Assembly: GCA_024679065.1 (NCBI GenBank)
Contig: JAGIQG010000040.1
Coordinates: 3,968,001-4,032,000, forward strand
Source of the DNA: Sphyrna mokarran
Lineage: Eukaryota
DNA length: 64,000 bases
Direction of reading: 5' to 3'
Shown here: in pieces, positions 1-64,000 of the stretch
Numbering within the stretch: position 1 is the stretch's first letter
Layout: each line of letters starts with the position of its first letter
Notes under the pieces: generated by a model
What the model saw: only the letters and a program-made list of their open reading frames with translations
What the model was told of the DNA's origin: nothing
Databases searched by the model: none
Program-made: the position numbers and the translations under genes

Positions 1-1726
1 AGTTGTGCGTGGAGCCTGAAGAGATTGGAGAGGCACTGAATAAATATTTCTCTTCGGTATTCTCGCAGGGTGATGTAAATGTAGTTATGGAGAACACTGA
101 GGTACAGGGTTGCAAACTGGAAAGTATTGAAGTAGATAGGGAGGATGTGCTAGATATTCTCGAGGGTTTGAAGTTGGATAAGTCCCCTGGGCCGGATGGG
201 GTTTACCCTAGGATTCTCTGGGAGGCAAGAGAGGCGATTGCAGAGCTCTGGCTCTGATCTTCAGGTCGTCGTTGGTTACGGGTGTGGTTCCGGAGGACTG
301 GAGGATAGCGAATGTGGTCCCATTGTTCAAGAAGGGGAAGAGAGACCTTCCAGGGAATTATAGGCCAGTGAGTCTTACTTCTGTTGTGGGCAAAGTGTTG
401 GAGAGGATTATTAGGGATAGGATTTATAGTTATTTAGAGAGAAATGAATTGATTGGGGATAGTCAGCATGGTTTTGTGAAGGGTAGGTCGTGCCTTACTA
501 ACCTCATTGAGTTTTTTGAAAAAGTGACAAAAGAGGTGGATGGGGGTAAGGCGGTTGATGTGGTATATATGGACTTTAGTAAGGCGTTTGATAAGGTGGC
601 CCATGGAAGACTTCTGCAGAAAATGCAGATGTATGGGATAGAGGGTGATTTTAGCTAATTGGGTTAGGAATTGGCTAGCAGATAGAAGACAGAGGGTGGT
701 GGTTGATGGGAGATATTCATCGTGGAGTTCGGTGACAAGTGGTGTACCTCAGGGTCTGTTTTGGGGCCCCTGCTGTTTGTAATTTTTATAAATGATCTGG
801 ATGAGGGTATTGAAGGCTGGATTAGTAAATTTGCGGATGACACTAAAGTCGGTGGAGTGGTAGATAGTGAAGAGGGGTGTTATAGTTTGCAGAGAGACTT
901 GGACAAGTTGCAGAGCTGGGCCGAGATGTGGCAAATGGAGTTTAATGTGGAAAAGTGTGAGGTAATGCACTTTGGCAGGAATAATAAATGTGTAGAGTAT
1001 AGGGCTAATGGTAGGATTCTTAATAGTGTTGATGAACAGAGGGATCTTGGTGTATTTGTGCATAGATCCCTGAAATTAGGCAGTCAAGTCGAGAAGGTTG
1101 TTAAGAAGGCATATGGAGTCTTAGCTTTTATTGGTAGGGGAATTGAATTTCGGAGCCGCAACGTCATGTTGCAACCGCACAAAACTCTAGTGCGGCCGCA
1201 CTTGGAGTATTGTGTGCAGTTCTGGTCCCCGCATTATAAGAAAGATGTGGAGGCATTGGAGAGGGTATAGAGGAGGTTTACCAGGATGTTGCCTGGTATG
1301 GAGGGCAGGTCTTATGAAGAGAGGTTGAAGGATTTGAGGTTGTTTTCGTTAGAAAGGAGGCGGCTAAGAGGGGATCTTATTGAAGCATATAAGATGATTA
1401 GAGTTTAGATAGGGTGGACAGTGATAGCCTTTTTCCTAGGATGGAGAAAGCTAGCACGAGGGGACACAGCTTTAAATTAAGGGGTGATAGGTATAGGACG
1501 GATATCAGAGGTAGGTTCTTTACCCAAAGGGTTGTTCGGGAGTGGAATGCCCCTGCCTGCAGCAGTTGTAGATGCGCCAAGTTTGGTGGCGTTTAAGAGG
1601 TTAGTTGATAAGTATATGGAAGGGAAGGGAATGGTTTAGTTTGGAGGGTCATTGCTTTTTATATTGGTCGGCGCAACATCGAAGGCCGAAGGGCCTGTTC
1701 TGTGCTGTAATGTTCTATATTCTATG
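1..1726 (+). mobile_element. CR1-clade LINE, ORF2 (RT) and 3' end, young family, several frameshifts
   Basis: ORFs 3-257, 272-658 and 722-1270 carry CR1 RT motifs (KSPGPDG, NYRPVSLTS, QHGF, DFSKAFDKV, GSVLGP, FADDTK, RPHLEYCVQFWSP); ends in a TTCTAT-type tail. Confidence 0.95.
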
Positions 1727-2650
1727 AATCCTAAAGTAGACAGGTTTGTATTTTTTCCAAATTTGCAGGTGAGATAAAGTTGGGTGGATGGGTGAACTGT
1801 GAGGACGAGCCGGAGATGCTTCAGCATGATTTGGACACATTATGTGAATGGACATATGCATGGCATTCATTGTAATGTGGATAAATGTGAGTTCATCCAC
1901 TTCAGTCGATAAAATAAGAAGGCAGGTTATCATTTGAGTGAAGTGCAAATTGAAAAATGCGGACAGACAGCGAGATAATGATCTCCTCGCCCATCGGTTG
2001 CTGAATGTAAACGCACAGGTACAGCAGGCAATAAAAAAGACAAATGGTATGTTAGCCTTCAGAGGGAGAAATTTGAGTATAAGGGACGCAATGTTTCACT
2101 ACAATTTTATGGGACGCTTGTGCCGTCGTGCTGCAATATCGTGTGCAGATTTGGCGTGCCTATCTGAGGAAGAATGTCCTTGTTATGGAGGAAGATTTGC
2201 CAAGCTGATTCTTGGGACGTGCAGAGATATTTGGTCGGTTTGGATTATATTTGCTGGAGTTCAAAAGAGCGGAATAGGATCTCATACTAACTTAAAACAT
2301 TACAGCAGGACCGGCAGGTTAGGTTCAGAAAGAATGTTCCCGGTGGTGCTGCGTCCAGAACTGGATGTTATAGTTTGAGGATTAGTGATACATCTTTTAG
2401 GTCTGAGGTAAGGAAAATTTTCTTAATTCAGAGGATGGCGATTGTATACAATTCATTTCCACAAAAAATAGCTGAGGCCCAGACCGTTTTTCTTTTATTT
2501 CAACGTGGAGTTAGGTATATCTCTTTGGGCTAACGGTATTAAGAGATATGGGAGAAGAGAGAATTTGGATAGTGAATTTAATGATCATTCATGATCAAAA
2601 TGAATAGCAATGCAGGTTCGGATGCCTAATAGTCTTCTACTGCTGCTACT
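1727..2650 (+). mobile_element. Old degenerate CR1/L2-like LINE fragment
   Basis: Decayed RT C-terminal homology (QVQQAIKKTNGMLAF) and a LINE-type 3' end. Confidence 0.7.
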
Positions 2651-3379
2651 TTCCATATTTCTCTATCGTGGATCTTTGATCTTTGATCGACTACGGCATT
2701 CCACCTGCAGGATGGCTAACAATATTGTGTAGCTTGGCGCCTTTTGCCATTTACATCACAAAGTTGGATGTAGCATCCAGATTCTTGCGCACTCTGCTTC
2801 ACTGTCCAACAATATTGATATTGCAGTTAATGTCACTACCTAAAAAGTACAGTCTTTACCTCACTGACAGAAATGCGAACAACTAAATGGCAGTCAAGCG
2901 AAATCTATACTGATATACTGATTCACATCTGGTAGATGGCACATTTGTAACCAGGATGTCTCTTGTGGAAGGACTAGTTAGTTTTATCTAGATTATTGCG
3001 TTTTGTTGTTGCTAACCCCAATAAGAATTAATATTCCAGCACACCATTGGCTTGTACCTTGCAGATTGTGGCAAATGTTTGGAAAGTTAATAGTATAAGT
3101 AAGGAGTGGCTGTGAATACATTATAACTCGTCTGCACTGCGAGAGAAAGAGATTACGTCATTGACGCAGTTCGTTATTCAACCTCACCCATCACTCACCC
3201 TACCCAGAATCTTGTCGGTGGGGGAACTCAACGGTTTCAGTTTCATGAAATCTCAATGGGAGATACCTGACTCTCATGTGTCGGTGATTTTGATTGTCTG
3301 CTGCAAGATTCTTGAATATAATGTATTCCATTGGTTCAATACAACAGTGTGAAACTGGACAGAAGGATCGTAAGAATCC

Positions 3380-3745
3380 CTCACTAATGTCGTATGAAAC
3401 CTTACCATAACATTCCAACTCTTATACTCAATACTTTGATTTATAAAGGCTAATTTTCCAAATGCATTTCCTAAGACCCTATATACCTGTGATACCACTT
3501 TCAGGGAATTATTGTCTGCTTTCCCAAATCTCTCTGTTCTATTACACTCTTCAGTATCCTACCATTTACCATGTATGTTCTAACTTGGTTTGTCCTTCCA
3601 AAGTGCAATACCTCACACTTGCCTGCATTAAATTCCATCTGCCATTTTCAGCCCATTTTTCTAGCTGATCCAAATCCCTAGGCAAGCTTTGAAAATCTTC
3701 CTCACTGTCCACTACACCTCCAATCTTCGTATTATCAGCAATCCA
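3380..3745 (-). mobile_element. CR1 RT fragment
   Basis: Minus-strand translation includes IADNTKIGGVVDSEED...DLDQLEKWAE. Confidence 0.8.
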
Positions 3746-4844
3746 ATTTGGTGCTTGTAAGGTGAGGAAAAGTGGAACTCTATCCTCTTTTTGGGAGGGA
3801 CAATGAGGTGACAGTAGCATTCTGGTGACGTTAACAATCATTGTTCTGTCAACAACAGTGAGCTGCAGATTACCAAAATACATATTGAAACCGTACAACC
3901 TGTATTATAGAACTAATTGAACAGGTGCAAAATAAATGGGGAAAATTATGAAGAATTGAATGGAGCAATTGTAGTAAAGCAGGGTGCACTTAATACCCAC
4001 GACCAGTTATTGGTCTGAGTTAGTGGGTTTGTAATCTATATTGGACAATAGATTTTATGTACATATCAAAGTGCAATAAAGGAATAAAAATAAGTAATAT
4101 TCAGTAAATGAAAATCATCAGAAGTGCAAAGATTAAATTGGAAGGAGGTAAGTTCTCGTCAGTGAGCAGGAATCGACACGGATATCGCCACCTATATATT
4201 GAGGAAAGAGGTGAATGTAGCAGCCTGTGTAGGACTGGGGCATCGAAGACTCGTTTTCCCAAAAAAATCAAAAGAGCTCGAACTGCGGCCTCTGTGCAAA
4301 GAACGAGTGAAGTTAAATATTGTGAAGAACGAGTGAAGTCATTGTGGAAGCCCGTTCCATCAGGTGACAGAGTCTGGTGAGAGATAGGTCTTCATTCAAT
4401 TAAACAAGAGCCCTCAAAAAGCCCTGGCAGCTGATGGCAGGACACGGAGATTGTGTGACTAACAACGCTGATGTGAACCTGTATACTCTGAAAGTAACTT
4501 TGTTGGACCGAATTGCAAAGAACGTACTGTCAGTGAACTTTTCCTGCTCATCCAAATTAGGAAGTCCAGAATGCTGGACAATTTCATACTTGTTCAACTG
4601 GATTTGTCTACTTTGATATTAACTGTGCTAAACTAAATCTTACTTTGAGTATCACCACATTGGGTCGGAGTTCGATGAATCAGTACTGAAAATGTGTGTG
4701 TTCACGTGTTCGATCGTTTACACAGATTTATGCATGTTGACTTGGACCAGACCCAACCGGGTTCCAACCAAAAATAAGAAAAATATCATGATACTGGAAT
4801 CTGAAACAAGACTAGAGGAAGCTGAAAGAACTCGAGTCGTTCTT

Positions 4845-5181
4845 CACGTCGTTAGTGTACGCTTGACCTGGACCATTTGATGGGCAACACGACAGCTCAG
4901 TGGCTGTCGCTGTGCTGTGCAGATACATGGATTTGGGTCTGTGTTTGCGTGGGTTTTCTCCGAGTGCTCCGGTTTCCTCCCACATTCCAAAGATGTGCTC
5001 TTAGGCTAATTGGCAAAACAAATTCTCCCTAAATTGTCTCAAATTTGGTTTTTAATCCATAGATCTATAAACATGGACAGGGATCGCGGGTAGAGGTGGG
5101 AGCATCGGGGTGGCGGTGCAGACTCGTTGGGTCGAAGGGTCTGTTTCCCGTGCTGTTTTGTTCTTTGTTCTTTCTTCTTTG
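4845..5181 (+). mobile_element. Composite SINE copy (HE1-like body, B box absent, CR1-type tail), 5'-truncated
   Basis: Aligns with copies at 19494-19985, 35811-36250 and 41031-41207; TTCTTTG tail. Confidence 0.75.
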
Positions 5182-5924
5182 TAACCAGTTTATAGTCCAA
5201 CAGATTTATTTGAAATTACAATCTTCCCAAATGCTGAAGGAGCAGCACTCCAAAAGATTGTGATTTCGGATGAACATTTTGGACTGCAATCTGGTTTCGT
5301 GTTGCCTGTTATCGTATCCATCACAGTCCAATATTGGCATCTCCATCTATGGCTAGCATCTCCACCCCATGGCCAGCATCAAGCAGGAATGATATATAGT
5401 AACGTTTTGGAGTTACTTGTCGCAAAGTGTCAAGATACAAAGGAATAACCGTGTTCCTCTCCTGAAAAATGCTGACAGATATGCTGATTTTTTTTTTCAT
5501 TTGCTCTGTCCTTGTTGCCGAATGCAAACTTTCTAGATTGAATCTGTCTATTCTGAGTGTAAGCGTATTAATCTGAACATGTACACAATAAATGCAACTA
5601 TATTGAAATGGACTAGACAGTATTTAATTTAAATGCCCTAGCAGAATCTGGCTTATGATATGCAACTGTGTTAGTCAGTATATTTCCACAAATGTATTAA
5701 AATGGTTTCGCCGCCTCAGAGATTTCCCATCAGCATTAACTTGCCTCGTGATCATATGGACTGAACACTGAACAGGAGGGAGAAATTTTCAGTGTTTTCA
5801 TTCGAATATCATGTTCATTTATAAGTGGCGCAGATATTTCACATAATTTCATTGCAGCGTTAATGTAAGCCTTATTTGTGACAAAAGAATTACATTACTT
5901 TAGTAACTCAGCGTTAATAGAATT

Positions 5925-6282
5925 ACATAGAACATAGAACTTTACAGCGCAGTACAGGCCCTTCGGCCCTCGATGTTGCGCCGGCCAGTGGACCCTCTAA
6001 CCTAAACTATTCCAATATCATCCATATGCCTATCCACCGACCATTTGAATGCCCCCAAAGTAGGCGAGTCCACAACTGCTGCAGGCAGGGCATTCCACGC
6101 TCTCATCACCCTCTGTGTAAAGAACCTGCCTCTGACATCCGTCCTATAACTACCACCTCTTAATTTAAAGTTATGTCCCCTCGTGTTGGTCATCACCATC
6201 CGAGGAAAAAGGCTCTCACTATCCACCCTATCCAATCCCTTAATCATCATATACGCCTCAATTAGGTCACCGCGTAACCTTA
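5925..6282 (-). mobile_element. CR1 3' fragment
   Basis: LRLRGDLIEAY...TRGHNFKLRGG...GRFFTQRV; (CATAGAA)n tail on the + strand. Confidence 0.9.
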
Positions 6283-6550
6283 AATTCTCATTATTTTGAT
6301 GGAACAATTTAACTGAGAGCATGATATATACTCTGAGTATTTCTCTATGTGGACGCATCAGCGCTCATGAAAAAAAAATCAAGATTTAAACACGTGATGC
6401 ACAGCCTCTTCGCCAGTGTGTTTGTCTAAATAATGCAATTCATGTGGAAAAAAACAGATGATGTATTTGCCTCCCTGGAGCCATACGTCAAGAATAAATG
6501 TCACCATCTCTTGAGTGCAGTGGAGAACACATTTCGAGATTCTGATAGAA

Positions 6551-9199
6551 ATGCACTCATCACCGAAAGGTCTGCTGTTTGCCATTTACTATCCTGTCCT
6601 TGCTGCTATCGGAATTCCTGGTAAGCTTACTGATTATTCATTATGGGAATCACTGCTTATCCCTCTTGTCATTCAGATTTAACACTCAAGCTTATCTATC
6701 GTACCGAGATCCCTGGATAATTTCTTTCAAATATGTTGAAAATCTTCGTTTTATTTGCTGTGATTTCTCCAATATAATGGAACTACTCCTTCTGTAGTTT
6801 GACAGTTGAAATGCTTCATTTTATCTGATAACGTTTTTCCCTTTCCCTGAAATAATTATTCCTCATGGCAAGTATATATCTTCCACCATTCCAGGAAATA
6901 AGTCTGCATGCTTTCATTAAACATGTGGAGAAGACAGAAGACAAGATGAAGTCCTTGAAAACACAAGGAGATCTAATATTATGGGAGCTGAGCAGCAAAC
7001 AAACAAAAGATAATGGCAACGTGTATCACATTGAGGCAGCAATACTCGAAATGTCTACTTTATAAAGGAAAAGTTTGCATGTAGAAATTAACGATCTGGA
7101 ACTTTTTATGAATTGAAAGAATCATAGCAATGCGTTGTTTCTTTCTCTTACTGGCATGGCGACTATACATTGCCTATACAATTTTTCCTCTTTAAATATA
7201 GACTATATTGCCTTGGTCAGTACAACTTCATTACTTCAAGTTTACATGTTGCTCTACATACTGTTCCCAACTCATGCTGCAAGTGCTATTTTATTTGATC
7301 GTTGATGTTATCAATGTGGCTGTACTTCGAAGTCAATATCATCGTTTAAAGTAAGTTCTGTTGTACCTGACTTGCATGTTTAATTTGTTTTTTGGGCAAC
7401 ATGAACAACCTTCCTTTGTTAAGTTGATTTTTTTTTTGCGCGCCTTATTTAGACAGTGACTCGGCTTATTGTACTGAGCCAGAAAATGAAAATACTGGCA
7501 CTGTAGATCTCCATCTGTGCAAAAGTCTTGGAATAGATATTGAACCCACAACCATATGACACAGACATTGAAGTTTTATTAACAAAATCATGCCTTAAGC
7601 ATTGCAGGTAAATTTTGTTGTATACGCCCCAGCAAAACATTTGGTTTCAGTAGTTTCAAATTAATTATCAATGTGGATTCCCGGATCATTTCCAATTTCA
7701 ACCACGTTCTTACGTTTTAAGTGCAATAAGTTCCCGGGCTCCGGTGAGGCGTCGTCCAGACTCGAAATATTCATTCCATTCTCTCTCCACAGATGCTGTC
7801 GGACCTGCTGAATTCCTTCAACATTTATTTTTCATGTTTCAGATTCCAGCATTCGCAGTATTTTGCCTTTATGTCCCAGTTTTCTTCTGGTCCTATGAGG
7901 CACTTGGCATTCTTGGACATTCAATTTCATATCTTGCATTTCAGCCAAATTGTTTTAATGTTAGTGGTCGTTGGATTTGGCAAGGACTTGACCATGTTTT
8001 CTCTCTTCTCTACACGTTGAACAAGGTACTAACTGATTGTATTTCCTGTAGCTGAGTCATCAGTTAGCAAGATAAATACCCAGGAAGTTTTCCTCACAGT
8101 TCAGTACCGTATTGGAGAAATGTTGCAGTTTAGTAAAGATTCTTCTCTAATGGAAGAGTAAGGTCACCAACTAGGATTGCCAATTCTGGCCTTTCTTAAC
8201 ATTGGGTTTTTAGTCATTCAATCTTTTAAACATTGATATTTCATTCTCTTTCTACGCCCCTTATTCACCGTTTATTTTGTCTACTACACAGCAAACTTGG
8301 CAGTGATTGCCATCCTAGCCCGTGGAAGATGTGGTCTCTCTGGATGTATCACTTACTATCTGGTATCTATGGCGGTGACAGATTTCCTAGTCATTGTTAC
8401 AGCTGTGATATTAAACCGGATTGCCCGTATCTACTTCCCATTCAGCTTCCTCTCCATCACTCCGGTCTGTAGTCTCAGCTTTGTGATCATTTATGGAGTC
8501 AGAGATTGTTCTGTTTGGACAACAGTCGCTTTTACCTTTGATCGATTCATCGCTATTTGTTGCCAGAAATTGAAAACAAGATATTGCATCAAGAAAACGG
8601 CAGCGACGGTAATAGGTACTGTTTGTGTTTTGAGTTGTGTTGTAAACAGCCCTTGGTACTTTGCATATGAGCCTTCGTTTGTCCTCAATGGTATTCCTTG
8701 GCTTTGCAGTGGAAAATCTGTATTTTATACGTCACTTCTATGGGCGGCATTTGATTGGATTCTAGTCATTTTAACCCCTTGTCTCCCCTTCATTCTGATC
8801 TTACTGCTCAATGTTCTGACTGTCAGACACATTTTAGCGGCCAATAGAGCCCGCAGGAGACTCCGAGCCCAGAACAGTGGAGAGAATCAAAGTGACCCAG
8901 AGATGAAGAAACGAAGGAAGTCCATTGTTTTACTCTTTTGTATCTCGGGGAGTTTCATCCTGCTGTACTCACTATTTTTTATAACAATTCTCTATGTACG
9001 ACTTGCGAATGTTACTTATTCCTCAGGTTCTGATTCCAGTAACTCAATATTTATTTTGGATGAAAGTGGAACTATGCTTCAGCTTCTGAGTTCCTGCATC
9101 AATCCCTTTATTTATGCAGGAACCCAAAGTCAATTTAGAAATGAGATAAAGAATGGGGTGAAGTATCCCCTGATGGTAATTGGCAAATTGTTTAATTAA
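6551..9199 (+). CDS. Two-exon class A GPCR, GPR139/GPR142-like, about 325 aa (exon1 6551-6620, exon2 8292-9199)
   Basis: Exon1 MHSSPKGLLFAIYYPVLAAIGIP with G|GTAAG donor; acceptor CAG|CA AAC gives ANLAVIAIL in frame; seven hydrophobic segments, TFDRF (DRY equivalent), NPFIY in TM7; AATAAA at 9499-9504. Confidence 0.9.
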
Positions 9200-9205
9200 T
9201 TAATT

Positions 9206-9390
9206 AGAAAACGCTGGAAAATCTCAGCAGGTCTGACAGCATCTGTGGGGAAGAACACAACCGACGCTTCGACAACTCGAAAATCGAGAAGTTGGCTTCA
9301 TTCTTTCCCCACAGATGCTAACAAACCTACTATTTCGGCATGTTTCTGTTTTTTTTTTCAGATTCCAGCATCCACAATTTTTTTGTATTT
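9206..9390. repeat. Palindromic MITE-like element, probably Penelope pLTR-derived, directly after the GPCR stop codon
   Basis: Arms about 9206-9255 and 9301-9347 (GCATCTGTGGGGAAGAA / TTCTTTCCCCACAGATGC); related copies near 7750-7870, 12890-12990, 15505-15600, 27775-27930, 34760-34890 and 59000-59130. Confidence 0.7.
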
Positions 9391-9752
9391 GTCCCATTAA
9401 TCAATTCACTATAAACCAACGTTAATTTCATATCAAAACCAACTTTTGACGTTTTTGACTATGTGACGCAACGGATATCCTCCCAGATCCACATGAGAAA
9501 TAAATATTCTTACTCTATGTGCATTAATTGAAATAATAACTCACATGCTGTTTAACCTGTTATTAATTATTCCCAATTCATTGTTCGAACTGACTCACGT
9601 CAGGCATTTCCTAGGAAGCTCCGAGAGTCCCGGAGTCACTCTATACTCAGGTTCACTTTAATGAAGGAACATCAATATCCAGCATGATTATTATCTAGCC
9701 CTAGATGATACATATGTACTGAAATTAAGTTAATTACTGTTCTTACGCCTAA

Positions 9753-10090
9753 GGCGGCATGGTAGCACAGTGGTTAGCACTGTTGCTTCACAACTCCAGG
9801 GTCCTGGGTTCGATTCCCCGGCTCGAGTCACTGTCTGTGTGGAGTTTGCACGTTCTCTTCGTGTCTGCGTGGGTTTTCTCCGGGTGCTCCGGTTTCCTCC
9901 CACAGTCCAAAGATGTGCGGGTTAGATTGATTGGCCATGCTAAGAAATTGCCCCTTGGGGATGTGTAGGTTACAGAGTTTAGTGGGTAAATATTTAGGGA
10001 TATGGGATAGGGCCTGGGTGGGATTGTGGTTGGTGCAAATTCGATGGGCCACAGGGTCTCTTTCTGCACTATAGGTTTCTCTGGTTTCTT
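9753..10090 (+). mobile_element. HE1-like tRNA-derived SINE, full length
   Basis: A box GGTAGCACAGTGG, B box GGTTCGATTCC, conserved GTGCTCCGGTTTCCTCCCACAGTCCAAAGATGTGC core, CR1-type tail. Confidence 0.9.
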
Positions 10091-10440
10091 GTCATCTGCT
10101 CGGGAAGCACGACCCCCTTCCCATGTTTCTGAGTTTACAAACAGAGACGAGAGGAATGGACGTGTAAATTCATGAAAACAGAAAATCTACGTCACTTTCC
10201 TAATACTATTAAAATAATGTAGATACTAAAACCCAAAACAGAAACAGAAAGCGCTCCACAGACACAGCAGGTCTGACAGAGACGTTCGAGCACGAAACAG
10301 GGTTATCACTCCGAGTCCATATGACCCTTCTTCTGTTGAAAGAACAAATGGGCTCGAAAGAGTAACTCTGATTCTGCCTCGAAAGATTAAACGTGGAGAT
10401 TCTGGTGTTGGTCTGGGTAAGCACAATGACAATCTCACAA

Positions 10441-10570
10441 CACCAGGTCAAAGTCCAACAGGTCTATTTGGCAGCACAAGCTTTCGGAGCACTGCCCCTT
10501 CATCAGGTGATTCTGAAAGAGCAGTGTTCCGAAAGCTTGAGCTGCCAAGAAAACTGTTGGACTTTAACCT
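10441..10570. repeat. Palindromic Penelope-type pLTR remnant with a hammerhead-like core
   Basis: Arms AGGTCAAAGTCCAACAG / CTGTTGGACTTTAACCT; minus strand 10481-10506 reads CTGATGAAGGGGCAGTGCTCCGAAAG; a related decayed copy lies at about 5185-5300. Confidence 0.6.
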
Positions 10571-12685
10571 CGAAAGAAGTATTCAGAAATGTTTCTTTTT
10601 TCAGATTTTTCTACTTTTAATTCATCCTCTATTCCTTCTATTGACCAATTAGTACTAAATGTTCATGGTATGAAACATTCTACCATTAAGAGAACAAAAG
10701 TATGCCATTTAAAAATATTAATAAGCAAACTCTTTACTAAAATATGCCAAGTGCAACGAGAATATTATCTCCATTCTCGACTTTGCTTTAATTTACTTTT
10801 CTAATCTCGATAGCCTCATGGTGCAACAAGAAATATGATGACTCGTAACAACCATCATTCTGCAGTAATTCTTTCACAATATATCCAAGGAATGAGGAAA
10901 GATATTCTCCCATTCCTGAGATGTTAGGTGACAAGGGAGGAAAGGGCAAAAATGATTCTTAGTATTTACATTATTTGTATCTGATTGTATTGCCAGCTGT
11001 TTCCTGCATGGATGGTGCGGTGTTCAGTTTCTAAAAAGCTGGAAGTAGTTCTGCATAATTGTAATCTGGAATGATTACAATTATGTTACCAGCCGACATA
11101 AATCACAATCGCTGATCATTTTCAAGGCAATTGCAGCCAAAGCAATTCTGAATTTTTTTCTTTGTTTTCTGTTCTTGGAATTACATGGATTGATTTTGAG
11201 AGGCTTTGTTGACATTCCAAATTTCCTGCAGAGATTTGCTGCACACTCATCGGAGCGTCAGTGGAACTTGGTACCACTAAACACTGTCACAATCTCTATT
11301 GATGTTAAACTGGAAACAGATCACAGTCTAGAATCTGGCTAACATTGATCTATGTGACAGAGTCTTTTGATAAGCTGTTTCAATAAAATATTCAAGAAGA
11401 AAATATTGAATATAATGCACTCCACCGTCTCGGAGCCATGCCTTTTCAGGTATCTGCCGAATTGTAAGGATAATACAGTTTATAAAATCCAATTTATACT
11501 CTCACATGCATGATAAATGTACAGTTATCCAAACGAGAAGGCTGTATATGATCAGGCACATTGCGCTCTGAAATTACGTGGCTGATGCCACGCAAAATAA
11601 GGTTTACACTGTATCATTAACTCCCCCAGATGTTTGTCATACTGTATCCTCTACAAATTCGTGTCCAATCTCAAATCTCGAAGAGCATAGTCTGCTAAAT
11701 GACACTTTCAATTGGATGTTTTCACCACGGCCCAACTTCTAGCATTTCAACCTGTCCTTTAACAGAACATCACTGCTTCACAGATTTTCTTTACTTTAAG
11801 TTGGCTTTCTGATTCATTGTGATTTTAACATTGAAACTTCCCTCAGTTAGTCACTCTTACCATCGCTGAAAAGTACTGGGTTAAGATCAAAGTTCTTGTT
11901 ATTTCTTTTTTCCTGCACTTTCCCTATACACCCCTGATTTTTGAAACCAAATGTTTTCGATTGGAACTTCCTTTCCAGACCTTTTTATGTCATTGCATTG
12001 GTTGTGGAATGCTGCTTCCACCTAAACGGAAATTGCTTTCACTATAAATGTGAGCCCTTTGATGATAGCTAACAACATAATTCAAATACAACCATTTGTT
12101 GAAATAAAACCAAATTTCGATTGCCTGTTTGTTAATGCATAATTACAGAAATTAAAATAAACTTAAACATTAGAGTCATATCTTATTCTGAACCACCACA
12201 AAGTACAATTATAACTTCCTTAAATCAAAGCTTACTTGCATAAATAAACGATGCAACCAGCTTTGGCGGCAGTCACAATGATTGTGGAGATGAAAGGCGG
12301 CAACAGAGAGGGAGACAAATCTGCGAAGAGCTAATTTCCAAGTGAATGCAAATTGGAACTACATGCCGCAGTTGCATTTTACATATCTGGAAAGTTGCCG
12401 ACAAGATTAGGCAAGGGAATTCATTTATTGATGTGTTGACCAGGCCCTCGGTCTACACTGATTTGTCCAATTGCTACTCACGTGAATCGTCTGCAGCAGA
12501 ACTGCCCCTTGGGGATCTGTGAAAGTCGAGCCCATTTTACTCTTAACTGATTGCAACTATATATTTTTCACAGGATGCAACACGTGCTGATTTCAACTCC
12601 ATGCCTGTCTAAATTATATTATTTGCGTTGTTTTCTCTGTGCCTCGGAACAACTGGCATCCATCCATGATTTGCGCTGTCAGTCC

Positions 12686-12725
12686 ATCTCTCTCTCTCTC
12701 TCTCTCTCTTTCTCTCCCTCTCCCT
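12686..12725. repeat. (CT)n microsatellite
   Basis: Direct inspection. Confidence 0.9.
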
Positions 12726-13059
12726 TCTGTCGTTCTGTGCAATGATTGGCAGATGTCATCAATTAGGATTGTCGTTAAGTCTCACACAATACATAAATTT
12801 CTGAATGCAGCCCATTGGATCATATTCACAAAACTCGGAAAACGATGTCCAACATTTGATCTGGTGCAGTGACTGCGCAACACTTGTTAGTAAAAACCAA
12901 AATACTGGAAATCTGAAATGAAAACAGAACATTTTGAAAAATGTCTGCGGAACTGGATGCATTTGTTGGTCGAGAATAATGGTTAACGTCCTGACTCCAT
13001 ATCCTTTTCCTTCAGAAGCAAGATTGGTCCTTTAAAAGATGCGAAGGGGGATGTATTAC

Positions 13060-13990
13060 TTGGAATGGAATGGAATACATACCAGGTTGAGGAAAGCGAT
13101 GGTAGGGTAAATAGGAAATGCACAAGATGCAATTTACCAAAATTCGCTGGATGCTGGGATGATTCCTGCAAATTGGAATATAGCAAATGTGACGCCACTG
13201 TTTAAAAAAAGGAAGTAGACAAAATGCTGGTAACTACAGGTCGGCAAGCTCAACTTGTGTAGCCGGAAAAATGCTTCAATCTAGCATCAAGGAAGAAATA
13301 GCGAGACATCTGGATGAAAACTGCCCCATTCAGAAGGCACACCATGGGCACATGAAGGGCCGGTCATGTTTGACTGTTTTGATGGATTTCTTTGAGGATA
13401 TTGCGTGCACCTTGGACAATGGGGGACTTGTGTACCTGGTGCATTGAATTTCCAGAAGGCATTTAACAAGGTGCCTCACCAAAGGCTGCTGCATAAGATG
13501 GCGGTGTATAGTGTTGCGGATAATATATTAGCATGCATAGATGATTGGTTAACTAACAGAAAACAAATAATGGGGCTAAATAGTTGTTTTTCTGGTTGGC
13601 GATCAACGATTAGTGGCGTGCCTCAGGGATCAGTGTTGGGAGAATAATTGTTTACAATTGTAATAGATAATTTGGATTTGGGGACCATGCCTAGTATATC
13701 AAAATTCACAGATGACACACAACTGAGTGGTAGAGCAAAGTGTGCAGAGGGCACTGGAAGTCTGCAAAGGGATACAGATAGTCTAAGGAAGTGGACAATG
13801 TTCGTAAATATGAGGACATCAATTTGAGTAGGAATAGACCAAAATGGACTATTATTTAAATGGTTAAAACATTGAAGCATGCGGTTGTGCGCAGGGATCT
13901 GGGTGCCCTGTGCTTGAAACACGAAAAGTTATTTTGCAGATACAACTGGTAATTAAAAAGACAAATAGAATTGCGTTCTTCATTGCTAGA
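13060..13990 (+). mobile_element. Old CR1-like RT fragment
   Basis: NFQKAFNKVPHQRLL...WLTNRKQ...SGVPQGSVLG. Confidence 0.85.
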
Positions 13991-14039
13991 GTTATAATTT
14001 TATTATAACTCTGTAATATTATTTAAAAAACAGGGATTT

Positions 14040-14650
14040 GAGTTGATTTGTTTTGATTCATTTTTGTCATGTGTATTAGTACACATTGAAAGTTATTTCT
14101 TGTGCGCTATACAGAAAAAGAGAAGGAAACGGGGACTGCGGAATGTAATACTACAGTCGTAGCCAGGGTGGACAGAAAGATCGACTTAATGCAAGGTAGG
14201 TCCATTCAAAATTCAGATGGTGGCAGGGAAGAAGCTGGTCTTGACTCTGTTGGTAGGTGACCTCATATTTTTGTTTCCTTTACCTGACGGAAGACGATGG
14301 AAGAGAGAATGTCCGGGATGCATGGGGTCCTGAGTTATGCTGGCCGCTTTGCCGGTGCAGCGGCAAGTGCAGACAGAATCAACGAATGGCAGACTTGTTT
14401 GCGATATGGATTGGGCTGTATTCACGGCATTTTGTAGTTCTTTTGGCGTTTTGGGGCAGAGCAGGAACTATACCAAGCTGTGAGAATGTTTTCTGTGGTG
14501 CATCTGCAGAAGTTGGTGAAGGTCATCGATGACATGGCAATTTTTCTGAGCGCCCCGAGAAAGTAGAGGCGTTGGTTAGCTTCCTTTATTATACTGTTGG
14601 CATGGGGGGACCGGAAAGTTTGTTGATGATCTGGACAACTAAAAACTTGA
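14040..14650 (-). mobile_element. Rex1/Babar-like LINE 3' fragment
   Basis: DPMHPGHSLFHRLPSGK...TNRVKTSFFPATI matches the Rex1-type C-terminal motif. Confidence 0.75.
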
Positions 14651-15345
14651 AGTTCAAACTTGTGAAATGTAATATTAGATATATTTCAAATACAATTAAA
14701 CTTTACAACTGGTCTCAAAACTTTGACTCACGGCTGATGTTGGATTTCAATTCCATTGTCCCACCAAGTCCACTTTCTTCCCGGATAGATCATAATCCTG
14801 TCCTGTCCAATAACGGTGTATTCACCTCTATCCAAAATAGAAAATTGCAAATATTCTTAAGGCTTTGAGTAAAGTAATTTCTCCTTGCCTCAATTTAAAT
14901 TATCACACTCTTATCCTGAGATTGTGTTTTAGGTTTCTATCCCAGCAAAAACTATTTCTAAGCATCCACCTAATCAAAACAGTTCAGAAATGTTATATGT
15001 TTAATAAGACCGCCTGTCATTCCTCTGAAATCGAAAGAATTTAAACCCAATTTGCTCAGCCGCTCATCAGGGGAAGGATCTCATCCCTGGAAGCAAGTTA
15101 TTGAATCCTACACATTTCCCAAATGTTCAGATCAAAATTAAACACAGTATCCCACCTAAATTTGACCAGATTATTGAAGCATATCTTCTTTATTGTTATA
15201 TCTAATGACCTAGCATTGAAGGGCTTTTGTTTAGCTCAGTAAGCTGGACAGCTTGTTTGACTGACACCAACAGCGCGGGTTCTATTTCTGGATGGATCAC
15301 AGACTGAGTTGTAGTCATTTCCCACAAGCGATGGTGACATACCGT

Positions 15346-15349
15346 ATAT

Positions 15350-15380
<31 letters not shown>
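15346..15380. repeat. (TA)n microsatellite
   Basis: Direct inspection. Confidence 0.9.
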
Positions 15381-15612
15381 TCGCAACAAAACAGGTGGAA
15401 TTCCAAGACTCATATTTAGAAGAGGCTGGGAGGGGTTAACAGTGTCCTGTATGGGACCGACAGACTCAGCAAATGAAGGAAAAATTCTGCTGATGATGGA
15501 AATGTGAAATAAAAGCAGAAAATACTGGAAAAAATCTCGAACTATCAAAGCATCTGTGGAGAGGGATGCACGGTTAAATTGTCGAGTGCATATGACCTTT
15601 TCACAGCAAAAG

Positions 15613-15945
15613 GGATGGTGTGGTAGCACAATGGTTTGTATTGCTGCCTCACAACATCAGGGACCTGGGTTCGATTCATGGCTTGAGTGACTCTCGACGT
15701 GCAGTTTGTACACCCTTCCCTCGTCTTCGTAAGTTTCCTCTGGGTGCTCTGGTTTTCTCACACAGACCAAAGATGAATGGGTTAGGTTGATTGGCCATGC
15801 TAAATTGACCCTTAATGTCCTGCGATGTGACTATCAGAGGGATCGGCAGAGTGAATATTTTGGGTTTCGGGGATAGGGCCGTGGGTGCGGTTGTTATGTG
15901 TGCTGAATGGCCTCCTTCTGCACTGTAGAATTTCTACAATTTCAA
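15613..15945 (+). mobile_element. HE1-like SINE
   Basis: tRNA-like head with GGTTCGATTC, conserved core and tail. Confidence 0.8.
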
Positions 15946-16689
15946 TACTTCTATAAATGTGATTAATTATATGGACCTGGAGAGAAGAGGGGGCAGCATA
16001 GAAAGTCAATGGTGCATCAGGGTTGAGGAAAGATCGACGAAAATGAAATAGATATGAGAAAATGCTGCTAATGCTGCCGTTAGGGGGTTGAAAAGTTTTA
16101 ATTGTGGCGAAGTTAGGAAAGCGGACTGCCTGCATAGGAGAACAATGATCAATGCTCAGTGAAAGCAAAATTGAAGAATAAGTGACAGAGGCTACATTAG
16201 AAATGATCGGGGTTTCTTCCACGACTGAATCTGCAGCGGCAGGGGGAGGTGTATGAACAAGTGGAAAATTTCCTGAGGCTATGCATTCTCATCAGTGAAG
16301 CATGAAAGAAATCCATTGATGCGTAAGCAGCACAAATTCGTTTGCATAGTGCACCGGCCAATGCAGCTGCGCCAACAACATATGAAGCATGAATACATCC
16401 AGACAATTCATTATCTTACTTCTCTAGCCAAATGACCCCAGAGCCATGTCATCAGTCTTAAAACCGAAAATTGCTGCTCTTTTTCCTGGGTCGCGACTGT
16501 TGCCTGTCAACGATTTTGTTCCGTGACCCGATTGTCCCACTGACAAGCCACAAATAATTTGATAACGGCGAGTTTCACCGCCTATTGATTGCAACTCTAA
16601 ACAACATCCAGACTGATGGGACAATTTGAGGGTTGACTCTGCAAAACACTGTTTGCCTTCAAACAACTGTGCAAACTCAAACAGCCCAT

Positions 16690-17147
16690 TGTTCGCAGCT
16701 AACTACCCAGCCTTCAGAAGAACAGCGGCAGCGATACCACAAAACGCTACCATGGCAACCTCTGCAAGATGTGTCAGATCATCAACATGTGAGAGCATCG
16801 CCCACGAATTACACGATATATCCACATTGGGCTTGGCCAATTTTTCTGCTTCATACGTTCCAGGAAAGGAGTTCCTGAGGCATGATACATTGTCCAGACC
16901 ATTCAGGCATTACGACAATGGATGAATGGACATTGCACAACAATCCCCAGCCAGGAGTGTTCCATTCAGTCAGAGAATACTTCAGCAGTCAACGGCGTTC
17001 ATCCTCCGATCTTCAAGTAAGTATTCTCCAAGGCAGATTTCAAGGCACAAGACAACGCAGGATCACTGAGCAGAAACTGATAGCCAATTTCTGCATGCAT
17101 GAGGATGACGTCAACAGGGATCTTGCGTTCATGTCACACTACGTGTA
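16690..17147 (+). mobile_element. Penelope-like element fragment (GIY-YIG endonuclease C-terminus)
   Basis: Translation ending RRITEQKLIANFCMHEDDVNRDLAFMSHY, typical of fish and shark Penelope endonuclease ends. Confidence 0.6.
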
Positions 17148-18133
17148 AATCAGTGCATTGTCGAGAGTGCAGATATCATTCTTAGTGCATTTAACACATT
17201 TTAATGATGTGTTTGCTTAATAATATGTTAAAAAGGCATGTATTGTTCTCTTTATTTTACAAGCTTTCAAAACAAGGTTTGCGCAACGTTCCGCATCAAC
17301 AAACACATCTTCTTAAAAATAACGGAGTCTAATGACGGTGTCTATTTGTTAACCAACAAAACCATAATTTTCCATTATAAGTTAATGCATGTATTTGAAA
17401 CTTTGATTAAATTAACTCGTCAGGTCTGTTTTGACAGCACCTTCCGAATCCGGAATCTCTTTCATCTCTAAGGATAAGGGGAACAGATGCATGAGAATAC
17501 CACATTCTGCGGCACCACTTCAAATCATATACAATCCTCATTTTGAACCATATCGCCGTTCCCTTGCGTCACAATTTTGGAAATCGTTTTCTGCTTAGGA
17601 TTACAGGCAGAGGAGAACAAATCTGAAAAGCACGAAAGGAGAATTGAAAGCAAGTGAGATATTACGAATGCGAAGTACAAAGCCAATTGATGAAAGGAGG
17701 ACAGAAAGGAAGACATTCAGAAATGACTTAGAATGCACAGTTCTTTCAATTTATTTATATTTCCCTAGCGTCTATTTATATAGTTGAATTCTTTGAAAAC
17801 ACGTCTCTCAATAAAAGACCGCTGGAGTCTGCTCATCCACAACCTTGCTCTTGCGGACAGTGTCACGTAGTCTAAGTCACCGTCAGAGGGCGCAGTCGTC
17901 ACATGTTTCTCCAAACTTGAAATGACACGGTATGCAATGTCTCCAGTGCCATTGCATACAGTTGTTATTGGGAACAACGCCCGCAGACTATTTCATCTGC
18001 TCTCTCTTTCCTCCTCTCTCTCTTGCCCACCTCACGTGTCCTGCATTACTGAATGAGCGATACGGTGAGACAGTGGTTATCATTGCTGCCTTACAGTGCA
18101 AGGAATCCAGATTCAGTTCCAGCCTTCGGTCAT

Positions 18134-19127
18134 TAGAACATAGAACATAGAACATTACAGCGCAGAACAAGCCCTTCGGCCTTCGATGTTGCGCCGACCA
18201 ATTAGGAAAAAGCAATGACCCTCTAACCTAAACCATTCCCTTTTCGTCCATAAACTTATCTACTAACCTCTTAAACGCCACCAAACTTGGCGCATCTACA
18301 ACTGCAGCAGGCAGGGCATTCCATACCCTTACCACCCTCTGGGTAAAGAACCTACCTCTGACATCCGTCCTATAACTACCACCCCTTAATTTAAAGCTAT
18401 GTCCCCTCGTGCTAGCTTTCTCCATCCTAGGAAAAAGGCTATCACTGTCCACCCTATCTAAACCTCTAATCATCTTATATGTTTCAATAAGGTCTCCTCT
18501 TAGCCGCCTCCTTTCTAACGAAAACAACCTCAAATCCCTCAGCCTCTCTTCATAAGACCTGCCCTCCATACCAGGCAACATCCTGGTAAACCTCCTCTGT
18601 ACCCTCTCCAATGCCTCCACATCTTTCTTATAATGTGGGGACCAGAACTGCACACAATACTCCAAGTGCGGCCGCACTAGAGTTTTGTACAGTTGCAACA
18701 TGACGTTGCGGCTCCGAAATTCAATCCCCCTACCAATAAAAGCTAAGACTCCATATGCCTTCTTAACAACCTTATCGACTTGATTGCCAACTTTCAGGGA
18801 TCTATGCACATATACACCAAGATCCCTCTGTTCATCAACACTATTAAGAGTCCTACCATTAGCCCTATACTCTACACATTTGTTATTCCTGCCAAAGTGA
18901 ATTACCTCACACTTTTCCACATTAAACTCCATTTGCCACCTCTCGGCCCAGCTCTGCAACTTCTCCAAGTCTCTCTGCAAACTACTACACCCCTCTTCAC
19001 TATCTACCACTCCTCCGACTTTGGTGTCATCCACAAATTTCCTAATCCATCCTTCAATACCCTCATCCAGATCATTTATAAAAATTACAAACAGCAGGGG
19101 CCCCAAAACAGATCCCTGAGGTACACC
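18134..19127 (-). mobile_element. Young CR1, 5'-truncated, inserted into an HE1-like SINE (host about 18056-18133 plus 19133-19262)
   Basis: Uninterrupted 292-aa RT C-terminal ORF 18228-19106; (AGAACAT)n tail; SINE halves on both flanks. Confidence 0.95.
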
Positions 19128-19493
19128 TGAGGATTGTCTGTGCCGAGTTTGCAGCTCTCACCGTGTCTACCTGGCCATTCTCCAGATGCTACGGTTCCCT
19201 CCCGCGTCAGATGATTTGCAGATTAGGTGCATTGATTTAGGTGAAATTGCCCCTTAGTGTTTCGAGCACATTTCTCGAACTGCCGAGTTACAGACTTGGG
19301 GAGGAGGAAGCAAAACCTCTCCCCATCAATGTATCACTTTTCACTTGGTTTCCTTCCCAATTGAAAGTACAGAATATGCTGTTCTCCTGACCGCTGTAAC
19401 TCAGATATTGCCATTATTCAAATGATATAGAAAACTGATTTAAAATAGGGATCATGAGCCTTGGGAGTCCCTGGGAAGTGTGTAAATAGATGA

Positions 19494-19985
19494 TGATATT
19501 GATGTACTTGTTTTCATCCTACAGGTGCTTTGCTCCACATTGTTGTCTAACGAGGGGCATACACGCGATGGGTCGTGAGAGGACTGCTCTTGGATCTTTT
19601 TCGAGGGTATCCTAGTGCTTTACGTCGTTAGTGTACTCTTGACCTGGACAATTTGATGGACAACACGACAGCTCAGTGACTATCGCTGTGCTGTGCAGAT
19701 ACATGGATTTGGGCCTGTGTCTGTGGGAGTTTGCGCATTCTCCCCATGCTTGTGTGAGCTTTCTCCGGACGCTCCGGTTTCCTCCCACATCCTAAAGATG
19801 TGCTCTTAGGCTAATTGGTAAAACAAATTCTCCCTAAATTGTCTCAAATTTGGTTCTTTAATCCATATATCTATAAACATGGACAGGTATCGCGGGTAGA
19901 GGTAGGAACATCGGGGTGGCAGCGCGGGCTCGTTTGGCCGAAGTTCCTGTTTCCCGTGCTGTTTTGTTCTTTGTTCTTTGTTCTT
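19494..19985 (+). mobile_element. Composite SINE, longest copy (unique 5' extension, B-box-less HE1-like body, CR1 tail)
   Basis: Shared TTGTCTAACGAGGGGCATACACGCGATGGGTCGTG head; (TTCTTTG)n tail. Confidence 0.75.
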
Positions 19986-20639
19986 TTTTAAAGTTATTGA
20001 TTGGGCGTCGGTGACTAATTGTCCTCGAACCGGGCTGGGACACTTCAGAGTTCGTTATATTGTCATTATTCTGTAATCACATACGTTCGAACCACGCTAT
20101 GATGGATATTTCATTCCATAAAGTGCATTAGTGAACTAGGTGAATTTGCAGCGAAAACGTTCCAGACTATTAATGCGACTAGATTTCAAATATCAATTAG
20201 TCGCATTTAAATTTAACTATTACTTTTCTACATTTAAATTTTGACTACTTTTCTCCAAAATCGAATTGAAATCTAACGAGTTGATATGGTGGGATTTGAA
20301 CTAATTTTCCCAAAGCATTATTCTGGGCCTATGAACTGCTTGTCCAGTGACCCCCATGTTGATTATGATCAAGAAGAAAAAGGCAAGGTTTTAAAGTTGA
20401 CTCTCCCCAGTATATTGTATCAGAATTGGACCACAACCACACAATGCATGTGGTTGTCCCTGAATGGACCTTTGAAGGAAAGTCAATGTCGCAATTAGCT
20501 GCACGATGACAATTTTATATCCTAATCCTGCTGATTTCAGACTTAGCCAGCTTTCAGGACCCTCAGTGCAGGCTTTATATTACGTCAGGAATAATATACA
20601 GGCAACTAGAATTCATTGATTGATTTCTCTGTACCTTCA

Positions 20640-20832
20640 GAATCATAGAATCATAGAAACCCCTACTATGTAGAAAGAGACCATTTGGCCAATCGAGTCT
20701 GCAATGACATAATCTCACCCCGACCCCACACCCATATCCCCACATATTTTACCCGCTAATCCCTCTAACTTATATACGTCAGGACATTAATGGTAATTTT
20801 AGCATGGTCAATCAACCTAACCCACACATTTT
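20640..20832 (-). mobile_element. HE1-like SINE 3' part
   Basis: (AGAATCAT) tail and GCATGGTCAATCAACCTAACC core. Confidence 0.75.
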
Positions 20833-21340
20833 TAGTAAAGCAGCGAAAATTGCAAGGTCCATCCACCAATATCTCAACATTCGAACATAAAAATTAGGCT
20901 GCCTGCAAACCTGCTCTACCATTCAGTCAAATTACAATTCAGCTGATTTTCCGTTTAATTTGATCTTCTATTTTGATCTTCTTGAACAGAGACATATATT
21001 TTAGTTAAAATGTTGGCTTCACTCAACTATAAAATTATCCGTGCTCCCCAGCCTCCACCGTTCTCTGGACTCTCACTGGAGTCTCAGGTACGAATGGTCG
21101 GATACTAAAGTTAAGAGGATGTGCACAGATCATTGATTGGAAATCCACCAAATCCATCAACTCTTCTTGCTCCTCCATTCCAATGACAACATGAAGGTTT
21201 TTTTTTCTTGACATCTCGTTTCCAAAGCGGAACAATTCGCCCGACAGGGACACTGAATTGAGTACAGGTTGGGAAGCTTCTATTCATTGACAGTCATTTG
21301 AGCAATTACCAATCTCACAGTGCCGCTGGCGAGACACGGA

Positions 21341-21373
21341 ACTGACGCATGAACATTCTGAGACACGTCATCA
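21341..21373 (+). promoter_or_regulatory. CRE-like motifs in the TCR V promoter
   Basis: TGACGCA and CACGTCATCA about 75-105 bp upstream of the leader ATG; CRE-like motifs are typical of TCR V promoters. Confidence 0.45.
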
Positions 21374-21445
21374 GATCATTAAGGATAGGGATGAGAATGG
21401 GTGTCTTCAAATATCCGATTCCACTTCATAGAGCGGACAGAGGCA

Positions 21446-21900
21446 ATGCGTATCCTCGGCATCTGGATTGTATGGGGAGCATTTCTAACAGGTATTTCTG
21501 GACATCATGTTCGTTGTCTTATTTCTAAAGCTTGGGTTGAATCTTCTGTTGAGTACACGTCCCTCTATTTGTCTATTTTAACGTATTTTTCAGATCTGAC
21601 CCATGGAGATTCTATCACTCAGCCGCTGTCCTCAGATGTTAAGACAGAAGGAGAGGCAGTGACATTAAACTGCAACTATGATACTGCAGAAACCAGCTAT
21701 AATTTGTTCTGGTATCGACAGCATCCAGACCCCCAGCTCGAGTACATTCTGAGGAAGTTTTCAGGGGGTTATGAAGATAAAGCAGATTTTGCTAAAAACC
21801 GTTTCTCGACTAACCTCCAAACCTCGAAGAAATCCATCAATTTGACGATTTTGGATCTGCAGTTGTCTGACGCGGCCATGTATTACTGCGCTTTCAGTCT
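21446..21900 (+). CDS. TCR alpha/delta V segment, intact (leader 21446-21491, V exon 21594-21900)
   Basis: Leader MRILGIWIVWGAFLT G|GT; acceptor TTTTTCAG; DSITQP...VTLNC...LFWYRQ...LSDAAMYYCAFS followed by an RSS. Confidence 0.93.
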
Positions 21901-21939
21901 CACAGTGATGCAAAGCAGTGTGACTCCTGTACAAAAACT
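21901..21939 (+). other. 23-RSS of the TCR V
   Basis: CACAGTG, 23-bp spacer, ACAAAAACT. Confidence 0.95.
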
Positions 21940-22262
21940 GTCTCAGCAACGCAAGTCAGAGTTTCTCGCTGCTGCATACAACCTCTGCCAGATGCATCTA
22001 TAATGAATAGTAGCGCTGTCATCTGCTCAAACACAAACCGACAGGAAACCATATTCACCTCGGATCAACTGTCACCCAGGAGAGGCCTGTTTCCAGGAGA
22101 GGCCGAGAAAACGAACTGCAAAATCAGTTAAGCCGACAGGTCCATCACAGAGTCAAGGCGTCAATTAAATGTCCCTTCTGCTATTAATCTTATCTGTATT
22201 CCTCTTTAATCAAATCTGGATTTTAATATCAAGGCGAGAAATCGGTTGCTAACACAAAATAT

Positions 22263-22782
22263 CAAAGAACAAAGAAAATTACAGCACAGGAGTAGGCCCT
22301 TCAGCCCTCCAAGTCTGCACAGACCTTGCTGCCGTACTGAAGTAAGACCCCCTACCATCCCACAACCATATCCCTCTATTCCCATCTATTTCATGTATTT
22401 GTCAAGATGCCCCTTATAAGTCATCACCGTAAGCACTTCCACTACCTCCCTCAGCAACGAGTTCCAGGACCCACCAATCTCTCTGTGTAAAAAAAAAATC
22501 TGCCTCGTACATCTCTGTTAAACCTTGCTCCTCTCACCTTCAACCTGTGCCTCCTAGTAATTGACTCTTCCACCCTGGGGAGAAAAAGCTTCTGACTATC
22601 CATTCTGTCCATGCCTCCCATAATCTTGTAGACTTCTATCAGGTCTCCCCTCAACCTCTGTCGTTCCAGTGAGAGTAAACCAAGCTTCTCCAACTTCTCC
22701 ACATAGCTAATGCCCTCCATAGCAGTCAACGTCCTGATAAATATTTTCCATCCCCTCTCCAAAGCCTCCACATTCTTCTGGA
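22263..22782 (-). mobile_element. CR1 3' fragment
   Basis: MEALERG...SLERQRLRGDLIEVYKIM; (AAAGAAC) tail. Confidence 0.85.
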
Positions 22783-22861
22783 ACTGAGCACTATACTATA
22801 TCCATCAAACCTGACGGTCAATCGTCACGCAGCCAGCAAACGTACAGCTCGGTATTTTTGT

Positions 22862-22935
22862 GGCTCTTTGGTCTAGGAGTATAATTCTCGCTTTGGTTAA
22901 TAGCATTCAAATATGAGAAATTTCGGGACGAGCCC
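22862..22935 (+). pseudogene. tRNA-Pro(TGG) pseudogene with an insert after the anticodon and a T-arm deletion
   Basis: GGCTCTTTGGTCTAGGAGTATAATTCTCGCTTTGG...GGACGAGCCC matches the ends of vertebrate tRNA-Pro. Confidence 0.7.
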
Positions 22936-24299
22936 AGAAAACGTTTTTATGAATAGGGGGATATGTCCCCGGAAGGGTCGGGCGTTTTATTTAAGTCGGG
23001 CAGCATGGTCGGTGCAGACTTGGAGGGCCAAAGAGTCTGTTCCTGTGCTGTAACTTTCTTTGTTCTCCTGAACCTTTTTGCTAATTTTGGGGATCTTTCT
23101 TAACTTTCTAATCTATATTTATACAGTAAATATTTCGGAATTTCCCTGGAACACTGCATGTATCAGAGTAGAGATGGGGCAGTGTAGATTTCAAGTAACT
23201 GCAGTCCTATCCACACTGTTCTTCCTGAATTGTTAATTCGAAATGAGCCTGGAACACTGAATTTTCGCCACTAATTCCTGTCACACCAATACAGATTAGC
23301 TCAAAATTCAGAGTTTAAAAATAACCACTGGTTGACGTGGTTATCATGTAATACTGGACACACCGGGCAGCGAGATCATTATTATCAGTAAGGAGCATGG
23401 ACAAAAGATGTTTCCGTGTATAGATCTCGTTAGAAAGTAACAGAATGCTCCAATTTTGCCGATTATTCCAAACTAGTATAAAGGATAGCCCCGATTATAA
23501 TCTGGTTTAATTTTTGAGAAACTGAGGGGATTGGCTACTCTGCTGGATCTGATGGATGTTCTCCACTAACAAATGACAGCTGTAAAGAATCGGGTTTTCT
23601 GATCAGTTTTGTGTCTCATTTGACTTTCCTCGTAACCCTGTCTCATTGCCTCTGTCTCTCTGTCATATCATTTCTTTTTGTAAACCTCCTTGCCGCTGTA
23701 AAATGACTGGAAATTAATTCAAATAGTTGAAAAGGTGACGACAGAGTTGACAAGCTCGACAAGCAGTTATCCGAAACCACCAGCAGATGGCCTGACCCTC
23801 ATTGGGGAGTTTTCAAATTGCTATTTAACAATCAATGTGCCCTTTCTATTTGTCTCATTTAATAAAATGTCATTACTACAGACCATGAGAATGATAGTGT
23901 AAGTAAGAAACAGATAGTTGAAGCTAACGGCATTCATTTAATGTCACGTGTGTTCTCTGCTCTTAGATTGGTTGGAAATGGTAAGGTTCACCAGATTTAG
24001 GAAGTGATCCTTCCTTGTTGATCAGGTCCACTTCTTGCCATCAGCAATTGCTGAAGCGATTGATTCTACTGCTGCCTGTACCCAGCCAAACACGGTGAAA
24101 GCAAAAGTAGCAGAGCAGATCATGGCTGCATTTCATGTTTCATTGACAGTCATCCAATGGAGTAGCACAATCTTATCCTCACTGCTTACATCCGCACAGG
24201 GAAGTGTGTAAACCACCAAGGAAATTCTGTGAATCTATAACATTTGCAGATTGTGCGATGGGCCTTTCAACCCACCGTGCGTGCTTGGCTATCATGAAG

Positions 24300-24605
24300 T
24301 GATACAGTGGCGTCATAGTGATTAGCACTGCTGCTTCACAATTCCAAGTATCCGGGTTCAGTTCCAGGCTACGTGCAATGTGCAGATGCTCTCGGTGTCT
24401 GCGTGGGATGTCCTCTTTCCTCCGACAGCCCAATGATGCGCAGGTTAGGTGCATTGACCATGCTAAATTGCTCGGAAATTTGTGGATTAGAACAAATAGC
24501 CAGGATAAATCAGAGGGGTTACGGTGATAGAGCAGGGGACAGGACAGAGAGTCACTGCAAGATTCGAAGGATCTTATTGCCTCCTGCTGCACTGTATGGA
24601 TTCTA
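24300..24605 (+). mobile_element. HE1-like SINE, diverged
   Basis: tRNA-like head, GCAGGTTAGGTGCATTGACCATGCTAAATTG core, tail. Confidence 0.75.
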
Positions 24606-25419
24606 AGACAATTGTTGATCTTTTCATCAAGTGCATTTCTCCATATTCCTTATGCGAACGTAATTGGAGGAGCACTGGTAAGCTTACTTCCAGCAATGTA
24701 GCTCAAACATACGTGAGAGTTTCTTTATTTAATTTTAAGTCATCAACTGAATCACTCAAGCATTCTGGTCCATTGCTACAATTCATTATCCTCTCACTTA
24801 ATCAAGTGGTTAACTGTTTTCCGTCAAACATTACTCATCTCGAACCTCTTAATGATAAGTATGAACTGTATTGCTGGATGTTCCCCTCCAGTTCTTTGTC
24901 TAATCTCATCTGCTTTCTTCCCGGCTACAAGATACAGTAGCAAATTTTCCCATGTTGGTGTTTTTTTCCCAACATTTCTGATCATAGAAGCATCTGAAAC
25001 CAATCGTAGGAAGCTATTCGGTTACCGCCTTTACCGACTTCTTGCATGCAATTAACACGAGACAATAAAAATCTCCGTTCCTATTATTGCATATTCTGTC
25101 TGCATATTTCTTCCAATATCTGCCTTCCCAGTATAGGGACATGGTGAGGGATACGATAAGTTCAGAGATAGGGTTGTCGAGGTAGAAAGTTATAGTGTGG
25201 CAAGATATACGGAGTCAGAAAGACACTGAGAAAGCAACACATCATATTGAGTTTGATGTACCGGTCAAAATTGCACTCAGTGCAAACGTTTTCATCCATC
25301 TTCTGATTCGCACGCTGGCTCTCAAGGGTAATAAAGAAAGACTTCCATTTATATACCGCCGTCCGTGACATTAGGATTTCACAAAGAGCTTTACAGCCAA
25401 AGAAGTCTTTGAATTTTCA

Positions 25420-27388
25420 TCACCGATTTTGGCAAACGAATTTGGAGTAATTGGAATTGGATCCTCCGGAATAAGTTTCATTTGTAATTTTCAATTAGAG
25501 GAAATCCACAATGTATGTCATCACAACAGAATGAAACTTCCCGAGATGGCAAAGAATAAAATAACAGGCTTCTTCCCGTTCTCCGTTTCTGGATCCTCTA
25601 ATTCCCTGCACTGCAGTGCCCCCGGAGCCTACGGCGGGATCTATGGGCCTCCAGGAAGGGCCTGACGGTCAATGCATTAAGCAACAAAATCAGAAGGAAT
25701 GGCAGGATGGGACATAATATATGTGCAAACTAGTCAAGTCGGACCATAAGAAAGAAGTGTCGAAAGTTGATTTTATATTACAAAACCACAGCACATTATT
25801 CGTAATATAGAGTGGTTCATACATAAAATATCTGGGAATGCTTTTTAAACAACTCAACAAATAGGCGATTCCTATCACCACAACTGTTCTCCACCCCTCC
25901 CCCCCCCCCTCTCGGTGCAATAGTTTGCTTGCACTTTCTGGCAGCAAATGGCTACCTAACGTTCAAAGGTGAAAACGACGGTTAACTAGACTGAACTTTC
26001 CGTGGCTGCATTGATTGTCACAGTACTCAGGCTATAGGCTGGAGTCAACGACATAAAACTTACTGGAAAATTAATGCCAATAATCTGGTTGAATATCACA
26101 GCAGTGACAACGAAAAGTAGATCCGTCTCTACCATGGAAACCATATATCAAGTGAGATATTTGGAGAGACCACACCTTCCTTGGGAGAGGATCACAATCG
26201 TCACCAAGTTAACTGCGAGCAAAAACAAAGTTAAAGTTGTAAAGTTATTCAACAAATTCCAAGCAGGCATGTGGAAGTGACGGGCTTATTTGTGACACTT
26301 TTTTTGGTTTATATTTTATGGAAGACAATTATGCTTGGCTTATCAAGGTTAATTATATTTCAAAAAGAGCTCTATTTATGTCGCAAATTTAACGCTAAAG
26401 ATGTCTTCATAGGGAAGAAATGCAGCAAAGTTTGACGCACAACGACATGAGGCGATATTAAATGCTGAGCAACTTGACAATGAGATATGCTTCAAGAAAA
26501 TGTGTAATGAGCACAGTGAGGAAGAAAGGAAATGTGGTATAAGGCGGGAATTGCAAAGTTTAGGACCAAAAGGCTGAAGAACTCCGGATTGTATGTAAAA
26601 TTAAGTATTTAACATTTGGACCATGTAAAAGATAAGCAGAATAGCCTGTAAACGCCGTTGACATATCTGAGATCTTAAAATGTGTAATGTGATAAGAATT
26701 CGGTTTGGCTTATTAGGATTCTACAAGAATATTTTCAGCAAGCAGGATTTGTCAAGTTAACACCATTTAAGGAGTATCAGATGTGTTTTCATCAGAAACC
26801 CCGCTGGCTTGGAAACTACACTTCCAATATATTGAGCAATGACACTAATTGTTCCATTATGAGAAGTGAAAAAAAGTATATATATATTGTTTGCCTTTCA
26901 AAGAGTGAGAAGCGATCTAGTTGAAACAAATAAAATTATCAAGAGGCTTGTCAGAGCAAATACTGGGAGGTTGTGGCCCGCAGATTTTGGAATCATGCCC
27001 GAAGATTAGATTGTGGGATTTTTTTTTTTTAGGTTACTACCTATAGCTGAATGCTATCGATTACAAAGACATGAAAAGCCTTGCCTCGGTGTGCACATGC
27101 TGGCAAGAACAGAGTAGTGAATGTGTCAGAAACTTAATGAGTAAGGCTTGAGTTTAAATAAAAGACATATTTAAGTGACGAAAAGACAGGCTACCATTGA
27201 GTAAATAAGGTTTTAGAAGATAATGGAAACAATTAAGCCGTGTTCTTCATTACTGCAATCAGGATTAACTTCGTAAATCAACAATGCGTCAAGTTAATGA
27301 TTTAGTACCAGAACATACTTAGAACTCCAATGGCAGCAAGAATTGGATAGTAAATGACATAAAATACACCAGATATTCGTCCGTGCAT
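25420..27388 (-). pseudogene. GPR139/GPR142-like GPCR pseudogene (exon1 27319-27388, exon2 from 26212 down to about 25420)
   Basis: Exon1 MHGRISGVFYVIYYPILAAIGVL, 70 nt as in the paralogues; exon2 NLVTIVILSQGRCGLSKYLT* has an in-frame TGA, further stops and frameshifts. Confidence 0.85.
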
Positions 27389-28548
27389 TCTATATGAGAC
27401 ACAATGACAACGATGACAACGATTCTCTGTGACAAGGTCAAAGACATTAATATAGTTGGAAATCTACAGGGAGGCAATTAATTTCCGCAATTATTTACAC
27501 TTACTTGAACAAACAGATTCAGCAGTCATTTTCCGTATTCATTCTGGAAGGGTTTAGAATGTTGCAATACTCCAGGGAGGCGATGATCTAGTCTTTCTAT
27601 TTCCTGCGGCCTGTATAATTTTGAATTTAATTACTTAATACTTAAAAAGTAAGGCATGCTTATCGCGTGAGATGTTCGTTATTATGATGCAGTTAAGGAA
27701 TATAGTAGCCACGAGGCAGCAGGCAGCATAACTCAGTGACATTAGAGCAGACGAGAATCAGAATGATAGTAAAATAAGAAATACTATTGATGCTGGAATC
27801 TGAAACGAAAACAGAAAAGGTTGGAAAATCCCAGCGTTCTGACGAAGGGTTATTCAGATTCGAAACGTTCTATTCCCTCTCCGCAGATGCTGTCAGATCT
27901 GCTGAGATCCTCCAGCATTTTCTATTTTTGTATCGAAATGACAGTGACAATCATATGCTATCGAACTCATATTACAGATGTAGGAGCCCTGCGCAGCATA
28001 TAACTTCCTCACAAAATATAAATCATTCCCACACTGCACTAATGATGCCAAAAAGCGTCACCGATCATCCACGCCATAGAACATGCATTCTCACAAACAT
28101 ATTCACACAGCACCGAAACATCATCAAACTGCCCAATGTGCATCACATGGGAGCTGTCAAAATATCAGGCAGAAGAACATATGGAAATTTTCAGACGTTT
28201 TCATACCAATCTCAGCACTCTTGATCATTCCAATTGTTTCTTGCCATGTTTATTTTTCTCTGGACTACATTTCTATTTTGTTCGCCAGATTTTCCTTGGA
28301 TATAACGTTAGGCACTGTTTCTGTTGGCTTTAAAGCTTTGGTTATTTATTTAGTAGTCGTTGTGCCATTGGTGAATTCACTGTTTAATTAGGATGTAGGA
28401 GTAAACAAGATCGCGATTTTCTCTTCCGTCGCGACACTACCTTACATAATGGCTCGCCCCCGCCCCCTCAGAAAGCATTCCTTTTGCTTCGTATGCCGAT
28501 TGATTGAAATTTGTTTTAATGGGTCCATTTATTCCCTCCACCACCAAT

Positions 28549-28797
28549 GCAGCGGTGGCCAGGGAGGAGTGGCTGTCGCTCACCATTACGTGTGATTTCT
28601 ACGCTGGTTATGATTTCGAAACTGGTCATTCTTTTTTCAGACAAATCCAGACTGGGACAAAGCGTGAGCGGATCTCCAGTGAAGGGATATTTGTAGTGTT
28701 TGTGAATAAAACAGGAAAGACATTTTCACTGGAGATTCTGGATTTGATATTACTTTAAAGCTCAGCACTGGTACAACACATATGATGCAGCATAGTG
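28549..28797 (+). pseudogene. Orphan NAR-TCR-type V pseudogene
   Basis: AAVAREEWLSLTITC...FFRQIQTGTKRERISSEGIFVVFVNKTGKTFSLEILDL is clearly paralogous to the V at 36431-36719; FR3 deletion and frameshift, YYC changed to YYF, degenerate heptamer CATAGTG at 28791. Confidence 0.8.
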
Positions 28798-30271
28798 GAA
28801 GAGAGAAGGACAATTCTTAAATGCTTCTGAACAATCAAAGCAGTAATTCCAGGACCTGGTATTTTAATCGAAGTCAAATCCCACCATCTGTCGTAGCAGG
28901 ATTTGACCGATGCACTGCAAGAACTCACTAAGCCTCCTTGGGTGGTACATTTTAAACACACAACAGCTGCAATCTAGAAGGACACATCGAAACACTACCA
29001 CTATCCAGACTTGGAAATGTACTAGCTTCCTTCACTGCCCCTCAGTAAATATTCTGGAATTTCCTCCCTAGTCTCAAGACATTTCTATATGAAAATGCTA
29101 GAAGAACAGATCGAAATATTTGGATATATTTACACAGAGTCACGAGAGAATGCGAAAGTCTCTTTTTTTCTGAAACAGCGCAATGAATTTATGGCGCAAC
29201 TTGAAAAAGATGAGCGGGAAAGAGAAATAAATAGTGATATGGCTTAGGATGTAAATGGTTATTTCGTGTTCGAGAAGAGAAGAGCTGTACAAAACAAACT
29301 TCGACCAACTGAGCGGAATGGCCTATTCGTGTTGAGTGGCAAGGGTACAATGTAAACTTCAGAAACTGTTCTGTTCGGAAAGCATTGGAAACAATTAACC
29401 AATGGGCTGAAGGAAGTAATTCTCAGGCACCCTGAAGAGGCAGTTCCCACTGAGTAATAGTAAAACCACTGCGGAAACTGAAGAGACTGAACCCAACCGA
29501 CAACTGAGAGTCCTCAGATACGTTATCATGACGGTTAGAAACCGCAAAGAACAGACAGAAAACAACTCAGATGTAGAAATAAAACGAATTCAACTCTTTT
29601 TCTATTAAAAGTAAAATGACAGGATTAATGGAGCCCAACGGCAGGGAAGAGTTCATGAGGGTCGAATCTCGACAAATGTTGACATTTGACCCACACTATC
29701 CATTGCCAGTTGGGCTTAAAGAGTGCAGACGAATATCTGTAATTTGTGTTGAATTTTGATACGTGCAGGGACATAAAACTAATGATTATCCTTCAGTCAA
29801 TGAAGACTGGATAGTAATTAATCGGACAAGAATTGACATTAATGTTTTTTTGGGGGGAGTTCTTATTTCATCAACACATTTAGAAGCTAATATTGAATAA
29901 AAAGCAGAATCATGCAGCACAGAAGAGCATATTTCTGAAATAATGACAATTGAAGGCGCTGCCAGTTTTACGCATTCACCTTGCTATATTTCTCTTGGGA
30001 CTGTATTCATGCTTTGTTCCAAAATTTTCTTTACCTCACTATACTTTTGAAAGTTAAAGCCGCATTTCCCAGCACCACTCCTTCTGTTCCCAGCATCACC
30101 CTTTCTGCAGTTGAGTAAAATTTGCTGTGGATAGAAAAATAGCCCACAGATTTCTTATGCTTATTTACTTCCGTTGGTCAACAAATTTTGAACAAACTTC
30201 GTCATTTTCAGGTTTCTGCATTGCTGTCTCTGAGCTCTGTATCACTATGCCTGTAATACTCCCGAAGTTTA

Positions 30272-30310
30272 GGTTTTTATACAGCTCCTTCCGCATTCTG
30301 TATCACTGTG
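30272..30310 (-). other. 23-RSS of the supporting TCR-delta V
   Basis: Minus strand CACAGTG, 23-bp spacer, ATAAAAACC. Confidence 0.93.
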
Positions 30311-30616
30311 CTGTGCGCCGACTCAGTGCACAGTAATACACAGCCGAGTCACTTAGCTGCAGTTTGGAGATCGTTAACCGGCTGATCTTCTCGACAGAAT
30401 CGTCAGAAGCAGAAATTCTCCCCACGATAGCGTTTTCTTTATTCTCCCCTCCTGAAGTGTGTGTCTGAAGCAGGTATTTTAGAGCCTGCCCTGCGAAGTG
30501 ACTGTACCAATGTACTGTGTACTGACAGAACCCTGAATATTCACAGCTTAAAGTAACCGTGTCACCGACAACTGAGTTTTGGAGAGGTGGATTCTTGAAA
30601 TCCAGGGAACTGGAAT
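30311..30616 (-). CDS. Leaderless supporting TCR-delta V exon of a NAR-TCR cassette
   Basis: Acceptor TTTTCTCTTGCAG|AT; DSSSLDFKNPP...VTLSCEYSGFCQYTVHWY...LSDSAVYYCALS; extra Cys in CDR1; no leader exon seen upstream; phase-1 splice compatible with the J at 35582. Confidence 0.9.
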
Positions 30617-32229
30617 CTGCAAGAGAAAAGGTGGGCATCATTTGTTTGTTTAACCACTGTTTTCCGGTAGGTGGGGCGGGGGGAGATGGAGGGGATTGGA
30701 GGAGGGGATACGGTATGTAGGATATTGTTGACTAATCGCGTGAAAATCTGTACTTATTTTTTGATTTAAAACCTGTTCGAAACATATTGATTGTTATTGA
30801 AATATAACTCGTTCTAGAAAGGACAATGACTTTTTTTTGCTTCAGGATAGTGAATTCTTCCAATCTGGAGTGCGCTGGTGGTATATATAAAGGGGCATCA
30901 CCTACTTGATGGACCAAATTCCATCCTCCGACATTGTATGTTTGTTTATAATGTATATTGCATTAGTATTTATATATCCCTTCGTGAGTGACAAATCAGA
31001 AGACGCATTTTATCATCAATGATGAAATCGGCTTCCAAAAAATCATTGTCCAATAGTGACACAACGGCTTAGAATGACTGCACAAAATAAGATCCAACAT
31101 AAAGCAGTTGAGATTTTATTAGCATATATTGAGTCAAACATATAGACAAAATGGATCGTTCAATGTTCAAAAATTTAATGCTGTTCAACACTTCTTCCGA
31201 AGATTCTAAATTGTTTTGACCTATCTTCAAATTTTCTTTTGTCAATATTATCTCCTTAGTTCCTCTCTTGAAATATTTCGAGATTATTTCGTTTCATTTC
31301 TATATTTCTCCTGATGCTGTTTGTGCTTTTTGTAATCATGGGAACTTGTTCCAAATCCTTCAGCTGTCAGTTGGATTCCGTCTGTTTAGTTTCAGCAGTT
31401 GTTTTAGTCTTTCTTACTGGAACATGAGGCTTCCAGCTCTCTAGCAATTTCAATTCTTACTGTCCATTAACTGATTTTGTCCCGGTTTCTTTGGGGGAAA
31501 TTTTGTTTACGTTTTACATTGTAAAGTGTCAGCAGAAGATGAATGGGTCATAGAATGTTCTGACTAAAGTCTAGATCAATCTGCGCCCAGCCCAAATCTA
31601 ATCGACCATTCCCAGCCAAGTGCCTTTAGTGATATATTCCGTTGTCTCTCCTGATTTTTAAGGTTTCTGTTAAATACATGGATACTATAGTTTTAAGTTT
31701 ATTTATTAATATCATAAGTAGGCTTACATTACTACAGCAATAACGCCACTGTGAAAAATTAACCGCGGTGTGTGGAGGTTGTGAAAATCATTAACCAGTT
31801 TGGACTTAGTCTCTGGCGGAGAGATGGTCCAGTCACCCGTCGCCTTTGGGCATCAGGGACCTGATTTGCCCCGTTGCACCCGGGGAGAAGCACTGGCGGC
31901 AGGCAGGACAGTTGAAAAAAAAACTGATAGTTACGTCTATGTGACATTTTAAAGCTGCTCCCCCATTTAGTAATGTTGTGGCTGGCCTCACACATCAACA
32001 ACAAATTATTTCATTACACCCACGTGCATTGATTAGCTTAATATTCAACAATTTATCGATTTGACGAAGGGTGAACCAGTTACGAAATGTTGGCTCCATT
32101 CTCCATTTTAGGTCCATCCTTTTAACATTATTTGATCCTTCCTACAATTTTGCGCTGAAAGCCTGTTTCAACCTGGCCCTTCGTTTTTCCGCCTTTCACT
32201 TCTCTTGTGCTCTTCTCTGTCTTTCATTT

Positions 32230-33230
32230 CTGCGAATGACACAGCCCTCCTCTGACTATTTGTGTATGCTCTCATCCCCCTATCATTTTAGTTTCAAACC
32301 ACCCCCCCCCCACCTCGAACCACTCCAACAAATACTTCCCCTGGGACATCAAGTCCTTATCTTGCCCAGGTGTAAACCGTCTAGTTTGTACTGATGCCAT
32401 CTTTTCCAGAACCGGTTCCAATGCCCCAGGGATCTGAAACCCTCCCCCTCACGCCACCCCTTCAGCCATGTAGTCATCCGAAATATTCTGCTATTTCTAC
32501 TCTGACCAGCAGATAGAAATTGTAGTAATCCTGAGATCACTACCTTAGAGGTCTGTTTTCTCAACTTCCTTCCTAACTCTCTATATTCTGCTCTTAGTAA
32601 CTCATACTTCTTTCACATGTTGTTATTGATGAGGATGTCTACCACGATCACGCTGTATTTACCATCCCCCTCCAGAAAGTCATGTAACCGTTCTGATACA
32701 TCCTTGACTAAAGACCAGAGAGGCAACATACCATCCTGGAGTCCCGTTTGCTGTTATGGAAAGGTCTATCGATTTCCCTTTCAATGGAACTCCCTATAAC
32801 TGTTACATTCTCAGACTTTTTACTCCTCCCTTCTGCACCTGAATCACTCATGGTACAGGGAGTTTGGCTATCGCTGCTTTCTGCTGAGAGGTTATTTCTC
32901 ACGAAAGCATCCAAAACAATGTTTCAGTGCTTCAGGGCAATGGCTACGGGGGATTCCTGCGCTCCTTGCCGCGTCCTCTTCCTCTGCTTGGTAGTCACAC
33001 ATTCATTTCCTGCCTAGAGAATCTTAGACAAACTTTGACCCTTCTCTATACATGCCTTACACGATAAGCTCCTCCTCGTGTTTGTTCCATAGTCTCCCCA
33101 GCCATCGACCCAAATCTGAAAACCAGGTTTCTAGGAGGTGCAGCTGCAGACCCAAGTACTGAAAATGTTCTCGGATTTCCACATGGAACACAATGGGCAT
33201 ATCACGGCTTGTAACTCTCCTGCCCTGACT
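32230..33230 (-). mobile_element. CR1 ORF1 (SGNH esterase-like) fragment
   Basis: VTVIGSSIEREIDRPF...DSRMVCCLSG; KVVISGLL...WREGEGFRSLGHWNRFW...YKLDGLHL. Confidence 0.8.
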
Positions 33231-35106
33231 TTTCATTCAAATTAAGATGGAAGTTGTTTCAAATTAGACCATTTCACTCCTCTCCAGTGTTGGTCTATCC
33301 TGTTCTCCGTCCGTCCTTCATTTAAGTACATTTTCCTTAACTTTTTTTTTCCCATTTGTAATCATGTTACATTGATGAATACTGGCTTGGGCTGTTTCAT
33401 AAATCAAGTTATTCAACATCATTTGGTTGACCCTGTTCATAATTTAAATGGTTCCTATTCAATCAGTTCGTGTTTCTCTGTTTGACAAAAAAAATACATT
33501 AACGTGTTCAAACTTTTCAGAAAATTCAGATCCTTGCTGCTGTCTTTTTTGAGCACTTCAAAAAATTAAATGTCATAATATAATAAAATGAGTAGGAGTT
33601 AAAAAAAATCAACAACCTTGTCAGATTACAGCCAGCCTATCTGAATGCCACCTTCTTGAACTCTTTAGAATCTATGAATGTATCATGTACTTCCTTAAAT
33701 GTATTCAACCATTTACAATCCACAGCTGTAACATCGAATGTCACAGATGCACAATTGAATTAATACATTTATCATCATCAGATACATTAAAGAACAAAGA
33801 ACAATCCTGCACGGAAAACAGGCCCCTCGGCCCAACGAGCCCGCACCGCCACCTCGATGTTCCCACTTCTACCTATGATCCCTGTCATCCCATTATTTTG
33901 ATCATTTGCCCCCACTTTGTTTCTGGGGATATTGCAACTACCGCATCTAACCTGTAAACCCTCAAGCACTTTAAGTGTTCTAATATGATCACATGTGGTT
34001 CTTAAAATTTCTAAGGAATATTGGAAAAGTCTGGCAAACCACTCGTTATAGGTCACTGAAAAAAGTTAGATGAGCCTTTGTTTCACTCTTTCCGAAGCAA
34101 ATATATCCTTCCTAGAAATAAGTGGATCATTTTTTTTTTCAATGTATACAGAGTTCTTTTGCCTTCCTAGACTCCATTACTCTCATTCTGATACTGTATT
34201 GTGTATTATCCATCGCACATGATCATCTCGTCCTTTTCGGCATTTCGATGATTACCTTATGGTCCCATCTGGTATTTTCTCAAGTTTACACGTATTCCCT
34301 GGGGTGTTTCTGTTTATAGCCCCTGTCCCAAAACCACACTGTATAATTGTTCCTAGTTTTCCTGTCCTCCTTTATAAGATCCTCACTCTCTCACTTCACC
34401 GTGCAGTTGCAATTACCAATAATCAGGGATGCAGATACGTTACATTCAACCTTCTCCCAAATATCTACGGTGAGTAGAGAGAAATGTCTACAATTTAAAA
34501 CCTTCAAGTCGGTCTGATGGTGGAAAATGAAGAGAGTGGTGGTTTGTATCAAAATAATTGAAAGAAATGGCAGGTAGATTGTAATTTATTTCTGTCGCTC
34601 ATTGCCATGTAATAAATTTCTCCTGTGCCTAAATCGGCATCTCTTGTAACTGAAGTTCATTGTGTCACATTTCATTTTGATCAGTGTAGATAACGTCCAA
34701 TCTACGTTTTCCTTCAGCTTTGGACTCACATATAATGCCCAACTCAAACTGCAATCAAATAAGCAAAATACTGCGGATGCGCTAATCTGAAACAAGAGGA
34801 AGCGTCAAATGGACGCCAAACGTTAGCTCTGGTTTTCGGATGCTGCCAGATCTACCGAGTTTTCTCAGCATCATCTGATCTTATTTCAGTCTTCAATGAC
34901 CTGTTCAGGAGATATTTCTGTGAGTCCACTTCAAAGTTTGGGAGTGGGGTCCGTGCCTCGACAATCCATGCCTAATTACAATAAAAATTCTGGAAAGACT
35001 CAGCAATTCTGGCACCTTGTGTGGAGAGGGAAATCGTTAACATTTCAAGTACATATGCCCACCTGCTTGATCACTGTTTGAGTGTCAGTACACATTTAAA
35101 GATTGG

Positions 35107-35285
35107 AGACAGAGAAAGGCGGAGAGAAAGAGAGAGAGAGAGAATGTGAGAGAGGGAGAAAGAAAAAGAGAGAGAAACAGAGAGAAAGAGAGAGAGACGG
35201 AGAGAGAGAGAAAAAGGGCGAGGGAGAGTGAGAGAGACGGAGAGACAGAGAGAGAGGGAGAGACGGAGAAAATGTAAAGAGAGCC
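35107..35285. repeat. (GA)-rich compound microsatellite in the J-to-supporting-V intron
   Basis: Direct inspection. Confidence 0.9.
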
Positions 35286-35581
35286 GGGGATGCATTATTA
35301 GGATCAGCGATGTCCCCATTCAAACGATGATGGTCCCGATGGGTTGAAAACTTCGTCGACTAATAGTCTGTTTGTTACTCAGAATTGTGAAAAAAGTTAA
35401 ATGAGCCTTTCTACCTTGGTCCATATCATTATCCCAAATATAAAAATGAGATTGAAAATTGTTTCTTATAAAATGGTTCGGTTTTCATTTCAATGCGATT
35501 GAAATAATAGTGCAAGTTAATAAAAGGATAGTGAACATTAACTGGGACTACCTGTAACACCATACATTTGGAGTCACTTAC

Positions 35582-35641
35582 CGTCTGTGACAGTCACCAC
35601 CGTCCCGGATCCCTCTGCAGTGCCATATCTTGACTTATGAA
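35582..35641 (-). CDS. NAR-TCR-type J segment
   Basis: Minus strand HKSRYGTAEGSGTVVTVTD then G|GTAAGT donor (35576-35581); preceded by a 12-RSS; IgNAR-like xGxGTVVTV motif. Confidence 0.9.
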
Positions 35642-35669
35642 CACAGTGTTTCAAGGCAATACAAAAACA
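35642..35669 (-). other. 12-RSS of the J segment
   Basis: Reads CACAGTG-TTTCAAGGCAAT-ACAAAAACA on the + strand, facing the J. Confidence 0.93.
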
Positions 35670-35810
35670 CCCGGTTACTTGCAAATGTTAAGTGGTACAC
35701 AATGCGGCTCCCGATCCATGTGTGGGAGCAGAACTTCCTCTAGTGTGACAGTTTGTAACTTGGATCAGCGATTCCCAATCTCCATTCACTGACACCAGTG
35801 CAGAAAAAAT

Positions 35811-36250
35811 ACAAAGAACAAACAACAAAACAGCACGGGAAACAGGCCCTACAGCCGAACGAGCCCGCGCCGCCACCCCGTTGTTCCCACCTCTACCCGC
35901 GATCCCTGTCCATGTTTATAGATCTATGGATTAAAAACCAAATTTGAGACAATTTAGGGAGAATTTGTTTTGCCAATTAGCCTAAGAGCACATCTTTGGG
36001 ATGTGGGAGGAAACCGGAGCACCCGGAGAAAATCCATGCAAGCACGCAAACTCCCACAGACACTGGCCCAAATCCATGTATCTGCACAGCACAGCGATAG
36101 TCACTGAGCTGTCGTGTTGCCCATCAAATGGTCCAGGTTAAGCGCACACTAACGACGTGAAGCACGAGGATACTCTCCAAAAAGATCCAAGAGCAGTCCT
36201 CTCACGACCCATCGCGTGTATGCCCCTCGTTAGACAACAAGGTGGACCAA
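35811..36250 (-). mobile_element. Composite SINE inserted between the NAR-type V and J
   Basis: Reverse-complement match to 19540-19985 and 4845-5181. Confidence 0.85.
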
Positions 36251-36391
36251 CATAAAGTTTGCATTTATCAAGTTCAAGATATTAACGGCAATAATCCAGT
36301 CTGATATAAACAGTATTATGTGAAACTAAGCTGTGGGTTTCAATAGAAATCAATTCCGATACTTATTTGTTTCTGCGAAAATTTGCATGGT

Positions 36392-36430
36392 GAGTTTTGG
36401 TATCGAGGGAAGCCGAGGCCCTTCACTGTG
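36392..36430 (-). other. 23-RSS of the NAR-type V
   Basis: Minus strand CACAGTG, 23-bp spacer, CCAAAACTC (variant nonamer). Confidence 0.85.
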
Positions 36431-36882
36431 TAAATGTCCCAGTACTGAAACTTACAGTAATAGGTGGCCGTATCTTTAACATTCAAATCCCGAATTTCCA
36501 GCGAAAATGTCTTTTGTGCTTTATTGAGCGACATAACAAATCTCCCTCCGGCTGAGATCCACTCCCGCTCTGTCCCGGTCTTTGTTTGTTTGAAAAATTC
36601 TCCCTTTCCTTGAGGGCTAGATAAATAACCTCCATATAAAGTACAGGAGATGGTGAGAGACTGGCACTCTTTCCTGGTCACCGCTGCCGGGCTCTGTCTC
36701 ACTGACTGACTCAAGGATCCTGGAAATTAAACACAGAGAGTTTATTGGACCATCAGAGCGGAACAATACCACGGAGCTAAAACCCGAGACAGTGTCTGCA
36801 ATCCCGACAATGAGAGTTAGTTTGATCGGTACTCACGAGGTAAGTAGATACACAGCGTGAAAACAAAGAGGATTTCCATCAT
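36431..36882 (-). CDS. NAR-TCR V (IgNAR-like V domain), intact: leader 36837-36882, V exon 36431-36719
   Basis: Leader MMEILFVFTLCIYLP C|GTGAGT; acceptor TTTCCAG; QSVRQSPAAVTRKECQSLTISC...FFKQTKTGTEREWISAGGRFV...KTFSLEIRDLNVKDTATYYCK; short FR2-CDR2 as in vNAR; extra FR1 Cys. Confidence 0.9.
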
Positions 36883-37676
36883 CAAGCTAATAGTTCGCGT
36901 TATGGAGAAACCACAGCGAGATCTGGGATTTCTGGAGTTTAGAAATCAAATCTCGCCCAATTACTTGAGGAAATTCAGTTAATTTGCAGAGGAAATCTCG
37001 TGATCGACCCCCAGTTGCTTGATCATTGTCTGAGTGTTGCGTGAACCAGCAACAGGTGTCAGCAGGGAAACTGAACTCTTCTATCCCATTAGTTGAGATT
37101 ATGATCCGGATGTAATATCTCCGCCTACATTAATCATAGATATCAGAGGTGGGGCTGCGAGATATTCTGCAAATACTGTTGCCACAACTTTTTTCCTAAA
37201 GCCGGGCTGTGTTTGTCGAGGGCAGACTCAAGATCGCCGACAGAACAGCTTCCACCCCAGGCTCCAATATTCTTTTGAACCTTTCTCATTGCCCTAAACA
37301 CTCTAGTCGGATCAACTCTCAAAAGGAGCATCTTACTCAGGCCCACTCTGGGAAACAAAAGTTGGTGTTGAGTGATTGGCGAGTAGACTCTGATAAACTG
37401 AAAGGTTTCCGGGGAGAATTTGTGCCCCCTTTAAAATCAGCTTTTATGTTAAGAGAAAACCTCGGAATGTTTAATTGGTCTTGAAAGAAAAGTGAACAAT
37501 GTATAAATTTGCTTAACTCCTTTCTCCATCGACACCACTCCATTTTCCCAATTACACGGTTTTCTGCTTTCCAAGGCAGGAATTTTCCTTAGTTCCTGTT
37601 TATGATGTGGCTGAACTGAAAGTCTTTCCATGAAAGAGTCACCGCGCCACCAGTGGCTCATCCGTTTAAAAACACC

Positions 37677-38807
37677 TTTACCGCTGCCATTTTACGATAA
37701 ACTCCAAAGACAGAATGTTTGAACAGCGAGGAGAATTTCTTTGAGTTTACTTGGTTTGCTTTTGGCACGTGTATTGGGAATCAGAGAAGGTTATTGCTTA
37801 TTGCGTGTAAGACAGACAAACGTACGGTTCATAGAATACCTAAAGTACTTTATTTACGAATCACAAGTGAGACTTGCATTAATAATGCAATGAAATTACT
37901 GCATTTTCATTAACTCGTTACTTAATGAATTAATTCACTAATTCATAATTAATGAATTATTCGTCATGATGCTACATTGGGTTCGCCGTCAGGAGCCACC
38001 TTATTCAGAAACTTGCTAATCTACCCAAGGGTGTGAACGACTGTCTTATGACATTACTACAGAGCAGAAGTCAAGCCAACCTGATCAGCACCTATGCCCC
38101 CACAATGAACAACCCGGACGAGATGAAAGACAAGTTCTACGAAGAACTAGACGCCCTTCTATCAGCAGTGAGCAGTACCGACAAGCTAATCTTGCTTGGC
38201 GATTTCAATGCAAGAGTAGTGTGACTTTGCAATCTGGCAGCGAGACACTGGGAGGCATGGAGTGGGTAAGTGTAACAGTAACGGCCTACTCTTAATGAAG
38301 ACTTGTGCAGCAGACAATCTCCTCATCCTCAACACAACCTTCTGCCTGCCTACCCGTAACGAGACCTCTTGGATGCACCGCCGCTCTAAGCCTTGGCATC
38401 TTATCGACTATGTCTACGTCAGGATAAAAGACAGGCAGGATGTCAGAGCGACCAAGGCCATATGTGGTGCTGACTGCTGGATAGATCAAAGACTCATTGT
38501 GAGTCTTGACGAATTCATGACGAATAATTCATTAATTATGAATTAGTGAATTAATTCATTAAGTAACGAGTTAATGAAAATGCAGTAATTTCATTGCATT
38601 ATTAATGCAAGTCTCACTTGTGATTCGTAAATAAAGTACTTTAGGTATTCTATGAACCGTACGTTTGTCTGTCTTACACGCAATAAGCAATAACCTTCTC
38701 TGATTCCCAATACACGTGCCAAAAGCAAACCAAGTAAACTCAAAGAAATTCTCCTCGCTGTTCAAACATTCTGTCTTTGGAGTTTATCGTAAAATGGCAG
38801 CGGTAAA
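37677..38807. repeat. Perfect inverted repeat, 293-bp arms (37677-37969 and 38515-38807), 545-bp spacer
   Basis: Identical 64-aa translations on opposite strands (37719-37913 +, 38571-38765 -); arm ends checked base by base. Confidence 0.95.
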
Positions 38808-41030
38808 ACGGCATCAGACCCAAGAAGTGACCACAAGGAAGCAAGATTATGAAAAAAATCAATGCAGCCAGGCTAAAGAACACCTGCATAGCTTCAGTAT
38901 TGGCTGAAGACGTAGAAATCAAGCTTGCTAATGTACACCTGCAGGTAGCGCTGAGAACGACTGGGAACGCTTCAGGGATGCTATCCATAGATCTGCACTG
39001 AAGATGCTCGGCCCTCTACCCGCAAACAGCATCACTGGTTCGATGAGAATGATGAGGAGATACAGGCTCTACTTGTTGAAAACCACGGTCTTCATAGGGC
39101 CTGCCAAAATGACCTATCATCAGCTGCCAAGAAAAATGTTTCACGAGCACTTGCAGGACAGTCCAGAATAAATTGCATAAAATGCAGAATGCTTGGCTGA
39201 GCGCTAAGGCAGATTAAAAACAGGGATAGGCTGACAGGAACGACTTGAAAAGGCTCTATCAAGCCCTCAACACTCTCTACGGACCTCAATCTCTCAGAAG
39301 TTCCCCCCTCCTGAGTATATATGGTACAAGTCTCATTACGGGGAAGGCTCAGATCGTGCAGAGGTGGGCTGACCATTTTGAAGCCGTCCTCAACCGACAG
39401 TCGTCTATTAACGATGAGGCAATAGACAGGATTTCCCAGTTTGATATCAACAGCGCTATGGATGACCCACTGGTAGTAGCCGAAGTCAGGAAAGCTGTCA
39501 GCCAGCTATCCAGTAGCAAAGCTCCAGAGACAGATGCCATACCTGAGGAGATCGAGAAGCTGCTGGCCCTGTGCTTATTGAGAAGCTCACCGAGTTGTTC
39601 CAGTCCTTTTGGAAGCAAGGATCCATTCCTCAGGAACTTAAAGATGCTTCCATCATACACCTCTACAAGAGGAAGGGCAATCAACCACCGAGGAATTTTG
39701 CTGCTCTCCATCACAGGAAAAACCTTCGCAAGAGTCCTGCTAATTCGCCTGGTCACTCATCTGGAGCTGGGCCTGCTTCCAGAGTCACAGTGTAGCTTCT
39801 GCAAAGGTCGCGGGACTATTGACATGATTTTTGTTGCGCGCCAACTTCAGGAGAAGTGTCAGGAGCAAAATCGCAAACTCTACACAACCTTTGTTGACCT
39901 CTCGAAAGTCTTTGACACTATAAGCTGACAAGGCCTGTGGAGGATCATGCCAAAGTTCGGCTGTCTTCCCAAATTCATTCAGTTGGTACGGCAGTTCCAT
40001 GATGGCGTGATGGCCAGAGTACTGGATGGCAGAGAATCCTCTGAGGTATTCCCAGTCACCATGGCGTCAAACAGGGCTGTGTGGTCGCATCCACACTGTT
40101 CAGCATGTTGTTTACTGCCATGCTGAATGATGCCTTCCAGAAAAGTGTTGTTGAAATCAGCCTCAAGTACAGAGTGGATGCGAAGCTCTTCAACCCGAGG
40201 AGACTTCAAGCTATTACGAAAGTGAAGGAGACTGTTCTGAGAGATTTCCTTTTGCCGATGACTGCGCCCTGTCTGCTGGCTCAGAGCCAGAGACGCAAGT
40301 CAGTATGGACAAATTTTCCATGGCTTGTAACAACTTTGGACTCACAATCAACACTAAAAAGGTCGAGGTCATGCACCAGTTTGCTCCTCATGCACCCTAC
40401 ACAGAACCCATAATCACAATCAGAGGGCAGAAACTACAGGCAGTGGACCAGTTTACTTATCTTGACAGCAACCTGTCTCAAACAGTGACTATTAATGCAG
40501 GCGTTAACTGCAGAATAGTAAAAGCAAGTTCTGCTTTTGATAGACTGCGCTCCACTGTATGGGAACGTCGAGGAATCAGCCCAGCAACAAAACTGAAGGT
40601 CTGCGGCGCTGTGGTACTCACTACCCTCCTGTATGCCTGTGAAACGTGGATTATATATCGAAGGCATCCAAGACAGCTCAATCATTTCCACATGATTTAT
40701 CTTCGCAGAATATTACGCATCAGATGACAAGGCAAAGTACTAGACACAGAAGTTTTCTCTAGAGCAAGTCTACCATCAGTCCGCACACAGTGCTGATGAG
40801 AGCGCAGACCCGGTGGGCAGTTCATGTCATCCGTATGTCAGATGAGCGCAGACTCAAGCAGCTCCTTTTTGGGGAACTCTCTGCTGGAGGACGCTGGCGT
40901 GGAGGACAGAAGAAACGTTTTAAAGACACACTCAAAACCTCCCTGAAATCGCTTGACATTGACACGACCACCTGGGAAACGCTGGCATAAAACAGCGCTA
41001 CCTAGCGCTGCCTCATCCACAAAGGCTGTA
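37970..41030 (+). mobile_element. RTE-clade (BovB-like) LINE, degenerate, interrupted by the right IR arm
   Basis: APE motifs (STYAPT, LLGDFNARV, WHLIDY), RT (LPESQCSF, RGTIDMIF, FVDLSKVFD) and C-terminus (KQLLFGEL, GGQKKRFKDTLK). Confidence 0.9.
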
Positions 41031-41207
41031 ATAGTCACTGAGCAGTCGTGTTTCTCATCAAATGGTCCAGATCAATCGTACAGCACTAGGATACTCTCGA
41101 ATAATCCAAGAGCAGCCCTCGCACGACCCATCGCGTGTATGCCCCTCGTTAGACAACAAGGCGACCGAAATACCTGTAGGATAAAACAAATACATACATC
41201 AATATCA
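41031..41207 (-). mobile_element. Composite SINE head fragment abutting the truncated RTE end
   Basis: Reverse complement of about 19494-19683. Confidence 0.75.
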
Positions 41208-42838
41208 CCTGATGAACTTCTGATTTTCCATCAATACATATATCTGCCTCAACTGTTGTCTCCCATTAGAACCAATGACTTGTTTCTCTATCTTTCACTT
41301 CGCACAAGATTTTCTAGAATGAGTAAGGGTAGTCTTCTGCCTTATTAATATAGCTGGTGCCTTAATTTAGTATGATAATTACCATAATTGCAAACTGAAT
41401 TCATTCTCACGTTATCAATTGTCTTCGCTGCTGCCAAGTCAAGAAATGAAGAGAAACATATAAGGTCATTTTATGAACACATGTTGTGTCAAAGCACCTT
41501 ACCATGAATAAATTTCTTTGGTGCATCATTTCGTGTAAACAAGTGACGCAGAGGGAAAGGGAGAGAGGGAGTTTGGCGAAAATTCTGATTCGAGAAGTCT
41601 TAAAACTGGACCATTCCCAGGTTACTGTCGTCGTGATTGAACGAAGAAGTCAATACCAGGACAATTATTTGGGTGTTCCAGTTGAATGTCTGGTCAATGG
41701 TTTCTCCATGATAATGAGTGATGCAGTGATGATAATCCCATTCACTCTCGGAGGGCGGTGTTCAGATGTTCAGTTTTTGGTAAATGTTAATGCCTGGTAT
41801 TGTTTCGCACAGATGGCAAACAAATGAGGATGTGTCACATTAATAATGGGGATTACATCGAGATTTCCAGCAACGGAAATGAAACTCGGTCCATCTTGCC
41901 TCTGCCGGCCACCAAGCACCTAGCTATTCTAATTCCCTTTTCCAATATTACTCCCCTGGCCATCTATACAATCATATTTAAATTCCCACCAGATTGTGAT
42001 ATGTCAAGCAGCGTTTCTCATACGTTTAAGTCTTTGCGATTTATCTGCAGAGGCTTCTTATAATAAAGGATCGAAGAAAAGAACATGCCATGTCCACTGC
42101 AAAACCACAATCATTCATGAGTTAAGAAGAAAAACTCTTTGTCCTGTCAGGGAAGAAATCCACGAGTCTTTCAGACAGTTTGGAACCATCTTGATCCTGT
42201 TTATAAACAAAGTCATGGTTTTATTTATGGCGACAATTTACGGAAAATAAGCTACAATATCACCCATCACCCTGCACCTTAACAATCAAGGAAAAAATCC
42301 TCAAAAATGCTCATTTCTGTACCCAAATCTACCAAAATGTTAAGTTATTTTCCTTTCCTAATCGTGAAACAGGGCCTATCCAACAATGGCACTGCAGGAG
42401 TTCTAATTTTGATGGATGTTAAAATTCTGTGCATGTGACTCTGCCAGGCTGATGCTGAATGAGTTTTTGATTCGGTTGTTCTAACTTGGGCGACATGTTA
42501 CCAATGATTAATTTGCAATGTCAGTGCGATTAATTAGCTCTTAAGTCACAAACACAGGATCTGTTCATTAAAGTACACAGCTCTGTCTTCATGCGACGTG
42601 ATAGCTAGGTGTTCAAATGAGTCAAAACGACAGCGGTTAGACGGTTATTCAGCGACTGTAACTAATCTAAGTGGTGACGTTGTGAAACATGTTTGATCAG
42701 AGACTGTAATATATGCAACAGGTGGATTTGTTTAATTAACACCCTTGAGATTGGATATCAGGTATAATAGTGAGTGCTTTTAATGTCGAACGGAGCGTCT
42801 GTAAGATCTGGATCAGTTAGTGCTGCTTATTATTGAAA

Positions 42839-45800
42839 ATGCACACGCCACCAAGAGGCCTGGTATATGCCATTTATTACACTGTTCTTGCAGCAGTTGC
42901 TGTTCCAGGTAAAGTATTGCAGCAATGTGATCATTTTCCAATTGAATTCTATCATTTTCCACATTACTAAATCCCTCAGGTGGTGGAGGGCTTGGAACCT
43001 TGCTTTTTCTTCGGTTGATTTTACTAGTAATAGCTGATTGGGCACATTTGAACTTATCGGTATCTGGTTGGATATGGTGCTAAAGGACTTTCCCTATTGC
43101 ATCCCTCCAGAGTGATGTTCTAGCTAGAAAAACAAGTTTGCAATCATTGAACTTGCGAGAAGGAAGTGATGCAATTAAGAAATAATGCGTTTGGGTAGAT
43201 TACACATTAGTTGGCTGATATGGGTAAGTGCAGAATTCCGTGCTATCAATTTTAAATTACAGCTCAGCCAGTCCGGCGTCATTTCACGAAAGACTTCGAC
43301 AGGAAAAGGATTGACTTCGTCTAGATCTCTTCAACACACATTAGTCAGAACTGAGGTCAATTGAAAATTGTAGGATACGTGTCGTTGGAGTTTTTCATGG
43401 AATCCGTACAGTACAGATGGAGCTGTACAGCCAATGAAATCTGCACCTGCTTTCCAACAAAGCCACTCAAGCCCTCTACTCTCACTCCGCACATTTACTG
43501 CACTAACCCGCTAACCAATACCTCTTTGGGCACTGAGGGACAATTTACTATGCCCAATACACCGATCCTGTCATTTTTGGACTGTGGTGCAAACAGGAGC
43601 ACCCAGCGAAAATATGTGCATACACGGGAAGAATTTGAAAACTTCGCACAGAAGTCACCTAAGAATGGAATTGAACCCAGGTCAGTGACTCCATGAGACA
43701 GCAACTTAACTACTTTGCCAACCTGTCGCTCTGTGCTCATAGGAAAATAGGAAATAGTTTAATTATTCTGACATTTGGCCTCTCAAGACAGCTGCACCAT
43801 TCCAGCCCAACTGTTTTGTGAGGCAATGAAATAACACGCAGGGAAGCGGAGAGGCAAATTGAGGCAGAATGTGCATGAGAATTTAGATAACAGAATAGTT
43901 TTTGTGACTTGTATTGAATTCCAGTTTCATGAAAATGTGTGTTTAGAATTTTCAGCGTCTGTGAAATGCAATGCTATGACCTCCAGCAGATAAGATACTG
44001 TGATACATAGAAATACCTCTGGTCGTTTAAAATACAGCCTAACTTTAAAGTCTGTCTAAAAGATTGTGAATGATCTTATTACAGAACGCGACCAGCTGTC
44101 CAACTCAGAGCCGCACAGGCCAGAAGAAAGGCAAAGCATCATGAACCGTTGGCATAATTGTAAGGATTGCATGGAAATAAAGGGGCTAACAAATAATGCA
44201 TGTTGCTGTCAAATGACATGAAATTCGCATTTTCTTTACCGAACCATGTATGCTAGGTCCAGTATGCATGCAAGTTAGAGGTTTGGTTCCCAAATACGCC
44301 TTCATAAATGTACTAATCAAACACTTAATCACCAACATTTTATCTAAAGACATAATGAATGAACGAATTATGGTCGATAAATTAAGGCATTAAATTATTC
44401 TTTCATTTTATGGGATGAACTTATTGCAGGTAAATTGCAGTTAATTGTGTTTTGCTCCATCTGAGCTACGAAGGTATCAGCACTCATATATTTACGGGAA
44501 TATTTGTCTCGGTGTTCTGCTTTCTTCAGTCTGCTTCAATTTCTGTTCTCTTTGGAAGTTGTCAACTGTTTGGATTCTGAGCTGGAAATAAATTCACTTG
44601 GGACAGTCTTTGTGACGTTTGTGCCATCGTTGAACTTTTCCGCTGTAAATATTTCAATCAACCTCTCTGAAATTCCTCAAACTAACATGAACTGTTTTCT
44701 TCCTTTTCACTCAAAGAGTGTTCATTTTCAGTACTTCAGCCAATTCATTCAACCTTCTGTTCGGAAACACAAACCTGAAAGATTTGTAGAAGCTTCCTTC
44801 CCTCTCCTGATTGTATTCCCATTGCATTTGAATCAATGATCATGGATATGTGTCAGAAAGCTCCCGTATTAAAAATACTGCATTCATTTCTAGTCATCAG
44901 AGGAAATTTCTGTTCTTTGTTCTTTTAGCTCCGATTAGTGAATTAAGATCCTACTTGATATATTTTAGGTCGATATTGGAAAGCTTTCGAGACAGTGCTA
45001 TATTGGAGGATCTTTATTTTTTACATGAGAAACTATTAAGTCATCTACTGGTTTGGCATTTTGGTGGAAGTTAAGGATTGTATCGAAGAACGTCTAGGAA
45101 TTCTCACTGAGATTTGTACTTCTATCTATCGCATGAAGTTTATGAAGATACATCCAAAAGGATGGTCTATTGCCACCACAATGTAAACGACTCTGGTCTC
45201 TTCATATTATTTCATGGAATCGGGTCTTTGCAATATCCCTCATGCTTGTTCCATTCGTTATTATAATTTTTATCACGTGCTTCTGAATTTTATCCCAATT
45301 ACATTCTAGAACATAGAACATAGAACATTACAGCGCAGAACAGGCCCTTCGGCCTTCGATGTTGCGCCGACCATTATAAAAAAGCAATGACCTTCCAAAC
45401 TAAACCATTCCCTTCTCTTCCATAAACTTATCAACTAACCTCTTAAACGCCACCAAACTTGGCGCATCTACAACTGCCGCAGGCAGGGCATTCCACTCCC
45501 TAACTACCCTCTGGGTAAAGAACCTACCTCTGATATCCGTCCTATAATTATCACCCCTTAATTTAAAGCTGTGTCCCCTCGTGCTAGCTTTCTCCATCCT
45601 AGGAAAAAGGCTATCACTGTCCACTGTTCTGTTGATTCTGCTCTGTTAAATAAATATTTAAATAGTATTGTATTGTAAACGTGTTCTTCACTAGTAAATA
45701 ATCGCCAGTGTTGACATATTGATATATAACATATTTAATGAAATTCTGTTAATTCATTGAAACAGATTTGTTTACCTGCAATGATCTCTGATTCATCGTT

Positions 45801-46779
45801 TCAAGCATTACGACTATGAGATATCTATAATCCAGTGCATGGCTTCTGTTTGGAGTATATTCTGTACAATCACTCTCTCTCTCTCTTTCTTGCTACAGTT
45901 AATTTGGTGGCTATTGTAATCCTGAACCGAGGGAAGTGCGGTCTCTCCAGCTGTATCACTCGGTATCTGGTCTTCATGGCAGTGACTGACTTGCTCGTTA
46001 TTGTCACCGCAGTGATAATAAACCGGATTCCTGGTATTTATTTCCCTGGCAGTTTTTTGTCCATCACTCCAGTGTGCAGTCTCAGCATCACCTTAATTCA
46101 TGCAACAAGAGACAGTTCTGTCTGGTTAACCGTTGCTTTTACCTTTGATCGATTTGTGGCCATTTGTTACAAGAAGCTGAAAACAAAATATTGCACTGAG
46201 AAAATGGCGGCTGTGCTAATAGGAATAGTCTGTTTTTTAAGTTTCGTTAAAAGTATTCCTTGGTACTTTATACATGAACCTATTTACGTATTTGACAATG
46301 TCCCTTGGTATTGTCGACAAAAGGACATCCGTTATACTTCGATTTTGTGGACAGCGTTTGATTGGACTGACCGTATTTTAACACCATGTCTCTCTTTCGT
46401 TATGATTCTTCTGTTCAATCTATTGACCGTCAGACACATCCTTCTGGCCAATAAAGCCCGCAAAAGACTCACAGCCCAAAACAATCGAGAGAATAAGAGC
46501 GATAAAGAGATGGAAAATAGGAGAAAGTCCATTGTTTTACTGTTTGCAATTTCAGGTACCTTCATCCTGTTATGGTTGGCCTACGTTGTACAGTTCTTTT
46601 ATGATCGATTTACAAAGGATGTTAAAATCAATGGATACAGTGACCCCAAATTCATTCTCCGTGAAAGTGCAAATATGCTTCAGTTGTTGAGTTGCTGCAC
46701 AAACACATTCATTTATGCAGTGACCCAGGGTAAATTCAGGGAGCAGTTGAGAAATCTGTTGGCTTGTCACCTTAATTGA
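42839..46779 (+). CDS. Two-exon class A GPCR, GPR139/GPR142-like (exon1 42839-42908, exon2 45899-46779)
   Basis: Exon1 MHTPPRGLVYAIYYTVLAAVAVP G|GTAAAG; acceptor CTACAG|TT AAT gives VNLVAIVILNRGKCGLS; VWLTVAFTFDRFVAIC; NTFIY; AATAAA at 46796-46801. Confidence 0.9.
43460..43720 (-). mobile_element. HE1-like SINE in the GPCR intron
   Basis: GGAATTGAACCCAGG B-box complement and SINE core. Confidence 0.7.
45307..45624 (-). mobile_element. Young CR1 short 3' copy in the GPCR intron
   Basis: DSDSLFPRMEKASTRGHSFKLRG; (AGAACAT)n tail. Confidence 0.92.
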
Positions 46780-46952
46780 TTAGGAACAAATATTTAATAA
46801 AGCTGTCAAAACACTTCTTGCAATATTTCTGCGTATTGGCAAAAGTTCTCATCTTTCTGTGAAAAAATTATATTGCTGCCATTTTGTTTTGAAACAAGAA
46901 GGTGAATCAAATCTAATTTTACTGTGAGGCTACTCTGTACTATCAGTAATTT

Positions 46953-48795
46953 TGGGAGGCAATGGCCTAGAGTTATTATCCTCGACTATTAATCCAAAAA
47001 AGCACATGATATTCTGGAGACGTGGGTTTGAATCCCGCCACATCAGATAGTGGAATTAGAATCCAAGAAAAAAACTGGAATTACGAGTCTACTGATGGCC
47101 ATGAAACCATTGTCTATTGTCATAAAAAAAAACCCATCTGGTTCCCTGATGCCCTTTAGAGAAAGACATCTACCATCTTTACCTACTGCCCCTGCATGCT
47201 TTGGTCTACATGTGACTCCAGAGACACAGCAATGTTGTAGATTCTTAATTGTCCTTCGAAATGGCCAACCTTGCATTCGCCTAGGCACGGAAAAATAAAA
47301 CGGCAAAACAAACAGCAATACCCACCCTGCAAATTCCTCCTTGCCAACATCTGGGGGTTCGTACCAAAATTGGGAGAGCTGTCTCACAGACAAATGAAAC
47401 TTTCATATACATTCTTACGGAAAAAAATCTTACAGATAAGACTCCAGACATCATCATTACCATCCCTGGATATGTCCTGTCCCACCGGAAGGACAGACCC
47501 AGAGGATGTTCCAGCGCATTGGTATATAATCGGGAGGGTGGTCTACCAGGAGCACTTACCATTGACTCTGGACGCTATGAACGCTCATGGCTTGAGGTTA
47601 AACATGAGCAAGGAATTCTCTTACTGGTTACCATGTACCATTCTCCTTCGACTGATGACTCAGTCCTCCTCCATGTTGAACAAAATTTGGAGGAAGCACT
47701 GAGGGGCTAAAGAACACAAAATGTATTCTGGGTGGGGAATTTCAAAGTCCACCATCAATAGTTACTCGGGAGCAGCATCACTGATCGAGCTGGCCTGGTC
47801 CTAAAGGATATAATTTCTCACTAGGGTCTGAAGCAAACGGTGATGGAGTTAGCAAGAAGAAAAAAATCATTTTTGATCTCATCATTATCAATTTGCCGAT
47901 TGTAGGTACATCTGTCCATGATAGTAACGGTAAGAGTGACTACCACACAGTCCTTGTGGAGATGAAGTACTGCTTTCTCATTGAACATAACGTCTATTGT
48001 GTTTTGAGTGGCACTATCACCGTGTTGAATGGGACAGAATTCGAACCGAACTAGCAACTCAAGACTGGACACCCATGAGGCGCTGTGAGGCATCAACAGC
48101 AGTGGAACCAATCTGCAACTTCATGACCTGGCAAATTTGCCACGCAACCATTACACTCAAACCAGGGGATCAAACTTGGTTCAATGAAGAGTGCAGGAGG
48201 GCATGCCAGGTGCAGTCCTAGGCATTTATAAAACTGAGTGTCAACCTTGTAAAGCTATCACACAGGACTATTTGCATGCTAAAAGGCAAGAAGTGATAGA
48301 CAGAACTAAGCGATCCACCATCAAAGAATCAGATACAAGCTCTGAAGTCCTTCTACATCCAGTCATGAATGGTGGTGGACAATTAAACAAATCGTTGCAG
48401 GAAGAGGATCCACAAATATCCTCAGCCTCAATAGTGGAGGAGCCCAGCACATTTGTGTAAACGATAAGGATGACGAAGTTGCAACCTTCAGCCAGAAAAT
48501 CCCCGTGAGTGATGCATCTCGGCTCCTCCAGTGGTTCCCCGGATCTCAGATGCCAGTCTCCAGCGAATTTGATTAAATCCACGTGCTATCTACAAACATT
48601 TGAGGCACTGGTCAATGCAAATGCAATGGGCCCAGGTAATATTCCTGCGATACTACTGAAGACTTGTGCTACAGAACTTGCTGCTCCCTTAGCCAAGCAC
48701 TTCCAGTCTCTTTGCAATACTGGCATCTACCCAACAATGTGGAAAATGTGTGTCCTCTTCACAAAAAGCATGGGAAATTCAACCTAGCCAATTGT
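46953..48795 (+). mobile_element. Degenerate CR1/L2-superfamily LINE with tRNA-like 5' head and APE endonuclease region
   Basis: ANIWGFVPKLGELSHR, LLVTMYHSPSTDDSVL, PGDQTWFNEECRRAC, AMGPGNIPAILLKTCATELAAPL. Confidence 0.7.
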
Positions 48796-48855
48796 CCATC
48801 ACTGAGGTTGTGGAATAAAGATCTAATCAGAAGCAGCAAGATCCTGTATTCATGT

Positions 48856-48928
48856 TGGCCCGTGGCACAATGGATAACGCATCTGATTACGGATTCGAAA
48901 ATTACAAGTTCGATTTCTGGGTGGTTCC
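48856..48928 (+). pseudogene. tRNA-Arg(ACG) pseudogene
   Basis: GGCCCGTGGCACAATGGATAACGCATCTGATTACGGATT...GTTCGATT; many stem mismatches. Confidence 0.7.
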
Positions 48929-48968
48929 ATGTAAACGTAAAGGTAGATCAAGCTCTCTGTTGCTAACA

Positions 48969-49036
48969 GCTTCTGTAGTTGTCATTACATTCACCTCAGA
49001 TGTGAAAGGTCCCCGGTTCCAAACAGGGCAGGTACA
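48969..49036 (+). pseudogene. tRNA-Val-derived pseudogene
   Basis: GCTTCTGTAGT...GAAAGGTCCCCGGTTCCAAACAGGGC; D-arm deletion. Confidence 0.6.
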
Positions 49037-49097
49037 TTATTAAACTTTCTCAGTTAGGTTGAGAGGAGTCTGCATGATGTCAACTTTTCATGGACCA

Positions 49098-49420
49098 AGT
49101 GGTGGCACAATGATGATCACTGCGGCTGCACAGCGCCAGGGACCCGGGATCAATTCCGGAATTGGCCCTCTAACTGTGTCGGGTCTGCACTTTCTCCCCA
49201 TTTCTACATGGGTTTACTCTGCATGGTCTGGTTTCCTCCCACAGTCTAAAGATGTGCAACTTGGGTGGATTAGCCATGATAAATTGGCCATGATAGTGTC
49301 AGAAGGTCTAGCTAGGATAAATGCATGAAGTTACAGGGATAGGACTGGATAGGATTGCTATCGGTGCAGGCTCGATAGGACGAATGGCCTCCTTCTGTAC
49401 AGTAGGGATTCTATGATTTC
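49098..49420 (+). mobile_element. HE1-like SINE
   Basis: CACAGCGCCAGGGACCCGGG head, core, ATTCTATG tail. Confidence 0.8.
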
Positions 49421-49424
49421 TATT

Positions 49425-52400
49425 TGTAGGCCCGTTATTTAAGAAGGGTAGCAAGGATAACCTGGGTAATTATAAGCCAGTGATCTTGACGTCCGTGGAA
49501 GGGAAATTGGTGGGGAACATTCTTAAGATATGGGATATGTGCACATTTAGAATGGAATGCCATTAGCAATAGACAACATAGTTTTGTACGAGGGAGAACA
49601 TGTCTCACAAATTTGGTTGAGTATTTTGAGGAGGTGACAAAAACGATTGACGAGGGAAGGGCCGTGGCTGTAGTCTACATGGAATTTAGTAAAGGGTTTG
49701 ACCAGGTCCCTCATAGGCTGGTGCAAACGGTTAAATCTCACGGGATAAAAGGTGAGCTAGTCAGATGGGTGGAGAACTGACTTGGCCGTAGAAGACAGAG
49801 GATAGCAGTGGAGGGTTTTTTCTCCAGTTAGGGTCTGTGATTAGTGGTGTTCCATAGGGCTCTGTAATGGGACCTCTGCTGTTTGTGATATATATGTATG
49901 ATTTGGAAGAAGATGTAGCTGGTATGATCAGTAGGTTTGCGGACGACATAAAGACTGCTGCAGTTGTGAATAGTGATGAACATTGTCAGAGAATATGGCA
50001 GAATATAGATAGACAGGAAAACTGGACGGAGAAATGGCAGATGGAATTTAATCCAGATAAATGCGAAGTGATGTACTTGAGTTGATCTACTGTAGGGGGA
50101 GCTATACAATAAATGATAGAACTATCAGGAGCAGACACAGAAAGGGACCTGGGTATGCAAGTCCACACATCCCTAAGGTGACAGCACGGATGGAGAGAGT
50201 AGTGATGGAGGCATATAACATGCTTGCCTTTATTAGACGGGGCATAGAATATAAAAGTTGGCATATGTTGTTGCAGCTATACAGAACGTTGGTTAGGCCA
50301 CATTTAGAACATAGAACATAGAACATTACAGCGCAGAAAATGCCCTTCGGCCCTCGATGTTGCGCCGACAAATTAGGAACAAGCAGTGACCCTCTAACCT
50401 AAACCATTCCCTTTTCATCCATAAACTTATCTACTAACCTCTTAACCACCAAACTTGGCGCATCTACAACTGACGCAGGCAGGGCATTCCATACCCTTAC
50501 CACCCTCTGGGTAAAGAACCTACCTCTGACATCTGTCCTATAACTACCACCCCTTAATTTAAAGTTATGTCCCCTCGTGACAGCTTCCTCCATCCTAGGA
50601 AAAAGGCTATCACTGTCCACACTATCTAAACCTCTCATCATCTTATATGTTTCAATAAGGTCTCCTCTTAGCCGCCGTCTTTCTAACGAAAACAACCTCA
50701 AATCCCTCAGCCTCTCTTCATAAGACCTGCCCTCCATACCAGGCAACATCCTGGTAAACCTCCTCTGTACCCTCTCCAATGCCTCCACATCTTTCTTATA
50801 ATGCGGGGACCAGAACTGCACACAATACTCCAAGTGCGGCCGCACTAGAGTTTTGTACAGTTGCAACATGACGTTGCGGCTCCGAAATTCAATCCCCCTA
50901 CCAATAAAAGCTAAGACTCCATATGCCTTCTTAACAACCTTATCGACTTGATTGCCAACTTTCAGGGATCTATGCACATATACACCAAGATCCCTCTGTT
51001 CATCAACACTATTAAGAGTCCTACCATTAGCCCTATACTCTACACATTTGTTATTCCTGCCAAAGTGAATTACCTCACACTTTTCCACATTAAACTCCAT
51101 TTGCCACCTCTCGGCCCAGCTCTGCAACTTGTCCAAGTCTCTCTGCAAACTATAACACCCCTCTTCACTATCTACCACTCCTCCGACTTTGGTGTCATCC
51201 GCAAATTTACTAATCCATCCTTCAATACCCTCATCCAGATCATTTATAAAAATTACAAACAGCAGGGGCCCCAAAACAGATCCCTGAGGTACACCATAGT
51301 AACCGAACTCCACGATGAATATCTCCCATCAACCACCACCCTCTGTCTTCTATCTGCTAGCCAATTCCTAATCCAATTAGCTAAATCACCCTCAATCCCA
51401 TACATCTGCATTTTCTGCAGAAGCCTTCCATGGGCCACCTTATCGAACGCCTTACTAAAGTCCATATATACCACATCAACTGCCTTACCCCCATCCACCT
51501 CTTTGGTCACTTTTTCAAAAAACTCAATAAGGTTAGTAAGGCACGACCTACCCTTCACAAAACCATGCTGACTATCCCCAATCAATTCATTTCTCTCTAA
51601 ATAACTATAAATCCTATCCTAATAATTCTCTCCAATACTTTGCCCACAACAGAAGTAAGACTCACCGGCCTATAATTCCCCAGAAAGTCTCTCTTCCCCT
51701 TCTTGAACAATGGGACCACATTCGCTATCCTCCAGTCTTCCGGCACTATACCCGTAACCAACGACGACCTGAAGATCAGAGCCAGAGGCTCTGCAATCGC
51801 CTCTCTTGCCTCCCAGAGAATCCTAGGGTAAATCCCGTCCGGCCCAGGGGACTTATCTAACTTCAAATCCTCAAGAATATCTAGCACATCCTCCTTATCT
51901 ACTTCAATACTTTCCAGTTTGCAACCCTGTATCCCAGTGTTCTCCACAATTACATTTACATCTCCCTGCGTGAATACCGAAGAGAAATATTTGTTCAGTG
52001 CCTCTCCAATCTCTTCAGGCTCCACGCACAACTTCCCACTGCTGTCTATGACTGGCCCTAATCTTGCCCTAACCAATCTTCTATTCTTAACATATCTAAA
52101 GACGTCCAGTTCTGGTCGCTACACTACCAGAAGGACTTGGGGGCTTTGGAGAAAGTAGAGAAAAGATTTATCAGGATGTTACCTGGTATGGAGGGTCATA
52201 GCTATGAGGAAGGATTGGGTGAACTGGGGTTGTTCTCCTTGGAAAGACGGAGGATGAGGAGCGGCCTAATAGAGGTGTATAAAACTATGTAGGGCGTAAA
52301 TAGGGTGAACAGCGGGAAGCTTTTTTCCCAGGTCGGAAGTGACGAACACAATGAGTCACAAGTTCAAGGTGACGCGAGGGGGAGCAAGGTTCAACACAGA

Positions 52401-52626
52401 TGTCAGGGGGACGTATTTTACACAGAGGGTGGTGGGGACCTGGAATGCACTGCCAAGCAAGGTGGTTGAGGGGGACACGTTGAGATCGTTTAAGACTTAT
52501 CTCGGTAGCCACATCAACAGATTGCAAATAGAGGGAAACAAACGAATAATCTATTTGGGCACATGAGCGCGCAGGCTTGGAAGGCCGAAGGGCCTGTTCC
52601 TGTGCTGTATTGTTCTTTGTTCTTTG
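49425..52626 (+). mobile_element. Older CR1 (49425-50304 plus 52103-52626) split by a nested young CR1
   Basis: Host RT reads ...LYRTLVRPHL before the insertion and resumes at VQFWS after it. Confidence 0.85.
50305..52102 (-). mobile_element. Young CR1, 5'-truncated, nested in the older CR1
   Basis: ORFs 50399-51313, 51253-51585 and 51597-52076 are nearly identical to the element at 1-1726. Confidence 0.95.
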
Positions 52627-53665
52627 TCTGCAGGCATGAGCAAGATTTCCTTTGAGCGCAGCAGGATCAGCATTAGACAATGCCAGAATAAAACAAAATC
52701 ACTCCATGTAATACCATAGGAGAAATCTAAAAAAACTGACTCATCCTTCTATATTATCATTTGACGACAGTAACTAAGCGACAGAATTTTCATGACTCAG
52801 ATCTGAAATGCATATACAAATCAGAATTAACCATATTGGGTTGTTTTAAACTCTTAAACATAATTTGGAAATTAGATTACTTCACAATTACCTGCCCGAA
52901 ATCCTCCTTCTGCCTCCTCACTCCCATACAATAAGTCGCTGCCATGTAACATTGTCACTGGCCGCTCTGTAAAAGAAATGTTGAAGCCAGAAACATTTCG
53001 TACGAATCCGCATTCTCACTAATCTGCTATAATGTGATCGGATCTTATCATCTCACTTACATGTGTATCCTGTCGTGTTTTAGTCCTATGGGTGCATATA
53101 TCGTTTTCAGTGAGTAGAAAAATCCCAAGCTGGATTATATTCAGTGCATTTATTAGGAATGTTGTTGTATTGTTAGGGACAGGGGTGGAATTGAAGTTAC
53201 TAGTCCGGTTGTTGCAAAGTTGCGAATTACATCAGAAAAACATTTGACAGCCCCATTCAAAATAAGAACGAACATTGCCGGTACCTTGTTCACAGGGACT
53301 GTTTAAATAATTCTACGTCAACTTTGTACAATGTATATTTTATATAATTCTCCCTGAGCCAGTAAAACACTCTGATCAAATAAACTTTTGATCAAACTGA
53401 CCACGAATGAAGATGGTGAATAATTCACACGTGGAATGAAATATTAGCAAAAGACTAAGGGTGAGTTAACTAGGCACAAATGCATTTTTAGCATAGTTAC
53501 AAGTTAAAAGCCAACTACGGCTCAGCTGTTCACGTTGAGTGTTACTGTTTTGTTTTGATGTTTTGTTTATGATCCGGTGACACTCAGTATTCAGACTGAA
53601 TTGTTGTTTCTGTTTCTCAGTGTGAGCGCGCCCTCTGCGGACAACTAACTGAACTTCCGGTCTGG

Positions 53666-54237
53666 GGGTTTTGTATAGGGTTTACTGTATCTATGCACCA
53701 GTGTGTGCTCCATGGCACAGAAATACATGACGCTGTTAGATAGAAGAGCCCTGGCGATATTTAAATGAACAGTGTTATTCCCTTTATGTAAAGCAGCCGA
53801 GAATCTATTTGGGAAATCTGGAGAATATCGGTGTTGTCTGGTATCTTCATCAAATATCTCGGAGCTTGCCCGGGATACTGGATGTACCACAACAGGGTTC
53901 GAAGAGAAGGTGCTGAGTATTTACAGACCAGTGTTATGTCCTGTTCTTCCAGAAACGATAATTCAGATCGATTTTGAAACTCTGAATCTTCAGCTTTTGT
54001 CCCTGTAACAAAACACAGAAGTTATTCAATGTCTGGGAGTGAACATAGCCCATGGGACAGACACTGATGATTTAAACATTGGCTCAAAGTCAGTGCTGGA
54101 AATTTTCAGCAAATCTGACAATATGTGCGAGAGGAGAACAGAGATAACGTTTCGACTCAGGATGATACTTTGTCAGAGCTTATTGACTCACCGGGCTGCA
54201 AGACTATTATTACCAGCAACCAAAATAAGGAGCGCAT
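53666..54237 (-). pseudogene. TCR alpha/delta V pseudogene (leader 54192-54237, V exon about 53706-54002, degenerate RSS 53666-53705)
   Basis: Leader MRSLFWLLVIIVLQP G|GTGAGT; ITLVCKYS...LLWYIQYPGQAPRYLM, then a frameshift to YSPDFPNRFSA...VMYFCAME; nonamer ACAAAACCC with a non-consensus heptamer and spacer. Confidence 0.85.
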
Positions 54238-54619
54238 GGTGTCTGGTTTAGGATTCGGCAGAAATGAGACAATGTTTGAAATATGTTGAAATTTCTGTTC
54301 TGACTTTAAATTGGAAATTCATATCAACGGAAACTTCACTTATTCAGAAACTGAGGAGCGTTTTCCAGCGAAAGATTGGTTGCTCCCTTAGAACTTATGG
54401 TCGTCAGGCACCAATCAGTGTTAGCTCTGGACTAATATATTCTAAACTTCTCTTTCTCCCTGCATTTCCTCTACGTTCTTCCCTTTCTGCTCTTTTCCCT
54501 GAATTTCAGAGTATTGGAAATCCGACTTCTCCCAGGTTCCCATTTCAACGAGTCCGAAAAATTACTCATTATATTGGAGAAGCAATAATAGATAAAGTGT
54601 AATAAAATATAATAACTGA

Positions 54620-55760
54620 TGTTAGCAGGGAAGAAACTGTTCTTGAGTCGGTTTGCACGTGACCTCAGACTTTCCCCGACGGAAGAAGGTGGAAGACAGT
54701 ATGTCCGCCGTGCGTGGGATCTTTAATTAATTTGTCCAAGCAGCGGGAAGTGTAGACAGTGTCAATGGATGGAAGGCGGGATTGCATGATGGACTGGGCT
54801 ACATTGCTTCTTTACATTCCATGGCAGAGTATGAGCCATACCAAGCTGTGATACAACCAGACAGAATGCTTTCTCTGGTGCATCTGTAAAATTTGGTGAG
54901 AGTCGTAGCTGACATGCCAAATTTCCTCCGAATTCTGAGAATGTACAGGCGTTGGTGGGCTTTCTTAACTATAATGTAAGCAAAGCAGGACCACGGCAGG
55001 TTGTTGGTGATCTGGACATCTTAAAACTTAAGCTGTGAACTTTTTCTACTTCGTCTCCGTTGATGTAGCCAGGGGCATGTTTTCCTCGACTGTTCTGAAG
55101 TCGATGACAATTTCCTTCGTTCTGTTGACATTGAGGAAGAGATTATTGTTGCCGCACCAGTTCACCAGATTCTCTATCTCATTCCTGTGCTCTGTCTCGT
55201 TAACTCTTGAAATCAGATCCACTACGATGGTGTCGTCAGCAATTTGAAAATCAAGTTGGAGGGGAATTTGGTCACATAGTCATAGGTATATTAGGAGCGT
55301 ATAGGGAGCTGAGAACACAGCCTTGTGGGGCTCCAATGTGGAGGATGATAGTCGACGAGCTATTGCCGCAGAGGGAGGAGCCAAACCCCAAGCCACAGAG
55401 TTTGGAGATGAGTTTTGGAGGAACAATGGTGTTAAAGGCTGAGCTGTAGTCAATAAATAAGAGTCTGGCATAAGTGACATAGTTTATCCAAAGATAAACT
55501 TTGTTATCTAGATATTTCAGGATTGAGTGCAGGGCCAGGGAAATGGTGTCTGCTGTGGGCCTGTTTCACCTGTAGGCGAACAGTGGTAGATCCAGGCAGA
55601 ATTGATTCGCGCCAGCCATTCGAAGCACTTCATAATGCTGGATGACAGAGCTAATGGTCGATAGTCATTAAGGCACGCTGCTTGGTTTCCTTTGGTACTG
55701 GGATTATGGTTGTCTTCTTGAAGCAGATAGGGAAATCAGATTGTTGTAAAGAGAGGTCAA
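54620..55760 (-). mobile_element. Rex1/Babar-like LINE fragment
   Basis: Homologous to 14040-14650 and extends into RT ([13 protein letters not shown] motifs on the minus strand). Confidence 0.75.
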
Positions 55761-56297
55761 ATTCCTCCATTTGACTGAAAAGCTGACCGTTGTGAATCTG
55801 GAAATGAGCATCATGGGATTTGTGTTATGCAGTGACTTGTCTCCGCGGTTAGCCCTCAGGTTTGTAATTTCATTTGTGTTGTATATTGAAGCGAATCTTA
55901 TGTCAAAATGAGGAGAATAAAACAAGGAAAAAATTAAATCTTGGAATAAATCCTGAGGGAAATGGATCACAATATTTCGATGGAGGTGCAGCTGTGAATG
56001 GCGTTATTGATGATTGAGTGGTAAATATTGGATCGTTGGGCTACTGGTGGTCAGTTCCCATCCTTCCCGTTGAATTCTTCTCTGTGATAAAAGACATGGA
56101 TTCATGTTACCTGCACGTTCATAGGAGAAAGGGAATAACCAACGCACTAAAGCAGTGCTGCCGGATCAACGCAACGGAAGAGACTTGCATAGAATTGTAA
56201 ACAGAGCGGTCATGCTGCAGTTCTGGAACAGATTTTGCAGAAATAGAATTGTGGTCATTGACACACTAATTTAGAAGATATTTAACAGCTGCTGTCA

Positions 56298-56318
56298 GTC
56301 TCTGTGGTGCAATTGGTC

Positions 56319-56354
<36 letters not shown>

Positions 56355-56371
56355 GAACCCACCCAGGGGTG
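56298..56371 (+). tRNA. tRNA-Asn(GTT), near intact with G-U pairs in the acceptor stem
   Basis: GTCTCTGTGGTGCAATTGGTCAGCGCGTTCGGCTGTTAACCGAAAGGTTGGTGGTTCGAACCCACCCAGGGGTG; TTTT runs downstream. Confidence 0.8.
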
Positions 56372-57667
56372 GGATTTTACTATTTTCTCACCATCAGCAT
56401 TCAAAGGCAAACAGTTGCGGGTTGTCAATGGGTCTGTGGGCGTCAATAAAAAATTGCTCTCAATTGTTACCAGCTGTACTGTTATCAAATGTTACCAACA
56501 TTATTTAATGATGAACGACTTCAAACATGTTACATATAACATTATATACATGCTTCCGTTATACCATTAACTTTTAAAAAAGTACAATCAAAACATGAAC
56601 TTGTGGCTGAGCATTTGTTCCAATTCTATGTCCCTGTTTTCATTCATTCCTGGATAGATCCAAACCTGTCTAAACAAAACTGAATTGTCTTCAATGATGG
56701 AGAATCTACAATCCTCTGGCGTAGAGAATTCCGAAGATTCACGAGCCTTTGAATGAAGCAATTTCTCCACATTGCAGTCCTAAATCATCAGCGTCTTATC
56801 CTGAGATTGTGCCCCCGTGTTTCAGATTCCCGGATCAGGAAAAATAATGTCTCAGCTTTTCAATGCTATCTATTCTTTCTCGCTAAAGCTGTTGAGATTT
56901 TCCAGCATTTTCAGCTTTTGTTTCAGATTCCAGCGTTATCAGATTTTATTCTGTCTAAAATACGGGCATCTAAATTGCACACACCATTCCAAATGTGGTC
57001 TCAACAAAACCCTGAATTACTGTATCAAGTCGTCAAACACTTCAAAACTTAACTTTGTGATCAAAGCTGGAAGGAGAACATGACAGTGGGTAATTCGCAC
57101 AGAGTCACATTCCTGCAATCAGTAACTGGATCAGGAAGATGGGATATCTGTGTCTCTTTGTATTGTCATTTTTAAATTCCATCTCCCCTCAATGCCGTGT
57201 ATCGCACATGCGCTTTCCCTGCTTCCCAAGTAAGCTCCTGTTCACCAACCGTCTGTGTCTGTGTCAAGCAGCTAATTGGCCCTGGGAGCTGAACAGCCAG
57301 AGGGAGCTGGAAGAGAGGTAGCAGCAAAATCAGGAAGAAAAGTTTCGTAAATGATTTGTGCCCGTTGCCCTCCGTAATCAATGCCTGCCGTGTGTTACCT
57401 TGTAAGCGTCACAGAAGCCACAGTGATGAATTTGGTGGGTTTCGGAAATTGAATGTGTCACGTGCAGGACTATTTCACCTCACTGTCCATTTCATGTTCC
57501 GGCCAACAGGAATCGCTGTTTACATTGGCTGATTCAGTCACTTGTGTGCAATCTAAACATGACAATCTGAAGGAGAAACTTGCCTTTGGCGAAAACAAAA
57601 TTTGAAATAGAAATAGAAATCAGATGGTCCATGGCTAAATTATTTTTAAAAAGAACTTCCACCCACT

Positions 57668-57731
57668 TCCCTGCTGGTTTAGTGGCCTGAATTCGGCGTT
57701 CTCGCGATGGGTTCGATTCCCTTCCAAGGAG
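57668..57731 (+). pseudogene. tRNA-Glu(CTC) pseudogene
   Basis: TCCCTGCTGGTTTAGTGG...ATTCGGCGTTCTC...GGGTTCGATTCCC with an internal deletion. Confidence 0.6.
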
Positions 57732-58329
57732 TTAAGTTTTGTTGCTATTTAACATCTCTGCGTTGCTTCCCGGTCAGCGTCAGTTCTGTCGGAATCAGCA
57801 TAAGGGAGATTTCCTCTTTTGCGTCTGAAAAAGCAAAGTCCCATTTCTTAAACAAAGAAACAGTGAGCGACAGGCTGCAAAGCGCTAACAATAGAAATGT
57901 TGATGTGGCGTAAAATCTGACTGATAATGGGGTAGAATTTATTGTTTTTATTGACACAAATATCTCGTAGATTTGGGTCCAAATCTCGGCTTCAATGACA
58001 AGAAAACTTATAATTGAATTAAACAGTGAACTCTCCGACATCCAGTGAAATGGAGACAGTTTTCGCTCAGAAACCAATAACTATGAGATTAACAATGTGG
58101 GTGGAGAAAGACTCAATTTGAGTGGTGACATTATGGGAGGAATGGAGAGCTGGAGTTCACCCAGAAAAGCAGCAAAGTTTAAAAGCGACAGCGCCCAACT
58201 TGGAACGGTCCATTAATGGTGATAATTTAATGTTGTTCATCAGAATTACCATAAGATGGATTATTACAGGCTGATAGTAACATTGTTCTTTAAATGCAGT
58301 GGGCTGCAGCAAAATTGAATGCAGTTGAA

Positions 58330-58630
58330 AGAGTAGCACGGTAGCACAGCGATTAGCACTGATACCTCACCGCGGCAGGGACTCAGGTTAAATTTGTCGG
58401 GTCACCCTCTGTGCACAGTTTGCACGTTCTCGCTGTGTCTGAGTTAGTTTCTTCCTGGTACTCCCGTTTCCGTTCCAAAGATGCGTGGGTTAGGTTGTTT
58501 GTCCATGCTAAATTGACCCAAATACTATCCGGAATAACAGAGAAAATATGTGGGTTTACGGGAATAGGGCGTGGGTGGGATTGTTATCGATGCAGGCTCG
58601 ATGGACCGAACGGCCTCCTTTTGGTGGAAT
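58330..58630 (+). mobile_element. HE1-like SINE
   Basis: GCACGGTAGCACAG head, core and tail. Confidence 0.75.
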
Positions 58631-58800
58631 CAAAAGAGGCAATGCAAATATAAATTGTTGTGGGTAATTGACGGGATTATAGAACGTATTTTTTTCTCTC
58701 TCTGCTCTTCAAACTGGCAGCAATATCACTCATGTTTCCGATCAGGAAGTAATTCCAACTCCACTTAAGCCATATGCTGCAACAAAGCAATAAATGTTAT

Positions 58801-58865
58801 TTCCCTGACCGGGAATCGAACGGCTTCATAAAAGCGCCGATTAAAAACCACCGATCACCACGGAA
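58801..58865 (-). pseudogene. tRNA-Glu pseudogene
   Basis: Minus-strand 3' end GTTCGATTCCCGGTCAGGGAA matches vertebrate tRNA-Glu; the remainder is decayed. Confidence 0.6.
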
Positions 58866-59152
58866 ACTGCTTGCAAGAATTTTAATCTAATCTATCCACG
58901 CGAATTTGGCGTAGTGTTTCTATTTCAGCAGCGTTTTTTTTCTGTATGCTAGGTGCACGTCTATCTATAAATCCCTCTTGATATAAAGAAATGTACTGCA
59001 GATTTGGAATCAAAGACAAGGTTAGAAAATGCTGGAAAATCTCAACAGGTCTGAAAGCACCTGTGAACAGTGAATAGGAGATTAGGTTCGATGTCTGGAT
59101 GACCGTTCGCCAGAGCTGAAGCCAAAGAAATTAGGACGATATTTATAATACT

Positions 59153-60323
59153 TAGAACATAGAACATAGAACACTACAGCACAAACAGGCCCTTCGGCCC
59201 ACAAGTTGTGCCAAACACATCAAAACCTACCCAGCCATAGACCTATCTATAACCCCCAATCCCATTGGATCCCATATACTCATCCAGAAGTCTTTTAAAA
59301 GACCCCCGCGAGTTCGCCTCGACCACCACCGACGGCAGCCGATTCCATTCACTCACCACCCTCTGAGTGAAAAACTTTCCCCTAGCATCCCCTCTGTACT
59401 TGCTTCCCTGCACCTTAAATCTGTGCCCTCTCGTCGCGACCATTTCAGCCCTGGGAAATAGTCTCTGAGAGTCCACCCTATCTATTCCTCTCAACATCTT
59501 GTAAACCTCTACCAGGTCGCCTCTCAACCTTCGTCTCTCCAGGGAGAACAGTCCCAGCTCCCTCAACCTGTCTTCATAAGGCATGCCTCCCAATCCAGGC
59601 AACATCCTTGTAAATCTCCTCTGCACCCTTTCAATAGCTTCCACGTCCTTCCTATAGTGAGGCGACCAGAACTGCGCACAGTACTCCAAGTGTGGTCTGA
59701 CAAGGGTCCTATAAAGCTGCAGCATTACCTCCTGACTCCTGAACTCAATCCCTCGATGAATGAAGGCCAGTACACCGTAAGCTTTCTTAACCACATCCTC
59801 CACCTGGGAGGCCGATTTGAGAGTCTTATGGACCCGGACCCCAAGATCCCTCTGCTCTTCCACACAACTAAGACTCCTACCTTTGATAGTGTACTCATTC
59901 ATCCCGTTGGATCTGCCAAAATGGACCACAACACGTTTATCCGCGTTGAAGTCCATCTGCCACTTCTCCGCCCAGTCTTGCATCCTGTCGATGTCATGCT
60001 GCAACTTCTGACATCCCTCCAGACCATCCACAACACCACCGACCTTCGTGTCATCGGCGAACTTACTCACCCATCCCTCCACTTCCTCATCCAGGTCATT
60101 TATGAAAATGACAAACAGCAAGGGTCCTAGAACAGATCCCTGGGGCACTCCACTGGTGACCGACCTCCATGCAGAAAAAGAGCCATCCACAACCACCCTC
60201 TGCCTTCTGCAGGCAAGCCAGTTCTGGATCCACAAGGCCAAAGCCCCTTGGATCCCATGGCCTCTCACCTTCTCAAGAAGTCTTGCATGTGGGACCTTGT
60301 CAAATGCCTTGCTGAAGTCCATA
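59153..60323 (-). mobile_element. Second young CR1 family, 5'-truncated, open RT frame
   Basis: ORF 59243-60385 from MDFSKAFDKVPH to the C-terminus without stops; (AGAACAT)n tail. Confidence 0.95.
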
Positions 60324-60409
60324 CTTGCGAGGGATGTGACTGTGGAGTGGGTTACAAAGGTGTCAACATAGAAATACCAAAACAAGGCGAATTTAAATTG
60401 TGATCAAAT

Positions 60410-60712
60410 ACAGTGGAGTTTAAACTAGAGGGCATCTTTTTAAGGTAAGAAGGAAGAGATTTAAAAGAGTTTAGAGGGGCATTTTGTTCATAAAATTGGT
60501 CGTGAGTGTCTGGAACAAGCTGACAGAAATAGTAGTAGAGGCGGGTACAATTTTGTCTTAAATAAACGCTTAGACAATGACATGAATAAGAGGGTTATGG
60601 ACCAAACGTGGGCAATTGGGACTAGTTTAATTAGTTTAAAAAGGACGGCATGGACATGATCGGCCGAAGAGCATGCTTCCATTCTATAAACCTCTGTAAC
60701 TCTATGACTCTG
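60410..60712 (+). mobile_element. CR1 3' fragment
   Basis: ACTAGAGGGCATC...AAGGTAAGA; CTCTATGACTCT tail. Confidence 0.7.
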
Positions 60713-62919
60713 TTTCATCCTCCTGATTCTCCCAGATGCTGATTACAAATGAGTAAGCCTTCGATTTAAATGGATGAAGAAGTTCCATTGGCTGAGAAAC
60801 CTATCAGCAATTATTATTGATGCATGTTGACTGAACGTAATTTGTTTTTAAACTAATATGAGGCAGGAATGGTCGATAAGAAAATCTGTAATTGATCTGC
60901 TATTGATTGTACACATTAGATTCATTGGAAAGGTCCTTTATTCCAGAACTACATAACTCTTTTTGTCAACTCCGAGCAGCTGCTTGCTATATTTATGTTT
61001 TAAATAAATGTTCCGCCCTTACACAGAGATATCTGCCTCATGAGTTTTATATTCTCTGTAGTTAAAGGCAGTATTGGTCATCTCAAGTTATCCCATAACA
61101 CTAGCCATAATTTGGAAATTTGTAATCAATTGTGTACCTATGTGAAATACACATCATTCTCTTGGTTTCACCTCATGGTTTGCACCTCTGTTCTGCATGT
61201 GTTTTCTAACTCGCCTGTAGCATGCCTGCCTTGTAAGTATTTCATCGGACGAAATATAGAGATTCACACTGTAAACCCATGCTACAGCGACTCTGATAGC
61301 TTTTTTAAGGGGCAGTGTAAAGGAAACTGTCTTCTGTCGCACACTACCCTGCATCGGCCTCTGATGAAGCAAAGCCTTTGCTGTTTAGAATTACCTGAAA
61401 GTCGATCAGCGACAGATCAGTTTATGAATGAAATCACCGAGGTTCTCCTTATTGTTCACTCAATCTGTCTCTGGATTTTTTTCATGAAAAGGCTGAGATG
61501 AAGGTGTCTTTACACAAATTGGCCACTGAGTGGCGTAGTGACTCTTTCGCTGAGCGGCCTTGAGTTCAACCACGTCCCACACATGACTGGGGAAACATGC
61601 CCGTCCGGGAAATGGGGGAAACTCTGTAATAAGGAAAATGGAGCGAAGCTGATGGGTTTTGGAGAACGGAATTAAGCCACGCCAGAGATGTTTGAAGTTT
61701 CGTTCAATATTTATTTTTTTTAAAAAATCAGAAAATATTTTACAGCGAAATTATTTTTTAAAGTTAGAAAAGTGACATAACGATCGAGCTTCACATTGAG
61801 AACGTAACACGTACAGGAAATCCGTCAATATTTGTACATCTGTTACACACACCAGAAAGAGAAAACAGGGCCTTATTAGAAAGAGGAATTAACAAATGTG
61901 AATCAGGAATGATAAAAGTTTCTTATTAATACATAATATTTAAACTAGGGGGAAACTATTAACTACAATTAACGTTATAACAAAAAATGCCTTCTACATT
62001 TCACACTGAAAACTGAAATAACATCTGTAATACATCAGTTACAAATTCAGAACTATAAACTGAGAAAATTTTACTGATAGAGTCACTAAGAGCAGATACT
62101 GTATTTGTGTCATTCGGAGATTTTGATAATCAGATGTGGTAAATCTACAGCTTCCAGAATTCAACTCATTGCTTGATTCGTAAAAGAAAGGTACAATAAT
62201 GAAGTAGATGTCGATGATGCGGGACATTAATGTTAAAGTTTTTAATCAGTGAAACATTGAGAGATTTTCAAATCCATTCTGCCAGTTTGAAATGTGAGTG
62301 GATCGAATCATCTCACCTTCACCAGAGTGACTGCGGTGCTGTAGAAAATGCTCAGGAAGAACAGGAAGATGAATGTGGAAGCTGTTGTCCAGCTGTTGCT
62401 GTTATCATCCTCATTGTCGTTAATCCAGCTGGGGTCGGTGGAGTCTGCAGAAGGGAGGCCAGGAAATGAAATTAGATTACTTTATTTATCCATGGAATCT
62501 TACTGTTATTTTTCTTTCCCCGTTCTTCTACATGAGCAGTTAATTCATTATCTTGTATAATTTTCAATGTATATCTACTGTTAAATTCAGGACACTCAGT
62601 AACCGATCTCCGCAAATATTTTCGCACCTGATCTTTATTTGCATTCCTTGGACAGTCCATGTCAGAAGCATTGAAGATATTTTCTTGAGTGTCTGTTCAT
62701 TTTTGAATTGTTTGTCACTATCCCTTATTGAAGAACGTTATGATTGATCACGTTCACTGATCAATGATTGTTTTCACAGATGGTTACTGATCTGTAAACT
62801 GTGAATCCTGCTGTTTAAGAGCTGGAATGCAATTTCTGATCTTTTCTCATTGATAGTGGAAATAGTTAGTAGATCATTGGCTTGAATTCAGTTTCTCAAC
62901 ATATTTATCGGTGCAATTT

Positions 62920-64000
62920 GCGTTTGTGTGCGTATGCATGAGCACCTCGTGGCCTGCATTAACTTTTGGTCCTGCGTTAATGTGTGTGCATGAGGGTTAA
63001 TGAAAGTGTTCATTTGCCTGTGCTTGTCATTTATGTAGTTGTGTGTCTGCGTCTGTGTACATTTTATTCTGCTGATATCGTGGCAGAATGTTCTTATTGT
63101 GTGAAGTCATTTAGTAATTATTAAGTAAATTAGTTACTAATGCCACTTACAGTGTGTGCATGTGATCATGCCTATTTTAATGTGTTAATTTCTGTCACAC
63201 GAATATGGTTTCCTTCCCAATCTCTGTGTGTCTGTTCCTCCGTCTGTTTGTGTGCATGTCTATTAACATGTTAGTGTATGTATATCTGTGTTGATGGCGC
63301 TTCAGAACGATGTGTTGATGTATGTTTGTGTTTCCATGTGTAGCAATGTGTGCTTATAGTGTTCTGTATGACCATGCGTATTTGGGTATAAAAAATTTGA
63401 CTCTCTGACCAACTACATGCAATCTGTTAATGTGTTTATATGTATTTTCCATGTTTGAGTGTTCATGTGTAGAACATTTCGTGTCTCTGTATCTGTATTC
63501 CTGTCAGCGTGAATTTCTGATAACATGTACTTATCTGAGTGTATGTGTATGTTTGTATAGGTATGTGGATCTGCGTGCATGTGCATCTGTCTGTAATGTG
63601 AATATGCATGTACCTGTTTGAGCTTGGTTCTATGTACCTATTCACGTATGTTTATGTTTGTGTGTACTTGTGTGTTTGCATTTCCATATGCGTGTGTATG
63701 TTTTTGTACATATTTGATTATTTGTGTGCATGTTGTTTTTCTGCCTGTTTGTACAAGTGCACGTTAATGTGTATGCGTGTGGTATGTACGTGTGTATCTG
63801 TGTGCAAGTGTATGCATTTGTGTGTGTGTACAAGTGCATGTTAATGTGTGCACGTGTGTGTGTGTAAATGTGCGCATATGCTGAGAGAGAGAAAGAATGT
63901 AGATGTTCCTTTGTACATTTCTGCATGGATGTATTTGTGTCTGTGCATATTTGTGTATGTGTATATTTTTGATCGCGTATGTGTTGTCCATGAGTGTACC
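62920..64000. repeat. Degenerate (TG)-rich low-complexity tract
   Basis: Direct inspection. Confidence 0.85.

Follow-up and report, generated by a model that had tools for sequence, protein, structure and literature searches.

A NAR-TCR cassette of Sphyrna mokarran that lacks its D segment, probably as the result of a germline RAG join

The cassette and its parts

NAR-TCR, a doubly rearranging TCR-delta of cartilaginous fish, was reportedly described by Criscitiello in 2006. The locus considered here raises the question of how a cassette of this kind came to have a V facing a J with no D between them, and whether such a cassette can still be used. It occupies positions 30272–36882 on the minus strand of the window, that is, the whole analysed stretch of 64,000 nucleotides of Sphyrna mokarran (assembly GCA_024679065.1, contig JAGIQG010000040.1, positions 3,968,001–4,032,000). 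Our overall reading, to which we give a probability of about 0.6, is a NAR-TCR cassette from which the D and both inner recombination signals have gone, likely through a germline RAG join, and which is left with a single V-to-J assembly.

An initial annotation, made from the sequence, had listed a leader, a V, recombination signal sequences (RSSs), a J, a 4,965-bp intron and a supporting V. All these parts were recovered on the minus strand where it had placed them, and the splice that it proposed from the J to the supporting V is in frame, in one of the three J frames. The features are the following (window coordinates):

36883..37040, minus strand: single-copy upstream region; the promoter/5'UTR block (about 160 bp) that is conserved in paralogs has been replaced here or has diverged strongly
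36837..36882, minus strand: leader exon, 46 nt, phase-1 GT donor; 79% identity to the leader of paralog L015
36720..36836, minus strand: leader intron, 117 bp; that of the paralogs is 31 bp longer
36431..36719, minus strand: NAR-TCR V exon, open, in frame with the leader; a-b loop Cys, Phe replacing the canonical Trp
36393..36430, minus strand: RSS of the NAR V, 22-bp spacer (23-type)
35800..36255, no strand assigned: interspersed repeat of about 455 bp inserted in the V-to-J spacer; limits approximate
35670..35810, minus strand: flank homologous to the DNA upstream of D in split paralogs
35642..35669, minus strand: 12-RSS, in the position of the upstream RSS of D, now heading the J
35582..35641, minus strand: NAR J of 60 nt with a single open frame and a phase-1 donor; its first 26 nt hold no clear remnant of a D
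30617..35581, minus strand: intron, 4,965 bp, with repeats and no extra NAR exon
30311..30616, minus strand: supporting V-delta exon, leaderless, open, AG acceptor, CDR1 Cys
30272..30310, minus strand: 23-RSS of the supporting V
30211..30249, minus strand: second, weaker 23-RSS, 61 bp behind the first
28549..28848, plus strand: NAR-TCR V of VD-joined type, broken, with a degenerate 12-RSS at its end (about 28791–28818)

The RSSs claimed for the cassette are present, while the 23-bp spacer ascribed to the NAR V signal had to be corrected: 22 bp fits better (two mismatches, versus three with 23 bp) and is the spacer in 11/11 split paralogs. The numbers of signals exceed the chance expectation, with one 12-RSS (0.10 expected) and one 22-RSS (0.07 expected) at two mismatches or fewer, and six 23-RSSs (0.77 expected) at three or fewer. 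Each real recombination signal adjoins a coding end.

Identity of the cassette

According to the accessible text of PMC1845163, the hallmarks of NAR-TCR are a leader, a Cys in the a-b loop, the absence of the canonical Trp, and a supporting V-delta that lacks a leader and has a Cys in CDR1. In the NAR V of the window, Cys18 lies in the a-b loop and Phe41 replaces the canonical Trp (WYRK motif); each of the two residues is common to 58/59 database homologs, and the IgNAR-like paralogs of the same genome retain the Trp. The supporting V carries the CDR1 Cys, which is kept in 62/65 database homologs, and no match to the NAR leader exon was found near it. Both cysteines for a putative disulphide between the NAR V and the supporting V are present. 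The best PDB sequence matches of the NAR V are VNAR domains (E 4.5e-16), and VNAR also takes the top Foldseek ranks (TM ~0.72) for its predicted fold (mean pLDDT 78.5).

The grouping of the 36431–36719 domain had been proposed as a check on its identity. In a tree of 45 rows this domain falls inside a NAR-TCR clade of 35 rows (96/85), whose reference rows are database gene models identified by their two-V layout and not curated cDNAs, and three IgNAR-like V genes of the same genome form a separate group (99/94). Its end branch is long (0.33 versus a median of 0.1), and a DNA tree of 15 NAR V rows did not resolve its placement. Among database proteins, the supporting V is closest to Mustelus gene models (up to 83%). 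VNAR-like sequence and fold, hallmark residues and the clade together make the window cassette almost certainly a NAR-TCR, as the initial annotation held.

The same annotation expected that the cassette would be missed by ordinary gene prediction. This applies to the name and not to the gene models: of the 62 database proteins found, 58 are models with both V domains, yet NAR-TCR appears in none of their names. Cassettes of this kind are thus as a rule predicted, under a wrong label.

Loss of the D segment

A relaxed scan found no paired RSS between the V and the J of the window, and a D hidden in this interval was rejected on that ground. The origin of the 12-RSS that now heads the J can be read from its flank. 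When the 170 nt upstream of this signal were compared with six of the 11 available paralogs, their similarity to the upstream flank of D had z-scores of 9.5–10.4 in 6/6 paralogs (0/200 shuffles equal), whereas similarity to the upstream flank of J in the same six had z-scores of −0.5 to 1.4. The alignment with the D flank covers about 140 bp upstream and continues through the nonamer, spacer and heptamer of the window 12-RSS. This shows that the 12-RSS of the window J derives from the upstream signal of D; a shortening of the J signal from 23 to 12 is contradicted by the same homology.

Since the flank is homologous to that of D and not to that of J, the interval from D to J was removed in the germline, and we are confident that the D is lost from the inherited DNA. 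The lost stretch of about 400 bp comprised the downstream RSS of D, the D–J spacer and the 23-RSS of J. With the D absent and the J under a 12-RSS, one somatic joint is left in the NAR unit. The window cassette is thus a derived, D-less form of NAR-TCR with an antibody-like domain ahead of the TCR domain.

Constant region and expression

The cassette has no C-delta downstream on its own strand: among 13 C-delta-like exons matched in the genome, none has this position, and a same-strand C-delta was rejected as a candidate. The C-delta closest to the cassette is open, lies at contig position 3,868,715 (plus strand) and follows one 12-D-23 segment and five J motifs. The cassette stands 129 kb behind it in the opposite orientation, and the DNA between the two holds further inverted V genes. 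TRDV3 is the name of a V segment that lies inverted 3' of a constant region. As the D-J-C-delta block is inverted relative to the cassette, its use would need an inversion. No J motif was found in contig positions 3,968,001–4,232,000 (264 kb from the window start), and an alpha constant region was absent from the results of the last homolog search. An inverted V after a C exon is mentioned for delta loci in the available part of PMC12227049.

In a T cell, the V with its 22-bp RSS would join the J with its 12-RSS, deleting about 790 bp, and would do so in frame in about one case in three. The supporting V, through its 23-RSS, would join D-delta or J-delta at contig 3.85–3.87 Mb, inverting about 130–150 kb. 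Splicing would then connect the leader, the NAR VJ, the supporting VDJ and C-delta into a three-domain delta chain, whose outer CDR3 would have reduced diversity.

We lean slightly towards a cassette that may still be expressed. The alternative with the best standing, that structure and origin are the same and the cassette is now silent because its promoter was lost recently and its coding parts have not yet decayed, appears somewhat unlikely. It draws mainly on the upstream DNA. Upstream of the ATG, 8/8 paralogs examined share a conserved block of about 160 bp (z 20–24 among them), which is barely detectable in the window cassette (global z up to 3.1, local z up to 4.4); the adjoining leader intron aligns at z 12–22. 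A GC-box-like motif is changed in the window block, and this upstream DNA is single copy in the genome. Capture of a promoter from another V gene was rejected, as no match was found in the genome or the examined loci. Silence is further favoured by the inverted position behind C-delta and by two neighbouring NAR cassettes that are broken, one near 28.5 kb of the window and the other at contig 3.90 Mb.

RNA was considered in four weakly matching runs (0.07–0.15 of words), in which cover over 30200–35900 falls almost wholly on repeats. In these four runs no RNA contig lies over the J or the J-to-V splice, which fits a silent cassette and is uninformative either way. One RNA contig of 202 nt on the supporting V has 28 differences and thus comes from another gene or species.

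What speaks against silence is the state of the coding parts. The four open exons (leader, V, J and supporting V), the four splice sites and the three RSSs are intact, although the leader intron has lost 31 bp and a repeat of about 455 bp has entered the spacer. Departures from conserved columns are within the family range for both the NAR V (4/42, with as many or more in 18/59 homologs) and the supporting V (4/45, with as many or more in 23/65). Branch-specific changes, polarised by five paralogs per exon, comprise 22 nonsynonymous and 18 synonymous ones (pN/pS 0.36, p=0.0014), which indicates purifying selection, averaged over the whole branch, so that room is left for a recent silencing.

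Probable mode of the germline D loss

The 26 nt that separate the heptamer from the conserved J core contain both ends of the deletion, and no inner RSS remains. This 26-nt head is 6–14 nt shorter than D plus J head (four paralogs). Its anchored similarity to D is limited to 2–4 of 16 positions for six D variants, and its similarity to J heads is modest (p ~0.01–0.02 for 5/10 variants). With no anchored likeness to D and a modest one to the J head, no junction signature of RAG is readable.

The inner RSS and spacer are gone, and the outer RSS and coding parts are kept, which is the pattern of a germline-joined gene made by RAG. We consider it probable that RAG made this join, on three grounds. 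The deletion has both its ends at RAG cut positions; RSS cut sites also bound three further kinds of join in the NAR-TCR family (VD joins, supporting V to D-delta, and pre-joined VDJ exons); and germline joining of a RAG-like kind has been published for shark Ig, as stated in the accessible parts of PMC2193156, PMC4279169 and PMC5192425.

An ordinary deletion made without RAG, kept since a usable 12-RSS happened to remain before the J, is unlikely. It would account for the lack of a readable D remnant or P nucleotides, and selection would retain only those deletions that spared the RSS and the J. Against it, both ends fall in a stretch of 26 nt in which the two RAG cut positions also lie, and the three other join types of the family have their ends at RSS cut sites.

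If RAG made the join, the germline event would have been either a hybrid joint or a D–J coding joint in which the D diverged afterwards. In a hybrid joint, the upstream RSS of D would here be ligated to the coding end of J. On the sequence at hand the D–J coding joint, the hybrid joint and plain deletion are not separable, and the D-collapsed V-J form is possibly a fossil hybrid joint.

Sister cassettes in the genome

A search of the same genome yielded at least 36 matches (150 of 243 candidates scored), 28 of them of the NAR-TCR type, and the neighbourhoods of all 28 were analysed. Thirteen are split (V-12D12-23J) and one more has a V and a D, with no J found; six are VD-joined, two of these being classed from the RSS alone and three being broken; seven are leaderless, fully joined VDJ exons within the intron between J and supporting V; and the layout without D and with a 12-RSS J was found once, in the window cassette. 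These are counts of layouts and not of genes, since five of the contigs on which they lie are short and could represent duplicate haplotypes. The VD joins have flank homology to the D–J spacer in 4/4 cassettes tested (z 4.6–5.4).

The initial annotation took the cassette for the architecture described in nurse shark, with V23-J12 and no D as the native layout. This does not hold for the D-less unit: secondary sources, in their accessible text, derive each NAR-TCR domain from a VDJ rearrangement, and the 13 split sister cassettes have a D between two 12-RSSs and a J with a 23-RSS. A native layout of this form would obey the 12/23 rule with its 22/12 pair, and all protein hallmarks are present, but it is very improbable given that only 1/28 NAR-TCR-type V matches has the form and that the flank of its J is the flank of a D. 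An assembly artefact, in which a T-cell allele after somatic rearrangement, or a collapsed join, passed for germline DNA, is hardly credible. In its favour is the single copy of the cassette in the assembly. Against it, a partial rearrangement would be expected in few cells, the segment is open in frame, and further germline joins in this genome occur in duplicate, with almost the same junctions, and are therefore inherited.

Among other species no ortholog with the D-less layout was found, in a search that took in no other shark genome. Nor did the literature search return a description of a germline-joined NAR-TCR; the primary NAR-TCR papers were outside that search, so the novelty is provisional. 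The accessible part of the supplement of PMC3964593 contains no NAR terms.

Joins were also seen at the supporting V. In seven cassettes at contig 10.4–12.3 Mb, a copy of the downstream RSS and flank of D-delta (84–87% over about 120 nt) directly adjoins the end of the supporting V, and a J-delta follows. Four other cassettes have kept the RSS of the supporting V itself, which is followed by a degenerate copy of the D-delta flank (70–72%). Ten of these 11 cassettes have a C-delta within about 13 kb. The flank copies together with the nearby C-delta suggest that a germline join of supporting V to D-delta may have created self-contained miniclusters.

Each of the seven pre-joined exons within introns has an AG acceptor and 348 open nt and both starts and ends in phase 1, and nothing matching a leader ATG was found upstream of them; one cassette holds four such exons. 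They are predicted to add extra domains to the delta chain. In a Carcharodon gene model, NAR domains stand in tandem, and their fixed junction resembles the one found here (75% over 115 residues), which suggests that the extra NAR exons may be old, and a Heterodontus gene model repeats the NAR V-J unit.

As a tentative generalisation, RAG acting in germ cells may have rebuilt NAR-TCR repeatedly, giving split, VD-joined and D-collapsed forms, miniclusters, and cassettes with one to four extra fixed domains (chains of four to seven domains).

Relation to known systems

Taken alone, the D-less cassette is a modest variant of the known NAR-TCR system. As in the accessible descriptions of NAR-TCR (PMC1845163, PMC12227049, PMC5931798), a leader and a NAR V with the a-b loop Cys and no canonical Trp are followed by a J spliced to a leaderless V-delta, which has the CDR1 Cys and its own RSS; two separate rearrangements would be involved, and C-delta would be shared. 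The window cassette differs in that its NAR unit has no D and its J is under the upstream 12-RSS of D, with one somatic joint instead of two, in that the promoter block of the family is barely recognisable, and in that the cassette is inverted 3' of C-delta.

The germline-joined Ig genes of sharks (VD-J, VD-DJ, VDJ and VJ; accessible parts of PMC5192425, PMC4279169 and PMC2193156) likewise have inherited pre-joined segments with the inner RSS cleanly removed and split relatives alongside. They lie in Ig loci and not in a TCR-delta cassette, and the accessible parts of these papers contain no form with a V and a D-collapsed J. If our reading is confirmed, recombinase activity in germ cells would extend to a shark TCR locus, and the cassette and its relatives would show a route from translocon to minicluster. 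They would also provide testable semi-fixed single-domain TCRs which, by analogy with the joined shark Ig genes, could act early in life.

TCR-mu of marsupials and platypus, as far as the accessible text of PMC7615758 and PMC3457774 goes, also forms a three-domain chain with an unpaired outer V, with germline joining in marsupials and a D-less V-J join in platypus. In TCR-mu it is the supporting domain that is joined or D-less, whereas here it is the outer NAR domain; the origin is independent, and the constant region here is C-delta.

The inverted V genes 3' of C-delta and C-beta (PMC12227049, accessible part) resemble the cassette in having a V with a 23-RSS behind a constant exon in the opposite orientation, so that inversion is required; here a whole two-V cassette is in that position. 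An IgNAR cluster, with three or more D segments and Ig constant exons after the J, differs from the window cassette, which has no D, has a V-delta exon after its J and belongs to a separate clade.

Joined NAR VDJ exons between J and the supporting V

At the loci of the Sphyrna mokarran genome listed below there are seven NAR VDJ exons that are fully joined and lack a leader, all of them 348 nt long, open, of phase 1/1 and located in the intron between J and the supporting V.

L001:3345-2998 (-), joined NAR VDJ exon
L015:6744 and L015:9023, joined NAR VDJ exons
L016:1317 and L016:4159, joined NAR VDJ exons
L018:1383, joined NAR VDJ exon
L019:6553, joined NAR VDJ exon

A single cassette on contig C1271 carries four of the seven. 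From these exons, delta chains of four to seven domains are predicted. A junction like theirs is present in the Carcharodon gene model P0004.

VD-joined V genes and miniclusters

The D-J-C-delta block nearest the studied cassette (at 3.85 Mb, 129 kb away and in the opposite orientation) is surrounded by six NAR-TCR V genes of the VD-joined type, three of which are broken (L006, L007, L008, L013, L014 and window 28549-28848); no split V-D-J cassette was found near this block. Self-contained NAR-TCR miniclusters occur at 10.43-12.33 Mb of contig C994 (L003-L005, L009-L012 and L039-L047), most of them with their own C-delta, and in seven the supporting V terminates on the 3' RSS of D-delta with its flank, J-delta being next. 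C-delta-like exons were observed at 13 places in the genome; one of these places is another D-J-C-delta block, the second, at C994 5.36-5.39 Mb, which is preceded by an IgH-type V.

Behind supporting V genes, 23-RSSs are stacked at a period of approximately 61 bp (window 30211-30310; L002, L006, L007, L008 and L016). At the loci L002, L057, L058 and L059 the RSS array of the supporting V is kept and a degenerate D-delta flank adjoins one of its later units, as if a germline join had used a downstream stacked RSS.

Other genes in the window and nearby

Window 21602-21939 (+), conventional TCR alpha/delta V, open, with a good 23-RSS
Window 53666-53950 (-), TCR-type V, broken (stops or frameshift)
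C994 4,046,209-4,047,744 and 4,165,270-4,166,805, IgH-type V genes
Window 8237-9199 and 45820-46779 (+), single-exon rhodopsin-family GPCR frames
Window near 25741-26237 (-), rhodopsin-family GPCR remnant

The conventional V lies 3' of C-delta in the same orientation, and no J for it was found within about 240 kb downstream. The broken V has an RSS-like end with a 24-spacer. The IgH-type V genes, which sit amid TCR V genes, are followed by D-like RSS pairs and another 23-RSS. Relatives of the GPCR frames are dispersed between V genes in the adjoining 180 kb.

Follow-up and report, generated by a model that had tools for sequence, protein, structure and literature searches.

A NAR-TCR cassette without a separate D segment in Sphyrna mokarran and its probable origin through germline loss of D

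The cassette and its surroundings

The window, i.e., the whole stretch of 64,000 nt of S. mokarran DNA analysed here (contig JAGIQG010000040.1, positions 3,968,001 to 4,032,000), carries on its minus strand a cassette composed of a leader, a V exon, a V RSS, an interval of ~720 nt, a 12-RSS and a J-like segment (Table 1). No frame, splice site or heptamer is disrupted, and both RSSs, the GT donor of the J and the supporting V are likewise intact. The Cys codon of the V occupies positions 36456-36454; the 23 nt after it (KFQYWDI) and the 29 nt before the GSG motif of the J agree with the initial annotation. The V RSS (heptamer at 36430, nonamer 36401-36393) was previously called a 23-spacer signal. 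This has to be corrected to 22, since the nonamer has 2 mismatches at a 22-nt spacer vs 3 in the 23-nt reading and since the spacer is 22 nt in all 14 split paralogues described below. Position 3 of this nonamer is C in the focal copy and A in the paralogues. The 12-RSS before the J (heptamer 35642-35648, nonamer 35661-35669, 1 mismatch) was found as described, and it is compatible with the V RSS.

Table 1. Features of the focal cassette, its neighbours in the window and related loci. Positions without a contig name are those of the window.
Feature	Position	Strand	Remarks
Leader exon of NAR-TCR V	36837..36879	-	MEILFVFTLCIYLP; GT donor intact
NAR-TCR V exon	36431..36719	-	Open frame; ends KFQYWDI (normal unjoined length)
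V RSS	36393..36430	-	Perfect heptamer, 22-nt spacer, nonamer with 2 mismatches
V-D intron (ancestral), first part	36251..36392	-	Aligned to paralogue introns
SINE-like repeat in mid V-D intron	35811..36250	.	Copy search; site from alignment
V-D intron (ancestral), second part	35670..35810	-	Aligned to paralogue introns
12-RSS, former D 5' RSS, now that of the J	35642..35669	+	From spacer comparison
Germline (D)J segment	35582..35641	-	HKSRYGTAEGSGTVVTVTD; 29 nt before GSG, donor intact; best fit is 0-3 nt of D plus a full-length 27-nt-type J
Supporting TCR-delta-type V exon	30311..30616	-	CDR1 Cys (SGFCQY), open frame, acceptor in phase with J donor
23-RSS of supporting V	30272..30310	-	1 mismatch
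Broken NAR-TCR V of the V-D-joined class	28546..28820 (bounds approximate)	+	Degenerate 12-spacer D-3'-type RSS after its end
V-D-joined class	L036, L038, L039, L055, L056; window 28546-28820		37-nt V end, D-3'-type 12-RSS, 23-RSS J
Cluster with split NAR V-D-J and one leaderless joined exon	C994:10,976,539-10,989,011	-	L032, L041, L084-L085
Cluster with split NAR V-D-J and four leaderless joined exons	C1271:37,084-55,882	+	L045, L042, L053, L050, L054, L092-L093, L111

The earlier claim that no D unit lies between the two RSSs was confirmed. When each CAC in 35642-36430, on either strand, was scored under relaxed criteria, every internal RSS candidate had at least 5 mismatches apart from one with 4, which is the V heptamer read backwards; no hidden or degenerate D was found inside the interval. 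The interval holds the SINE-like repeat of ~440 nt that had been reported, without which ~142 and 141 nt remain; it has at least 40 other matches, 39 of those listed showing 92-95% identity over ~440 nt. A second copy of this SINE family lies at ~4800-5200 (+) of the window. Because the 22-RSS and the 12-RSS are compatible and nothing lies between them, direct V-to-J joining with one junction is likely the working mode of the cassette.

NAR-TCR is the doubly rearranging TCR-delta of cartilaginous fish, both V domains of which are made by separate V(D)J rearrangements (according to parts of PMC1845163, PMC5931798 and PMC12227049). Its features include a NAR V with a leader, a Cys in the a-b loop and no canonical Trp, and a delta V with a CDR1 Cys (part of PMC1845163). 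Further traits of NAR-TCR are a delta V devoid of a leader, rearrangement of this V to a TCR-delta J and C, and a chain of three domains; in the focal cassette the delta-type V has an in-phase acceptor and an intact 23-RSS. The focal V resembles it in having its own leader and an extra a-b loop Cys (RKECQ), in lacking the canonical Trp of WYRK (FFKQ) and in being followed, 5 kb downstream, by the delta-type V with its CDR1 Cys; WFRK is kept in both IgNAR V matches. It differs in that the first domain has no separate D, which 14 sister loci possess, and in that the J carries the 12-RSS of a D. Among the homologues, 34 longer ones are shark gene models, most of them with a NAR V-J plus a supporting V and some with a TCR constant region; the focal copy is 60-73% identical to the two-V models of other sharks. 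No exact match to the focal J was present in any model among the 39 proteins from the protein searches.

Over the 30 kb that the window still extends beyond the supporting V, neither a J nor a C was found on the strand of this V. The nearest J-C found comprises five J motifs and a C at C994:3,852,108-3,869,005, 137-146 kb away, with the 89 kb between it and the window read only in small part; the C is identified as alpha/delta-like only. As this J-C is on the opposite strand, use of the supporting V would need an inversion. One TCR alpha/delta-type C exon gave 13 matches of 74-82% identity, on C994 (9), C47, C180 and C1271. At 21570-21939 (+) the window also contains a TCR alpha/delta-type V exon of the conventional kind, orientated opposite to the cassette, whose 23-RSS is intact; at ~53700-54030 (-), a V-like remnant with a frameshift is followed by an RSS-like site (24 spacer). 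At C994:6.87 and 6.96 Mb, L057 and L060 form IgNAR V clusters, and multiple D-like units accompany them on that contig.

Split, fused and joined sister loci

When the shark's own genome was searched at the protein level, 46 matches were obtained, with 150 candidates scored out of 240. The best 30 are treated here as loci; some of those on small contigs may duplicate assembled copies. Among these best 30, 14 are split cassettes (V-22 … 12-D-12 … 23-J), with a 23-RSS J in 13 and no J in one. In six, which form the V-D-joined class, a 12-RSS comes after a long V end, and two of these six are broken, the pseudogene at 28549 among them; seven are fully joined NAR loci and two are IgNAR. The layout V-22 … 12-J occurs in the focal copy only. 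In the V tree, which has 20 rows with near-duplicates and broken copies omitted and does not fix the direction of change, the focal V is a separate lineage with 76-82% identity to the other V copies, and its branching is left open.

Measured from the Cys codon, the V end is 26 nt in the focal copy, 19-27 nt in split cassettes and 37 nt in fused copies. The initial annotation proposed that the focal V might be joined with its D in the germline, and such a fusion could be suspected, as the V does run past its Cys codon and fused copies do exist in the family. However, the fused copies have 34 nt past the Cys, a 12-RSS, a D-J intron and a 23-RSS J, whereas the focal copy has an end of normal length, a 22-RSS and a V-D intron, which leaves a fused V-D in the focal copy with hardly any credibility; the description fits the other copies instead. 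Three of the four fused copies tested align to the D-J intron (z 3.6-9.6); L039 does not align. The pseudogene at 28549, from which the long V end had been taken as a trait of the whole family, belongs to the V-D-joined class and has an end of the 37-nt type; no J was seen in the ~900 nt after it. The proteins P0001 and P0026 (Mustelus) have the same YYxHGTP end as this class.

An intact leader is absent in the 400 nt upstream of all seven fully joined NAR exons and present in 17 of the 18 others tested, the leader of the remaining one (L055) being frameshifted. In the two clusters scanned, a single leader stands before the split cassette, which is followed by joined exons, supporting V, J and C. 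With the leaderless joined exons included, this arrangement predicts TCR chains with between four and seven Ig domains. V and C matches likewise occur on C47 and C180. Scans of three clusters placed the supporting V 300-450 nt upstream of one J only and detected no D. The CDR3s of the joined exons carry an extra Cys, which would pair, as we infer, with the a-b loop Cys of the previous domain. Similar CDR3s are present in P0006, P0017, P0018 and P0030 (Carcharodon and Cetorhinus, i.e., white and basking shark), Cys-bearing in these lamniforms, and the automatic gene model P0007 (Heterodontus) has a CDR3 resembling the joined class; tandem NAR domains occur in P0006 and P0007, both automatic gene models. 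Such automatic models suggest that the joined exons may be old and conserved, and the joined-exon clusters could possibly be more interesting than the D-less cassette itself. Among the supporting V exons L033-L035, L051 and L052 (C994:10,439,581; 12,120,294; 12,216,701; 12,318,351), four end in a poor RSS. Clusters of this kind may not rearrange their second domain, because the heptamer and nonamer are far from the consensus.

The interval, the 12-RSS and their counterparts in other sharks

A DNA search with the whole interval was dominated by SINE matches. The SINE was removed and both flanks were compared against the V-D intervals of 13 split cassettes (out of 14) and against 16 D-J intervals, with z calculated against shuffles. 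The V-side flank (36251-36392) matched V-D introns in 13 of 13 cases at z 6.1-9.2, with D-J introns (n=16) at z ≤2.7, and the J-side flank (35642-35810) matched them, again 13 of 13, at z 15.3-22.3, with D-J introns (n=16) at z ≤2.5; the last 59 nt alone have a weak preference for V-D (z 2.6-4.9 vs up to 2.9 for D-J). In the multiple alignment the focal interval is collinear with the V-D introns up to the D heptamer. These comparisons show the focal interval to be an ancestral V-D intron and not a D-J intron. The same alignment places the SINE in mid-intron, ~140 nt before the D position; the idea that a D stood at the insertion site was not upheld, and destruction of the D by the SINE is ruled out.

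The 12-RSS before the focal J needs explaining, because the J segments of the NAR-TCR family carry 23-RSSs. Its spacer is identical to the paralogue D 5' spacer at 8 of 12 positions (p 0.009), and that of the orthologues at 10 of 12 (p 0.0006). Shortening of a J spacer from 23 to 12 is unsupported: deletion of any 11-nt block of the J spacer gives a 7/12 match (p about 0.2), and the spacer resembles the D 5' spacer instead. The comparison thus shows the focal 12-RSS to be the former D 5' RSS. A NAR cassette of native VJ type, ancestral and at no time equipped with a D, or a J with a spacer reduced from 23 to 12, would be in line with the lack of a recognisable D core, the compatible 22/12 RSSs and the separate lineage of the focal V (76-82%), whose position the tree does not settle. 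However, the interval is V-D intron throughout and unrelated to the D-J intron, and the spacer is like that of a D, unlike a shortened J spacer, which makes such an origin very improbable. Of the earlier proposal of a VJ-only cassette, the direct joining of V to J therefore stands as likely; the idea of a native VJ design falls, given the 23-RSSs of the J family and the D 5' origin of the 12-RSS.

Contigs from other sources were placed against 35450-35812 only; the sequencing runs listed include none of RNA. X3 from one study and X4 and X7 from another, one contig each, are ~92% identical across the RSS and J and have no D; the identity of ~92% makes it likely that they come from other species. 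X1 is identical to the focal segment, may be source DNA and was left out of the count. The orthologues have a 13-nt insertion that fills the single gap of the focal interval relative to the V-D intron, and in 3/3 the J has kept its frame, heptamer and donor. The contigs X3, X4 and X7 extend 305 nt past the aligned stretch and X1 ends after 27, which hints that the orthologues may be without the SINE. The presence of the same segment in X3, X4 and X7, from two studies, rules out a somatic event or an assembly artefact. The D-less (D)J segment is, as judged from these contigs, inherited and common to other sharks. Changes relative to X3 number 4/60 in the coding part and 14/171 in the intron, and since coding changes are no rarer than intron changes, selection is not shown. 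The segment could thus be real and old and the cassette nevertheless an unused relic without a reachable J-C. Such a fate is compatible with the explanation favoured below, and the missing J-C nearby on the same strand, the weakened V nonamer and the coding part without excess conservation are in its favour. We regard it as rather unlikely, as frames, splice sites and heptamers of the cassette are intact and those of the J, with its donor, are so in every orthologue.

Probable loss of D in the germline and its meaning

In split paralogues, 395 nt separate the start of the D from the start of the J, and all 395 are missing in the focal copy. As the interval is V-D intron and the 12-RSS the D 5' RSS, it is the D, the D-J intron and the RSS of the J that were lost. 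The probable explanation is that a V-D-J cassette lost its D through the 23-RSS of the J in the germline, most likely by the action of RAG in a germ cell, so that the V would now join a J bearing the 12-RSS of the D. The ancestor would have been an ordinary NAR-TCR cassette (V-22 … 12-D-12 … 23-J), and removal of the 395 bp with the D, the D-J intron and the J's own 23-RSS would have left V-22 … 12-(D)J, in which hardly any D, or none, remains. RAG is favoured as the agent because both breakpoints lie inside short coding ends and because the sister copies show two other joined states; the V-D-joined and the fully joined loci testify to repeated germline joining in the NAR-TCR family. The focal copy is a D-less variant of NAR-TCR, and we infer that it is the derived state.

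The junction itself may have been formed by three routes, i.e., a hybrid joint, a D-J coding joint whose D was trimmed back or has diverged, or a deletion from one heptamer to the other in which RAG took no part. The 29 nt before GSG are best fitted by 2 bases plus a full-length 27-nt J, which matches at 13-14 of 27 positions in the focal copy and at up to 17 of 27 in X4. Of the first 2 bases, 1-2 agree with D; the more D is assumed, the worse the fit becomes. A textbook D-J coding joint is not demonstrated, because the junction has no clear D core. The two extra bases could stem from P addition, from slippage at a later time or from a D remnant of 2 nt. If RAG was the agent, it could have made either a D-to-J coding joint leaving little recognisable D or a hybrid joint between the 12 signal end of the D and the coding end of the J with two palindromic bases; neither route is preferred from the sequences at hand. 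Germline hybrid joints are rare. The same structure could arise without RAG, by microhomology repair or slippage between the identical heptamers of D and J with the D wholly removed, because D and J of the split paralogues have the heptamer and the next two bases in common; the full-length J fitted by 27 of the 29 nt (up to 17/27 identical, X4) also accords with it. However, a clean loss from heptamer to heptamer predicts 27 nt and not 29, and RAG accounts better for a family with three separate joined states; we consider the deletion without RAG unlikely.

With germline loss of the D as the preferred reading, the somatic step would be a single V-to-J deletion, in which the SINE would be removed along with the intron. 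An untrimmed V-J joint would need two added bases for frame and would place 18 residues between Cys and GSG, and the CDR3 would contain one junction, with at most 23 germline bases on one side and 29 on the other. Splicing would follow the order leader - NAR VJ - supporting V, and the supporting V would reach a J-C elsewhere, perhaps by inversion.

Germline joining of receptor segments is documented in sharks for IgH clusters with joined D-J and for one germline hybrid joint, in horned shark (part of PMC2193153), and partially joined clusters of shark and skate include V DD-J, V D1-D2J and VDJ (parts of PMC2193153 and PMC4279169). The focal cassette is like these clusters in that joined and unjoined copies coexist, the inner RSSs and the intervening DNA are gone, the outer RSS is kept and the state is inherited. 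The difference is that those are immunoglobulin clusters in which a free or visible D is kept, whereas the focal cassette is a TCR, its only D is gone and it is effectively VJ. TCR-mu of marsupials and platypus has an extra antibody-like V and either a germline-joined V-mu-j exon or a D-less supporting V (PMC7615758, PMC3457774). It shares with NAR-TCR the extra antibody-like V and a joined or D-less part, and its cluster layout resembles that of the sister NAR-TCR clusters. However, in TCR-mu it is the supporting V that is joined or D-less, whereas the focal copy lacks the D at the N-terminal V, which is thought to bind antigen; the two lineages are considered convergent. We found no paper titled for joined or D-less NAR-TCR segments, and an earlier mention in the primary NAR-TCR papers is possible. 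It may be proposed, as a tentative and on the whole somewhat doubtful reading, that NAR-TCR is the second TCR lineage after TCR-mu to be rebuilt by germline RAG, with the focal copy an expressed one-junction VJ made by a hybrid joint and fixed across species, and with its sisters, in which one to four leaderless joined exons are stacked ahead of the supporting V, encoding four to seven domains.

The split, V-D, (D)J and fully joined states are all represented in one TCR family, whose copies can be aligned with each other, and the focal copy illustrates how a D-bearing unit can turn D-less and how a J can exchange its 23-RSS for a 12-RSS. Such a step has been proposed for the evolution of receptor loci and is rarely seen with the source intact. 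For the sharks concerned, it would predict a subset of T cells with a narrower CDR3, formed by one variable joint instead of two.
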